NCBI GenBank assembly: GCA_963736855.1
Contig: CAVTQK010000006.1
Location: 1 to 64,000 of the forward strand
Length of the DNA stretch: 64,000 nt
DNA from: an uncultured delta proteobacterium
GTDB lineage: Bacteria; Desulfobacterota; Desulfobacteria; Desulfobacterales; UBA2156
Reading direction: 5' to 3'
Every line of letters begins with the position of its first letter. Position 1 is the first letter of the stretch. Positions 1 through 64,000 of the stretch are shown here, in pieces. The notes beneath the pieces are model-generated. The model saw only the letters and a list, made by a program, of their open reading frames with translations, did not search any database and had not been told where the DNA came from. The translations under genes and the position numbers were made by a program.

Positions 1-290
1 ATTATTGGGCTGCGAATGGTTGGGCCACACGCTTTACTGGCACGGTGGACCGGAAATCCTGGAAATCCAGGACGGGGATCGGAGAAAAACCTATTCTTTT
101 TTATTGAAAAACGCAGAACCGACTGCAAATCTGTATTTTGCCCTGAAACAACCATAATCGTAAGATCTTATAAGTCGCATCCTAAGGTTCTTAAAAGCAA
201 TTTTATACCCTTTTTTTGACGATGTGCCCATTACCCAGGATCCCTTTCATTCCAAAACAATGGACCCATTTTCAAGGATTTTTTGCCTTT

Positions 291-475
291 TTAAATAAAG
301 ATACCCGGTAACCCCCAGATCCGCGCCGCCTCCCGCTGCGTTAACCGATCTTCACTCCAACCAAAATACGTTCCCTCAAACTGCATCATTCGAGTCTCCT
401 GTAACCACTGTGTCCGCTTCATCAGTCCACCTCCTCGGTGACTTCATAACCCGGATAGTTTATTTGTTCTCTACA
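291..475 (-). mobile_element. Decayed left end of IS1202/ISNCY-like element, copy 1 (TGT terminus plus 43-aa truncated transposase N-terminus at 422-291)
   Basis: Minus strand starts TGTAGAGAACAAATAAACTATCCGGG; GGAGG RBS, then MKRTQWLQETRMMQFEGTYFGWSEDRLTQREAARIWG..., resembling the HTH start of ISNCY/IS1202 transposases; near-identical to ~4002-4178. Confidence 0.7.
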
Positions 476-650
476 ATTTAAAAATGTTCCACCCCCTCTA
501 TGGGGGACAGAAAGTTATTTTTCTCGATGTGAAAATTGAAAAAGGCCTTTTTGGCCTATTTTTTTGCAAATGGATTGAGAAAACGGACGTAAAAATTATC
601 AGATAAAAATATAATGAAAACAATTAATAACGGCTTTAAAAGATCTATAA

Positions 651-667
651 AGTTTACATAACATGTC
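651..667 (-). other. XerD-type half of a dif/xrs site (gacatg-TTATGTAAACT)
   Basis: TTATGTAAACT is the same 11-mer as the XerD/RipX arm of B. subtilis dif; no XerC arm is adjacent. Confidence 0.6.
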
Positions 668-696
668 CACTGCCCATGTCAGAAATTGAGCATTGT

Positions 697-915
697 TTAG
701 TCTGCTTCCATAACAGTGACACCAATCGGGAAATGGTCACTAAAACCATCCGGATCTATAGGCTTACCCATTCCGCCGAACGGGATGGGTGCTGGATACT
801 TGCCTGTGTGAACCATTTCCGGGAAGCGGATAATCTGAACCGCATCCTGCAAGACCTTGATTGGTGAATTTTCTTTCAACAGGTTTTTATTGGCGAGGAA
901 TTGGTCCAGAATATT
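697..915 (-). pseudogene. C-terminal fragment of endonuclease/exonuclease/phosphatase (EEP) family protein
   Basis: Frame reads NILDQFLANKNLL...GFSDHFPI; LDQ and SDHxP are terminal EEP motifs; N-terminal part absent. Confidence 0.7.
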
Positions 916-935
916 CGACTTGTTGTGCTATCTAA

Positions 936-1838
936 TCATTTGCTGTTGTTATATATGTCGATATCGGGATAGAGTTTTTTTGCACAATCCGGACAAATAC
1001 TATGGCTGAATTCAGCGTCTGAATGAACTTTAATATAGGATTCGATTTGAGTCCAGTAGCCAGTATCGTCACGAATTTTTTTGCATGATGCGCAAATAGG
1101 GAGTAAGCCGCTCAGAGTTTTTACTTTGCGTAGAGCACTTTTTAGCTCAACAATCAGATCATCTTTTTCGGTCTGAGCGCGTTTGCGTTCTTCCATTTCG
1201 ATTTTGATCTCTTCATGGGCTTTTTGAATTTCCTCCTTCTGTACCCGCAGGCGTCTCCTGATATTTGAGACAAATCCGCCGAAGAAGGCAAACCACGTCA
1301 GCAAAATGCCGAACAGAACGAAAAGGAATAGCTGGTATTGGATATTGAACCCCTGCCGATCCTGGAAGTACTCCAAGCCCAAGAGTGCTGCGTAAAGCCC
1401 CAACACGTACGCTACTACACTAAGATACTGTCGAAGCGTCAGGATCAGCATACCGAAGCTAAAGGGGGGCAGGTAAAACAGCAATATAATTGGACGTGCC
1501 TCTGGCAACCAATACATCGCCACAAATCCCCAAAAGGAGGCATAGATGATCTGTTCCCGAGTTAAAGATGGTTCTGAAAAGCGTAAATTTGCGTTTGTCC
1601 AAAATAGGACGAAGAACAAACTGACGCCAAACAGGCACAGCCCTATAAACGTTGCCCACTGCGCGCCGCTCAACTCACCAAGCCCAAGGAATGTGATCAG
1701 AACTGTCGCCAGGATCACAACTACATATGTGGCCACGGCGATGCCGAACCGCCGCAAACGCAGCCGCTGCATATGCTGAACAGCGTTGTTTGTCGACACG
1801 ATCTTCTCACTTGCTGCGTTGGACATTTTTGTAATCAT
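936..1838 (-). CDS. Multi-pass membrane sensor-like protein with coiled coil and C-terminal Cys-rich module (LLPICASCKKIRDD...FSHSICPDC)
   Basis: About 6 hydrophobic segments, charged coiled coil, CxxC...HxxCxxC tail. Confidence 0.8.
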   Translation of the reverse strand: MITKMSNAASEKIVSTNNAVQHMQRLRLRRFGIAVATYVVVILATVLITFLGLGELSGAQWATFIGLCLFGVSLFFVLFWTNANLRFSEPSLTREQIIYASFWGFVAMYWLPEARPIILLFYLPPFSFGMLILTLRQYLSVVAYVLGLYAALLGLEYFQDRQGFNIQYQLFLFVLFGILLTWFAFFGGFVSNIRRRLRVQKEEIQKAHEEIKIEMEERKRAQTEKDDLIVELKSALRKVKTLSGLLPICASCKKIRDDTGYWTQIESYIKVHSDAEFSHSICPDCAKKLYPDIDIYNNSK

Positions 1839-1891
1839 AGATTCTTCGATAGGCGTAGCGTTTGCCCGTCATAACAAATAAATACGGCATT

Positions 1892-1955
1892 TTAGAACCG
1901 CTGAGCTAACCGGGTGCCGCTTTTAAAGCGTCCGGTTGAAAGCGCCTTGTTCGGT
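1892..1955 (-). other. Integron attC-like site (~64 bp)
   Basis: Minus strand ACCGAAC-aaggcgctttcaaccggacgc...gcggcacccggttagctcagcg-GTTCTAA: imperfect palindrome with AAC/GTT ends just after the DUF2971 stop. Confidence 0.75.
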
Positions 1956-1972
1956 GCTCTGGTGCGTGTTCA

Positions 1973-2758
1973 CTATTCTATTCGTACTATGTCAAGGCCA
2001 AATTCTGCTGGTTTTGGACGTGCCTCAAAGAAACCCACCCGGCAATTTCCGTCTTTAACCCATTGTTTGACTGATGCTCGGACTTCGCCCGGTGTCATAC
2101 AGCCGAAAATGACTCCAGTCAAAAGCTCAACCGGATAACTGATGTTTTGGCTGGCCGTTTCAGGGCGAAAAATCCGATACTCCTTTTCATACGACCAGTG
2201 TCTGGACTTGGTGAGAATGACACGGGCCATCTGGCGTTCTTTGTCCTCATGTAAAGAAATCGGTGTGTGGTCCTCGTACTCGACCGGCTGAGCCTCACCG
2301 AAGAAAATGCAGTTACTTGAGCCGTCAAACTCAAGGCACAGCCCTTTGTGCTTGTCGGCGTAGTGTGCCCACATCAGGATGTCGTCTCTGACCTTCGAGA
2401 AGCAGACTATACCAGCTTTGTCCACGTCGCCCTGAACTCCTCGTCGTATTTCTTCGAGTGCATCGACGGACATCAGCTTGTCTATGAGGGCCGATTTCTC
2501 GGTCTCGCTCTTGGTGGGAAACTTGCGGTCGACGAACTCCTCGGCGAATCTCTTCAAGAAAGTGCCAGGTATTTGCAGAAGACTTGGGATGGCGCAGTCG
2601 AACGGGTCGTTAAAGGCTCGCCTGCTCGCAAAGAACAGCCTGTGTTCAACGAGAATCTGCCTCACCCACTCCATTCTCTCGTCATCGTCAGCAGGACATG
2701 AGAGATATTTGTAAAGAGGCATCGTTTCGAAGTGTGGTTCAGGCTCAGGTGTTAACAT
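1973..2758 (-). CDS. DUF2971-like protein (gene cassette)
   Basis: Motifs FNDPFD, CFS..LMWAHYADKHKGLCLEFD, KSRHWSYEKEYR; flanked by attC-like sites. Confidence 0.8.
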   Translation of the reverse strand: MLTPEPEPHFETMPLYKYLSCPADDDERMEWVRQILVEHRLFFASRRAFNDPFDCAIPSLLQIPGTFLKRFAEEFVDRKFPTKSETEKSALIDKLMSVDALEEIRRGVQGDVDKAGIVCFSKVRDDILMWAHYADKHKGLCLEFDGSSNCIFFGEAQPVEYEDHTPISLHEDKERQMARVILTKSRHWSYEKEYRIFRPETASQNISYPVELLTGVIFGCMTPGEVRASVKQWVKDGNCRVGFFEARPKPAEFGLDIVRIE

Positions 2759-2776
2759 TTTTCACTTTCTTTCTGT

Positions 2777-2900
2777 GCCGAACGCCGAATTGACCTGCAA
2801 CCGCAGGCGGCGCGGGGAAATGCGTTAGCGTTTTCCTTCCGCGACGACAAGGCGAAGCCCCGCCGCAGGCGGGGTTGTCTGGTCCAATGACATGTTCGCG
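2777..2900 (-). other. Integron attC-like site (~124 bp)
   Basis: Minus strand CGCGAAC-atgtcattggaccagacaacc...ggttgcaggtcaattcggc-GTTCGGC; DUF2971 ATG follows 18 nt after this end. Confidence 0.8.
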
Positions 2901-2908
2901 CCGCAGGC

Positions 2909-2947
2909 GCGCAACTGGCATTGGACCAGGTCAATTCGGCGTTCGCG
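2909..2947 (+). other. Minimal, oppositely oriented attC-like hairpin
   Basis: GCGCAAC-tggcattggacc-a-ggtcaattcggc-GTTCGCG: same arm sequences as the 2777-2900 site but no central variable region. Confidence 0.55.
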
Positions 2948-2965
2948 CCGCATCAGCGGCGCGAA

Positions 2966-2982
2966 CATATATTATTCAGACT
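2966..2982 (-). other. XerC-type half of a dif/xrs site plus 6-bp spacer (AGTCTGAATAA-TATATG)
   Basis: 11-bp arm ending ATAA plus AT-rich 6-bp spacer, followed by TTCGCG (cassette start) instead of a XerD arm. Confidence 0.55.
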
Positions 2983-3192
2983 CTTTTTTTATAGCATTCA
3001 ACCTCAATTTTGGAGTAGCTGGATCGTTTTATAGCGATCAAAAGGCCCCAGTATCTGAATAATTCTCTAACTGACTGTCAAGATTGCTGTTTTTTTAATT
3101 TGAGGTGTTTTTCCGACTTCTCGAAGATGATGTCACCGGCATTGAGAAAAGCGCTGATAAAGAGGATCTTTCCGATTCTTTATCGCCTAGCC

Positions 3193-3600
3193 TCACGGGC
3201 AGTTCACCGCTTCGGCATGGGTCCACAGGCTGAATGTCTGTCCCTTGGGACGGATCTTTATTTTTCCGGACATAGTCTTCCGCTCCTCAACAAAGACTGG
3301 ATCTCCGCCTTTTAAAATAAGAATGCGTCCTTCGGATTGGGCCATCAGCTTGGCAGCGGCTTCCGTATCCTTGTTTTCAATCATGGCAGAAACCTGATCC
3401 AGGAGCGTTTCGGTAAATGCGCCGAAGTGCCCTTTTTGGGTGATGCAGGGGCTGTCGGCATCCTGGGCCTGCGGCTTATGAGGCACCGCTTTTTGAGTGT
3501 CGAACAGAAATGATTTGATCCAGAAAAATATAGCCATGACGATGCCGATCAAAATCACGAATCCCTTGGCGATCTGTTCGGGGTTATATTTTACGGGCAT
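3193..3600 (-). CDS. Hypothetical membrane-anchored protein
   Basis: AAGGAG RBS before ATG at 3600; N-terminal TM segment; ORF track extends the frame to 3753. Confidence 0.6.
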   Translation of the reverse strand: MPVKYNPEQIAKGFVILIGIVMAIFFWIKSFLFDTQKAVPHKPQAQDADSPCITQKGHFGAFTETLLDQVSAMIENKDTEAAAKLMAQSEGRILILKGGDPVFVEERKTMSGKIKIRPKGQTFSLWTHAEAVNCP

Positions 3601-3825
3601 GGCGAGTCTCCTTTCGCCCCCTATATAATTAATCAGGTCGAAATGGGACGCGGTCAGCTCATCCAGGCCGGCCGTGGCCGGCAGGATCTGGATCGTGGGC
3701 TGGATGATGATTTCAGGCTGTTGAGAACCTTTAATCATCCCGGCCAATCGCATTAAACCATCGGGTACTTTTCTTTTCCCTTTTTCATACCTGTTATATG
3801 TCTATAAGGCAATACCCATATCCTG
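3601..3825 (-). pseudogene. Disrupted XRE-type HTH protein
   Basis: QDMGIAL*TYNRYEKGKRKVPDG with in-frame TAG at 3802-3804; 5' end replaced by the IS remnant. Confidence 0.5.
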
Positions 3826-4178
3826 ATGTTCCACTCCCCTCATAACGTTTACGATAGGTTTCCAAAACCTGCATCACTTTGTCCACCGGCGCCCGGCGAT
3901 GAGACACCAGGATCAGACGTTTGTCCCATAAACCCTCCATCACATCCTCTTCGTACCGGTGAATTTACCAACGCAAGACGTCCGCTCATAAACCCCAACA
4001 ACCGCGCCGCCTCCGCTGCGTTAACCGATCTTCACTCCAACCAAAATACGTTCCTCAAACTGCATCATCCGAGTCTCCTGTAACCACTGTGTCCGCTTAA
4101 TCAGTCCACCTCCTCGGTGACTTCATAAACCGGACAGTTTATGTGTTACAAACCCGGACAGTTTATTTATTCTCTACA
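3826..4178 (-). mobile_element. Decayed left end of IS1202/ISNCY-like element, copy 2 (frameshifted transposase 5' part)
   Basis: TGTAGAGAATAAATAAACTGTCCGGG terminus with tandem internal repeat ATAAACTGTCCGG; fragments KRTQWLQETRMMQFE and DKRL..VSHRRAPVDKVMQVLETYRKRYE; start codon mutated to ATT. Confidence 0.75.
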
Positions 4179-4277
4179 CTTTTCAACGCAAGACTTCCGT
4201 GACAAACCTGTGAGTGTTATATTGTTTTCGAATCAAAAATGCGACGCAAATCAAAAGTTTAATATAAGGATATAGAT

Positions 4278-5033
4278 ATGAAACTAGCTGTCAGCGGAAA
4301 AGGCGGTGTGGGAAAAACCACTTTTGCCGCCCTGCTCATACGGTCTTTAAGCCTTCAGGGCAAACATGTTTTGGCCATCGATGCGGATCCGGACGCCAAT
4401 CTTGCCGCAGCTTTGGGCATCAGCGGGGCGGACAAAATTACACCCATTTCGGAGATGAAGGATCTCATCTTCGAAAGGACCGGGGCAAAACCGGGCACCA
4501 TCGGCGGCTTTTTCAAGCTAAACCCCAAGGTGGACGATCTGCCTGATTCCCTTTCGGTAAAATTCGACCACATCAAGCTGATGCGCCTGGGCGGCGTGAA
4601 AAAAGGAGGCACGGGTTGTATCTGCCCGGAGAGTACCCTTTTGAAGAACCTTGTTATGCATATCGTCCTGGCACGGGACGAGGTCGTCGTCATGGACATG
4701 GAAGCCGGCATCGAGCATCTGGGTCGCGCCACGGCAAAGGCGGTGGACAGGCTCATCGTGGTAGTGGAACCGGGACGACGCAGCATCGACACGGCCGCTC
4801 ACATCAGACAACTGGCATCAGAGATCGGTCTCACGCAGTTGGCCCTGGTGGGAAACAAGGTCAGGGGTGAAAAAGACGAGCGCTTTTTGAGAGAAAACCT
4901 TTCCGATTTCAAGTTCCTTGGGTTTATCCCTTACGACGATGCCCTGGTGGAGGCGGATGTCAATGGCGTATCTCCCTTCGACGTGGACTCCGATGCAAAG
5001 CGACTGGTTCAAGATATGATTGCCAAGCTTTAA
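4278..5033 (+). CDS. cooC: CooC/AcsF-like Ni-insertion ATPase (MinD/ParA superfamily)
   Basis: GKGGVGKTT, DADPDANL, GCICPE (CxC), DMEAGIEHLGR. Confidence 0.85.
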   Translation: MKLAVSGKGGVGKTTFAALLIRSLSLQGKHVLAIDADPDANLAAALGISGADKITPISEMKDLIFERTGAKPGTIGGFFKLNPKVDDLPDSLSVKFDHIKLMRLGGVKKGGTGCICPESTLLKNLVMHIVLARDEVVVMDMEAGIEHLGRATAKAVDRLIVVVEPGRRSIDTAAHIRQLASEIGLTQLALVGNKVRGEKDERFLRENLSDFKFLGFIPYDDALVEADVNGVSPFDVDSDAKRLVQDMIAKL

Positions 5034-7195
5034 TGTACCAGCCAAAGCGATTCCCGGAAAAGCGCCGATGGAAGCCCCGAAAGAAGGGCGCGGTGCTTCA
5101 TATCCGGCCGGAAGCGGATGCGCAGCTCAAGAAGGTTTTTGCGGCCATCGGTGTTCCGGAACAAACCCCCTTTACACCGGACCCCTTCCAACTCGAAGCA
5201 GTCTCCGTCATCCGTCGATACGACTGCCTGGTCACGGCCCCCACCGGCGCCGGAAAAACCTGGATCGCCACGGAGACTATCACCCATTTCCACGAAAATG
5301 GGGGGCGTTCCTGGTATGCCTCGCCGTTAAAAGCGCTTTCCAATTCCAAATATGTGGAATTTTCGGCCCGTTTCGGCGCAGAAAACGTGGGGATTCTGAC
5401 CGGTGATCGAAAGGAGAACCCGGACGCACCCATCATCGTTGGGACCACCGAGATCCTGCGCAACCAGCTCTATGATTCCATGCATCGGGGGGAATCGCTG
5501 AACGCCGATTTCGTGGTCTTGGATGAAGCCCATTTCCTGGGCGACGAGGACCGGGGGGTCGTCTGGGAAGAAACCTTGATATATCTTCCGACGCGCATCC
5601 CCATATTGATGCTTTCTGCCACCGTGGGAAACGCCGAAGTAATCGCCGGCTGGCTTTCTTCAATCCGGTCCAAGAAGTGCGTGGTTGTCCAGGAGACCCG
5701 CCGACCGGTCCCTCTTTATCCCTTGTTCTTTCACCCGTCCGGAAAGCTTTTTCCCCTCCTGTCGGAGTCCGACTCCAAGTTTAAAAAAAAGGGCCGCCTT
5801 CATAAAAAGGTTGCCGAATACGCCGGGGCACCTCATCCTCCGAGGCTGGCACTGCCAAACCGCCTTCCCCCTTTCGGCGCCATCCTCCGGGTGATGAGAA
5901 AATTTAAGCTTCTCCCGGCCATATTCTTCTTAAAATCGCGATCCGACTGTGACCTGGCACTTGATCTTTGCGCGGACAATGTCGTTCGGAACGAAACGCG
6001 CAAAACGGACATCAGACATAAGATTGAAGAGCTCTGTGCCGCAAGCCCGCGTATCGCCAGACACCGACAACTATCGCAACTGGAGCATCTGGCGGTGGGA
6101 TCCCACCACAGCGGACAGCTTCCGGCCTGGAAACTGGTGGTGGAACGGATGATGACGGAAGGGCTTTTGGACGCCGTATTCGCCACATCCACAGTTGCCG
6201 CTGGGGTCAACTTCCCTGCCCGCACCGTCGTCTTTCTCAATTCGGACCGCTTCAACGGGACAGAGTTTCTCCCCATGACCCCTACGGAATTTCACCAGAT
6301 GACCGGACGAGCCGGAAGAAGGGGGATGGACCGGATCGGATTCGCCGTGGCCATCCCGGGAAAATTCATGGATCTTCGCCTTATCGCCGAACTCGTCGAT
6401 CAGGCGCCCACGGACGTGATCAGTCAGATCCGGATTAATTTTTCCATGGTTCTCAACCTGCTCTTGTCCCACACCCCTGACCAGATCGAGGAGCTATTGG
6501 CCAAATCCTTAGTCGCCTACCAGATGACCATGAGAAAGGTAACAAGGCAGGTAAGCACATCCTATATTGATCCTTCCAGACACCTGTGGAAGGATTTCAT
6601 ACGCCATTTGACTTTTCTCCAGGATGCCGGCTACGTGACGCGGGAAGGCGCACTCACCGACAACGGCGTGTGGGCCTCCAGGCTTCGGGTGGATCAGCCG
6701 CTTTTGATCGCGGAAGGATTCCGGCTGAACCTTTTTCCTGAAAAGGACCCTGCCCTGCTGGCCGCCCTCATGGCCGCCTTCGTCTTTGAAGGAGAAAACG
6801 AAGGGGATTTCATCAAAAGCGAGGTACCCCTACGGCTGCAGAAAGCATTTACCGCAGTCGCCGAAGGCCTTTCGCCTTTCGTCAAAAAGATGGCGAAAAG
6901 CCGATTTTTCGCAAATCCCTTTCTGATGACCCCCGCCTTTACACTTTATCTTTGGGCCGTAGGTCAACCCTGGGAGGCAATCTTAAAAAAAACCGGCATG
7001 TCGGAAGGAGATCTGGCCATGCTGATCCTGCGAACCGTGGACAATTTAAGGCATGTGGCCACCCTGAGAGAGGTTTTCCCTGAGGCTGTGGTCGCAGCAC
7101 GTGCGGCCATCGATCTTTTGCTTAAGGATCCGGTGATCATCGAAGAGCCCGATGCCGCCGAACCCTGGGCGCCGGTTTACCCGAATATTTCATGA
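5033..7195 (+). CDS. Ski2/HelY-like DEAH-box helicase
   Basis: PTGAGKT, PLKALSN, DEAH, LSAT, QMTGRAGRRG, DSHCT-like C-terminus. Confidence 0.9.
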   Translation: MYQPKRFPEKRRWKPRKKGAVLHIRPEADAQLKKVFAAIGVPEQTPFTPDPFQLEAVSVIRRYDCLVTAPTGAGKTWIATETITHFHENGGRSWYASPLKALSNSKYVEFSARFGAENVGILTGDRKENPDAPIIVGTTEILRNQLYDSMHRGESLNADFVVLDEAHFLGDEDRGVVWEETLIYLPTRIPILMLSATVGNAEVIAGWLSSIRSKKCVVVQETRRPVPLYPLFFHPSGKLFPLLSESDSKFKKKGRLHKKVAEYAGAPHPPRLALPNRLPPFGAILRVMRKFKLLPAIFFLKSRSDCDLALDLCADNVVRNETRKTDIRHKIEELCAASPRIARHRQLSQLEHLAVGSHHSGQLPAWKLVVERMMTEGLLDAVFATSTVAAGVNFPARTVVFLNSDRFNGTEFLPMTPTEFHQMTGRAGRRGMDRIGFAVAIPGKFMDLRLIAELVDQAPTDVISQIRINFSMVLNLLLSHTPDQIEELLAKSLVAYQMTMRKVTRQVSTSYIDPSRHLWKDFIRHLTFLQDAGYVTREGALTDNGVWASRLRVDQPLLIAEGFRLNLFPEKDPALLAALMAAFVFEGENEGDFIKSEVPLRLQKAFTAVAEGLSPFVKKMAKSRFFANPFLMTPAFTLYLWAVGQPWEAILKKTGMSEGDLAMLILRTVDNLRHVATLREVFPEAVVAARAAIDLLLKDPVIIEEPDAAEPWAPVYPNIS

Positions 7196-7445
7196 ATTTT
7201 TTCGACTGAAATCTTTTTGCCAATAAATCACAATGGCGTTAAATGTTTTATAGCTTTTTTTAAATAGGCAAACGGTCATTATATTTTTTGGAATTTAATC
7301 CTTTTTGAAGTCGAAAAATTTCACCCTTTGGGCGAGTGGCCTTGGCCGCATCTGCTGTGTTGCCCGACATTCGCAGTAGATGGACTACAGCTTCATGTCG
7401 GGTGCCTTGCATCTGCGGCCAAATTAACTCGTGAAATATCCGGGT
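7179..7445. mobile_element. MITE-like element with 17-bp terminal inverted repeats
   Basis: ACCCGAATATTTCATGA (7179-7195) vs TCGTGAAATATCCGGGT (7429-7445), 15/17 complementary; no credible coding content. Confidence 0.6.
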
Positions 7446-9562
7446 CAACCCGAAAGCGCATTGAGTGCAAGAGTCATGGGACGGTCTTCCTCGCTCTTTC
7501 CGGAGAACCGGATTGGCCCGGGCCGTCTATGGGCGTCCGGATCATCCGTAGCGCCAAGCCAGTTTTCGCGTAGGGCTTTGACGACCTGGAAGGCCGGCGA
7601 CTGCAAGTCCACCAGGCTCTTTTCCAGTACCAGACTCATTTTTCCCCCACGCTCTTCCATATTCATGAGGGGCGCAATGGGAATACCGATGGGCTCCCAT
7701 TTGGAAAATTTGTGCTCCAGATTCTTGATAGCCGCCATCTGCCCGGTTGCGCCGTTGGCGATGAGGGTGAATACCGTCAGCCCGAGATTATAGGTGTAGA
7801 TACAATCGAACCGGGTCGGGTCGGTCCCCCTGCCGTCATACCCATAAAAGTGAAGCTGGGTTTTAAACTTCGGTACCGATTTGTCGAAGATTTTCCTGAT
7901 CGCCTTGGGGACTTCCTCCTTCTCAGAGAGAAGCTTCTCCCTCTCAAGAATCTGGCGGAGGGTTTTTTGGGAAAAGATCTCTTTTCCCATAAGGAGAAAA
8001 TTCCCGTCATCGTAATTTCTGAACAGCACGGGGCCGAATCGATCCGGGTCAAGCCCTGCCGTTTGGAGAGTTTTTCGGTAATAGCGTCTTTCGATCCCGA
8101 TCTTGTATTCCCCTTTTTCCCTGAGGATTTTCAGGTAGTCCTTGACCAGCCCGATGATCACTTTTTCAGTCTCCACCTGGGAAAACTGGAAATTCCCGTG
8201 GCTGTCCCGCTCTATTAAAAGCCCTTCCTGGAAAAATTCAGGAACATCGGCGAACAGGTCGTCATCCCGGGAATTCCATACGCTGAAAGTCCCTTCCTCC
8301 CGGGATCGCCGGGCAAGGCCCCTCAAGTATTCCAGTTTCTCCTCAAGGGTGAGAAACGAACTATGGAAATCCGTATCGTGAGTACGGTTGTAATCGGCAA
8401 TGATGGTATTGAGTTTGATGATAAAGACCTGGATCTCGTTGATAAATTCCAGGATCCCTTCCGGAATGACCAGGACGCCGTAATTCTTCCCCACCGCAGC
8501 CCGACGGATGATCCCATCGCAAATCACACGGGAAAGGTGCCTGAGGGTAATGCCGTACGCGTTGTAATCTGTGTAACCGCTCCGAACCAGGCGCTCTTTG
8601 TTGATGTAGTCGGCCAGGTCTTCACCGATAAGAGTCATGTTGGCATGCGTCTGAAGGGCCACTTCCAGTGCCAGATGACTGGCGACCCGTCCCATGACCT
8701 TGCAGATATGCCAGTACTTCACATCGGAACTGGAATCGGTACACAGGTTGCTGACTTCTGCAGCAAAGGCCCGGGCGGCCGTATGAAACCCGAAAGACAT
8801 GGCGCACAGCACATTCCCGTCCGCATCCCTCACCTGGATATCGCCGTCGATGGTTTTCGGCACACCGATGACCTGGACCCCGTCTTCCATCATCTCCTGG
8901 GCGAGAAAAGCGGCATTGGTGTTGGAGTCATCCCCTCCGACAATGACGAGAGCATCAAGCGCCAGATCCTTGCAAGTCTTTCTCGATAGGGACACCTTCT
9001 CCTTGGTGTCGATTTTGGTTCGGCCCGTCTTGATCATGGTGAACCCCCCCAGATTCCGGTGTGCGTCCACCACATCGGCGGTCAGCTCGACGGCTTCGTT
9101 TTCGATGACGCCATCGGGTCCGAGCAAAAAACCGTAGATGCGGTTTTCAGGATTGGCTCTCTTGGCGGCATCGAAAATCCCGGCGATGACATTGTGTCCG
9201 CCGGGTGCCGGGCCGCCGGAAAATACGATGCCGATATTTCGCTTCCGGCGGTATTTTTCACGAAATGAAGCATCGGCATCCTCGATTCCCACGATTCGCT
9301 GAACGCGGTTATCGATGATCCGGGAAAGCTTTTTTTTCGCTTCTTCGTGGATATGAAACCGATATCGATGGTCTTTTTCAAGTGCCGCAAACGGAAATGT
9401 AAAGGCACGGCACTTGGGGGGGCGAAAGCTTATCCGAGCGACAAGCTCTGCGTTGATGCTGCTGATGATCCGCCCCACCGCTTTCTTTTTCAAGAGGATT
9501 TTTCCATCCATGTGCGATTTCCCGGTCATAAGGACCTCCCGTTCATATGGTTGAAGGGTCAT
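7445..9562 (-). CDS. pfp: Pyrophosphate-dependent 6-phosphofructokinase (long form)
   Basis: SGGPAPGGHN, GGDDSNT (Asp of PPi-type enzymes), PKTIDGD, MGRVASH; start uncertain. Confidence 0.85.
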   Translation of the reverse strand: MTLQPYEREVLMTGKSHMDGKILLKKKAVGRIISSINAELVARISFRPPKCRAFTFPFAALEKDHRYRFHIHEEAKKKLSRIIDNRVQRIVGIEDADASFREKYRRKRNIGIVFSGGPAPGGHNVIAGIFDAAKRANPENRIYGFLLGPDGVIENEAVELTADVVDAHRNLGGFTMIKTGRTKIDTKEKVSLSRKTCKDLALDALVIVGGDDSNTNAAFLAQEMMEDGVQVIGVPKTIDGDIQVRDADGNVLCAMSFGFHTAARAFAAEVSNLCTDSSSDVKYWHICKVMGRVASHLALEVALQTHANMTLIGEDLADYINKERLVRSGYTDYNAYGITLRHLSRVICDGIIRRAAVGKNYGVLVIPEGILEFINEIQVFIIKLNTIIADYNRTHDTDFHSSFLTLEEKLEYLRGLARRSREEGTFSVWNSRDDDLFADVPEFFQEGLLIERDSHGNFQFSQVETEKVIIGLVKDYLKILREKGEYKIGIERRYYRKTLQTAGLDPDRFGPVLFRNYDDGNFLLMGKEIFSQKTLRQILEREKLLSEKEEVPKAIRKIFDKSVPKFKTQLHFYGYDGRGTDPTRFDCIYTYNLGLTVFTLIANGATGQMAAIKNLEHKFSKWEPIGIPIAPLMNMEERGGKMSLVLEKSLVDLQSPAFQVVKALRENWLGATDDPDAHRRPGPIRFSGKSEEDRPMTLALNALSG

Positions 9563-9765
9563 CCGCCTGGGGCCTGCCTTTAAGCCTATTTAAATCGCAG
9601 GTCCAGGCGTCGTTTGAATGAAAAAGAAATCCAACTGATGCAGGCTCATTTTATCGATGGCTACCGGCCGATGTCAAGCACCGAACTGCGCAGTTGCGGG
9701 TGAAAAAACGCTTGCCAAATAATGCGGATATGATACAGGTTTTTTGAATCTGAAAAGGACTCTCC

Positions 9766-9918
9766 ATGCGAAACAAGTCGGAACCCGTCGAGGTGGTATG
9801 CCCCGAGTGCAAGCATACCGAAATAATCTACCTCCCCAAAGAAGAGATCGCCAAGTGCCCCCAATGCGGCAGGCAGATGGTGATCTCCGAGCTTTTACAT
9901 GAAGGAAAATCCTACTGA
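9766..9918 (+). CDS. Small zinc-ribbon protein (50 aa), absent from ORF track
   Basis: AAAGGA RBS; MRNKSEPVEVVCPECKHTEIIYLPKEEIAKCPQCGRQMVISELLHEGKSY. Confidence 0.75.
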   Translation: MRNKSEPVEVVCPECKHTEIIYLPKEEIAKCPQCGRQMVISELLHEGKSY

Positions 9919-9983
9919 CACCCAGTCATCTTAAGTAACCAAGTCGAACAAACGTAAAGTCAAAAAACAAAAGGAGGGTTTCT

Positions 9984-10811
9984 ATGAAAAAAGACGTTTT
10001 TTGTAAATGGATACTGGTTCTTCTCGCAGGGATCTTTTTTGCGGGAACATCTTTTGGAGCGGACATCGAACTGGCGAAAAAATCAACCCTGGAACAGATT
10101 TTACAGAAAGGAGAGCTCCGCGTCGGATTCGAGGCGGGGTACATGCCCTTTGAAATGACCGATAAAAAGGGGGATTTTGTCGGATTCGACATCGATATGG
10201 CCAAAGAGATTGCCAAGGCCATGGGCGTCAAATTCACCCCGGTGAACACCGCCTGGGACGGTATCATTCCGGCTTTAATAACGGAAAAGTTTGACATCAT
10301 CATGAGCGGAATGACGGTGACCCAGGAGCGCAACCTTAAAATCAATTTCGCCGATCCTTATATTGTCGTCGGGCAGACTATCCTCATCGCCAAGAAGCAC
10401 GAAACAAAAATCAAATCTTACAAGGATCTCAACAAAACCGATTACATCGTTACATCAAAGTTGGGGACCACCGGAGAACAGGCCGTGAAACGTATGATCC
10501 CCAAGGCCAAATACAAATCCTTCGAGACCGAACCCGAGGCTGCGCTGGAAGTGGTCAACGGCAAGGCCGATGCCTTTGTCTACGACCTGCCCTACTGCGC
10601 TGTTTTCATGGCCCAGCAGGGAGCCGGGAAGCTGATCTTTTTAGAAAAGCCCTTCACCTATGAACCGCTGGCATGGGCGATCCGAAAAGGGGATCCCGAT
10701 TTCATGAACTGGCTCAACAACTTCCTAAGACAGGTGAAAAATGACGGTCGGTACGATCAAATCTACGACAAGTGGATCAAGAGCAACCAGTGGCTCAAGG
10801 ATGTACAATAG
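9984..10811 (+). CDS. Polar amino-acid ABC transporter substrate-binding protein
   Basis: Signal peptide, GFDIDMAKEIA, WDGIIPAL; SBP family 3. Confidence 0.92.
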   Translation: MKKDVFCKWILVLLAGIFFAGTSFGADIELAKKSTLEQILQKGELRVGFEAGYMPFEMTDKKGDFVGFDIDMAKEIAKAMGVKFTPVNTAWDGIIPALITEKFDIIMSGMTVTQERNLKINFADPYIVVGQTILIAKKHETKIKSYKDLNKTDYIVTSKLGTTGEQAVKRMIPKAKYKSFETEPEAALEVVNGKADAFVYDLPYCAVFMAQQGAGKLIFLEKPFTYEPLAWAIRKGDPDFMNWLNNFLRQVKNDGRYDQIYDKWIKSNQWLKDVQ

Positions 10812-10873
10812 GGGCCGAGGGTTTAAGTAAAACCGGAGGCCGATTATGTACAAAAAGCGTGAGTCCTTGAACC

Positions 10874-11899
10874 GTGCATAAGGGCATGACCATGGGAACC
10901 CCCACTTCAGACGGAACTCTAAAAAACACCGGTTACTATGTCTGGGTGGGGGTTTTTTTCTGCATAGTGATGGGCATCGCCTATGCCTTGTATTACGCCA
11001 CCCTGAAGATCGATTATGTGTGGCGGTGGTACCGGATTCCGCAATATTTTCTCTTTAAAGAACAGGTCGAAGCCCTGGCGCAGATCCAGGGAACCGTTCA
11101 CCGCATTACGATGAAGGAAGATCTCGTCCTGGTGGAGGTTAAGGAAGGCGATATAACAGAAACTTATCCGGTTCCCGCAAAAGCCCTTCGAGTCCGTGAA
11201 GGCGACTTCATTTATTCCGGTGATGTACTGGGCGCCTATTCCCGATGGCGCGTGGGGATTTTGATAGAAGGTCTATGGCTGACCTTGAAGGTGAGCTTTA
11301 TCGCCATCATCTTCGGGGTGATCATCGGCCTCTTCGGGGGGCTTGCCAGAATATCTAAAAATCCGGCTTTCAAGTGGCTGGCCATCACCTACATCGAGCT
11401 GATCCGCGGATCCCCGCTTCTGGTCCAGATCTTCATCTGGTATTTTGTTTTGGGCACCCTCATCAATACGATCCTGGCCAGGCATGGACTGATACAGATC
11501 CCGCCACTGTGGTTCGGGGTGGCGGCGCTGGCATGCTTTGCAGGCGCCTATGTGGCAGAGATCGTTCGTGCGGGAATTCAGTCGATCCACCGGGGTCAGA
11601 CAGAAGCCTCCCGCTCCCTGGGAATGACCTATGTCCAGTCCATGCTCCACGTCATTTTACCCCAGGCGTTGCGACGGATCCTGCCTCCCCTCGCCGGACA
11701 GTTCATCAGCCTCATCAAGGATTCGTCACTTCTGGGTATCATCGCCATCCGGGAGCTGACCAAAGCCACCCGTGAGGTGGTGACCACCAGTCTGCAGCCC
11801 TTCGAACTTTGGTTTTTGTGCGCCCTCCTCTATCTCTTTCTGACCTTCACACTTTCCATGTTCTTACAGTACCTGGAAAGGAGACAGCTGATCACATGA
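10874..11899 (+). CDS. Polar amino-acid ABC transporter permease
   Basis: [27 protein letters not shown]-like loop; start may be 10886 or 10892. Confidence 0.92.
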
Positions 11900-12627
11900 T
11901 CGACGTCCGCAACGTCCATAAGACCTTCCTTTCCCCACATGTGGTTCGGGCGCTGGTGGATATCACCGTTAAAATCGAGCAAGGAGAGGTGGTGGTGGTC
12001 ATCGGCCCTTCCGGGTCCGGTAAAAGCACCTTATTAAGGTGCCTCAACCACCTTGAAGCCGCCGATAGCGGACATATCTTCATCGACGGCATCGATATCC
12101 TGGATCCCAAGACCGATATCAACAAGGTTCGTGCCGAGGTCGGCATGGTTTTCCAATCCTTTAACCTTTTCCCTCACAAAACGGTTCTCGAAAACGTGAC
12201 TTTGGCCCAGATCGTGGTCCGGAAACGCTCCAAGGCGCAGGCCTTTGAAAAAGCCATGATGCTTTTGAAAAAAGTGGGCATCGGGGAGAAGGCCAACGGA
12301 TATCCGGATCAGCTTTCCGGCGGTCAGCAGCAGCGCGTGGCCATCGCACGGGCCCTGGCTATGGACCCGAAGATCATGCTCTTTGATGAGCCCACCTCCG
12401 CCCTGGATCCGGAAATGATCGGGGAGGTGCTCGACGTCATGAAAACCCTGGCCCGTGAAGGGATGACCATGGTCGTGGTAACCCACGAAATGGGGTTTGC
12501 CCGTGAAGTGGCCGACCGAGTCCTTTTCATGGACGAAGGGGCCGTTGTGGAAGAAGGAACGCCGGAACATTTCTTTAAAAATCCCGAACACGATCGCACC
12601 CGGCTCTTCCTGAGTCAGATTTTATAA
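11896..12627 (+). CDS. Polar amino-acid ABC transporter ATP-binding protein (GlnQ-like)
   Basis: [32 protein letters not shown] overlap with permease stop. Confidence 0.93.
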
Positions 12628-12841
12628 TAACGTGGAGCCCTCAAACCGTTCCTTCTTCCCTATATCTTGTGTCCATTCCTCAAAAACATACCCCTTCTTG
12701 TGTTTTTTTCTTTACAAACCTTTCTTTCCTTGATATCCAGTTTCATTGAGAAAAAACCGGTGTGCCGCAATAGATTGACGGTGGCCACCTTCACAGTCAA
12801 GGTATGATTCGACGTTTAATGAAAGGGATGCGGAGGACCCG

Positions 12842-15800
12842 ATGAAGCTTAAAAGAATTGAGGTAACCGGGTTTAAATCCTTCCTCGAAAAGACCGCCAT
12901 CTCCTTCCCGGCCGGGATATCCGCTATCGTGGGCCCCAACGGATGCGGAAAGAGCAACATCGTGGATGCGTTGCGCTGGGTCATGGGGGAGCAAAGCGTC
13001 AAGCAGCTCAGGGGCAAGACCATGGAAGACATCATCTTTTCCGGAGCCAACGGAAAGCCCCCCCTGGGTATGGCGGAAGTTTCTCTGACACTTCTCAACG
13101 ACAATGGTTCGGCTCCGGAGGAATTCAAAGACTTTACCGAGATCCAGGTAACCCGGCGCCTCTATCGATCCGGAGAAAGCGGTTACTTTCTCAACAAGCA
13201 GCCCTGCCGCCTCAAGGACGTTCACAACCTGTTTTTAGGGGCTGGGATGGGGGCGAGGACCTATGCGGTCGTCCAGCAGGGGAAAATCAGCTCCATCACC
13301 GATGCCGGCCCCGAGGAACGGCGGATATTCATCGAAGAGGCGGCCGGGGTCTCCCGATTCAAGAGCCGGAAGATCGAGGCCATCCGGAAACTGGAAGGCA
13401 CCAACAATAATTTATTGCGGATCCTGGATATCCTTTCCGAGGTCAAACGGCATATGGAGGCTCTCAAGCGCCAGGCCAAAAAAGCGGAACTGCATAAAAA
13501 ACTGAAAAGCCGTGCCAAAACTTTCGATATCCGGATTGCTTTGCGGGAGCACGTCCAATACACCCAAAAGATACAGGAAATCGAAGAACTCCTCAGGGGC
13601 TTTCAGAACCAGGACCTGGAACAATCATCCCGGCTGCAACGTTTGAATGCATTGGCCGAGGAGATCAAGCTCAAACGGATGCAAAAAAACGAGGAGATCT
13701 CCGCCGAAAAAACCCGGGCTTTCGAAGCCCAGCGGACCGTCGACAAAATTGAAAACGACATCGCCCATGCTTCTCAAGACATCCGGCGCCTTTCCGACGA
13801 AATCGTGAACCTCGAAAACAGCCACCGGGAAGAACAGGGAAAGATCACCCAAATCGTCTCCGAGATCTCCGGCGCGGAAAGTGACGCCACCCGTTACCAG
13901 AAGGAAATCGATGATCTCAGGAACGTCGTCGCCCAAAAACAGACCGCACTGCAGCAAAAACGGGAAGCACTGGACCGTCAAAAACAGGACCTGGAACAAC
14001 GTAAAACCCACCTTACAGACTTGATGTCTCAGGAAGTGCGCTACAAAAACGTCTTCGAGACATCTTTTACCACCAAGCAAAATCTCCATCGCCGTCTGGA
14101 CCGGATTCGATCCGAAAAAGAGACCACGGCTAAAACCGTAGCAGAGCTTTCCGGGAAAAAATCCCGAGCACAGGAGACCCTCGAAGCTATTATAGCCGAA
14201 ATTCAAAATCTCGTTGAGTCTGTCACCCGGCTCCGGGAATCACTCAACGATCAGAAAATGCATCTGAGCCGTCAAGTGAAACAGACCCAGACCCTGGAAA
14301 TGGAACGAAATGAAATCCGTTCCCGTTACAGCGCCCTTAAAAAGATGGAGGATAATTACGAGTGGTACAAGGAAGGGGTGCGCGCACTCCTGAAGGCCCG
14401 GGATGCGGCTTCCAGCCACGATACCCCGCCCGCGACCCGCGCCATTCTAGGCCTTTCGGCGGATATCTTCGAACCTGAGCCGTCCTTTGAAACAGCCGCG
14501 GAAGCCGCCCTTGGGGAAGCCCTCCAGTATGTCCTTGTAGAAAATCAAGATGCCGGTGAAAACCTCATCGCTTACCTGAAGACCACCGGAACGGGGCGAA
14601 GCGGCATCATTCCCGTAAAGTCCATCAAACCTCACCCACCCGTCGGCTCGGTCCCGACCGATCACCCCGGTCGCCTTCTCAACCATGTAACAGTCCGGGA
14701 AGGATATGCCCCGGTAGCCGAAGCCCTTCTGGGTACCACGCTGGTGGCGGAAACCCTGTCCGACGCAATAAAACTCTGGAAGCAAAACGGCATCCAGGCA
14801 ACCATCGTCACGATTGATGGAGATCTTATTACTCCCCGTGGCATCCTCGTGGGGGGATCCGGAGAGCAACTTGCCGGGATTCTTGCCAAGAAACACGAAC
14901 TCAAATCTCTGGCCGCACATCTTACCGACATCGAAGGACGCTTGGGTTCTGCCCGCGACGCGCTTAAAAATGTAGAATCGGAAGTCCGGGAGGTCGAAAC
15001 CCGCCTCCAGCAGATGATCGAATCCCAGGCCACCCTATCCCGGAAACAGACCGAGGCGGAAAAAACAAACTACATTCTTACCGAAGACCTCAAGCATGCC
15101 AAACGGCATCTGGAGATCCTCGATCTGGAAGAAGAACAGATCCTGGGGGAAGCCGAAGACATCGATGCGGATATCGCCCGGTTTCGAAAAGAGCTGGAAG
15201 ACCTGGGAGAAAGCCTGAGACAGGCCCGCCTGGAGTGTGACGAAATGACGGGTCGGATCCGGAGCCGGTCCGATGAAATGGAACGCACGGGCCAGGAGGT
15301 GGTGGATCTCAAGCTGAACCTGACCGCCGTTTCTGCCAAGCTGGAAAGCAGCACTCAGACTCTCAACCGTCTCAAGATCTACCAGGATGAGGGGTGCCGC
15401 CGGCTCGAAGACCTGTCGGCCCAGATCCAGGGCAAGACCGGGCAAATCATCCACCTCAACCAAGCCAAAACCGAATGGGAAGAGAACCTGAAGACGATCT
15501 ACGAGGATGTCCGGACCATCGAGGCGGTGGTTGAAAAGAGCGAAGCAGACTACAGGGCCATTGAAGAGCGGCTTAAGGAAAACGAAGGGGCCGCAATTTA
15601 CATCCAGAAGGAGCGCGAATCTCTCATGGAACAGATCCGACTGCTGGCCCTGGAACAGAGTGAGCACCAGATCAAGCGCGATAATCTGATCAATCACCTT
15701 CAGGAACGATACCAGACACCCTTTGAAATCCTTTTAAAAGAAATTGAAGATCTCACCCGGGAAGCCCAGGGGGCACCTCCGGAGCCCACGGAAGCCTTGA

Positions 15801-16444
15801 GGGAATCGCTGGCCGGCCTGAAAAAGCGTATCGAGCGGATCGGTGACGTCAACATGGGAGCCCTCAAGGAATACGAAGAACTCCAGTCTCGTTATGATTT
15901 CCTGACGACACAAAAAGACGATCTCACAAAGGCCGTGGAAGACCTCCACAAGGTGATCAAGAAGATCAACCATATCACCCGGGAACGATTCCTGACCACC
16001 TTCCATGCCATCAACGAAAAACTCAAAGAGGTATTCCCCCGTCTGTTCGAAGGGGGCACAGCGGAATTGGTGATGACCGAACCGGACGATGTACTGGAGA
16101 CTGGCGTGGAGTTCATGATTCATCCGCCCGGGAAAAGGATCACCCGGATGAGCCTCTTATCCGGAGGGGAGAAAGCACTTTCGGCCATCGCCCTGATCTT
16201 TTCCATCTTCCTCCTCAAGCCGGCTTCCTTTTGCTTGATGGATGAGATCGACGCACCTCTGGATGACGTCAATATCCATCGCTTCAACAATCTCCTCAAG
16301 ATCATCGGGGAAAAATCCCAGATCATTTTAATTACCCACAATAAGAAGAGCATGGAGTTCGCCGACACCCTTTTTGGAATAACCATGGAACAAAAAGGAA
16401 TCTCTAAAATTGTCTCCGTCAATCTGACAAAGGCGACCTCCTGA
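12842..16444 (+). CDS. smc: Chromosome segregation protein SMC
   Basis: GFKSF, GPNGCGKSN, coiled coils, hinge, LSGGEK, DEIDAPLD. Confidence 0.96.
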   Translation: MKLKRIEVTGFKSFLEKTAISFPAGISAIVGPNGCGKSNIVDALRWVMGEQSVKQLRGKTMEDIIFSGANGKPPLGMAEVSLTLLNDNGSAPEEFKDFTEIQVTRRLYRSGESGYFLNKQPCRLKDVHNLFLGAGMGARTYAVVQQGKISSITDAGPEERRIFIEEAAGVSRFKSRKIEAIRKLEGTNNNLLRILDILSEVKRHMEALKRQAKKAELHKKLKSRAKTFDIRIALREHVQYTQKIQEIEELLRGFQNQDLEQSSRLQRLNALAEEIKLKRMQKNEEISAEKTRAFEAQRTVDKIENDIAHASQDIRRLSDEIVNLENSHREEQGKITQIVSEISGAESDATRYQKEIDDLRNVVAQKQTALQQKREALDRQKQDLEQRKTHLTDLMSQEVRYKNVFETSFTTKQNLHRRLDRIRSEKETTAKTVAELSGKKSRAQETLEAIIAEIQNLVESVTRLRESLNDQKMHLSRQVKQTQTLEMERNEIRSRYSALKKMEDNYEWYKEGVRALLKARDAASSHDTPPATRAILGLSADIFEPEPSFETAAEAALGEALQYVLVENQDAGENLIAYLKTTGTGRSGIIPVKSIKPHPPVGSVPTDHPGRLLNHVTVREGYAPVAEALLGTTLVAETLSDAIKLWKQNGIQATIVTIDGDLITPRGILVGGSGEQLAGILAKKHELKSLAAHLTDIEGRLGSARDALKNVESEVREVETRLQQMIESQATLSRKQTEAEKTNYILTEDLKHAKRHLEILDLEEEQILGEAEDIDADIARFRKELEDLGESLRQARLECDEMTGRIRSRSDEMERTGQEVVDLKLNLTAVSAKLESSTQTLNRLKIYQDEGCRRLEDLSAQIQGKTGQIIHLNQAKTEWEENLKTIYEDVRTIEAVVEKSEADYRAIEERLKENEGAAIYIQKERESLMEQIRLLALEQSEHQIKRDNLINHLQERYQTPFEILLKEIEDLTREAQGAPPEPTEALRESLAGLKKRIERIGDVNMGALKEYEELQSRYDFLTTQKDDLTKAVEDLHKVIKKINHITRERFLTTFHAINEKLKEVFPRLFEGGTAELVMTEPDDVLETGVEFMIHPPGKRITRMSLLSGGEKALSAIALIFSIFLLKPASFCLMDEIDAPLDDVNIHRFNNLLKIIGEKSQIILITHNKKSMEFADTLFGITMEQKGISKIVSVNLTKATS

Positions 16445-16466
16445 AAAGTACGCTTTAACGGGATGA

Positions 16467-17463
16467 ATGACAGCAATGGGTTGGTTCGGCAAAAAAAAAG
16501 AATCTGAAAACAGGGACGCTTCTATCCCTGAAAACGATAGCCGGCCTGAAAACACCCCTCGATCGGGTTTGTTCCAGCGCCTCAAGAAGGGTCTTACCAA
16601 AACCCGTCAAATCCTTACCACCGATATCGACAAGCTGTTTACCGGGAAGAAGATCGACGCATCGGACCTGGAGCATTTGGAAGAGATTCTTATCACCGCC
16701 GATATCGGGGTCAAAACCGCCACATCACTCATCGAAAGGATCTCCCAGGAGACGGAGCGCCTCACGGATGCCGAATCCTTGAAGACGCTGCTCAAAGAAG
16801 AGTTACGCAAGGTGTTCGAAGTCCGGAGACACCGTGTATCGGAAATCTGCGGGAAAACCCTATGTCATCCTGGTGGTGGGCGTCAACGGTGTGGGCAAAA
16901 CCACCACCATCGGGAAACTTGCCGCAAAAAGACGGGCAAAGGGAGAGTCGGTTTTAATCGCAGCGTCTGACACCTTCCGGGCGGCAGCCATCGAACAGCT
17001 GGAAGTCTGGGCAAACCGGGCCGGGGCGGAACTGGTCAAACATAAGGAAAATTCCGATCCTGCCGCAGTGGCTTACGACGCCTTGGAAGCCGCATTGGCC
17101 AGGGGCACGGACACCGTCATCATCGACACGGCAGGCCGGATCCATACTAAGATCAACCTCATGGAGGAGCTTAAAAAAATTCAGCGTACCGTCGCCAAGC
17201 GGTTGCCCGGAAGTCCCCATGAAATCCTTTTGGTATTGGACGCCACTACCGGCCAAAACGCCGTTTCCCAGGCCACCTTATTTCATGAAGCCCTCGATGT
17301 GACCGGCATCGCGCTGACCAAGCTGGACGGCACTGCCAAGGGCGGGATTGTGGTCAGCATCTATGATGCGCTCAAGATTCCCTTGAAGTATATCGGCGTC
17401 GGGGAGAGTATCGAAGATCTGCAGGAGTTTGACCCGGCATTGTTTATCGATGCCCTCTTTTAA
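16467..17463 (+). CDS. ftsY: Signal recognition particle receptor FtsY, split by a frameshift near 16810-16850
   Basis: N domain (RLKKGLTKTR, LEEILITADIG) in 16467-16970; G domain (GVNGVGKTT, DTFRAAA, DTAGR, TKLDG) in 16834-17463, different frame. Confidence 0.9.
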
Positions 17464-17730
17464 ACCGCTCCATACAGCTCATTCCTCACCCTGCCTTGTT
17501 TGGCGGGACCTCAGCGGTATCGGATCAATCTAAAATTGGAGTGAAATTCTTTGGGATTAAACCTTCCCCGCGACAAGTATAAAGGAGGCCTTTCCAGATT
17601 TTATCGGACCATCTCCCTGGGATCCTCTCGGAGGTTGAATCTACAAGGATCCGATCCGCTGAATGCAGTATCCACGGGTATCGTTTTTAACTCAAAAATT
17701 GCTTTTTTTACAAAACATGAACAAATTGTG

Positions 17731-17759
17731 TTGACATCGTCGAAAAGCTTGGCTAAGCC
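17731..17759 (+). promoter_or_regulatory. Possible sigma70 promoter of HU gene
   Basis: TTGACA-17 bp-TAAGCC. Confidence 0.4.
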
Positions 17760-17812
17760 TCAAAGAAAATTTCGGCTGGCGCGACGTCAAACCACAAAAA
17801 GGGGGAAAGACT

Positions 17813-18085
17813 ATGACAAAGGCAGAACTGGTGGAACAAATGGCAAAGGATGCTGGCGTTTCCAAAGTTGCGGCCACAGCGGCCCTCGAATCTTTTATCG
17901 CCAACGTTACCAAGACTCTGAAGAAAAAGGACGGGAAGGTGACGCTGGTCGGCTTCGGTACTTTTTACAAGTCCAAGCGCAAAGCCCGCAAAGGGAGAAA
18001 CCCTCAGACCGGAGAACCCATCAAGATCAAAGCCAGCACCGTTGTCAAGTTCAAGGCCGGCAAGAAACTCAAAGACATGATGTAA
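17813..18085 (+). CDS. hup: HU family DNA-binding protein
   Basis: MTKAELV, VGFGTF, GRNPQTGE, KFKAGK. Confidence 0.95.
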   Translation: MTKAELVEQMAKDAGVSKVAATAALESFIANVTKTLKKKDGKVTLVGFGTFYKSKRKARKGRNPQTGEPIKIKASTVVKFKAGKKLKDMM

Positions 18086-18108
18086 CCCAATCCGCAGACA
18101 TTCAAAGC

Positions 18109-18155
18109 AAAAGGCGGCTTGCGGGAATGGACTCCCGCTATCAGTCGCCTTTTTT
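18109..18155 (+). terminator. Intrinsic terminator after hup
   Basis: aaaaggcggct...gcggga/tcccgc...agtcgcc-tttttt hairpin plus T run. Confidence 0.65.
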
Positions 18156-18159
18156 ATTT

Positions 18160-18312
18160 GATGGCTTCGTAAAAAGTTCAATTTCCGCGTTGCGCTTCAT
18201 CCCGTTGCGATTTCGACGTACGATAAGTACGCCTCATCACATGGGATTCGCGACACCTTGAACTTGAACTTTTTACTTTGCCATCTGATTTTCGACTTTT
18301 TACGAGTTCGTC
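18160..18312. mobile_element. MITE-like element (153 bp) with 6-bp flanking direct repeat TTATTT
   Basis: Ends GATGGCTTCGTAAAAAGT / ACTTTTTACGAGTTCGTC; extra internal right end at 18268-18285; TTATTT at 18154-18159 and 18313-18318. Confidence 0.7.
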
Positions 18313-18332
18313 TTATTTAAAGGATCGATTCT

Positions 18333-18614
18333 TTAATACCGGATGTTAAAATTTAAATATTTTCCGGAAAATGGTTCCCATTCCACCTTCACATGTTCTA
18401 CCCGGGCACGGGGCGGACCGTGCCAGCACCACGACAAGACGGCCTCCACATCGGCTTTCTCCCCTTCGAAAACCGCCTCCACCGTGCCGTCCCGGTTGTT
18501 TTTCACCCAACCGTTCACATGATACTGCAGGGCGGCCTTATGTGTTTCCATGCGAAAAAAGACACCCTGCACGCGCCCGCTGATTACGGCATGAGCCCGA
18601 ACGTTATCTTCCAC
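18333..18614 (-). CDS. acyP: Acylphosphatase
   Basis: GRVQGVFFR, GWVKN..DGTVE, GPPRARV. Confidence 0.93.
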   Translation of the reverse strand: MEDNVRAHAVISGRVQGVFFRMETHKAALQYHVNGWVKNNRDGTVEAVFEGEKADVEAVLSWCWHGPPRARVEHVKVEWEPFSGKYLNFNIRY

Positions 18615-18661
18615 GATTTCCCTCCCCCTTCATCTTCCGGAAGCATTGAAATGGAGGAGCC

Positions 18662-21470
<2,809 letters not shown>

Positions 21471-21474
<4 letters not shown>

Positions 21475-21722
21475 TGGGGCTTGACTAGAGTAGTCAATTC
21501 GCCTTTGACTTCATCAATGATGTCATAAAACCACAAGAGATCCTCCATGGAGAGTCTTCCCGCCTTTCTTTGGGAAACCGTCCCATCCTTTCGCTGGAAA
21601 ACCCTGGGGCCGATCTGTACCTTGGGCTGTGAATCCGCGTACTGGTTGATGGTGACCACAAGACCTGTTTCATCGCAAATCCACCGCTTCAATTCCTTGT
21701 CCTTTTCGGGTTCAAATGCCAT
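21471..21722 (-). CDS. Small hypothetical protein (83 aa)
   Basis: GGAG upstream of ATG 21722; stop overlaps the next gene's start. Confidence 0.7.
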
Positions 21723-21820
21723 ACTCTTTCTCCGTTTGTTGTTTTTTTCTTCCAGAAGAGCGTCGTTTTGCCGTGCCGACGGCGTGAACAACTCCCATCG
21801 GACCTTTTGTTAAAACAATT

Positions 21821-23056
21821 CTAAAGGCTCTTTGCAAGTCTCAGCGTGTTCTTGTCGATCACTATTCCAAAGCGGCGCTGGATCCACTCATGAGGGCTTT
21901 CCCCGAAAGGAAAATAAACCAGGCTGAAACTTTTAGGCCTAATCCGAATCTGGTCGATCCGTTCCAAAAACTCCCGTTGAGGCTTGACAAATGAAATGAG
22001 GCTGGGCATCAGGCCTTCTGCAGCCTCCTTTGCCGAGAGCGTCACCGGGAAACTCCTCCCTTTCGGGATCCGGGGAACCATAGGCTCCAGGAGTGCCGTG
22101 AGAGTAAGCTGGTCGGCCAGACGCAAGAACCGATCCGGCCGGATCTTGAAGGCAGGCGTCCAGAAAAAGACCGGCAGGGCTCCCCATCCTTTTCGGACGG
22201 CTTTCGGAAGATTAGCTGCCTGCACCAGATCATTGTAGGAAGCCAGTTGCATCCCCTCCACATCCGCCTGGATTCTCCAAAAGGGAATAAATACGGTATC
22301 CCCCGGCTCAGGAGGGAAGTGTTCCGTATGAACCTTCTTGAAGCCTTCAACCGCCGCTTTCCATGCGGTGTCGCAATTGTCGCAATGCAACACCAGCGAA
22401 TCCCTCTCCCCCGCCATGTCCCATCCGCAATCCGGACACAGACAAGATAGAAAGCGGATGCGCCATCGAGGTCGGCCTCCGGGAAGAGATGCGGGCTCGA
22501 AGTCCTTTGAGAGGACGCTGTGGATCCGGGAGTTCAAGACAGCATCAAACAGCCCCTTCTCGAAGTAAAAGGGGGCGTATACCAAGCTGACGGTCTCCCC
22601 GACCCGATAACGGTGGCTCACCGGTTTGGACATCGCAACATTCATGCGGCGGGTTATTCCCTCCATGACTTCACTCAGGGACCGCTGAGGTTTGACGAAA
22701 TGTCCATCGGCATCCGGGGATACAAACTTGAGTTTTAGCGCCTGGCTCCGAAACCCCAGGGAAGAAGGAAACGCCGGCAGGTCAACCGCCGGAGCGCTCA
22801 GATCTAAGAAATGATGCGAGATCCCTTCGGAACCGGCTGAAAAAACCATTCCCTTGAAGCGCCAGTAGGGGATGAAAAATAAAGAGGTTCCATGGGGAAC
22901 ATTGGCAGGAAGACAGTAACGATAAAAGCCCCGTACACCCAGGTAGGATCGAACCCGGCAAAAGGCACAGGAAAAGAGGCGGTCCACCTCATCCAGGGTT
23001 GCAGGCGCACCGCACTGGGGGCACTGGTGCTCTATAGAAAGGTTAAAGCTTTTCAC
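21821..23056 (-). CDS. Hypothetical protein with two zinc-ribbon regions
   Basis: CPQC..CAFC and CPDC..CDNC; start approximate (GTG 23056). Confidence 0.75.
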   Translation of the reverse strand: MKSFNLSIEHQCPQCGAPATLDEVDRLFSCAFCRVRSYLGVRGFYRYCLPANVPHGTSLFFIPYWRFKGMVFSAGSEGISHHFLDLSAPAVDLPAFPSSLGFRSQALKLKFVSPDADGHFVKPQRSLSEVMEGITRRMNVAMSKPVSHRYRVGETVSLVYAPFYFEKGLFDAVLNSRIHSVLSKDFEPASLPGGRPRWRIRFLSCLCPDCGWDMAGERDSLVLHCDNCDTAWKAAVEGFKKVHTEHFPPEPGDTVFIPFWRIQADVEGMQLASYNDLVQAANLPKAVRKGWGALPVFFWTPAFKIRPDRFLRLADQLTLTALLEPMVPRIPKGRSFPVTLSAKEAAEGLMPSLISFVKPQREFLERIDQIRIRPKSFSLVYFPFGESPHEWIQRRFGIVIDKNTLRLAKSL

Positions 23057-24167
23057 CGCAGTGGTTGCAGAAAATCGATTCGGGGAGATTTTCCGCTTTG
23101 CACTTGGCACAAATTTTGGGTTTAAGCGCGGTTTCCACGGCCTGACCGCATCGGGGGCAATACTGGGTGTTGGGGGTCAGGTTCTTGCTACAATTTTTGC
23201 ATTTTTCGAAAACCACCTGCTGGTGCCCGCAAAACGGACAAAACCGGGCTTCGACAGGGATCGCGCGTGAGCATTCTGAACAGCGGGTTGTTTCAGGACC
23301 GGCCTCCCTTAACGTTTGACCTTCCAAAAAATACCTTCCGAACATGGCCGGCATCATCATCCCCATACCCATGCCGATCCCCGAGCCTGCTGTCCCTTCG
23401 GATTCAGCGGCCTTCTCCACGGCCATGGCGGCCTTCATCTGAAGCAACTTATTGACGTCCTGGAAAAGGGCCATGCGGCTTCGATCATCGATGGCGGACT
23501 GGACCTCCGGAGGAGGGGTGATGGCATTGATATAGAGGCGATCCAGGGCCAGGCCGAACCGGCTGAAATCCTCTGTAAGCTTTTTTGAAAGCCCTTCTGA
23601 AAGCGCCTCGTATCGGGAGGGGAGACTTAAAACGGAATCGATGGTTTCCCCCATGAGATCATTGAAACGGGAAACAATGACCCGGTTCAAATACTCTTCG
23701 ATTTCTTCGGTTGTGAACATCCCCTGGGTTCCGACCAGGCGGTTGATGAAAAGCACCGGCTGGATGACCTGGAGATTGAAAACACCGAATGCCCGAAGCC
23801 GAATCAGGCCCAGCTCGCTGTCTTTGAACGCCACCGGATCGCGCGTTCCCCATTTGAGGTTACTGAAGACTTTCATGTTAACGAAGTATACCTCGGCACG
23901 CAGGGGGCTCGTCATGCCCCAGGGGATGGCAGCGATCTTGGTCAGAATCGGGATATTGGCGGTGATCAAGGTATGCCGGCCCGGGCCGAAGGCCTCCACC
24001 GCTTTCCCTTTGTAGAAAAAGACGCCGGCCTGACTTTCCCGGATCGTGAGCTGGGCTCCGAACTTAATATCTCCAGACCCCTTTTCAGGAATCCGGTGCA
24101 CCAATTCCTTTCCGGTATTATCGAACCATTCGATAACCTCAAGAAATAAAATATTATCGGTACCCAT
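23043..24167 (-). CDS. SPFH/Band7-like protein with C-terminal zinc ribbons (YdjI-like)
   Basis: QLTIRESQAGVF, FGPGRHTL.TANIP, KWGT; repeated CxxC pairs at the C-terminus. Confidence 0.88.
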   Translation of the reverse strand: MGTDNILFLEVIEWFDNTGKELVHRIPEKGSGDIKFGAQLTIRESQAGVFFYKGKAVEAFGPGRHTLITANIPILTKIAAIPWGMTSPLRAEVYFVNMKVFSNLKWGTRDPVAFKDSELGLIRLRAFGVFNLQVIQPVLFINRLVGTQGMFTTEEIEEYLNRVIVSRFNDLMGETIDSVLSLPSRYEALSEGLSKKLTEDFSRFGLALDRLYINAITPPPEVQSAIDDRSRMALFQDVNKLLQMKAAMAVEKAAESEGTAGSGIGMGMGMMMPAMFGRYFLEGQTLREAGPETTRCSECSRAIPVEARFCPFCGHQQVVFEKCKNCSKNLTPNTQYCPRCGQAVETALKPKICAKCKAENLPESIFCNHCGEKL

Positions 24168-24262
24168 GCTCTTTCTCCTTTTTTAGAAATTCTTTAAAAA
24201 GCTCTCTCGTTCAAACCCTTTCAGATCCGGGCCAATTATATCGCCGAATCGTTTCGTGTCAA

Positions 24263-24919
24263 TTATTCGAAAAGGCGCTTTCTCATGACGGCAATGGTTT
24301 CGGTATAATCGGAACTTGCGAAGATCGCCGATCCGGCAACGAAAATATCCGCCCCTGCCCTTGAAACCTCGGCAATGTTATCTTCCTTGATCCCGCCGTC
24401 CACTTCGATTTGTACGAAAAGCCCGGCATCGTCGATCATGCGGCGAAGCCTTCGGATCTTTTCCAGGCTGTTCGGGATAAAATGCTGTCCGCCGAATCCC
24501 GGGTTGACGCTCATGATCAGAACAAAATCCACGGAATCCAGAACCCACTTCACGGTTTCCAGGCCGGTGGAAGGGTTTAAAACGACTCCGGGACGGGCTC
24601 CCGCCTCCCGGATTTGATGTAACGTGCGGTTTAAATGGATGCACGCCTCCACCTGGACGGATATGCAATCGGCGCCCGCTTCAGCGAAAGCCGGGATGAA
24701 TCGATCCGAATTTTCGATCATGAGATGTACGTCTATCGGGAGTGACGTTACCGGCCGGATGGCCTTGACGACCAACGGTCCCAGGGTGATGTTGGGCACG
24801 TAATGCCCATCCATGACATCCACGTGAATCCAGTCCGCGCCCGCCTTTTCCACGGCCCGGACCTCTTCTGCCAGACGGGAAAAATCGGCTGAAAGAATGG
24901 AAGGTGCAATCAACTTCAT
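24263..24919 (-). CDS. rpe: Ribulose-phosphate 3-epimerase
   Basis: [32 protein letters not shown]. Confidence 0.97.
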
Positions 24920-24958
24920 GGTCGAATCTCCTCTGTGCTAAACTCAGGGTTCCTCTTA

Positions 24959-25927
24959 TCAGGGTTTGAACTCTTTCGAAACCACAAGCGCGTCATCTTC
25001 ATACAGCGACACAAAAGCCTCAGCGTCCTCGGGAATCAGGAGCATCACCTCTTCTCCGGGATCCATGTACGAATCGATCAGTTCCCCGGAAAGTCCATAT
25101 CCATAAAATTTCAATTGAATCCGGGTTTTTAGAAAACCATTCTTTATCCGATGCTTAAATAAAGCGATACCCTTTGGAGCAAATTCCGGGTTGCTCTTTG
25201 CCCTGTCCTTTTTGTGGTTTCTGATCAACTTTACGACGCTTCCTTCAAAGATGGGATGGCCGGCAGACGGTTCCTGCCCGAGGACGGCACCTTCCGGTTG
25301 ATTCTGTTCCTCGGCGACCTGGTTCGGCCCCAGGACCAGGTTCATTCTCTGAGCCACAAGAACCGCTTCCGAAAAAGATAGCCCCATCAAATCCGGCATT
25401 TTCAGGGTTCGGGGTCTTGGTCCTAAGCTGACGAGAAGGTCCATACACCGGTTTTGGGTTAACTCGGCGCCCCGATCGGGGGACTGGGCCAGGATGGTCT
25501 CGTTTAATGCATTGCTGTGGTAAACTTTTGATATGTTTCCGATGCACAATCCGTTTTGCTCCAGGATAATCCGGGCCTGACGAAGAGGAAGCCCCTTCAG
25601 GTTGGGAGCCAAAAGCATCCTGGGTCCTTTGGACAAAACGATCCGGACATCCCGGCCTTTTTTGATCTCGGTTCCCGGAGACGGATACTGGGAAAGGACG
25701 TGGTGTGCCGGAATCTGATCGCTATGTTCAGGTTCTTTCACCTTGGTGTTAAGCCCCAAACGACTGAGGGTTTCCAGAATTTGTACCACATCTTTTCCAA
25801 TCAGGTCCGGCACCACCACCCGATCTTCCCCTTTGATGACAAACAACACTGTAAAATAGGCGCTTGCCCCTGCGACCAGAACAAAGGCCACGCCCAGAAC
25901 TACCCATTTCATCAGTCGTTGGATCAC
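24959..25927 (-). CDS. Membrane-anchored PASTA-domain protein (three repeats, no kinase domain)
   Basis: TM segment then VPDLIG/APNLKG/MPDLMG repeats with VLSQxPxPG; GTGA overlap with rsmB stop. Confidence 0.88.
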   Translation of the reverse strand: MIQRLMKWVVLGVAFVLVAGASAYFTVLFVIKGEDRVVVPDLIGKDVVQILETLSRLGLNTKVKEPEHSDQIPAHHVLSQYPSPGTEIKKGRDVRIVLSKGPRMLLAPNLKGLPLRQARIILEQNGLCIGNISKVYHSNALNETILAQSPDRGAELTQNRCMDLLVSLGPRPRTLKMPDLMGLSFSEAVLVAQRMNLVLGPNQVAEEQNQPEGAVLGQEPSAGHPIFEGSVVKLIRNHKKDRAKSNPEFAPKGIALFKHRIKNGFLKTRIQLKFYGYGLSGELIDSYMDPGEEVMLLIPEDAEAFVSLYEDDALVVSKEFKP

Positions 25928-27405
25928 CGTCTTTTTTCCAGGCGGATCGCGAAAAAACCGTCCATCCCGTGATCCAGGGGATTGGTTTTCAGATAAGTCT
26001 CTTTTTCCATTAGATGCCGGATGGGATGGGTGGGCATCATTTTGTCGGGGCAAAGCAAAAAGTCGGAATGGTTTTTCAAAAAAGCCCCCACTACATCTTC
26101 GTTTTCTTCCGGCTCCGTACTGCAGACGGCATAAACCAGAACTCCGGAAGGTTTGACGAGAGTGCTCGCATAGCTTAACATCTTAAGCTGCCTTTGCCGG
26201 TGACGGGAAAGATCTTTTTCCGTCACACGCCACCGGGCATCCGGGTTTCGCCGAAAAACCCCCAGCCCCGAGCAAGGCGCATCCAGCAAAACCCGGTCGA
26301 AGCGCATCGGCATATTGACACCTGCGGGCGATTCGAGGTCTCTTTTTTTGGAGGTCACGATGACAACCCCCAACCGCTTCATTTCCGACAAAAGGCGGCT
26401 AAGCCTTCTTGAGTCGATGTCCCAGGAGAAAAGCCGCCCGCGGTTTTCCATCTGCTGGGCGATGTGTCCGGTCTTTCCCCCTTGCCCGGCGCAGGCGTCC
26501 AAAACCATTTCTCCGGGTTTGGGATTCAAAAGGATCGTGACCAGCTGAGCAGCTTCGTCCTGGACCTGGAACCACCCGTTTTTGAAAGCAGTCATATCCT
26601 GGAGCGCGGACTTAGGGTTGAAAAAGGAGACAGCATCCGGAGCATAGCTGCACGGCCATGCTTTTTCACATTCCTCTTTCAAGGTTTCAAGCAGCCGATC
26701 CCGGCTAACCTTCAAACGGTTTGCCCGCACGGTGATGGGCGGGATCTCATTTTGTGCATCACACAGGGCGCTCGCCCGAAAAAGTCCCCACCGCTTGACC
26801 CACCGTGAGACGAGCCAGGCCGGGAAGGATCGGCTCTGGGCCAGCCATCCCACAGGATCCGCCTCCCGGTCCGGCAAGAGAGCCTCCCGAGGAATTTCAG
26901 CCGCTGCCCGGAGCAAGGCATTGACAAACCCGGCCGCCCAGGGTCGTCCCATTCGCCGGGTCAGTTCCACAGCCGTGTCCACCGCCGCCGAAACCGGCAC
27001 CCTGTCCAGATACCGTATTTGAAAAAGAGCAATCCTCAGGATATTTAAAACTTCCGGCTCGATTCGTTCCAGGAGTCTATGAGAAAAGTGTTCTATAACC
27101 GGGTCCATGGCGCCTTTCCATCTCAGCACCCCGTAGATGATGGCATAAAATAGTCCTTGTTCCCGGGAAGAAAAGCTAAAGCGATCCAAAAAGACTTCCA
27201 GGGCGGCATCAAGGGTCCAGGACTTTTTCTGGAGTTCATTCAGAACGATCAGCGCCGCAGCGCGCGCATCGGGTGAGCCGCAGAGAATCTGATGTTCAGG
27301 GAATTTCGTCGGAATCCGCCTGATTCTTTCCTTCCCAGACGTCTGTTTCAAACCGGATCCCTTCTTCCGGAGTCGTATCTTCTTGCCGCCGGCAGCCTGA
27401 ATCAT
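25924..27405 (-). CDS. rsmB: 16S rRNA m5C967 methyltransferase RsmB/Sun
   Basis: NusB-like N-terminus, VQDEAAQ, LDACAGQGGKT, DAPCSG; start uncertain. Confidence 0.92.
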   Translation of the reverse strand: MIQAAGGKKIRLRKKGSGLKQTSGKERIRRIPTKFPEHQILCGSPDARAAALIVLNELQKKSWTLDAALEVFLDRFSFSSREQGLFYAIIYGVLRWKGAMDPVIEHFSHRLLERIEPEVLNILRIALFQIRYLDRVPVSAAVDTAVELTRRMGRPWAAGFVNALLRAAAEIPREALLPDREADPVGWLAQSRSFPAWLVSRWVKRWGLFRASALCDAQNEIPPITVRANRLKVSRDRLLETLKEECEKAWPCSYAPDAVSFFNPKSALQDMTAFKNGWFQVQDEAAQLVTILLNPKPGEMVLDACAGQGGKTGHIAQQMENRGRLFSWDIDSRRLSRLLSEMKRLGVVIVTSKKRDLESPAGVNMPMRFDRVLLDAPCSGLGVFRRNPDARWRVTEKDLSRHRQRQLKMLSYASTLVKPSGVLVYAVCSTEPEENEDVVGAFLKNHSDFLLCPDKMMPTHPIRHLMEKETYLKTNPLDHGMDGFFAIRLEKRR

Positions 27406-28340
27406 GACAATATCGTTCCTTTCGGAATCCGGTTTCCCCGAAGAAAGTCCTGAACAACCATCCGCCTGCCGGAGGCGGCCTGCAGTTCCAGAATACCGAG
27501 CGTCCCTTTTCCGGTTGCCACTTTAAGCTCACCTTCTGATTCCAGTACCATTCCCGGGGGTTCCGGCACGCTTTCCATCTCCACCCGGGCACTGAAGATG
27601 CGGATCGTTTTTTCCCCCCAAAGCGTGAAGGCGCCGGGCCAGGGTGTGAGTCCCCGAATGCAACGATCGATAGCCTCTGCCGATGCCTTCCAGTCGATGC
27701 GGCCATCACTTTTTTTCAGCATGGGTGCATACGTCGCCCGGTCCTGGTCCTGAGGCATAGGCCTCAGCGCCCCCGCAATCATCTTTTCCAGGGTTTGCAC
27801 TAAAAGCTTTGCCCCCATCCGAGACAGCCTGTCATGCAGAGTCTGGCCCGTATCTTGATTAGAGATGAGTGTTGTGGCGAACCCGAGGATATTCCCCGTG
27901 TCGAGTCCTGTGTCCATCTGCATGACAGTGACCCCCGTCTCCTGATCACCGCTCATAGCGGCCCACTGGATCGGAGCCGGGCCCCGGTATTTCGGGAGCA
28001 GAGAAGCATGAATATTGAGCGCTCCGTAAGGAGGGATTTTCAGGAGGACTTCCGGAAGGATGGCGCCGAAAGCCACCACTACGATGACATCGGGCTTAAG
28101 ACTGCGGATCTTTTCCAGGATCGCCCCGCTTCGAATGGATTCGGGTTGCAGTACCGGATACCCCTTATTTTCAGCAACAATCTTAACCGGCGAGGGCACA
28201 GGATGTCGCTTGCGCCCCTTGGGCCTGTCCGGCCGGGTCACCACGCATAAGACCGAATATCCGCCCTGATGCAGCGCTTCCAGGGAAGGAACCGCAAACT
28301 CCGGCGTTCCCATGAAGATGAGCGCAGGTTTGGCTTTCAC
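27402..28340 (-). CDS. fmt: Methionyl-tRNA formyltransferase
   Basis: FMGTPEFA, NIHASLLPKYRGPAPI. Confidence 0.97.
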   Translation of the reverse strand: MKAKPALIFMGTPEFAVPSLEALHQGGYSVLCVVTRPDRPKGRKRHPVPSPVKIVAENKGYPVLQPESIRSGAILEKIRSLKPDVIVVVAFGAILPEVLLKIPPYGALNIHASLLPKYRGPAPIQWAAMSGDQETGVTVMQMDTGLDTGNILGFATTLISNQDTGQTLHDRLSRMGAKLLVQTLEKMIAGALRPMPQDQDRATYAPMLKKSDGRIDWKASAEAIDRCIRGLTPWPGAFTLWGEKTIRIFSARVEMESVPEPPGMVLESEGELKVATGKGTLGILELQAASGRRMVVQDFLRGNRIPKGTILS

Positions 28341-28846
28341 GCTTTTTTAAGCTTCTTTCGGACCTGACGCTTGTAAAGTTCCCGTTTCAATACGCTGATG
28401 TGGTCGATAAAAAGCATGCCGTTGACATGATCGATTTCATGCTGAAGCACCAGGGCATGGTACCCGTCAGCCTCGAACCGCCGGGGGTTTCCCTCCGCAT
28501 CCAGCCCCTCCACCAGAACCCTGGCGAATCGTTTGACATCGGCCTTGAAATCCGGGACGCTGAGGCACCCCTCGTTTTCGGACAAGTACTCCCCTTCCGC
28601 TTCCACGATTCGGGGATTGATGAGCACCTGAACACATCTCTTCCCTTCCCGAGGTGCAATGTCGTATACCAGAAGCGCTTTGTCGATCCCCACCTGGATG
28701 GCGGCCAGACCCACACCCGGAGCCTGATACATGGTCTCTGTCATGTTTTCAATGAGTTGTTGGAGAGACCCATTGATATTCATGACTGGCTTAGAGATAT
28801 TGCGCAGAAGTTTGTCGGGATAGGTGATAATTTCCAGGATGCTCAT
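28337..28846 (-). CDS. def: Peptide deformylase
   Basis: GVGLAAIQ, EGCLS, QHEIDH. Confidence 0.97.
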   Translation of the reverse strand: MSILEIITYPDKLLRNISKPVMNINGSLQQLIENMTETMYQAPGVGLAAIQVGIDKALLVYDIAPREGKRCVQVLINPRIVEAEGEYLSENEGCLSVPDFKADVKRFARVLVEGLDAEGNPRRFEADGYHALVLQHEIDHVNGMLFIDHISVLKRELYKRQVRKKLKKA

Positions 28847-28852
28847 GGTGCG

Positions 28853-29971
28853 TTACCTGAACAGTCCATTCTTCGCGGTTTCCGGGTGTTTCCCTGAATC
28901 TTGGGTCCGCCGCTCCCGGACCACCTCCCAGATATTAACTCCAGTGATGGCTGCCGACACCAGGCCCACAAGAATCACTGGAAACATCTGAACTGCATGG
29001 TTTGCAAGGGTGAACCCTGCCGCTTCTTGCTTTGCCATGCCAAAAAGAGCCATCGCAAAAACGCCCCCCGCTTCCCAAAGTCCCCAAAATCCGGGAGCCG
29101 AGGGGAGCGCGATAAAAAAACAGACAATAATCATCACCGCGGTAAGCTCGAAAAAGGTCAGATCGATCCCCGGGCACCCGATGGCAAGGATGGCCATGGA
29201 AACCGCCAGGAGGACCCATACGAAAAAAGAGAGCGCGAAACAGGCAAAAACCCGCCCGGGGCGGCGGACCATGGAAAACCCCGAGGCGAGGTTTTCGATG
29301 ATGCGGATCACGGGTCGGCACACTTTTTCCCGGACCTTTTCCCGAAAGGCAGCGCCTGCCGAGAAAAAGAGAACAGGTAAATTCAAAATGAGACGGGTAA
29401 TGAACAGCCGTGTCCTGGTAAAGCTTACCAGGGCGATACCGGCCACTAGGACGATTATGACCTTTATCATCTGGGCGTTGATGGCCACCAAAGTCTCACG
29501 GTTCAACCGGTATGACCCGAAGGGAATGCTCAAGTTCGGATCGATCTTCACGAAAGCCATGACAACGGCAAAAAGGGCCATCAGCAAGGTGATATCAAAG
29601 ACGCGCTCAGCCGCTATCGTCGCCAACCCGCTCGAAAAGGGGATCCGATCCCGTTTCTGGAGCAATGCGGGGCGGACCATCTCTCCCACCCGGCCGGGGA
29701 GGATGCAGTTGATCATAAAACCCATCATCAGGGGATGGAAAGCGTGCCAAAATCCGATTCGATGGATGGATTCCAGGATGATCTGCCAACGGACGGTCCG
29801 GATGGCGAATGAAACCAGAACGAGCACAGCCGCGGGAAAAACCCAGGCATAGTTGATAGAGGAAAGGTATTCGATAAGATCATGAAATGGAACATTGCGG
29901 AAGGCAAAATACAAGGCCACACCCGAAATTGCGATCCCCACGAAGAGGGAAATGAAAATTTTTTGTTTCAT
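28853..29971 (-). CDS. Lysylphosphatidylglycerol-synthase-TM (UPF0104) flippase-like membrane protein
   Basis: RW..IL, N.ILPGRVGE..R, ERVFD, PSAPG. Confidence 0.85.
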   Translation of the reverse strand: MKQKIFISLFVGIAISGVALYFAFRNVPFHDLIEYLSSINYAWVFPAAVLVLVSFAIRTVRWQIILESIHRIGFWHAFHPLMMGFMINCILPGRVGEMVRPALLQKRDRIPFSSGLATIAAERVFDITLLMALFAVVMAFVKIDPNLSIPFGSYRLNRETLVAINAQMIKVIIVLVAGIALVSFTRTRLFITRLILNLPVLFFSAGAAFREKVREKVCRPVIRIIENLASGFSMVRRPGRVFACFALSFFVWVLLAVSMAILAIGCPGIDLTFFELTAVMIIVCFFIALPSAPGFWGLWEAGGVFAMALFGMAKQEAAGFTLANHAVQMFPVILVGLVSAAITGVNIWEVVRERRTQDSGKHPETAKNGLFR

Positions 29972-29983
29972 TTTTTTTCCGCT

Positions 29984-30916
29984 CTAAGCGAGAATCCCCC
30001 AGGCATTTTGGATATCTTTACGGATCTGATCGGAAAGCTCCTGAATCCCCGAAAACCGTTTTTCATCCCGGATCCGTCTTACGAAATTGACACGTATCTT
30101 CTCATCGTAAAGATGGCCGCTAAAATTGAGGATATGCACCTCTACGGTGAAAAGACAGTCGTCAAAGGTCGGGCTGTATCCTATATTGGCAACACCCAGA
30201 AATTGCTTTCCCAGGCATTCTACAGTGACTGCATAGACGCCGGTTCTGGGACATAGTTCATCGACAAGATGGATGTTGGCCGTGGGAAATCCCAAGAGCT
30301 TTCCGCCTCGATTTCTCCCCTTCACTACCGTGCCACGGATCTGGTAATAGCGACCCAGAAGCTTTCTGGTCTCCTCCATCTGACCGTCCAGAACCAATTC
30401 CCGGATCTTGGTACTGCTCACCCTTCCGATTCCGTTAATCGGTGTTTTGATCCAATCCGCCACCACGACTTCAAACCCGAATCGATCCCCCAGCCGGGAA
30501 AGCATTTCAACATTCCCTTCCCGATTCTTCCCGAAGGCGTAGTCTTTTCCCACCACGATCGCCTTCATCCCGATGCGCTCCAGGAGGATATTCACGATAA
30601 AATCCGCGGCTGAAATTTCAGCGAATCTGCGGGTGAACGGGATTACGATGAGTACATCGATGCCGGATCGCCCGATCAGTTCTACCTTCTGCTCGTAAAT
30701 GGTGATCAACGGTGGAAAGTTATTACCATTGAGAACCCGGACAGGATGCGGCTCAAAGGTGATAGCCACCGAGGTCCCATCAAGGACCGCAGCCTTGGCA
30801 ATCACCAAGTGAAACAGGGCCTGATGCCCGATGTGAACGCCATCGAAATTGCCGATGGTTACAACGGCCTTGGGATAGGGTCGTTGAATTTTTTCCAGGT
30901 TGTCGATCAAATCCAT
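29984..30916 (-). CDS. ribF: Bifunctional riboflavin kinase/FAD synthetase
   Basis: IGNFDGVHIGHQ, TFEPHP, SSTKIR, GFPTAN. Confidence 0.96.
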   Translation of the reverse strand: MDLIDNLEKIQRPYPKAVVTIGNFDGVHIGHQALFHLVIAKAAVLDGTSVAITFEPHPVRVLNGNNFPPLITIYEQKVELIGRSGIDVLIVIPFTRRFAEISAADFIVNILLERIGMKAIVVGKDYAFGKNREGNVEMLSRLGDRFGFEVVVADWIKTPINGIGRVSSTKIRELVLDGQMEETRKLLGRYYQIRGTVVKGRNRGGKLLGFPTANIHLVDELCPRTGVYAVTVECLGKQFLGVANIGYSPTFDDCLFTVEVHILNFSGHLYDEKIRVNFVRRIRDEKRFSGIQELSDQIRKDIQNAWGILA

Positions 30917-31003
30917 AGTAAGAATCTCTTGACAATTCCTCAAAACAAATATTATTTACACATTTCAATTCGAAAAGCAATTCCTTTCCGCGCCAATTTG
31001 CGT

Positions 31004-31090
31004 GCCGAAGTGGCGGAACTGGTAGACGCGCTAGGTTCAGGGTCTAGTGGGCGTGCGCCTGTCGGGGTTCGAGTCCCCGCTTCGGCACCA
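31004..31090 (+). tRNA. tRNA-Leu (CAG)
   Basis: GCCGAAG/CTTCGGC acceptor stem, anticodon loop TT-CAG-GG, long variable arm, GTTCGA, encoded CCA. Confidence 0.97.
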
Positions 31091-31103
31091 TCTAATAAGA
31101 ATT

Positions 31104-31131
31104 AGCCGCAATATCAAAAGTTGCGGCTTTT
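31104..31131 (+). terminator. Hairpin/terminator after tRNA-Leu
   Basis: AGCCGCAA...TTGCGGCT-TTT. Confidence 0.55.
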
Positions 31132-31134
31132 CCA

Positions 31135-31373
31135 TCGCCATACTGGTGGGCAGACTGCTTCACCATTGCACCACGATCAACATCAAAGGGGAGAGCTTCC
31201 GGCTCAAGGAGAAGCGCAAGGCCTGGCTTCTGGATTCCTCACGTAAAAGCGCTCAACAAACCAACAAATATCAGTAACCGGTAAAACTGCCAGATCTTGC
31301 CTACAGGATTTTAACCGTTGATCAGGGGACATTTTATTCCGGAATTTTAAGACAAAACCATTCAGTGTTGACA
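31135..31373 (+). mobile_element. istB: IS21-family remnant: istB 3' end and right terminus
   Basis: AILVGRLLHHCTTINIKGESFRLKEKRKA matches the IstB C-terminus; segment ends ...GTTGACA. Confidence 0.8.
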
Positions 31374-31470
31374 GCCCTCTCAAATCGGTCTTCCCAGATG
31401 CCTTCGAAGGCCTCGAAATAGTCCTCTACGAATTGATAAAATGGAGAGCTTTGGGGTTTGTGCTACGATG
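31374..31470 (-). pseudogene. IS91-like transposase N-terminal fragment
   Basis: HKPQSSPFYQFVEDYFEAFEGIWEDRFER, cut off at the IS21 terminus. Confidence 0.55.
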
Positions 31471-31579
31471 GAGGCACTCCAAATTTTTGCAATAGGGGCG
31501 AAAATTGTCGGTTGTGGGAAACATCACGTCTGTGCCGGAGGCCCTTTTGTTTAGGAGTTTCCATCGATCCGGACATATT

Positions 31580-31850
31580 AAAACCGAAGTTTACGGATAT
31601 GGTCATACAGTATTTCCGATTTTTTGAGGCGCTCAAGACTATCGTATTTTTGGACAACCCATTGCTGTCCGGACCCGGCAAATGAATGGACAAGACGGTT
31701 ATCTCCTATGTGGATAACATAGTTTCCCCCGCGTGATTTCGCATCACCAACGTCATGCCTGAAGGCATCAACATTAAAATCGAAAAAATCAAATGGATGG
31801 CCCGTGGTTATTGAAAATGATCTTCCAACCGCACGACCATCCATTTCAAA
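31580..31850 (+). pseudogene. ISL3-family transposase C-terminal remnant
   Basis: Degenerate YFWTTH, RITNVMPEGINIKIEKIKWMARGY*, RTTIHF, resembling the ISL3 TNA.EG.N.KI..IKR.A.GY motif. Confidence 0.7.
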
Positions 31851-31906
31851 ATTCAAAAGGGCTTGAACAGGATATGCTTGGGGTACCCGTTTAATATCGA
31901 ATTCGG

Positions 31907-32515
31907 CTACTTTAAACTATCAAGTTCCTTTTTCGCCTTTTTGGCAAATTTATCAAGTTTAGGATTTCCTTTAGACAGTTGAAGCACCTTTTTGAAATCT
32001 TCCTTGGCATCTTGAATTTTGCCTGTCTTCTTATAGACAATTCCCCTATGGAAAATAGACTGAATATAATCGGGCTTCAACTTAATTGCTTCGTTTAGAT
32101 CTTTTATAGCATTGGTATATTCCTTTTTCGCATCATAGGTCATACCACGTATATAGAGCGATTTTTTATAATTTGCTTTTATCTCAATTGATTTATTCAA
32201 ATCCTTGAGTGCCTCGTCGAATTTTTTCTGTTTTAACTCTGCCAACCCTTTTAAATAATATGCCATAAAGTTGTTAGGGTCGCGTTCGATTATATTTTTA
32301 GCCAATTCAATTGATTTTTCGAAATTTTTTTCTTCAATCTCAACCTTGATCGCAGCGAAATCATCCTCCAATTCATCTTTTGTGCTCTTGGGTGTGCTCT
32401 TCGTAACATCTTCTTTCTTCTGCTCTTCCTTAGGTGGCTCATTTTTTGAGCCGCAATCGACAAGTATAAATAGAGACGATAAGAATAAAATAAACAATGC
32501 AATAGACTTTCTCAT
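31907..32515 (-). CDS. TPR-repeat (lipo)protein, AT-rich
   Basis: GGAGG RBS; signal peptide ending ..LVDC; several TPRs (AYYLKGLA, A.KDLN.AI.LKP). Confidence 0.85.
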   Translation of the reverse strand: MRKSIALFILFLSSLFILVDCGSKNEPPKEEQKKEDVTKSTPKSTKDELEDDFAAIKVEIEEKNFEKSIELAKNIIERDPNNFMAYYLKGLAELKQKKFDEALKDLNKSIEIKANYKKSLYIRGMTYDAKKEYTNAIKDLNEAIKLKPDYIQSIFHRGIVYKKTGKIQDAKEDFKKVLQLSKGNPKLDKFAKKAKKELDSLK

Positions 32516-32832
32516 AGAACCTCCATCAATCAACATATAACCAATGCGTTCCAAATAATAAATAAATTTGCCGTTTAAGTATCGCCGATCCCAAATTATA
32601 CATTATTTGTTGCTTTTTAAAACAAAAACATCTTCGGATATCGCAATAGATAAGAATCCGAAAGAATGTTAAAATCAAAAAGAAGCACTAAAAATTTTAT
32701 TTAAGCATAGAAATCTGGCGATTTCAAGCAAGAACTGATAAACAACCGGTCCGTTCACCTTCACTTGAATCGCGAAAACATTCGGATAGCCCCTTTGATT
32801 ATACATCACGTCTTATTGATTTTTCGCCTCTC

Positions 32833-33072
32833 ATGGGCTATAAGCTATGTTATCGAAAATCAGACCATGACGAACTTACCCACATGGGCTTCATGAAAGA
32901 GATCAAAAAGCCGGATAGGTGTTTTTCCTGCGGGTGCACCAAATTCTGCTGGACCCTTGAAAAAGGATGGGCCTGTCTCAGGTGTGATCCGCCGCCTCCG
33001 GGGATCCTGGGGCTTATCAAACGCGGGCGTCACCCGGAGCCCTCGGACGAGACGCCCGTAAACGAAGTCTAA
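32833..33072 (+). CDS. Small Cys-rich hypothetical protein
   Basis: CFSC...CLRC pair; 31 bp upstream of djlA; true start may be 32884 or 32893. Confidence 0.45.
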   Translation: MGYKLCYRKSDHDELTHMGFMKEIKKPDRCFSCGCTKFCWTLEKGWACLRCDPPPPGILGLIKRGRHPEPSDETPVNEV

Positions 33073-33103
33073 CCTTATAAATAGAAGAGAAGGATCCGAG
33101 CCG

Positions 33104-33859
33104 ATGGGTTGGCTTGGTAAAGTCATTGGGGGAACCATTGGATTTGCACTGGGCGGACCTCTGGGTGCTGTGGCCGGGGCGGTCTTCGGCCACGCTTTCG
33201 ATTCCGGCAAAGGAGAAGTCATCCCCGAGGAACGATTGCATCTCAACGCTTATGAAAACACCCAGCTCATCTTTTTTGTGTCGGCTTTCTCCATGCTGGC
33301 CAAGCTGGCCAAGGCCGACGGCCGGGTTTCCAAGGAAGAGGTGGACTCCATCGAAAAAATTATGCTTTACGACCTAAATTTAGACCCCCAGGGTCGGATG
33401 GCGGCCATGAACATCTTTCACACCGCCCTGAACTCTCCGGAGCCATTTGAAATTTTTGCGTCTCAGTTCTTCCGGCAGTTCAGCGGGCAGCCCCAGCTTT
33501 TAGAACTGATGATCGACATACTTTTTCGGGTCGCCGTGGCCGACGGTGTTTTAGGCCAGGCTGAGGAGGCGCTGATTCGATCCGGCTCCGCCGTCTTCGG
33601 TTTCGACGACGCTGAATTCGCCCGCCTGAAATCCCGTTACGTCCAGGTTACCCAAAAGTATTACGCAGTGCTGGGTTGCAATCCGAAAGACAGCAGCGAC
33701 GAAATCAAACGACAGTACCGGAAGCTTGTCTCGGAATATCATCCCGATAAGATCGCCTCCAAGGGACTCCCCGAGGAGTTTATGACCTTTGCCCATGAGA
33801 AGTTTCGCCAGATCCAGGAAGCCTACGAAGCCGTGAGAAAGGAGAGGGGAGTCATTTGA
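33104..33859 (+). CDS. djlA: Co-chaperone DjlA (TerB-like plus J domain)
   Basis: GKVIGGTIG TM, LAKADGRVS, YRKLVSEYHPDK. Confidence 0.92.
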   Translation: MGWLGKVIGGTIGFALGGPLGAVAGAVFGHAFDSGKGEVIPEERLHLNAYENTQLIFFVSAFSMLAKLAKADGRVSKEEVDSIEKIMLYDLNLDPQGRMAAMNIFHTALNSPEPFEIFASQFFRQFSGQPQLLELMIDILFRVAVADGVLGQAEEALIRSGSAVFGFDDAEFARLKSRYVQVTQKYYAVLGCNPKDSSDEIKRQYRKLVSEYHPDKIASKGLPEEFMTFAHEKFRQIQEAYEAVRKERGVI

Positions 33860-34919
33860 TGCTTTTGCTTCGACGCTCTGAAGTAATCCTGAAGTAGGTT
33901 TCCGCGATGTTTTCCGGGGGCACCCACCGCTCATCTTCCGACTTGGGCAGAAGTCGTAAAGCGCCGTTTTCGCAGGTGGCTACACATACCCCGCAGCCGA
34001 TACAGCGGTCTTCATCGATTCGGGCAACGTCTTCAATAATGACGGCGTCCATCTGGCAGCGAATGACGCAGGTCCCGCATGCTGTGCAGATTTCACCGTC
34101 CACCACCGCTCGGTAACTGGAGCACACCGCCAACGCAGGTTTGTCGAGTTTTTTGAGATTTTTCAGGATCTGGCAGCAGCATCCGCAGCACATGCAGATA
34201 TTGGTGGGTTTCTTGGCATTCCCCGGCTGCAACACGAGGCCCGCATCCATCCCTTGTTTGAGGATCGACAGGGCCTCTTTTTTGGAGATGGATCGCCCCA
34301 GGCGATTTTGCTCGTAGAAATGAGCGCTTCCTCCGAAGATGAGGCAAGTCTCCAGTGGGCGGCCGCACCCCTTGCCCATCATGGCGTGTTCCTTCCGGCA
34401 GATACAGGGAGCCACCACAATTTTGGACTGTCTTTCGATGATGGTCTCAGCCGCCTCGTAGGGCATGGTTTGCATTTCTGCGCGGATGCTGGCTGATACC
34501 GGGATCACCCGAAGTTGTTTGGTCTTGGGCTTGATCCAGCTTTCCTGAAGCAGATAGGGAAGGTAGGCGTTGACATCCTCGATGAGACCCACATCCAGTG
34601 TATTGACGTGATACTCCCAGATTCCCACCATGAACTGGGCTGCCATATACAGCGGCTCCCTCCCCTTTAAGGAGCGAAGGATCAGCCCTTTTTTTGACAT
34701 GGTCGCCAGGAGTCCGGCAAAGGACCCTGAGTCGGCATGTGCCCTGGCAGCGATGGTTTCCGGGCTTTCCATATTCATCGTCAGATGGACTGCGGCCGCC
34801 GCCTCTTCCGGAGTAAAAAGCCGCTTGAGAATCCGAATCTCTAAACCCGAATCCGTGGCTGGAAATCCTCCCGGTAACGTGTTGAGGTGCTCCGCCAATC
34901 GTTTGTAAACTTCATCCAT
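33852..34919 (-). CDS. 4Fe-4S dicluster protein with N-terminal HTH-like region
   Basis: CICR, CMCCGCCC, CTACGTC..RC, CIGCGVC..TC. Confidence 0.88.
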   Translation of the reverse strand: MDEVYKRLAEHLNTLPGGFPATDSGLEIRILKRLFTPEEAAAAVHLTMNMESPETIAARAHADSGSFAGLLATMSKKGLILRSLKGREPLYMAAQFMVGIWEYHVNTLDVGLIEDVNAYLPYLLQESWIKPKTKQLRVIPVSASIRAEMQTMPYEAAETIIERQSKIVVAPCICRKEHAMMGKGCGRPLETCLIFGGSAHFYEQNRLGRSISKKEALSILKQGMDAGLVLQPGNAKKPTNICMCCGCCCQILKNLKKLDKPALAVCSSYRAVVDGEICTACGTCVIRCQMDAVIIEDVARIDEDRCIGCGVCVATCENGALRLLPKSEDERWVPPENIAETYFRITSERRSKSIK

Positions 34920-35005
34920 GCCGTATCCTTATTTTGATCGCTTCCTGAAGACTTTTTTAAGCGAGATGTGATTCTTCTGACATGATTCCATCCATCGGTT
35001 TTAAA

Positions 35006-36331
35006 TCAAAGGATGGTCCCGAAAACCGCAAGGGAGGCGTCCACCTGTTCGATGCGGGCCGTCGCTCTCCTGCCGGGGGGCACCGTGTCGCTCTCCAGCC
35101 AGACCGGAATGTAGGTTTCACTGACCCCCTTGCAATACCCTTTCCCGAGATGGGCCTCCTTTTCCATCACAAGATCCACCCGCCTCCTTAAAGCGGCAGT
35201 GTAAAACTGTGCCCTTTTGGAACGCCCCAGTTCTCGGAGACGGCGGCACCTGGCCTTGGCCGTCCGAGAATCCACCCGGCCGCCGTAACGGGCCGCCGGA
35301 GTTCCGGGCCTTGGAGAAAAGGGAAAGACATGCAGGTATGCCAGAGGAAGGTCCTCGATGAAGGAAGCGGTCCGTTCAAAGGACGAGTCGGTTTCCCCGG
35401 GAAAGGCTACCATCACGTCTGCCCCCACGGCGGCTTCAGGCATGGCGGCAAGGATCGATCGGACGCGATCCCGATACATGTCCCGGGTATAGGGCCGCCC
35501 CATACGCTTGAGTATTTCATCGTCTCCGCTTTGAAGGGGCAAATGGAAATGAGGGCAGATGCGGGTACACATCTGTTGGGATTCAGCGGCAAAGTCGATG
35601 ACGGCATTCGTCAGCTCGTTAGGTTCAATGGAACTCAAGCGGACCCGCTCAATGGCCTGGCACGCCTCGATTTGTCGGAGAAGATCGAGCAGGCTGAAAG
35701 GCTTTTTAAAGTCACCCCCATAGCCTCCCAGATGAATCCCGGTCAAGACCACTTCCGGATATCCGGCCGCCTTCAGGTGCATCAAATGCTTCAGAACCAC
35801 TTCCGGAAGCATGCTCCGGCTGCGGCCCCTGGCATAAGGGATGATGCAGTAAGTGCAAAACGCGTTGCATCCGTCCTGGATCTTCAAATAGGGGCGCGCC
35901 CTCACATTGAAAAGGAATTTTTCAAGGAAAGGCTCTGCCGACGGTTTCAATCCAGGGAGCCCGGGTTTTTGAAAGGGGTCCTCATGATTCTCGATCATGG
36001 CCGAAACCATATCCGGGATCCGTTCCTTTTCCGACTGGCGTACTACGGCGTCCACACCCGGAATCGCCGCCATGGCATCGAAGGCAATCTGGGCGTTGCA
36101 TCCGGTAACCATGATCCGTGCGTCGGGATGGGATCGGATCATCTTCCTCACTGCCTGCCGGGATTGCATGGCCGCCTTTGACGTCACCGCGCAGGTGTTG
36201 ATGATACACAGATCTACATCATCTTTCGAACCCGACGGCACAAGCCCTAAAACCCCAAGCTCTTCCGCCAGGGATTCCGATTCGAACCGGTTGACTCGGC
36301 ATCCCAGGGTGATGATAGCAAAAGTTCTCAT
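35006..36331 (-). CDS. mtaB: tRNA t6A37 methylthiotransferase MtaB
   Basis: TLGCRVN, NTCAVT, KIQDGCNAFCTYC, LTGIHLG, HVFPFSPRPGT. Confidence 0.92.
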   Translation of the reverse strand: MRTFAIITLGCRVNRFESESLAEELGVLGLVPSGSKDDVDLCIINTCAVTSKAAMQSRQAVRKMIRSHPDARIMVTGCNAQIAFDAMAAIPGVDAVVRQSEKERIPDMVSAMIENHEDPFQKPGLPGLKPSAEPFLEKFLFNVRARPYLKIQDGCNAFCTYCIIPYARGRSRSMLPEVVLKHLMHLKAAGYPEVVLTGIHLGGYGGDFKKPFSLLDLLRQIEACQAIERVRLSSIEPNELTNAVIDFAAESQQMCTRICPHFHLPLQSGDDEILKRMGRPYTRDMYRDRVRSILAAMPEAAVGADVMVAFPGETDSSFERTASFIEDLPLAYLHVFPFSPRPGTPAARYGGRVDSRTAKARCRRLRELGRSKRAQFYTAALRRRVDLVMEKEAHLGKGYCKGVSETYIPVWLESDTVPPGRRATARIEQVDASLAVFGTIL

Positions 36332-37389
36332 GCGGGGTATCTTTCGCGGAACCTGGTTTCATCGATCCATCCTCCACCGAGCACCTCTCCGTCTCGGTAG
36401 AAAACCGCTCCTTGTCCCGGGGTGACGGCCTTCTGGGGAGTTTCGAAGCGCACCGAAGCGGTATCAGCCCCGGTGATACGAATGGTGGAAACCGCTGCCT
36501 GGTGCCGGTAGCGGATCCGGGTTCTTGCCTGGAACTCGCCGGAAGGAATGTCCCCGATCCAGCAAATTTCCTCCACGGCGCAGGATGCCGAAAACGTCTC
36601 CGCCTTGTTTCCCACGATGAGACGGCCGGTGCTTCCTTCCAGGGCCAGGACATAATAGGGTTCCTTTGCCGGGCAGTTGATCCTGCGCCGCTGCCCTACG
36701 GTGAAAAGGTGAAGCCCCCGGTGCCTTCCAAGGACGTTCCCCTGCCGATCCTCGATTCTGCCCGTTTTGGGCGAAAAGCCGGGAAGGGAAGCCAAAAATT
36801 CTCCATAAGAAGATCCCTGGATGAAGCAGACATCCTGGCTTTCACTGTCGATAACCGGTACAAGCCCCCTTCTCTGTGCCAATTGTCGGACTTGCCGCTT
36901 TGAAAAATCTCCTAAAGGGAAGAAAGCCTTGGAGAGCTGTGCCTGGGTCAGGCGGGAAAGAAAATAGGACTGGTCTTTTCCGGAATCTTTTCCCTGGTAA
37001 AGATGATATCTTCCGTCAGGCCCTAACCGGACCCTTGCGTAATGGCCTGTGGCCAGATGGGTTGCTCCCAGGTTTTCGCAAAACTTGAGCAGAAAACCGA
37101 ATTTGATTTCAGGATTACAGATCAGGCACGGATTAGGTGTACTTCCGGCCCCGTAGGACTTGACAAAGTAATCGACGACCCGTTCCCGGAACGGAACGGC
37201 AAGATCCAGAAAATGCATCGGGATGCCGAGCTGAACGGCAAGCCGTTCCATTTCCGGCTTGCCGGAGCCTCCCACAAAACCGTTGGCAAAGTGTACCCCG
37301 AACACATCGAATCCCTCTTCCTTAAGCAGGGCTGCCGCCACCATGGAGTCGACGCCCCCGCTTAAAGCCACCGCAATTTTATTTTTCAC
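36328..37389 (-). CDS. mnmA: tRNA 2-thiouridylase MnmA
   Basis: SGGVDS, PNPCLICN, ATGHYA, KDQSYFL, SQDVCF, TPGQ; GTG start overlaps upstream stop. Confidence 0.95.
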   Translation of the reverse strand: MKNKIAVALSGGVDSMVAAALLKEEGFDVFGVHFANGFVGGSGKPEMERLAVQLGIPMHFLDLAVPFRERVVDYFVKSYGAGSTPNPCLICNPEIKFGFLLKFCENLGATHLATGHYARVRLGPDGRYHLYQGKDSGKDQSYFLSRLTQAQLSKAFFPLGDFSKRQVRQLAQRRGLVPVIDSESQDVCFIQGSSYGEFLASLPGFSPKTGRIEDRQGNVLGRHRGLHLFTVGQRRRINCPAKEPYYVLALEGSTGRLIVGNKAETFSASCAVEEICWIGDIPSGEFQARTRIRYRHQAAVSTIRITGADTASVRFETPQKAVTPGQGAVFYRDGEVLGGGWIDETRFRERYPA

Positions 37390-37814
37390 TCGAAAAATAC
37401 CTGGTTCATGGGCCGGACTTCCATGGCCCGGCTCGGGCAGGCCGGTACACACAGCTCGCACACGCTGCATTTCTTCTGGTCAAAACCCACCGACATCTCC
37501 GGTCTCTGGACGTAAAGGGCGCCGGTTGGACAGACCGCGGTGCAGGCTCCGCATTGGGTGCATCTTGTACTACTGCGCTTGACCTCCTCTTCGGCATTCT
37601 GCACTTCCACCCCGCTCCGCTTGAGATACGCCACCCCTTCCTTGAAATCCTTTCTGGGTCCGGACAGCTCCATGACCATGACCCCCTCCTTACCGGGAAG
37701 GACTGAGGCATTGAGGATGTTGAAAATCAGGCCGAAATCCCGGGCCAGTTGGCATACAATGGGTTTTTGTGCTTCGGTTTTCGGAAAACGCAAAATGAGT
37801 ATTTTGGAGTACAC
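37386..37814 (-). CDS. NIL-domain plus 2x[4Fe-4S] ferredoxin protein
   Basis: FNILNA (NIL), CTQCGACTAVCP, CSVCELCVPACP; AAGGAGG RBS before GTG. Confidence 0.88.
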   Translation of the reverse strand: MYSKILILRFPKTEAQKPIVCQLARDFGLIFNILNASVLPGKEGVMVMELSGPRKDFKEGVAYLKRSGVEVQNAEEEVKRSSTRCTQCGACTAVCPTGALYVQRPEMSVGFDQKKCSVCELCVPACPSRAMEVRPMNQVFFE

Positions 37815-37863
37815 AGGAACCTCCTTCAAAAAAGATTAAACATGAAATAGATCATAGATAAAA

Positions 37864-38250
37864 ATGGGGCGTCGGGTCAAGGATTTAAAGGGGCAAAAGG
37901 GCATCGTCGTCCTGGATATCATGGGCATCAACGGATTCGAGCTGTTGAAGGCCTCGGTCAAACGGGGATTTCCCACGGTCATGCTCACCGCCTACGCCCT
38001 TTCGCCTGAAGCCCTGGAAAAATCCATCCGCCTGGGGGCCGTCTCCTTCCTGCCCAAGGAGAAGATGTCCGAACTCCCTGACTTTCTAACGGATGTGGTT
38101 CTGGGAGAGGGAAAACCGGTTTGGCGCAAACTCTTCGACCGACTCGGCACCATTTTCGACAAGCATTTCGGTCCGGACTGGAAAAAGAAAAATCAGTTCT
38201 TGAAGGATTTCGAATCCGCTCTTCGCCGGGAAGGAAAAGAGAAAAGATAA
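37864..38250 (+). pseudogene. N-terminally truncated receiver-domain protein, paralog of 38295-38849
   Basis: Similarity begins at VLDIMGINGFELL; lacks the first strand and acidic DD pair. Confidence 0.6.
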
Positions 38251-38294
38251 GGGACTATCAATTTATTTCGGATGCACCCCCAAAGCCGTAAACG

Positions 38295-38849
38295 CTATAT
38301 CTTATCCATAAAACGGATGTCTCGCTTGAGGCGCTCCTGGATGCCTTTACCCACCTGATAGGTGACATCGAACTCGGACCAGAACCCGCGTTCTTTTTCC
38401 CGCCATTCCGGGCCGAACCGCTCATCGAAATAGCTTCCCAGCTTTTCGAACAAAAGCTTCCAGGGAGGCTCCCCCCGTTCATAGGATGCCATCAGGTCGT
38501 TTAAAAGAACATCCAGCTCCGACATGGTTTCTTTGGGAAGATAGGAGATGGCCCCTTTCTGGATGGATTCCATCAGCACCTCCGGATTGACCGCATGGGC
38601 CGTCAGCATCACGGTCGGTATCCCCTGATCCACTGTTTCTTCCAGAAGCTTCAGACCATCGACCCCCATGATGTCCAGGATGGCAAGGTCATACTTTTTC
38701 GCTTTGATTTTTTCCAAAGCGCTCCGGTGGTCCTGGGCGGTATCCACAACGGCGTCTTCCAGGATATCCACGATGGTCTCCAGAATATCCGTTTCATCAT
38801 CGACGGCCAGAACGCGTTTGCCTTTGAGCCAGTTTTTCTTTTCCGTCAT
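38295..38849 (-). CDS. Response regulator (receiver domain plus short C-terminal extension)
   Basis: VLAVDDE, LDIMGVDG, MLTAHA, YLPK. Confidence 0.9.
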   Translation of the reverse strand: MTEKKNWLKGKRVLAVDDETDILETIVDILEDAVVDTAQDHRSALEKIKAKKYDLAILDIMGVDGLKLLEETVDQGIPTVMLTAHAVNPEVLMESIQKGAISYLPKETMSELDVLLNDLMASYERGEPPWKLLFEKLGSYFDERFGPEWREKERGFWSEFDVTYQVGKGIQERLKRDIRFMDKI

Positions 38850-38898
38850 GGGGTTCCCTCTCAATCCGCCTTATTTCCATGGCCTCCCCGGTTCTTTC

Positions 38899-40224
38899 TT
38901 AAAGAGCCGGAGCGCTGGTTTCAATGGCCTCCCAGAATCCCATGAGCTTGGGCAGCCATAACACCGCATCCTGCCAATACGTCATCAGGAATAGAACGGT
39001 AATCTGAATGATTAAAAACGGAATCACCGCCTTGGTGACATAGATGATGTCCTTGTTGGCGATGGCGCCGGTGATGTACATGCTCACTCCCACAGGCGGC
39101 GTGCAATACCCGATGGCCAGATTCACCGTCATGAGGAGCCCGAAATGCATAAAATCGATGCCGAAGGTCGGGAGAAGAGGAATGATCACGGGTCCGATGA
39201 TGAGTGTGGCGGAGATGACATCCATGAACATCCCCACGATCAAAAGGAAGATGTTCATGGCCATGAGAAACATCAAAGGCGAATGGATGTTGGCGATCAC
39301 CGCCTCGGCGATCTTCCCCGGAACGTTTTCAAAGGTGAGATAACGTCCGAAGCAGGTGGCGCCCGCCACGATGATGAGCAGGGTCGCCGAGGTCACGGCC
39401 GAACTTACGATGACTTTCTTGACCTGGTTGAATTTCATGGTTTTGTGGATGAACAGCTCCACGATGAAGGCATAGATACAGGCTACCACGGCGGCCTCGT
39501 TGGCCGTGAACATACCCCCGAAGGTCCCCACAAAGATAATCACCGGCAACATCAGGGACCAGAACCCCTCCCTGAGTATCGCCACGACCTCCCGAAAGTT
39601 TGGCACCGGCATGCGAACAATGCTTTCGTCCGTGCGGAAGATAAAAAAAGTATAAATGCACACCAGAAGCATGATCAGGATGCCGGGAATGAAACCGGTC
39701 AGAAAAAGCCCCTGCAGCGATACATTGGTGATCATGCTGTATAAAATCATGCTGATGGATGGAGGGATGATGATCCCCAGATTGGGGGATGTGGTCATGA
39801 GACCGATGGAATATTTCATGGAATACCCGTTTTTGATCAGGGACGGGATCATGAAACCACCCAATGCAACCACTGTGGCCACTGTGGACCCTGAGATGGC
39901 ACCGAAAAGTCCGCATCCCAGACATCCCGCCATCCCCAACCCCCCCGGAAGCCAGCTCACCGTGGTATTCACTACCTTGATGAGCTTTTCCACGATGGTG
40001 CCGGCGGTCATGATGTTTCCGCAAAGGATGAAAAAGAGGACCACCACCAGGGCGAAGTTGTCCATGCTCTGGTAAAAGCTCGAAACGATCATCATGGTCT
40101 GGGTATCGGGCGCAAAGAGGATGAAACCCAGGATCCCGGTGAAAAAGAGGCACATGTAGACCGGCACGTAGGCCGCCATGCCTCCCATTAACAGCAACAG
40201 GATGATGATGACACTAATATCCAT
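38899..40224 (-). CDS. dctM: TRAP transporter large permease
   Basis: FGAISGS, IIPPSI, FTANEAA, TPPVG. Confidence 0.93.
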   Translation of the reverse strand: MDISVIIILLLLMGGMAAYVPVYMCLFFTGILGFILFAPDTQTMMIVSSFYQSMDNFALVVVLFFILCGNIMTAGTIVEKLIKVVNTTVSWLPGGLGMAGCLGCGLFGAISGSTVATVVALGGFMIPSLIKNGYSMKYSIGLMTTSPNLGIIIPPSISMILYSMITNVSLQGLFLTGFIPGILIMLLVCIYTFFIFRTDESIVRMPVPNFREVVAILREGFWSLMLPVIIFVGTFGGMFTANEAAVVACIYAFIVELFIHKTMKFNQVKKVIVSSAVTSATLLIIVAGATCFGRYLTFENVPGKIAEAVIANIHSPLMFLMAMNIFLLIVGMFMDVISATLIIGPVIIPLLPTFGIDFMHFGLLMTVNLAIGYCTPPVGVSMYITGAIANKDIIYVTKAVIPFLIIQITVLFLMTYWQDAVLWLPKLMGFWEAIETSAPAL

Positions 40225-40256
40225 GATTAGGTGAATTCCTTTTCAGAAGGTCGGTT

Positions 40257-40769
40257 TCACGACCGGTTTTGCGCCGCCGATCTCTTGGCTCGAAATGCTT
40301 GGAGGTCTTCCCCCATGATCATCAGGGTCCGGATAAACATCAGCAATCCCATCAGGGGCAAAACCGCGTAGAGATAGGCGGTTGGAATCTCCAGAATCAG
40401 GGTCTTCTGACCGCTTACAACCTGAAGTTCCGCCAAAAGGTAGCCGAAGTAGATCATAACAACGGAAAAAAGAAGCGTGACGACATGACTGAAAATTGCC
40501 AGCGGATGTTTTAAAACCGGGACCAACTGCACCAGGGCGTCGATGCGGATGGTGGACCGGTTCTTTACGGCCACGCTGCACCCGATGAAGGTCGTATAGA
40601 GGATGACTTCCCGGACGAGTTCTTCACTCCACGCCAGGGAATAGTTGAATCCATACCGCATGACCACGTTGATAAAAAGGGAGACCATGGCCACCAGAAC
40701 GGTGATAAAAAGTGTCCATTCTTCAAAGAAAGTCAGGATCTTATCGAGAATCGCAAACGATTTTGCCAT
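40257..40769 (-). CDS. dctQ: TRAP transporter small permease
   Basis: VVMRY, WSEEL, IRID; four TM segments. Confidence 0.9.
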   Translation of the reverse strand: MAKSFAILDKILTFFEEWTLFITVLVAMVSLFINVVMRYGFNYSLAWSEELVREVILYTTFIGCSVAVKNRSTIRIDALVQLVPVLKHPLAIFSHVVTLLFSVVMIYFGYLLAELQVVSGQKTLILEIPTAYLYAVLPLMGLLMFIRTLMIMGEDLQAFRAKRSAAQNRS

Positions 40770-40804
40770 CTCATCATCCCCAGGGTCAAAAAGGTGCGCT
40801 TTGG

Positions 40805-40826
40805 AAAGGGGGGGCTTGCGCCCCCC
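40805..40826 (-). terminator. GC hairpin between dctP and dctQ (partial terminator or mRNA stabiliser)
   Basis: Minus strand GGGGGGC-GCAA-GCCCCCC-CTTT. Confidence 0.5.
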
Positions 40827-40853
40827 GTTAACTCAACCTCGGGTTATCAGGCT

Positions 40854-41978
40854 TTATGGTTTATAACCCAGAAAATTCTGAACTTCCTTGAGGAAGTTGG
40901 CGGGTTTGTAAGTATCTCCAGGATAGATTTTATTGATTTCTTCGGTATACTTGGCGTGTACGCTATCGCCAAGCTTCCGCATGGCGGCGATGTCATTATC
41001 GGGAAGCGAGATGAAGGTGACACCGGCAGCCTTGGCCTTGGCGATCTCTTCTGCTTCCTGGGCTTTGGACTGTTTATTGATATCGGCGCACACCTCTTTT
41101 ATGGTATCGACAAAGGTCTTCTGGAGATCCGCCGGGAGGGTTGCAAACCATGCCTTGTTGAAGACCCAAATAAAGAGCCCCTGGGCATAGTTTACATAGG
41201 TGTAGAATTTGGCGTCTTCAAACTTCTTGGTGATATTGCATACCATGGGGGTATGATCCAGACCGTCGATCTGTCCCTGTTTGAGGGCCATAGGAACGTC
41301 CGGCCAGGGCATGACCACCGGCTTGATCCCCCAGGCATTGTAAATCAAGTTATTGACCTCGGCTTCGGCGATCCGGAACTTGACCTTCTTGGCATCTTCC
41401 AGGCTTTTGACCGGAGTCTTGGACGCCCAGCCATAGGAGCCGTAGCCGGTGATGCCGAGCCCCATGATTCCCTGGTGGTCCATGGCCATCATGTAATGGT
41501 CAAAGAGTTGCTTATTGGATATGAACTTGTCGAGCTTTTCAAAAGAATCCACCAAAAACGGAAGGTTGACGAGGCCAAAACGCGGACCTAAAATCGTCGA
41601 GGCGACGGAACTGACCCCCATCCCCTGGATGGATCCCATCTGGAGTTGGTTGAGGACCTCTCTTTCACCTCCCAGCATGGAGAAGGGCTTATACTCGAAA
41701 TAGATCTGGCCCTTGGTCCGTTTCCAGAGCTCGTCCCGGATGGCAAACCCGGCGTAGACACCCTTGATGGCCGGAGAAGACACGTTGGAAACGATCATCT
41801 TGTACTTGGCGCCGGAGGGATCAAACGCCGGCTTCCACGCATCCAGGGGAGATTTCTGTGGCTGCTGCTGGGCAGGCTGCTGCTGGGCAGGCTGCTGCTG
41901 GGCAATCGCAGATCCCGCTATGAACCCCACCACAAATGTTAAAACTACCAAAACAATACCCACTTTTTTCATCGCCAT
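40854..41978 (-). CDS. dctP: TRAP transporter substrate-binding protein
   Basis: Signal peptide, LGGEREVLNQLQMG, NLPFL, KFR, ALKQGQIDG; QQQPA repeats. Confidence 0.92.
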   Translation of the reverse strand: MAMKKVGIVLVVLTFVVGFIAGSAIAQQQPAQQQPAQQQPQKSPLDAWKPAFDPSGAKYKMIVSNVSSPAIKGVYAGFAIRDELWKRTKGQIYFEYKPFSMLGGEREVLNQLQMGSIQGMGVSSVASTILGPRFGLVNLPFLVDSFEKLDKFISNKQLFDHYMMAMDHQGIMGLGITGYGSYGWASKTPVKSLEDAKKVKFRIAEAEVNNLIYNAWGIKPVVMPWPDVPMALKQGQIDGLDHTPMVCNITKKFEDAKFYTYVNYAQGLFIWVFNKAWFATLPADLQKTFVDTIKEVCADINKQSKAQEAEEIAKAKAAGVTFISLPDNDIAAMRKLGDSVHAKYTEEINKIYPGDTYKPANFLKEVQNFLGYKP

Positions 41979-42183
41979 CTTGACCTCCTTTTAAATACGT
42001 TTACTGCCAATCCTCCGATCCGAAATGGTAGCTACGATCTAGCTCATCTTAATTTTATAAGTCAAGCCTCTTCTATTTTCAAGAAAAAAATGCCGATATG
42101 AATGTAAAGACCCCCGAGCCTTTCCGATTTTTTGGGGACAAAGATACCGAGACCGGTCTAAAAACTTCAGAAGCTACTTTTGA

Positions 42184-42963
42184 TCATAGGTTCTTATCAG
42201 AGCCGGTCCAATATCCCTCGGGGTCAAAGCGTCGAATCATGGCCAATTCTGCCTGCGTTGGGGCCGGTGTCTGCGAAAGATCCGGTGCGATCTTTAAGGG
42301 CCATCCGGTATGGAATCGTACCGTCTCCACGGAAACGCCGGGATGGACGGAAACAAGAACCATCTCGCAAGTCATCGGATCGAACCTAAGGACACCCAGG
42401 GTGGTGATGACGGCACGAGGCCCTCCCCGAGGAAGTCCAACGCGCTCCCTCCATCCTGAGCCGTCCCCGTATCCCGGAGAAGTAATATAATCCACTTTTT
42501 CTTTGAACCGGCGCTTTTCATGGGTCATGACGATGATGTGACGTTTGGCCAGGCAGGCCAGGTCACAGGCGCCTCCGCTTCCCGGAAGGCGCGTGCGGGG
42601 GAACTGGAAACCGCCGATGTAGCTGGTGTTTAAATTTCCGAACCGGTCCACCTGGGCGCCTCCGATGAAGCTGACATCCACCAGACCCTTTTGAAGCAGG
42701 CTCATTATATCGATCGTGTCGGCAAGCCAGCAGGCCCCTGTGAGGTTGGGGAGGTCCCCCATCGTCAGAATCGGTTCCGGAGAAAGGGTGTCCCGAACGA
42801 CGCCCAGTTCATAGACACCTATGGCATGGGGAGCATGAGTGCTTCCGGCCAAAAGAAATCCTAAAAGCGGAAGCCGCATGCCGACGAAGACCACTTCATG
42901 GTCGGCAATCTCCCGGGCCGCCGCGGCCACCATCAATTGGGGCAGAGAATAATTTTCGGTCAT
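42184..42963 (-). CDS. Family I CoA-transferase beta subunit (GctB-like)
   Basis: VFVGMRLP, YELG, GGAQVDRFGNLN, RLPGSGG, VDYITSPG. Confidence 0.9.
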   Translation of the reverse strand: MTENYSLPQLMVAAAAREIADHEVVFVGMRLPLLGFLLAGSTHAPHAIGVYELGVVRDTLSPEPILTMGDLPNLTGACWLADTIDIMSLLQKGLVDVSFIGGAQVDRFGNLNTSYIGGFQFPRTRLPGSGGACDLACLAKRHIIVMTHEKRRFKEKVDYITSPGYGDGSGWRERVGLPRGGPRAVITTLGVLRFDPMTCEMVLVSVHPGVSVETVRFHTGWPLKIAPDLSQTPAPTQAELAMIRRFDPEGYWTGSDKNL

Positions 42964-42979
42964 TTCCTTCGCGTCTTCT

Positions 42980-43891
42980 TCAATACCCGTAATCCACCGG
43001 AACGGAGGGAAGATGATGCTTGAGGGCCAAGGCTTTCATGCGCTCTTTTCCGAGAAGCTCGGGGTAAGTCCGGCCGTCCCGAAGAGGATCCACCCACGTT
43101 TTTTTCCACTCCTCATAGCCCTCCACGGTCCGGCTTCGGTTACGGTAATCGATGAAGGCCTGATGATCCCGGTTGTAATGCCCCGGAACCGGAGAAGGAT
43201 GGGCACCCCAGGGAACATGGACTACCGCGGAAACACGAAAACCCGGGACTACGACTCGGTTAGGATCGCCGGTGATCACTTTTGAATCCACGATCTCCTC
43301 GGCCGTAAGGATTACATTGCGGCTGGCCAGGCAGGCTTCCTTGGTGACACCCAGATTTCCCCATATATGGCCGTTTCCAAAGACATCGGCCCGCTGGACA
43401 TGCACGACGGCCACATCCGGACATATGGCGGCGATGGCCGTCAGCCTCCCGCCGGTGAAGGGACAGGTCATGGGCTTCAGTCCGGGATTAGTCCGGAACA
43501 GATCGCTTCCTAAAGCCGTCCGCGCAGGCATGAAGGGAACACCCATGGCTCCGGCCTTGAGCGCCATGGCCAGAGTCAGATTGGAATGATCTTCCATTTC
43601 CAGGATCCCGCTTTCCACGGCCCGTCGAAAATTATATGCCGATCCGGTAATGACGTTTCCCACCCAGGCCGCCCGAATCTTTGCTACGCATCCGGCGCCC
43701 ACCAGCTGATCGAAAAGGATGTCGGATATGGGGCCGATGAGCGTAAGATTTTTCTTTTTCTGGCGGATCATTTCATGGCCGGCCGCAAAGGGGATGAGCG
43801 CTTCCAGCGCACAACCCATGACAACAGAAGCACCGTCGGGAACCAGTCGGGATACGGCTTCTGAGAGACTGTCCAGTTTTGAAGATTTCAT
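42980..43891 (-). CDS. Family I CoA-transferase alpha subunit (GctA-like)
   Basis: PFAAGHEMIRQ, AGAMGVPF, HVQRADVFGN, PWGAHP. Confidence 0.9.
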   Translation of the reverse strand: MKSSKLDSLSEAVSRLVPDGASVVMGCALEALIPFAAGHEMIRQKKKNLTLIGPISDILFDQLVGAGCVAKIRAAWVGNVITGSAYNFRRAVESGILEMEDHSNLTLAMALKAGAMGVPFMPARTALGSDLFRTNPGLKPMTCPFTGGRLTAIAAICPDVAVVHVQRADVFGNGHIWGNLGVTKEACLASRNVILTAEEIVDSKVITGDPNRVVVPGFRVSAVVHVPWGAHPSPVPGHYNRDHQAFIDYRNRSRTVEGYEEWKKTWVDPLRDGRTYPELLGKERMKALALKHHLPSVPVDYGY

Positions 43892-44901
43892 GATTCGGTT
43901 TCGGCCTTCGGGAAGGCGTCATCCAAAATGGCCAAAAGAGTCGATGCATCCATGTTGCCACCACTGAGGATTACGCCCACGCGCCCCTGAGGAAGGATCT
44001 TTGTGCTGAGCAGGGCGGCCACGCCCAGTGCACCTGAAGGCTCTACGACCAGTTTCATCCGGAAAAACAGAAAGCGGACCGCTTCCACGATGGCCGCTTC
44101 TGAGACCGTGACCATGTCATCCACGTACCGGCACACAAGGGGAAAGGTAATCCGGCCCAGAGACGGTGTTCTCGTACCATCGGCGATGGTGGGTGGGTTT
44201 TTGACGGTTTGAAGCTTTCCGGTGTGAAAGGAACGGGTGGCATCATCCGCCAGCTCCGGTTCCACGCCTATGATCCGACAGGAGGGATCCATTTTTTTTG
44301 CAGCGATGGCCGATCCGCTCAACAGTCCGCCGCCGCCGCAGGGAACCAGCAGCCAGTCCAGGTGTTCCAGTGCGGTAAAAATTTCCATCGCCGAAGTACC
44401 CTGCCCGCAGATGACATCGGGGTGATCATAGGGAGGGATCAGGATATATCCATGTTTTTCCTGGAGCGATGCCGCCAACGCTCCCCGATCCGCCTTCCGG
44501 GGATTGTATTCCACCACAGAGGCACCATAGCCGGCCGTGGCTTCCCGTTTGATTTTTGGGGCGTCATAAGGCATCACCACCGTGGTCTTGATACCCAAAA
44601 GCGCACCCGTCAGGGCAACGGCCTGGGCGTGATTCCCCGAAGAATAGGTGATGACCCCTTTTTTTCGCTGAGGCGCCGTCAGCCGGCTCATGGCATTGAA
44701 AGCGCCGCGAAACTTAAAGGCCCCGGCGCGCTGGAAGTTTTCACACTTGAGGTACACCGATGCGCCGATGGTACGGTCCAACATACGGGAAGTCAGGACC
44801 GGGGTGACATTGGCCTGGCCGGAGAGACGTTTTTCAGCCGAAAGCACCTCTTTAAACCATCGGGATAAAGACCATGTCATATATGAGTTTGTATGGGGCA
44901 T
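43888..44901 (-). CDS. PLP-dependent serine/threonine dehydratase family (hydroxyaspartate ammonia-lyase-like)
   Basis: KCENFQRAGAFKFRGA, SSGNHAQA, PCGGGGL, EPSGA, SGGN. Confidence 0.9.
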   Translation of the reverse strand: MPHTNSYMTWSLSRWFKEVLSAEKRLSGQANVTPVLTSRMLDRTIGASVYLKCENFQRAGAFKFRGAFNAMSRLTAPQRKKGVITYSSGNHAQAVALTGALLGIKTTVVMPYDAPKIKREATAGYGASVVEYNPRKADRGALAASLQEKHGYILIPPYDHPDVICGQGTSAMEIFTALEHLDWLLVPCGGGGLLSGSAIAAKKMDPSCRIIGVEPELADDATRSFHTGKLQTVKNPPTIADGTRTPSLGRITFPLVCRYVDDMVTVSEAAIVEAVRFLFFRMKLVVEPSGALGVAALLSTKILPQGRVGVILSGGNMDASTLLAILDDAFPKAETES

Positions 44902-44965
44902 GGGATGCGAACGTCAGCTGATGAACGATAACCTCAATCTCTCCGATTAGGCAAGCCTTTTCATG

Positions 44966-45003
44966 AAAAACGCCCGCAACCGAAACCGGCTGCGGGCGTT
45001 TTT
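44966..45003. terminator. Bidirectional intrinsic terminator ending the r-protein operon
   Basis: AAAAACGCCCGCA...TGCGGGCGTTTTT. Confidence 0.85.
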
Positions 45004-45052
45004 GAACTCTTACGATTTCATCAAAAGCTTAGAAATCGCCGACCGTGGCCCT

Positions 45053-45607
45053 CTACACCTTCGGGGTTTCCGGCTGCGGTGCAGCTTCCGGTAAAGTTAA
45101 TTCTGAAGTCGGTTTCTCCACGGGCTTTTCCCCTTTTGCTTTCGGCGCCTTTACCGCTTTCTTCGCACCGCCCGATTTCTTTGCTCCTTCTTTTTTCTTT
45201 TTGTGAGAGGTCTTGGCGGCTTTCTTTTTCTCCTTTTTCTTTTCTTCCGAAACGGGAACGATCAATTCCACCAGAGAAATGGGAGCCGCATCTCCAGGAC
45301 GCCTCCCCAGCTTGACGATTCGGGTATAACCGCCTGTAGGGTTTGCAAAGCGTTCCTTAGCCTTTTCGAAAAGCTTATGAACGACATCCTTTTCACGGAC
45401 AACCGCCAGCACCTGCCGTTGGGCGTGCAGGTCTCCGCGTTTGGCAAGGGTAATCAAGCGATCGGCCCACCGTTTGACTTCCTTTGCCTTGACGTCCGTG
45501 GTGCGAATACGGTCATATTTAAAAAGAGATGTGACCATGTTTCGAAACATGGCGCTTCTGTGGCTAGCGGTCCGACTCAGTTTCAATCCGGCTTTATGGT
45601 GTCGCAT
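45053..45607 (-). CDS. rplQ: 50S protein L17 with Lys-rich C-terminal extension
   Basis: [24 protein letters not shown]. Confidence 0.96.
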
Positions 45608-45615
45608 ACGGTTGT

Positions 45616-46635
45616 TTACTCCCTCTTGTCCGGCCCTTCCGGGGGGGGCATAAAGCCATCCAGCTTCATTCCCAGGGAAAGGCCCATCTCGGACAGAACT
45701 TCCTTGATCTCATTTAAAGATTTCCGGCCGAAGTTCTTGGTTTTGAGCATCTCCTGTTCGGTTTTTTGAACCAGCTGATATAGCCGATGAATATCCGCGT
45801 TTTTCAGACAGTTGGCGCTGCGAACGGAGAGTTCCAGTTCTTCAACGCTTCGATACAGATTTTCGTTGAAGGTGGGCTTTTCAGAATCCTTGGATAGCTT
45901 GAATGAGTCCGATTCGGTCTTCTCGTCGAAGTGGATGAACAGCGTCATCTGTTCCTTCATGATTTTGGCGGCGTAGGCCACTGCATCCTCCGGTGTGATG
46001 CTGCCGTCGGTCCAAACCTCCAGGGTCAATTTATCGTAATCCGTTTTTTGTCCCACTCGAGCATTCGTCACCACGGAGTTCACCCGCCTGATGGGCGAAA
46101 AGACGGAATCGACGGGAATGGTTCCCACCGGAGCGTTTTCATCCCGGTTTGCCTCCGCCAGGGAGTATCCCTTCCCTACTTTGACGGTAATTTCCATTTT
46201 CAACGCACTATTGCCGGAAAGGGTGGCGATGTGCTGGTCCAAATTGAGGACTTCGCACCGACCATCATCACTGATGATATCCGCTGCGGTCACTTTCCGT
46301 TCCCCCTGAGCATCGATCCGAACCTTTTTCGGTTGCGTATCGGATACTTTGAATCGGACCTCCTTAATGTTCAGGATGATCTCCGTCACATCCTCCAAAA
46401 CACCCGGGATTACGCTGAACTCGTGCATGACCTCATCGAATTTGACTGCCACCGCAGCCGCACCATACAGGGATGACAGAATGATCCTGCGTAACGCATT
46501 TCCGATGGTAATACCGAAACCCCTTTCCAAGGGTTCACACACTAATTTGCCGTAGGTCGGTTTGCTCGCGACCTGAATCTTGTCAGGTTTGATCATTTCC
46601 TGCCAATTGATATACATCAATTTGTCTGATGCCAT
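45616..46635 (-). CDS. rpoA: RNA polymerase alpha subunit
   Basis: [32 protein letters not shown]. Confidence 0.97.
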
Positions 46636-46715
46636 TTTTGCCTTTCCAATGCGCTTGCCTTCGATGAAGCCTGTCCAGATCTCTCCACCGACCAAGAAAT
46701 AGAATAGGGTTGCGG

Positions 46716-47345
46716 TTATTTGGAATAAAGCTCCACGATGAGCTGTTCCTGGATCGGCATGGTCAGGTCCTCTCGAACGGGATATGCCTTCACGGTTCCC
46801 TTCATCGTCCCCTTGTCTAATTCAAGCCACTGGGGGATGCCTCTTCGAACCACCGCTTCCATGGAATCGCTGATGGCTTGAACGGCCCGGCTTTTCTCTT
46901 TGACTTCCACCACGTCCCCCACTTTGATCAGATACGACGGGATGTTCACTTTTTTTCCGTTTACAATAAAATGATTGTGCAGGACTAAATGACGTCCCTG
47001 AGCACGGGAATTGACAAAGCCCATCCGATACACCACATTGTCGAGCCGTCTTTCCAGCAAAACCAAGAGGTTGGTTCCGGTGATCCCTTTTTCCCGATCG
47101 GCCCTTCCAAAAGTGAGCCGGAACTGCTTTTCGGACAGACTATACATCCGCTTGACCTTCTGCTTTTCTCTGAGCTGGACGCCGAAGTCCGATGCTTTCC
47201 TTCCCCGTCGTTGGCCATGCTGACCTGGCGGATATGCTCTCCGGTCGAAGGCGCATTTGTCGGAATAACATCGATCTCCCTTTAGAAATAATTTTAGATT
47301 CTCTCTGCGGCATAGCCTGCAAACCGAACCGGTGTATCTAGCCAA
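46716..47345 (-). CDS. rpsD: 30S protein S4
   Basis: [27 protein letters not shown]. Confidence 0.97.
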
Positions 47346-47407
47346 CTTCTCCTCCTTGAAAACATTCTGTCATTGATGGATAGACAATCCTCCTTTGCGC
47401 CAGAACA

Positions 47408-47794
47408 TCACACCCTTCGCCTTTTGGGAGGGCGGCATCCGTTGTGCGGAATGGGCGTCACATCTTTGATCATCATCACATTGAATCCGGCCGCCTGGAG
47501 TGACCGGAGAGCGGATTCCCTCCCCGAGCCCGGTCCTTTGACATACACTTCGACATTTCTCATACCAAACTCGATGGCTTTTTTCACGGCGGCTTCTGCC
47601 GCCATCTGGGCGGCAAATGGGGTGCTCTTCCGGGACCCCTTGAACCCCTGCCCCCCCGAACTGGACCAGGCAATGACGTTTCCTGCCGGATCTGTAATAG
47701 AGATAATGGTATTGTTGAACGTCGATTGAATGTGAACCACCCCGGTGGGGATGCTCTTTTTTTCCTTCTTTTTGGTATGAACTCTTTTTGCCAT
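47408..47794 (-). CDS. rpsK: 30S protein S11
   Basis: [18 protein letters not shown]. Confidence 0.97.
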
Positions 47795-47839
47795 GGATTC
47801 TATCCTTGCGTTGCGACGATGAAAGGTCGATGGAACCGG

Positions 47840-48226
47840 TTATTTCTTCTTTGTTGCCGCGCCTTTTTTCTTCACTGCCGTCCTTCTTGGCCCCTTACGC
47901 GTTCGGGCGTTCGTCTTAGTGCGCTGTCCGTTGACCGGTAGCGATTTTCGATGACGCAGCCCCCGATAACATCCAAGATCCATCAATCGTTTGATGTTCA
48001 TGGAGACTTCGCTGCGGAGCTCCCCTTCTACCTTGAAGCTACCATCGATCATCTTGCGTATGTTGCTGATTTCGGATTCCGAAATCTGATCGGTCTTGGT
48101 GTCAAAATCGATGTTGAGCTCCGAAAGAATTTGTCTTGCGGTACTCCTGCCGATTCCGAAGATATAGGTCAGCCCGATCTCAATCCGTTTGTTTTTCGGC
48201 AAATCGACGCCAGCAATTCGTGCCAA
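47840..48226 (-). CDS. rpsM: 30S protein S13
   Basis: [22 protein letters not shown]. Confidence 0.97.
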
Positions 48227-48241
48227 AGTTTTTCCTCCCCT

Positions 48242-48355
48242 TTATCCCTGTCTCTGTTTGTGCCGCTTGTTTTCGCAAATCACCCTCACGACACCTTTCC
48301 TGCGAACGATTTTACACTTGCTGCATATTTTCTTTATGGATGGCCTGACTTTCAT
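48242..48355 (-). CDS. rpmJ: 50S protein L36 (37 aa, absent from ORF track)
   Basis: [37 protein letters not shown]. Confidence 0.97.
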
Positions 48356-48388
48356 GTTTTTCACTCTTCCTTATTGACAGTCCACAAG

Positions 48389-48607
48389 CTACTTGGCCCG
48401 GAAGGTAATTCTTCCCCGGGTGAGATCGTATGGGGACAGCTCTACCGTCACCTCGTCGCCGGGAAGAATTTTGATGAAATGCATGCGCATTTTCCCGGAA
48501 ATATGTGCCAACACCCGGTGCTTATTTTCAAGCTCGACCCGGAACATGGCGTTGGGCAAAGTCTCCACGACGATGCCTTTCACCTCGATGGGCTCATCCT
48601 TTGCCAT
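48389..48607 (-). CDS. infA: Translation initiation factor IF-1
   Basis: [19 protein letters not shown]. Confidence 0.97.
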
Positions 48608-48610
48608 AGA

Positions 48611-49366
48611 TCAACTCCAGTCCGGTCGGCTCAATATGACCGGGCCGTTTTCCGTGATAGCGATGGTGTGTTCGAAATGGGCCGACAAAGCACCATCCTC
48701 TGTAACGGCCGTCCATCCGTCCTCCAGTATCTTCACCTCATATCCTTTTTCGTTTACCATCGGTTCAACAGCCAGGGTCATACCGGGTTTCAAACGAACC
48801 CCGGTTCCGGCTTTACCAAAATTGGGAATCTGGGGATCTTCGTGGAGTTTGCTCCCGATCCCATGCCCAACAAACTTACGGACCACCGAATAACCATGCG
48901 CCTCCACATGAGTCTGGACCGCATGGGAGATGTCCGACAGACGTCCATCCGGTACCGCCTTTTCGATTCCCTTGTATAGAGACTCCCGGGTGACATGCAT
49001 CAGCTTCATCGCCGGTGCCGAGATTTTTCCCACAGCCACTGTAATGGCCGCATCCCCGTAATATCCATCATACAGAATCCCAAAGTCCAGGCTCACGATA
49101 TCCCCCTCCTCCAGAGGGGTATTGTTAGGAAAACCATGCACCACGACATGGTTGACCGATGTGCAAAGCGAAAATGGATATCCGCGGTATCCCTTGAACG
49201 CCGGAACGGCCTGATGCTCACCGGCCAACCTTTCCGACAAATCGTTAAGCTGCATCGTCGTCACACCGGGCGCTACTTCGGACTCAAGGGTTTTGAGGAT
49301 TTCGGCGACGATCCGATTGCTGGCTGTGATCTTTTCTATCTCCTTCGGTGATTTGAGAATCACCAT
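48611..49366 (-). CDS. map: Methionine aminopeptidase type I
   Basis: CTSVN..VVHG, GHGIG..LHEDP, SAHFEHT. Confidence 0.96.
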   Translation of the reverse strand: MVILKSPKEIEKITASNRIVAEILKTLESEVAPGVTTMQLNDLSERLAGEHQAVPAFKGYRGYPFSLCTSVNHVVVHGFPNNTPLEEGDIVSLDFGILYDGYYGDAAITVAVGKISAPAMKLMHVTRESLYKGIEKAVPDGRLSDISHAVQTHVEAHGYSVVRKFVGHGIGSKLHEDPQIPNFGKAGTGVRLKPGMTLAVEPMVNEKGYEVKILEDGWTAVTEDGALSAHFEHTIAITENGPVILSRPDWS

Positions 49367-49367
49367 A

Positions 49368-50681
49368 TCAATAACGTCCCTTGATAGCACCGCTCTTCTT
49401 CAAGAATCCTTCATAGTGGCGAGCCAACATATGCGACTCGATCTGTGCAATGGTATCCAGCGCCACCCCTACGACGATCAACAATGCCGTGCCCCCGAAG
49501 TAAAAGGGAACATTGAACTTCGTGATCAGGATGGACGGCAAAACACAAACGGCTGAAACATACGTAGCGCCACCCAGGGTAATTCGGGTCAGAACCCGAT
49601 CGATATACTCCGCCGTCCGCTTTCCGGGGCGGATGCCGGGGATAAATCCGCCGTGTTTTTTCATGTTCTCTGCGACATCCACCGGATTGAAGGTAACGGC
49701 CGTATAGAAATAGCAGAAAAAATAGACAAACCCCACAAATAAAAGTTCATAGATAATGCTTCCCGGCCGCATGGCGCTGGCGATGCTTTGCATCCACGGG
49801 ACCTTGATGAAACTGGCGATGGTGGCCGGAAACATGATGATGGATGATGCAAAAATAGGGGGGATTACGCCGGATGTATTAATCTTCAATGGAAGATGCG
49901 TACTTTGTCCGCCGTACATTCTACGCCCCACCACCCGTTTGGCGTACTGCACAGGGATGCGTCTCTGTCCTTGCTCCATAAAGACGATGGCGCCCACCAC
50001 GGCCACCATTAAAATGAGCAGGATCAAAACCAGAAAAATTCCCATTTCTCCAGTAGTCAAGAGCCGGAATGTGTTTCCCACCGCATCGGGCATTCTCGCG
50101 ACGATACCGGCAAAGATAATTAGGGAAATCCCATTTCCGATACCCCGTTCGGTGATCTGCTCTCCCAGCCACATAATGAACGCCGTTCCCGAGGTCAGGG
50201 TGATCACCGTCATCAGACGGAATCCCCACCCCGGGTGAATGACCACCGGAGCACCGCCGGGTGAACTCATGCTTTCCAAACCCACTGCGATACCGAATCC
50301 CTGAATGATGGAAAGGACTACGGTTCCGTAACGCGTGTATTGGGTGATCTTCTTCCTTCCCTGTTCCCCTTCCTTGGACAACCGTCCCAGGTGAGGGATC
50401 ACCACCGTAAGCAACTGAAAGATAATGGACGCGCTGATATACGGCATGATGCCCAGGGCAAAGACCGAAAGGCGCTCCAGGGCACCACCCGAGAACATGT
50501 CAAACAGGGCCAGCAGGGTTCCCTTGGCCCTCTCAAAAAAGGAAGCCAACGCCACCGCGTCGATTCCCGGAGTCGGTATATGCACCCCGATACGATAAAC
50601 GGAGAGCAAAGCCAGGCTGTATAGAAGCCTTTTTTTCAGCTCCGGGATCTTGAAGATATTTCCAAAACCGCTGCCCGCCAT
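49368..50681 (-). CDS. secY: Preprotein translocase SecY
   Basis: [34 protein letters not shown]. Confidence 0.98.
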
Positions 50682-50684
50682 GGA

Positions 50685-51125
50685 TTAAGCCGTTTCCACC
50701 TTTCCGCCAGCCTGAAGAACCTTTTCGAGGGCGCTTTTACTGACCTTATGCACCCGAACGGTAAGGGGACGATCGAGAGTTCCTTGTCCGAGAAGCTTGA
50801 TGCCGTCATGCCTGCCTTGAACCAGACCCGCCCGAACCAGGACTGTTTGATCCACAACCTCACTCCCGTCGAACCGAGATAAATCCCTGATATTGACTAC
50901 GGAATATTGTTTTTTAAAGATATTCGTGAATCCCCGCTTGGGAAGACGCCTCTGGATCGGCATTTGCCCGCCTTCGAAACCGGGACGGACACCTCCTCCA
51001 CTGCGGGCGTTCTGTCCTTTCGCTCCTCTCCCCGAAGTCGTGCCTCGACCGGATCCGTTGCCCCGGCCTCTCCGTTTCTTGTCTTTATGTGTGCCGGGAG
51101 CCGGCGACAATTCATTTAGTTTCAT
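50685..51125 (-). CDS. rplO: 50S protein L15
   Basis: GRG.GSG.G, GFEGGQMP. Confidence 0.97.
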   Translation of the reverse strand: MKLNELSPAPGTHKDKKRRGRGNGSGRGTTSGRGAKGQNARSGGGVRPGFEGGQMPIQRRLPKRGFTNIFKKQYSVVNIRDLSRFDGSEVVDQTVLVRAGLVQGRHDGIKLLGQGTLDRPLTVRVHKVSKSALEKVLQAGGKVETA

Positions 51126-51307
51126 ATCTTCTCCTTGGCCTCAACCAGGTGGGACACCTTGGCAATCATTCCGCGTATGGCAGGCGTATCCTGGAGTGTA
51201 ACGGTCTTTCCCCGCTTCCTAAGGCCCATGCCATAAAGCACTTTTCGATGCGCCTCGGGACGTCCGATCATGCTTTTTACCAGTGTGACTTCCAATTGTT
51301 TCGCCAT
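51122..51307 (-). CDS. rpmD: 50S protein L30
   Basis: VTLVKS.IG, IRGMI.KVSHL. Confidence 0.95.
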   Translation of the reverse strand: MAKQLEVTLVKSMIGRPEAHRKVLYGMGLRKRGKTVTLQDTPAIRGMIAKVSHLVEAKEKI

Positions 51308-51321
51308 GAAATCCTCTTGTT

Positions 51322-51816
51322 TTAAATATCTCCGGAGGCGAGGCTGCGCCGTCGGGCGATAGCCTCCCGACTCTGGAGCTTTTCAAGTCCGGCAATGGTG
51401 GCCTTCACCACATTATGAGGATTGTTCGATCCCAGGCATTTGGTCAGAACATTCTGAATCCCACATGCCTCCAGCACCGCCCTTACCGCTCCGCCGGCGA
51501 TCACACCCGTCCCTTCGGATGCGGGTTTTAAGAGCACCTTCCCAGCGCCGAATTTGCCGATCACCTCGTAGGGAATCGTTTGGTTGACCAGGGGAACCTG
51601 GACCATTGATTTTTTCGCCTTTTCCATCCCTTTACGGATGGCTTCAGGCACTTCTCCGGCCTTGCCTAAACCATAACCGACATTTCCTTCCCCATCCCCG
51701 ACGACAACGATGGCGCTGAAGCTGAATCGGCGCCCCCCTTTGACTACTTTTGCCACCCGGCTGATGTGGACGACTTTATCAATGAAATCCTTTTCCCCCA
51801 TGTTCTGCTTGAACAA
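51322..51816 (-). CDS. rpsE: 30S protein S5
   Basis: [18 protein letters not shown]. Confidence 0.97.
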
Positions 51817-51853
51817 GAATCGCCTCCTTTATCTCTTTCGATTTCCCATGATG

Positions 51854-52222
51854 TTAGAACTTCAGACCCGCCTCTCTGGCAGCATCCGACACCGCTTTAA
51901 CACGGCCGTGATATAAAAAACCGTTTCGATCGAAAACAACCCGTTCAATCCCCTTTTCCAGAGCACGCCTCGCAATAAGCTTTCCAATGACGGCCGCCTT
52001 ACTGATCTTGCCGCCCGGATTGGGTGTAGTCTTAGCCTCTTTTTCCAAAGAGGACGCTGCTGCCAATGTGTTCCCCTGAGTATCGTCAACCAGCTGAGCG
52101 TAGATGTGATTGGCGCTTCGAAATACACACAGCCTCGGCCGATCCGAGTTCCCGAATATCTTTTTACGAATGCTCTTTTTCCTCTTCAACCTGGCCATTT
52201 TGGATGGATTGATGCGTCCCAT
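51854..52222 (-). CDS. rplR: 50S protein L18
   Basis: RPRL.VFRS, FDRNG..YHGRV. Confidence 0.97.
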
Positions 52223-52285
52223 ATCCTTATCCTGCTTTATGGATCTGTCGGTTATTTCCAGTGCGGTTGCGCCCGCGGTGAATTC

Positions 52286-52822
52286 CTACTTGGTACCCGT
52301 CTTCCCGGCTTTCAAGTGGAGGCGTTCTTCCGCATATTTGATCCCTTTGCCTTTGTAGGACTCGGGCGGCCGGATTCGTCGAATGGAAGCCGCCGTCTGT
52401 CCTAAAAGTTCTTTGTCGATCCCGGAAAGACGGATGATCGTGTTTCGATCCACAGATGCGGTTATGCCTTGCGGCAGATCGAACTGAACCGGATGAGAAA
52501 AGCCGAGGCTCATCTCCAGGCGGTTCCCATTCAAAGCCGCCCGGTAACCGATTCCATTGATTTCTAATACCCTCTCGAAGCCTTTCTCCACACCCGCGAT
52601 CATATTAAAAACGAGGCTGCGCGTGAGTCCCGAGAGGGCACGGCTGTCCTTTGCCTCCGATGTTTTAACCCGGATTTCCTTCTCCCCGATTTCCAGGCCC
52701 ACGTCCGGATGTATAGTCTTTTCAAGAGAACCTTTGGGTCCGTTTACCGTCAGGACCCGGTTCTTGTACACGACCTTGATTTTTGCGGATATCGGAATCG
52801 GTTTTTTTCCTACACGCGACAT
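52286..52822 (-). CDS. rplF: 50S protein L6
   Basis: MSRVGKKPI, YKGKGI. Confidence 0.97.
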   Translation of the reverse strand: MSRVGKKPIPISAKIKVVYKNRVLTVNGPKGSLEKTIHPDVGLEIGEKEIRVKTSEAKDSRALSGLTRSLVFNMIAGVEKGFERVLEINGIGYRAALNGNRLEMSLGFSHPVQFDLPQGITASVDRNTIIRLSGIDKELLGQTAASIRRIRPPESYKGKGIKYAEERLHLKAGKTGTK

Positions 52823-52874
52823 TGTGGACTCCTCATCTCATTACTTTCAGGAGCAAACCCATTCTAATGGGTTG

Positions 52875-53273
52875 CTACCAGACCCTGCAAAGAATCTCTC
52901 CTCCCAGGTTCTCTTTCCTCGCCTTTTTGTCTGTCATCAGTCCTTTCGACGTGGAAACAACGGTAATACCCATGCCGTTCAAGACGGGTTTGATATCTTT
53001 ACTTTTGGAATAAATTCTTCTTCTGGGTTTGCTGACGCGCTCGATATTGAAGATGGCGCTGTTCCTCCCCGGACCGTACTTTAAATAGACCCGGATTACG
53101 CCCTGCTTGGTATCCTTGATGAACTTATAGTTCTTGATATACCCTTCTTCCTTGAGCACTTTTGCAATCTCGATTTTCAGCTTCGACCCCGGAATATCGA
53201 CACTCGAAAAGTTGGCTTTCACTGCGTTTCTGACCCGTGTCAGCATATCCGAAATCGGATCATTGATTGCCAT
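52875..53273 (-). CDS. rpsH: 30S protein S8
   Basis: DPISDMLTR.RNA, STSKG, GGE. Confidence 0.97.
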   Translation of the reverse strand: MAINDPISDMLTRVRNAVKANFSSVDIPGSKLKIEIAKVLKEEGYIKNYKFIKDTKQGVIRVYLKYGPGRNSAIFNIERVSKPRRRIYSKSKDIKPVLNGMGITVVSTSKGLMTDKKARKENLGGEILCRVW

Positions 53274-53356
53274 ATCGTTCTCCGTTTTAATTCCTTGATA
53301 TTATCGTTAGACCGCCACCGTGAATTCCGTTCCTCGATCTTCCAGAATGCATTGTT

Positions 53357-53542
53357 TTACCAACTGGATTTGATCACGCCCGGCAAAAGCCCCTGGGACG
53401 CAAAATTACGAAAGCAGATCCGGCAGGTGCCGAATTTACGAATATAACCTCTGGACCTGCCGCAGATGGGACAACGATTATAAGTCCTTACCTTGAACTT
53501 GGGCTCCCGAGTCGCTTTGATTCTAAGGGATTTTTTCGCCAA
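53357..53542 (-). CDS. rpsZ: 30S protein S14, zinc-binding type Z
   Basis: TTG start; RCPICGR..CRICFR, KSSW. Confidence 0.95.
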
Positions 53543-53573
53543 ATCTTCCTCCTTGAAATCCGGAATCGAACGG

Positions 53574-54113
53574 TTAATTTCTGAATGGCATACCCATGAG
53601 ACGGAGCAGTTCCTTACCCTCCTCGTCCGTCCTTGCCGTGGTGACAACGCTGATGTTGAGGCCTTTGATCTTTTCGATCTTGTCGTAATCGATCTCGGGG
53701 AATATAATGTGTTCCCGAACCCCCAGAGAATAATTTCCGCTCCCGTCAAAAGCTTTTGAAGATAGTCCCTTGAAATCGCGGACCCGGGGCAGGGCCACAT
53801 TCACCAGTTTGCTATAAAAGTCGTACATCCTGTCCCTTCGAAGCGTGACCATGCAACCGATGGGCATTCCGGCCCTAAGTTTGAATGCCGCGATGGATTT
53901 CTTGGCTCGGGTAATCACCGGCCGCTGACCGGAAAGACCTTGAAGTTCCTCTACAGCACTATCCAAAAGTTTCATATTTTGGGAGGCCTCTCCCAACCCC
54001 ATGTTCAGCACGATCTTTTCCAGTCGCGGAACTTGCATGACATTCTTGTAGTTGAAGATCTTGATGAGCTGGGGAACGACTTCCTGTCGGTAGTATATTT
54101 CAAGCTGTGTCAT
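53574..54113 (-). CDS. rplE: 50S protein L5
   Basis: [14 protein letters not shown]. Confidence 0.97.
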
Positions 54114-54131
54114 CCCTGACCCCGATTCCTC

Positions 54132-54458
54132 TTAATGATCCATCAGTTCGCCACACTTGCGGCAAACTCGTACTTTTTTTCCGTCGTCGAGTTGCTTCGT
54201 TTTAACCCGAACCGTCGCCAGACATTTATCGCACATCACCATCACATTGGACCAATGAACGGATGCTTCCATCTCCACGATCCCACCCTGTCGCTGCTTT
54301 GCCGAGGGTCGCGTGTGACGCTTAACCTTGTTGACATTTTCAACAAGGATACGATCTTTTTTCCGGTTCACCTTTAGGACCTTACCGATCTTACCGCGGT
54401 CTTTTCCGACGATCACTTTGACCTTGTCATCCTTCTTGATTCGGCATCTATCCCTCAT
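54132..54458 (-). CDS. rplX: 50S protein L24
   Basis: KOW motif GKDRGK.G, GGI..EA.VH.SNV. Confidence 0.96.
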
Positions 54459-54523
54459 TGCTCATCCGATCTCCATTGCCTTTTTAACCATCGTTTTCAT
54501 CGATTCCCGAGCCGATATCCTAT

Positions 54524-54892
54524 TCACAAGACCTCCGGTGCCAAAGAAATGATCTTCATGAACCGCTTGGCCCGAAGCTCCCTGGCTACGGGACCGAATA
54601 TCCGAGTTCCGATCGGCTCTTTACTTGCATTGATCAAAACCGCCGAATTGTCATCGAATCGGATGAAGGATCCGTCCGGTCTGCGAACCGCCTTTTTGGT
54701 CCTCACCACCACCGCCTTGAGCACGTCTCCTTTTTTGACCTTGGCATTGGGAATGGCCTCTTTGACGGATACGACAATGATATCGCCCACTCGTGCATAT
54801 CTCCTTCTCGAGCCGCCAAGGACCTTGACACAATATAAAATTTTGGCCCCGGAATTATCTGCCGCCGTTAACCTGGTTTCTGTCTGAATCAT
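54524..54892 (-). CDS. rplN: 50S protein L14
   Basis: [21 protein letters not shown]. Confidence 0.98.
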
Positions 54893-54914
54893 TTCCCTAT
54901 CTTCCTCACATGGA

Positions 54915-55172
54915 TCACACGGCTTTTTTAACGATGGAGCTGACTCGCCATTTTTTGGTTTTGCTCAGGGGTCTCGACTCGGTGATGAGCACCTTGTCTC
55001 CTACCCGGCAGGCATTCTCTTCATCATGAGCTGAAAATTTGGCATGCCTGCGAACGTACTTTTTATACAACGGGTGCATCACCAGGCGTTCCACCTTGAC
55101 GATGACCGTTTTATTCATTTTGTCGCTGACTACGGTCCCGATGATCTGTCGTTTCATCCCTCGATTTTTCAT
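54915..55172 (-). CDS. rpsQ: 30S protein S17
   Basis: [16 protein letters not shown]. Confidence 0.97.
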
Positions 55173-55186
55173 TCCGGCTTCTCGTG

Positions 55187-55390
55187 TTAATTTTCGTTTT
55201 TCAATGATGCTGTTTCCCGAATGATCGTCCGGATTCGGGCGATGTCCCGCCGAGTCTGTTGAATCCGCTTCGGATTTTCGAGTTGCCCGATCTCGTGCTG
55301 AAAGCGCAGGTTGAAGAGGGCTTCCGTCAACTCGTTCATCTTGCGATGTTGTTCTTCCGGGCTCAACTCCCGGATCTCACTGGCCTTCAT
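55187..55390 (-). CDS. rpmC: 50S protein L29
   Basis: LFNLRFQ, RRDIARI.T. Confidence 0.96.
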
Positions 55391-55803
55391 TAATCCTCTT
55401 CCCTTTCAATGAATCTGGTTTTGACCGACAACTTGAAGGCAGCCAGACGCAAGGCCTCCATGGCCACATCCCGGGAAACCCCTTCCATTTCATACAGAAT
55501 TCTTCCGGGACGCACGATGGCGGTCCATCCCTCCGGGATCCCTTTGCCGCTTCCCATCCGGGTTTCCGCCGGTTTCTTGGTGACCGGCTTATCCGGGAAA
55601 ATCCGGATCCAAATCTTTCCGCCTCTTTTGGCCCGTCGGGTCATGGCGATCCGTGCCGCTTCGATCTGCCTAGCCGATATCGCACCGCACTCCATCGTCT
55701 GGAGACCGTATTTGCCGAAAGCCAAGGTAGATCCTCTCAGGGCCTTCCCTCTCATTCTCCCCTTTTGCTGCTTACGAAATTTGACCTTTTTCGGGCTGAG
55801 CAT
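55390..55803 (-). CDS. rplP: 50S protein L16
   Basis: [15 protein letters not shown]. Confidence 0.97.
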
Positions 55804-55815
55804 CGAACGTGTCTC

Positions 55816-56466
55816 CTATGCCTCCATCACGGACTGCTCTTTTTTAAGGACCTCTCCGTGGAAAATGAACACTTTCACCCCAATGATCCCGTGGGTGGTC
55901 TTGGACTGGGTGAAGCCGTAATCGATATCCGCTCTTAAGGTATGAAGAGGGATTCTTCCTTCCTTGTACCATTCCGTCCTGGCCATTTCTGCGCCGGCCA
56001 GACGCCCCGAGCAGATGATCTTGATCCCTTTGGCTCCGAAGCGCATGGCAGAGGATACACTGCGCTTCATCGCCCGGCGAAAAGCTACCCGCCTTTCGAT
56101 CTGAAGGGCCACATTTTCAGCCACCAACTGCGCATTAATCTCGGGTTTCCGAACCTCTTGGATGTCTATGAGGATTTCGGAGGGCACAAGGGCTTCCAGC
56201 TCCTTCTTAAGCTGAGCGATCTCTGCGCCTTTCTTCCCGATGACGATCCCGGGCCGGGATGTATGAATTCTCAGTCGAATCCGGTTGGAAGCTCTTTCAA
56301 TTTCGACCTTTGATATACCTGCATGAAAAAGCTTCTTCTTGACGAAATTTCGGATTTTGTGGTCTTCAAGGACATAATCGGCGTAATTCTTGCCGCCATA
56401 CCATCTCGAGTCCCATGTCTTGATGATCCCCAGCCTCAAGCCGATCGGATTGACTTTTTGGCCCAA
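55816..56466 (-). CDS. rpsC: 30S protein S3
   Basis: [23 protein letters not shown]. Confidence 0.97.
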
Positions 56467-56480
56467 TGCGTTCCTCCCTG

Positions 56481-56819
56481 CTATATCGACTTTTCGGTCA
56501 AATGAACCGTAATATGGGCGGTTCGTTTCAGGATCCGAACCCCCCGACCCCTCGCCTTTGCGCGGAACCGTTTCAATGTCGGTCCGGAATCGGCTGTGAT
56601 ATTTTGAATCACCAGCTTATCCACATCCAGGTCGGCCCTTTGATTCGCATTGGCGACGGCGCTGCGGATGACTTTTTCCACCAATTCGGCACCCTTCTGT
56701 GGCATGAATTTAAGCGCTTCCAGTCCGGCTTGAACCGGTTTTCCTTTTAAATCTCCGATCAGCTTGCGCACCTTGATCGGAGAGATATGCACATATTTGG
56801 CTTTTGCTTTTACTTCCAC
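56481..56819 (-). CDS. rplV: 50S protein L22
   Basis: SAVANA, ARGR, HITV. Confidence 0.96.
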
Positions 56820-56899
56820 TTTCTACGTTCCTTTTTTCATCGCTGGGTGCACATCAATCCTATCTGCTCTGTATGTACTTCGCTGCAAATTCTGGATAG

Positions 56900-57181
56900 T
56901 TACTTCTTGATGGCTGTTTTCTTATTTCCGGAATGCCCGAAAAACGTTCGAGTGGGAGAAAATTCTCCCAGCTTATGGCCCACCATATTCTCCGATATGA
57001 AAACGGGAATAAACTTTTTACCGTTGTGCACCGCGAGCGTGATGCCGACCATTTCAGGAACGATCGTGGATCGCCTGGACCATGTCTTGATCACACGGTT
57101 GCTTCGGCTCTCCTGGGCCTGCATGACCTTTTTCATAACCTTAGGCTCGATATAAGGGCCTTTTTTTATGGAACGCGGCAT
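56900..57181 (-). CDS. rpsS: 30S protein S19
   Basis: RSIKKGP, GHKLGEF.PTR. Confidence 0.97.
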
Positions 57182-57245
57182 AATGTCTCCTATAAACCCC
57201 AGCCTCCCTCTCTGACCAGGGAAACCATTAAGGGCCTCTTGGGGG

Positions 57246-58073
57246 CTATTTCTTTTTCCGACTCTTTACGATATATTGATTACTCATTTTATTCTTCCGG
57301 GTATTGTACCCCTTGGTGGGTTTTCCCCACGGGGTACAAGGATGACGACCGCCTGAAGATTTCCCTTCTCCGCCTCCCATAGGATGATCCACAGGGTTCA
57401 TGGCCACCCCTCGAACCCGAGGCCGCCAACCCATCCATCGTTTCCGGCCGGCTTTTCCTATAGAAAGGTTTGCATGTTCCACATTTCCCAGTTGACCAAT
57501 AGTAGCCTTGCATTCCAAAAGAATCTTCCTGAGTTCCCCGGAAGGAAGCTTCACCAAAGCATAAGGCGCCTCTTTGGCCATGAGTTGGGCATAGGTGCCG
57601 GCACTGCGAACGATCTGCCCCCCTTTTCCTATACGCATTTCGATATTGTGGATCTGGGTTCCCAGAGGAATATTTTTCAAAGGCAAGGCGTTTCCCGGTT
57701 TGATATCCGCGTCCGGGCCTGAAACCACCACATCATCGACAGCCATATTCTGGGGAGCCAGAATATACCGCTTTTCTCCATCTGCATAATAAAGCAGGGC
57801 AATTCTGACACTCCGGTTCGGATCGTACTCAATGGCCGCCACCTTTGCCGGGATATTTATTTTATCCCTCTTGAAATCGATGATCCGATAGCGCTGCTTG
57901 TGGCCAGCTCCCCTATGCCGGCTGGTGATCCTCCCATAAACGTTGCGCCCGCCGCTTTCTTTGAGCTTTACTGTGAGTCGCTTTTCCGGTCGTTCCTTGG
58001 TAACCTCTTGAAAATCCGAATAGGTCTGGAATCGTCTGCCGGGTGATGTCGGATTTTTCTTTTTCAGCGCCAT
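57246..58073 (-). CDS. rplB: 50S protein L2
   Basis: [24 protein letters not shown]. Confidence 0.98.
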
Positions 58074-58151
58074 CTTCCTTCCTCGCTGCTGTTCTTATCG
58101 AAACCGTCTTTCAGATCCTGCCGTCTTTTTTCTGCGCGGTGATTAACACGA

Positions 58152-58439
58152 TCATGCGCCCTCAAATATATCAATTCGCTCTCCGGGAGCCAACGTCACG
58201 ATCGCTTTCTTCCAATTCTTGCGTTTTCCCACTATTCGCCCCCGTCGCTTGACCTTGCCTCTTACATGCGCGGTGCAAACCCCGGTCACTTTCACCTTGA
58301 AAATGTTCTCCACGGCGCGATGTATTTCGATCCGATTAGCATCCGGATCCACCTCGAAGGTGACCTGGTTGGCCTTCTCCTTCTGAAGAGTCGTCTTTTC
58401 GCTGACGACTGGTCGCTTGATGATGTCATACCCGGTCAT
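58152..58439 (-). CDS. rplW: 50S protein L23
   Basis: [13 protein letters not shown]. Confidence 0.96.
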
Positions 58440-59059
58440 GGCAAGAGTCTCCCTTGAATCCCCGAGATGGAAGCTTCTAACAGAATAAGCGTCTGGTGCT
58501 TCAACACATCGTATACGTTGAGGCCTTCCACCCTCAGGATCTTCACATCCGGAACATTTCTGGACGACCGTTCCAGGGTTTCATTTTTTTGGTCGGTAAT
58601 GATCAAGGCGTTCTTCACATTGAGTCCCTTAAGGGCCTTGACAAAATCCCGTGTCTTGATGCGGGGCAGGCCGAATTGGTCAAGAACCAATAGGGAGTCC
58701 TCTTTGAGCTTATCGCTTAGCGCCATCTTCAGAGCCAGCTTCCTGATCTTTTTAGGTAGCATAAACCGATACGAGCGGTCGTCCGGGCCGAAGATCACCC
58801 CTCCCCCTCTCAAAAGCGGAGACTTGATATCGCCGCGGCGGGCTCTTCCGGTGCCTTTCTGACGATAGAGTTTCCGGGTGCTGCCGCTCACATCGTGGCG
58901 ATGCTTCACCGATGCCGTCTGAGACCGTCGGTTGGCAAGCTGCATGGTCACCACCTGGTGCAAGACCTCGGCCTTTACCGGTACGTTGAAAATGGCATCC
59001 GGGAGCTCGACTTTGGAAACCGCTTCTCCATTGATATTTCTGACATCTAAAACCGCCAT
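58436..59059 (-). CDS. rplD: 50S protein L4
   Basis: [16 protein letters not shown]. Confidence 0.97.
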
Positions 59060-59132
59060 GTTTATCCTCGCTTTAGAGCCTCCCGTTTCGGCCTATCGGC
59101 ATCCCGCCAACGGGGGCGACGATCGATTCCCT

Positions 59133-59765
59133 TCATCGGGGCCGGCGTGCCTTATAAATTTCCACCAACCCGGATATGGGCCCGGGCACAGCCCCTTTCA
59201 AAAAAAGGAGATGATCATTAACCCTGACTTCCACAATCTCCAGGTTTCGAATTGTTCTTCTCTCATTTCCGAAACGGCCTGGGAGTTTTTTCCCTTTAAT
59301 TACCCGGGAAGGCCATGCACTGGATCCGACGGATCCGGGCGGACGTTCATTATGACTCCCGTGGGTCTTGGGTCCCCGATGAAAGCCGTGTCGCTTGATG
59401 GTTCCCGCAAATCCTCTTCCTTTGGTAGTCCCGGCAACGTTCACTCGCTCCCCCACTTGAAACAGATCCGGTCCTATCTCCTGCCCGAGCTGATACCCGC
59501 TCGGATCATCCACCGGGAACTCCTTCAGATGAACGAATCCTTTTCCGCCGCTTTTTAGGAAATGCCCCTTCTGCGGCCGGTTCACTTTGGTCTCCTTTTT
59601 TGGGCCGAACCCTATCTGTACGGCATTGTAACCGTCTCTGGCCATGGTCTTGATCTGGGTAATGACACACGGACCTGTTTGGATGACGGTAATCGGTATC
59701 ATCGCTCCGTCGGAAGTAAAAAGGCCCGTCATTCCCAACTTCTTTCCCAACATACCTTTACTCAT
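59133..59765 (-). CDS. rplC: 50S protein L3
   Basis: GKKLGMT, KGRGFAG, KGAVPG. Confidence 0.97.
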   Translation of the reverse strand: MSKGMLGKKLGMTGLFTSDGAMIPITVIQTGPCVITQIKTMARDGYNAVQIGFGPKKETKVNRPQKGHFLKSGGKGFVHLKEFPVDDPSGYQLGQEIGPDLFQVGERVNVAGTTKGRGFAGTIKRHGFHRGPKTHGSHNERPPGSVGSSAWPSRVIKGKKLPGRFGNERRTIRNLEIVEVRVNDHLLFLKGAVPGPISGLVEIYKARRPR

Positions 59766-59819
59766 ATTATGATCCCTGTTTTTCGAGTGGTCCGCGATCG
59801 CCGCCGTCTTTTCGAGTCT

Positions 59820-60134
59820 TTAAAGTTTGATCTCCACATCCACACCGGGCGATAGATCCAGCTTCATCAAGGCATCCACCGTCTGCTGCGTCGGATCAAC
59901 AATGTCAAGAAGGCGCTTGTGCGTCCGCACCTCAAATTGCTCTCTCGATTTTTTATCAATATGGGGAGATCTCAAGACACAGTATTTGTTGATCCGGGTG
60001 GGGAGCGGAATCGGGCCCACCACCTTAGCCCCCGTCTTGTTCGCCGTATCCACGATATCCAGCGTCGCCTGGTCCAAAAGCTTGTGATCGTATGCCCTAA
60101 GTCTGATCCTAATTTTGGTGCCCATCATGTCCAT
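59820..60134 (-). CDS. rpsJ: 30S protein S10
   Basis: IRIRL.AYDH, GPIPLPT, SREQFE. Confidence 0.97.
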
Positions 60135-60146
60135 CTTCTTTCCGAC

Positions 60147-61340
60147 TTATTCCAAAATTTCGCTGACGACGCCGGCGCCCACGGTGCGGCCCCCTTCCCG
60201 AATCGCAAACCGAAGCTCCTTCTCCATCGCAATCGGCGTAATCAACTCCGCCACAATCGCCACGTTGTCCCCAGGCATCACCATCTCCACACCCTCAGGC
60301 AATACCAACGACCCCGTTACATCCGTCGTCCGAAAATAAAACTGCGGCCGATACCCCGAAAAAAACGGCGTGTGCCGACCCCCCTCCTCCTTACTCAATA
60401 CGTAAACCTCCGCCTTAAACCTCCTGTGCGGCTTGATCGACCCGGGTACCGCTATCACCTGCCCCCGCTCCACTTCCTCACGCTTCGTCCCCCGCAACAA
60501 CAACCCCACATTGTCCCCAGCTCGACCCTCATCCAATAACTTCCGAAACATCTCTACACCCGTACATACCGTCTTCACCGTCGGACGAATCCCTACAATC
60601 TCTACCTCATCCCCTACCTTGACCACCCCACGATCCACACGACCCGTCACCACCGTCCCACGACCCGATATGCTGAAAACATCCTCTATCGGCATCAAAA
60701 ACGGCTTCTCTATATCCCGCTGCGGCTCCGGTATGTAACTGTCTATCGCATCCATTAACTCAAATATACACTTGGCATCCGCACTGCCCGGATCATCACT
60801 CTCCAACGCCTTCAATGCACTCCCACGAATAATCGGCGTCTCATCCCCAGAAAATTCATACTTGTCCAATAACTCCCTTAACTCCAACTCCACTAACTCA
60901 ATCAACTCCGGATCATCTACCATGTCACACTTGTTCAAAAATACCACAATCCGCGGTACCCCTACCTGACGCGCTAATAAAATATGCTCCCGAGTCTGCG
61001 GCATCGGCCCATCATCCGCACCTACAACCAGTATCGCCCCATCCATCTGCGCCGCACCCGTAATCATATTCTTAATGTAATCCGCATGCCCAGGACAATC
61101 TACATGCGCATAATGCCGCTTCGCTGTCTCATACTCCACATGCGCCGTCGCAATCGTGATCCCCCGCGCCTTCTCCTCCGGCGCCTTGTCAATCTGATCA
61201 AACGGCACATACTCCGCTAAACCCTTCTTCGCTAACTGCTTCGTAATCGCCGCCGTTAACGTCGTCTTCCCATGATCAATATGCCCAATCGTCCCTACAT
61301 TCACATGCGGCTTCGTCCGCTCAAACTTTACCTTCGCCAT
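60147..61340 (-). CDS. tuf: Elongation factor Tu
   Basis: [29 protein letters not shown]. Confidence 0.99.
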
Positions 61341-61366
61341 CTCACACTCCTCCCTGGGATGATAAC

Positions 61367-61837
61367 TTACCAGCGATAATGGGCAAATGCCTTGTTGGCT
61401 TCGGCCATTTTGTGCGTATCTTCTTTCTTTTTGACGGATGCCCCTCTTTGGCTCGCCGCGTCCATCAATTCTCCCGCTAATTTTTTGGCCATCCCTTTTT
61501 CAGACCGGCTCCGTGCATAGCTGATAATCCATCTAATCCCCAGCGCCGCACGCCTTGACGAGCGGATTTCTGTTGGAACCTGGTAGGTCGAACCACCAAC
61601 TCTTCTCGATTTTACCTCGATGATCGGTTTAACATTCTCGATGGCCTGCTCAAAAATCTTCATGGGCGATTCATTGACCTTCTTTTCGATCATCTCAAAC
61701 GCACTGTAAAGAATCGATTCAGCAGTGCTCTTTTTTCCGTCTTTCATCAGAGCGTTGATGAACCGGGCTACAAGCTTGCTATCGTAACTGGGATCGGCGA
61801 CGGTGTCCCTTATCGGAACTTCTCTTCTCCTGGGCAT
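61367..61837 (-). CDS. rpsG: 30S protein S7
   Basis: [25 protein letters not shown]. Confidence 0.98.
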
Positions 61838-61910
61838 ATAAGTTTCCTACTTATCTTTCATCTCTTTCTTCGGTTTTCGTATCAAACCACAACCTTCCCT
61901 ATCTTCAAGA

Positions 61911-62282
61911 TTACTTCGGCTTTTTTGCCCCATATTTAGATCGGCCTTTCTTCCGATCTTCGACCCCGAGCGTGTCCAAGGTCCCTCGGATGACATGGTA
62001 TCGCACGCCCGGAAGATCCTTAACCCTCCCGCCTCGCACCAGGACAACGGAGTGCTCTTGGAGATTGTGTCCGATGCCCGGAATATAAGCGGTAACCTCA
62101 GTTCCACTTGTCAGCCTTACCCTTGCTACCTTTCTCAGTGCTGAGTTGGGCTTTTTAGGTGTCGAGGTATAGACCCGGGTGCATACCCCACGTTTCTGAG
62201 GTGCTCCTTTCAGAGCCGGGGTGGTGATTTTTCTTCTGGCCCTCTTTCTGCCTTTTCGAATCAGTTGATTGATGGTCGGCAT
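61911..62282 (-). CDS. rpsL: 30S protein S12
   Basis: [26 protein letters not shown]. Confidence 0.98.
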
Positions 62283-62383
62283 GAGATCCCTTTCGTCTTC
62301 GATTAAAATCCGGCAACGCCCGCGATTTCGGCACTCTTGCGACCGTACCGGATTATTCGACAAGTTTAATTATAAAAATTCAG

Positions 62384-62412
62384 AAGTTAGCTTGCTAACA
62401 GATAATTGTCAA
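62384..62412 (-). promoter_or_regulatory. Putative sigma70 promoter of the str operon
   Basis: TTGACA-17 bp-TAACTT upstream of rpsL. Confidence 0.6.
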
Positions 62413-62449
62413 GTCTTATTATTGTTTAAAATCCTTTCCTTCCGCCTTT

Positions 62450-64000
62450 TTATTCCGCTACTATTTCCAATCGGATGCCCTCTTCGCTATATCTGGAAAA
62501 ACCGCTTCCGGCCGGGATCAGTCTTCCCATGATGACATTTTCTTTGAGCCCACGAAGGCGATCCACGGAACCGGTGATGCTCGCATCCGTTAAGACTTTT
62601 GTGGTCTCCTGAAAAGATGCGGCTGAAATAAAGCTGTCTGTGCTCAAAGAAGCCTTGGTCACCCCCAGGATGAGAGGTTCGGCAACAGCCGGTTTCCCCC
62701 CATTGGCCGTCATCACCTTGTTGACCCTTTCAAATTGCATCCGATCCACATTTTCCTCGGGTATAAAATCGGTATCGCCCACATCGATAACCTTCACGCG
62801 CTTCATCATCTGCCGGACAATCACCTCGATATGCTTGTCGTTGATACGGACGCCCTGTAGCCGATACACTTCCTGGACCTCGTCAACCAGGTACCGGGCC
62901 AACGCCACCTCTCCCTTGATGTTCAGAATGTCCTGGGGCACTGAGGATCCACTGATAAGGGCTTCTCCGGCGCGCACATAGTCCCCTTCATAGACGTTGA
63001 TGTGCTTGCCCCGAGGAATCAGATATTCTTTTTTATCACCTGCATCCAACGGCGTAACGGTGATCTTCTGTTTTCCTTTCTTGGTGTCCTTTGAAACCGA
63101 AACATACCCATCGATTTGGCTGAGGATCGCTGTGTCCTTGGGCTTTCTCACCTCGAAGAGTTCCGCCACACGGGGCAAACCACCGGTGATATCTTTGGTC
63201 TTGGTGGTGGCTCTGGGGAGCTTGGCGATGACATCTCCGGCCTTGACCGTGTCTCCCTCTTCTACGAGTAAAATGGCATTGTTGGGAAGAAAATATCGAG
63301 CCATGCCCGAAGATTTTAGAAGCTTTGCGGTTTTACCGGCTTCGTCCTTGATGGAGATCCGAGGCCGAACCTCGGCACTCTTGGATTCGATGATCGTTCG
63401 GCTCGACTTTCCTGTCACCGGATCCACTTTCTCCTGCAGGGTCTTCCCGGGCTCGATGTCTCCAAACTTGACGGTACCGTCCACCTCCGTGATAATAGGC
63501 GTCGTAAAGGGATCCCATGTGGCCAGAAGATCCCCCACCCGAACGACCTTGCCGTCTTCAACCAGAAGAAGCGCCCCATAAATGACGGGATACCGCTCCC
63601 GTTCTCTGCCGGTTTCGCTGATAATAGCAAACTCGCCTCCGCGTCGGTTCATGACGACGTTTTTATTCTCAGCATTCTTGACGATATTGAGATCGATATA
63701 CTTGATATTCCCTTCCACCCGAGCCTTAATATCGGCCTGTTCTACCCGTCGGCTTGCCGTACCGCCGATATGAAAAGTCCGCATGGTCAGCTGGGTTCCG
63801 GGTTCACCAATGGATTGCGCTGCCAGTATCCCCACCGCCTGACCGATTTCGATAAGATTGCCATGGCTTAGATCCCGGCCATAACACCTGGCGCACACTC
63901 CGAACTCGGCCCTGCAGGTGAGCACTGAACGGATCTTGACCTTTGTCAGCCCGGCGCTTTCTACCCGGTTGATGGCCTTTTCATCCAGCATCTCCCCGGT
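62450..64000 (-). CDS. rpoC: RNA polymerase beta' subunit, 3' part (runs off the window)
   Basis: SIGEPGTQLTMRTFH, DITGGLPRV, SAASFQET, GLKENVI.G. Confidence 0.98.
   Translation of the reverse strand, partial: TGEMLDEKAINRVESAGLTKVKIRSVLTCRAEFGVCARCYGRDLSHGNLIEIGQAVGILAAQSIGEPGTQLTMRTFHIGGTASRRVEQADIKARVEGNIKYIDLNIVKNAENKNVVMNRRGGEFAIISETGRERERYPVIYGALLLVEDGKVVRVGDLLATWDPFTTPIITEVDGTVKFGDIEPGKTLQEKVDPVTGKSSRTIIESKSAEVRPRISIKDEAGKTAKLLKSSGMARYFLPNNAILLVEEGDTVKAGDVIAKLPRATTKTKDITGGLPRVAELFEVRKPKDTAILSQIDGYVSVSKDTKKGKQKITVTPLDAGDKKEYLIPRGKHINVYEGDYVRAGEALISGSSVPQDILNIKGEVALARYLVDEVQEVYRLQGVRINDKHIEVIVRQMMKRVKVIDVGDTDFIPEENVDRMQFERVNKVMTANGGKPAVAEPLILGVTKASLSTDSFISAASFQETTKVLTDASITGSVDRLRGLKENVIMGRLIPAGSGFSRYSEEGIRLEIVAE

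Follow-up and report, generated by a model that had tools for sequence, protein, structure and literature searches.

Close to the start of a contig from an uncultured member of the Desulfobacterales, a small and decayed array of integron-like cassettes opens at a site that recurs seven times in the genome, and at six of these seven places the site stands as an orphan, away from any integron integrase gene. Judging from the sequence, we think it probable that these copies make up an attI platform that lacks an integrase of its own and is used in trans by an IntI encoded elsewhere. The window analysed here, 64,000 nucleotides in length, is the start of contig C6 in a genome (G000) of 3.9 Mb and 25 contigs; all features described below lie on its minus strand. 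A first-pass annotation of the same DNA had proposed that a dif-like Xer site (xrs), serving as an attI, is split in two by the array. Both halves are present in the sequence where it placed them: on the left an 11-mer at 2982-2972 followed by the spacer TATATG (2971-2966) and TT (2965-2964), and on the right TTATGTAAACT at 661-651, directly preceded by ATG. The left half does head the cassettes, but the annotation missed that it belongs to a multi-copy attI family; whether the right half belongs to the same site is a separate question, taken up below.

A probable multi-copy attI at the head of cassette arrays

The motif derived from the left half, TCTGnATnwTATATG↓TT (the arrow marks the crossover, which in the window falls between 2966 and 2965 within the attI at 2964-2982), is found in seven copies in the genome against an expectation of 0.01, and in none in a reversed control. 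Fifteen of 19 positions are invariant over the seven copies, the sequence diverges directly after TT in every one, and attC cassettes lie downstream of all seven (the attC at the C8 copy is truncated and was read by eye only). One copy, on contig C13, occupies the place expected of an attI, between a frameshifted intI and its first cassette; near the six orphans, no intI or recombinase fragment was found. We call the site an attI because variable cassettes follow its G↓TT crossover and because the same site lies beside an intI at C13 and, as a near match, at locus L258, where it is 150 nt from the intI and 9/11 identical to the left arm of a same-genus genome, G003. The expectation that half-sites would recur at array borders is borne out for the left motif; of the 99 other attC junctions compared, none is followed by a XerD-like arm.

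Beyond this genome, the exact motif is present in 10 of 400 other genomes of the order. Two of these, G005 and G003, are of the same genus and have one cassette-heading copy each; at the motif in the other eight no attC was found. Matches in large collections are mostly chance, which applies to 8 of the 10 genomes just mentioned, to 79 of 80 viral loci scanned (101 were found) and to most of 75 metagenome loci. At one viral locus (L144) attC cassettes do follow the motif and the 5 kb examined contain no intI, and among the metagenome loci four repeat the module seen in G005 and two that of C8 and C14, with different sequence downstream.

The array and its borders

Two attC sites lie in the interval, at 2781-2943 and 1892-1955, and contig C6 contains no match to an intI (TIGR02249) or a tyrosine recombinase (PF00589), in agreement with the earlier statement that the window lacks an integrase. 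With at least two clustered attC sites and no intI nearby, the array is a CALIN, an attC cluster without an integron integrase (Cury et al., 2016, PMC4889954); as no integrase gene adjoins the attI, it is not a complete integron. The interval had been described as holding attC hairpins and cassette genes, which is correct for the two attC sites but not as one attC per gene, since the genes at 936-1838 and 697-927 have none.

The first cassette (2781-2965) is gene-less and, as judged by folding, consists of a perfect 11-bp hairpin (2941-2966) followed by a composite attC of 163 nt; at L201, a complete integron, the first cassette after the attI also lacks a gene and is nearly identical. The 163-nt hairpin (2781-2943) scores weakly as an attC, with E 2.8 under our attC model R1, a model trained on 16 sites that fails to detect long attCs (of two earlier heuristics, the first was too strict and the second noisy). 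Next comes a DUF2971 cassette gene at 1973-2758 (Pfam PF11185, E 1e-8), and the unit that contains it (1960-2775) was recovered between other flanks in another sample (run X2). Its attC (1892-1955) is recognised by its fold and by a score of 34.5 bits under R1, of whose training set it is a member, and is the last valid attC of the array. Beyond it lie a membrane sensor-like gene (936-1838), which has homologues in 39 of 281 genomes, and a 3' fragment of an endonuclease/exonuclease/phosphatase gene (697-927; Pfam PF19580 positions 239-309, E 0.003). No attC below E 0.2 was detected at 15 sensor-gene loci scanned of 29 fetched, and attC was absent at both of two loci with homologues of the phosphatase fragment. 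As these homologues are not cassettes, the last 1.2 kb of the interval may never have been inserted by IntI. Past the stop codon, an AAC...G segment (662-697) is at best a collapsed attC, with neither an attC fold nor a match to R1. Nor does R1 recognise the 43-nt stretch that leads up to the XerD-like arm, and its folding (-3.6 kcal/mol) is not that of an attC. The region 470-960 returned only short low-complexity matches in 301 genomes.

Upstream of the attI, a conserved AT-rich stretch (2983-3055) aligns with the module around the orphan attI on contig C178 of G005 at 78% identity across 94 nt; it has no match to the sigma-70 consensus and no recognisable Pc. It is preceded by a decayed 46-codon ORF (3056-3176), the counterpart of the ORF that precedes the attI at C9, C19, C20 and G005:C178, with 70% identity over 122 nt to C19 and no tblastn match in the window. 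An ORF at 3193-3753, membrane-anchored and unknown, lies inside the island as a single copy without a Pfam or NCBIfam match; a kinship with a gene of the C15 island, judged by eye, gained no support from comparison. The island's left border, against a cooC-like gene, is a transposase-like relic (3824-4178) that is repeated in the genome and whose C15 copy scores weakly for HTH_32, and the right border is marked by another relic of this element, a direct repeat of the first (310-475; 94% over 159 nt to 3991-4147). Homology to G005, the closest relative, ends at 4178, and that genome lacks the entire island.

The proposed right half of the site

The segment 649-661 is an exact copy of the host XerD arm with its TT flank; the dif sites of G000 and G005 have this very sequence as their right arm, and we take the 11-mer to be also the XerD/RipX arm of B. 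subtilis dif. In the 3.9-Mb genome TTATGTAAACT has exactly two occurrences, this one and the true dif, and the contig ends 650 nt beyond the window copy. There are three ways to read the arm. The single most likely, which we hold only tentatively, is that a dif-like attI once had this arm as its own right half and that the cassettes have displaced it; that it is a chance match is doubtful, as is the reading that it is the relic of an unrelated Xer site, and these latter two together outweigh the first. On balance, then, we lean towards an array that ends at the attC at 1892-1955 and an arm that has nothing to do with the attI, being a chance occurrence in AT-rich DNA or what is left of a separate Xer site at the island end. 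This alternative concerns the right half only.

Several observations favour an unrelated arm. At other loci the last two genes are not cassettes (0/15 for the sensor gene, 0/2 for the phosphatase fragment), and no attC lies directly before the arm. After 99 other attC junctions (the AAC-core sites among 106 attC hits, 74/84 and 32/34 from two sets) the best match to the arm was 7/11, and sites that are last in their arrays were, by inspection, no better matched. An intact rebuilt site was found zero times as an exact pattern, which would miss variants, in 185,579 genomes and in metagenome and viral collections. G followed by the exact arm is present in 31 of 311 genomes, and none of the contexts viewed was at an attC end (5 matches were unlisted). 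Stray Xer sites do occur, as G072 has a second, unoccupied one with a G-ending spacer.

Set against these is the quality of the match: the arm and its TT flank agree at 13 of 13 positions, in the right orientation and G↓TT register, and ATG is common to both halves. Under a Markov model, the 2,489 nt that follow the junction should contain G and the exact arm 5.9e-5 times, and the empirical genome rate per 2.5 kb of one strand is 0.0019 for up to one mismatch and 0.027 for up to two, so that chance lies between 6e-5 and 2e-3 per array, figures to be multiplied accordingly as seven arrays were open to such a match. The left half is, moreover, independently dif-like: the rebuilt site agrees with difs that have a TATATA spacer at 21 of 28 positions ungapped and at 25 of 27 with one base removed, in a comparison with a dif list filtered by spacer ending, from which four rows were dropped. 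The unoccupied G072 site also counts on this side, as do six loci of an unrelated organism in which this left half is joined to an intact right arm that is almost a palindrome, with a different attI some 55 nt away; that right arm matches the XerD arm at 7 of 11 positions in five loci and at 5 of 11 in one.

The suggestion that the two halves were once one site thus has in its favour a match unlikely to be chance, but no empty allele or second example was found: besides the zero exact-pattern matches in three collections, the closest relative lacks the whole island, and in four runs compared at 80% likeness no read-through from one side of the array to the other was seen, although no run extended over its whole length and coverage of 632-775 was minimal. 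Candidates for a second example failed one by one. A junction in G003, 14/17 identical to the window's right end, is followed by more cassette-like genes; XerD-like arms near attC in G224 and G197 lie in the 3' end of a gene, on the other strand; 17 copies in G070 have identical flanks (12 viewed) and so are part of a repeat; and 109 viral matches to GCG plus the XerD-like arm have no strong attC fold (folding only).

Upstream modules, islands and the integrases

The 100-400 nt upstream of the orphan sites fall into groups, C9/C19/C20 (75-83% identity), C8/C14 (75%) and the window with G005:C178 (72-78%). In place of intI, four orphans have a common upstream small ORF and two another upstream ORF, an arrangement that is also present in other samples (L316, L321 and L344). 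Five of the six orphan copies are in or beside islands anchored at tRNA or tmRNA genes or their 3' repeats, and three lie within 4.3 kb of an intact tRNA or tmRNA gene, a zone that amounts to 7.7% of the genome. The C8 copy sits between tmRNA and a 23-nt repeat of the tmRNA 3' end; the islands of the C9 and C20 copies end at tRNA-Val; the C14 copy has a 58-nt tRNA-Leu repeat 11 kb away and the C19 copy a 19-nt piece of tRNA-Ala 440 nt upstream; and a 47-nt tRNA-Val repeat lies upstream of G005:C178. For the window copy no tRNA anchor was found within contig C6, and the two transposase relics bracket it instead.

Four intI genes above the TIGR02249 cut-off are present elsewhere in the genome, where the first-pass annotation had advised looking for them; the frames are unbroken on C21, C22 and C24 and the C13 gene is frameshifted. 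Since the C22 IntI is 91% identical over 241 residues to that of C13, whose locus carries the same attI, an integrase of the C22/C13 type is the likeliest partner of the orphan copies, as far as sequence can indicate. Relatives of the genome's integrase are mostly from Desulfobacterales and other environmental lineages, and about ten other integrons of the C13/C22 clade have an A/T arm, a 6-nt interval and G↓TT at the attI (about ten clear cases, read by eye from 64 upstream regions). The earlier proposal of an IntI acting in trans is therefore the one of its two branches that the genome supports, with canonical attC sites, four intI genes on other contigs and a copy of the left half next to the C13 intI.

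It might be argued that each array was once part of a complete integron and came to stand alone through loss of the intI or through transfer by insertion sequences, an origin named for CALINs by Cury et al. (PMC4889954). The presence of the motif at the frameshifted C13 intI is what this would predict, as are the G003 copy, whose C13-type upstream stretch is interrupted by an insertion sequence, the transposase relics around the window copy and, in another organism (L345), a 5' relic of intI beside an orphan attI. We nevertheless regard it as improbable, as no fragment of intI or another recombinase lies near any of the six orphans and their place is taken by the common upstream ORFs, which also recur in the other samples.

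The true dif and the left arm

The intact dif of the genome is a single site at C21:396348, at the cumulative GC-skew peak and beside xseA, and carries no insert; xerC and xerD are on C24. A dif beside xseA is conserved in five same-genus genomes, in G005 identically and in the other four with one base changed in the right arm; TT flanks the right arm in 20 of 24 xseA-linked difs; and no attC below E 0.7 was found near 27 dif loci. The comparison with the true dif called for in the first-pass annotation thus confirms the identity of the right arms, and it also establishes that the window site is not the chromosomal dif, which would be a single intact 28-bp site at the terminus. The description of the window site as a Xer site holds for the XerD arm, which matches at 11 of 11 positions and lies 2.3 kb from the left half, but not for the XerC arm, which is one base out of register with the XerC arms of Desulfobacterales and can be aligned to them only if one base is skipped. 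Scored against a matrix made from the left arms of Desulfobacterales difs, the family reaches -5 to -10 bits (the window copy -6.6) and real left arms, which belonged to the training set and are thus self-scored, 5 to 18 bits. The distance from CTG to TT is 11 nt both in the attI family and in the attI of an integron linked to xerD, and 10 nt in dif.

These features bear on the other mechanism put forward earlier, in which the arrays would be loaded by host XerCD, with a genuine Xer site as target and folded attC hairpins as substrate, much as CTX-type elements integrate. The host has both xer genes, the right half equals its XerD arm, and a Xer-like ancestor of integron integrases is discussed in the literature (PMC7790495; PMC4792948). 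The out-of-register left arm and a spacer ending in G, where all 24 xseA-linked difs have A, nonetheless make this very unlikely; furthermore, ATAA is kept in only two of seven copies, no XerD arm would be left at the junction after the first insertion although the arrays keep growing, and an IntI is available. A one-off insertion at an ordinary secondary (attG) site, of the kind at which IntI inserts cassettes at GWT sites genome-wide and may seed small CALINs (Loot et al., 10.1101/2022.09.11.507474), is refuted by 15 invariant positions of 19 over seven copies and by the same motif serving as attI at C13.

Discussion

In the model that we favour, an IntI encoded elsewhere, most likely of the C22/C13 type, would bind the left arm of an orphan attI and cut at G↓TT, folded single-stranded attC cassettes would be inserted there, and replication would resolve the junction, as is known for IntI1; each insertion would displace older DNA further downstream. 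The module of about 100-400 nt that comprises the small ORF, the AT-rich stretch and the attI would move as a passenger of tRNA/tmRNA-anchored islands, thereby providing several capture platforms per cell for one shared integrase. The insertion of single-stranded attC cassettes at attI1 by IntI1 is established, and attI1 has a comparable layout of L box, 6-bp overlap and G↓TT (PMC4792948). The G with which the family's spacer ends is the base that IntI requires: a C-to-A change in the AAC triplet abolishes exchange of the bottom strand (PMC4792948).

The window site resembles the attI of a chromosomal integron in its G↓TT crossover, in the change of sequence right after TT, in its 6-nt spacer and in the occurrence of the motif beside the C13 intI, and differs in the lack of an intI, of a recognisable Pc and of identified direct-repeat accessory sites. 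As in other CALINs, attC cassettes in one orientation have no intI nearby and one elsewhere in the genome, and an attI at the head of a CALIN has a precedent in the Shewanella prophage M16-3 (PMC9892861). What sets the present arrays apart is six orphan attI copies in one genome with common upstream modules, mostly on tRNA/tmRNA-anchored islands, an attI that is dif-like, and one array that ends in the exact XerD arm of the host. When rebuilt, the site shares with dif (whose arm conservation is described by Kono et al., 2011, PMC3025954) the 11-6-11 geometry, the host XerD arm and a spacer one base from TATATA, whereas its left arm is one base off register, ATAA is not conserved, the spacer ends in G, and the site is away from the terminus and was never found intact. 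In integrative elements that exploit Xer (IMEX) such as CTXphi, a folded single-stranded substrate likewise meets a Xer-like target, but these elements, as described in PMC7790495, enter the real dif, which still works afterwards; here the real dif is untouched and the substrates are attC cassettes. At attG sites, too, IntI acts away from its own gene, although those are scattered GWT sites and not a conserved 19-nt multi-copy site; their geometry is said to be close to that of dif-type cores, and attI has been suggested to stem from such a hotspot (10.1101/2022.09.11.507474).

It is tempting to speculate about how such an attI might have arisen. One scenario, which we hold to be doubtful, is that a dif was domesticated as the attI of this lineage: the XerC arm gained one base and the last base of the spacer went from A to G, which produced a docking site for IntI, with the XerD arm as its first R box; the window would then be the one array that still carries the displaced arm, and the copies would have spread on islands as integrase-free capture platforms. 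Our search of the literature, in which subscription journals were thinly covered, found nothing on dif-derived attI sites or on multi-copy orphan attI modules; putative archaeal attI sites have been described (10.1101/2022.02.06.479319). An origin of IntI in Xer recombinases or IMEX has been discussed (PMC7790495; PMC4792948), and if the right half of the window site is native, the path from dif to attI would have taken two changes, which would bear on the origin of integrons from Xer systems. Were the domesticated-dif reading true, the locus would be a sequence fossil of that proposed transition.

For the orphan arrays themselves the implications are more immediate. Standard tools pattern-match only the attI sites of class 1-3 integrons (PMC4889954), and arrays that are headed by an orphan attI of another kind therefore go uncounted. 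CALINs are common, and origins for them have been proposed (PMC4889954); six arrays that share one docking site and ride on islands suggest that a CALIN may in some cases be a functioning satellite platform instead of a wreck.

Insertion sites and cassette arrays in the source genome

The spot adjoining the cooC-like gene at the left border of the window's island is an insertion hotspot. Its equivalent in the same-genus genome G005 (L082:5130-6830, on contig G005:C63) is occupied by different mobile material; read by eye, it comprises repeated palindromes, a gene pair resembling a toxin-antitoxin system and a small gene resembling a nuclease. Past the XerD-like arm lie two short inverted repeats (window 487-557), and the stretch at 519-583 also occurs in run X3 (compared at 80% likeness), with different flanks.

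The source genome, G000, contains at least 32 attC matches, and further attC arrays not headed by the motif of the orphan attI lie at C9:665751-682116, C21:800534-807329, C19:45700-46600 and C14:62900-66760. In two orphan arrays the first cassettes are ParE toxin-antitoxin pairs (C8:52200-52750 and C14:71790-72340), and an ArdC-like gene adjoins the C14 orphan array. The small ORF of the orphan modules recurs on C15 (707724-711500), in a tRNA-Pro island that encodes a 350-aa integrase but has no attI. Directly after attI, several integrons and orphan arrays repeatedly carry a gene-less first cassette that opens with a perfect short hairpin (window 2781-2966; G000:C20:10116-10180; and, among fetched loci, L085:9936-10000, L201, L211 and L092:1140-1310).

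Xer-related sites and the motif in other genomes

Three same-genus genomes have a co-oriented intI immediately 5' of xerD: G000 (C24:200011-201931), G005 (L092, on C243) and G004 (L197, on C28). The attI of the xerD-linked intI contains a dif-like CTGATAA arm, placed one base farther from G|TT than in dif. Another genome, G072, has a second Xer site that is intact and whose spacer ends in G (L601:3016-3043, on C54). This site is flanked by a glycosyltransferase-like gene on one side and a GGDEF-like gene on the other, and it is separate from the probable true dif, which lies on C67.

The same motif as in the G000 orphan attI also heads attC cassettes, with the genes antisense, on a viral contig (L144:4001-5000), where intI was not found within 5 kb of the motif. 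In one other organism there are at least five attI-like modules (L298, L325, L345, L355, L362 and L367), each with two palindromic cores 5' of a different crossover, and one of them retains a relic of the intI 5' end. Alongside G000, this organism provides a second example of orphan attI in multiple copies.
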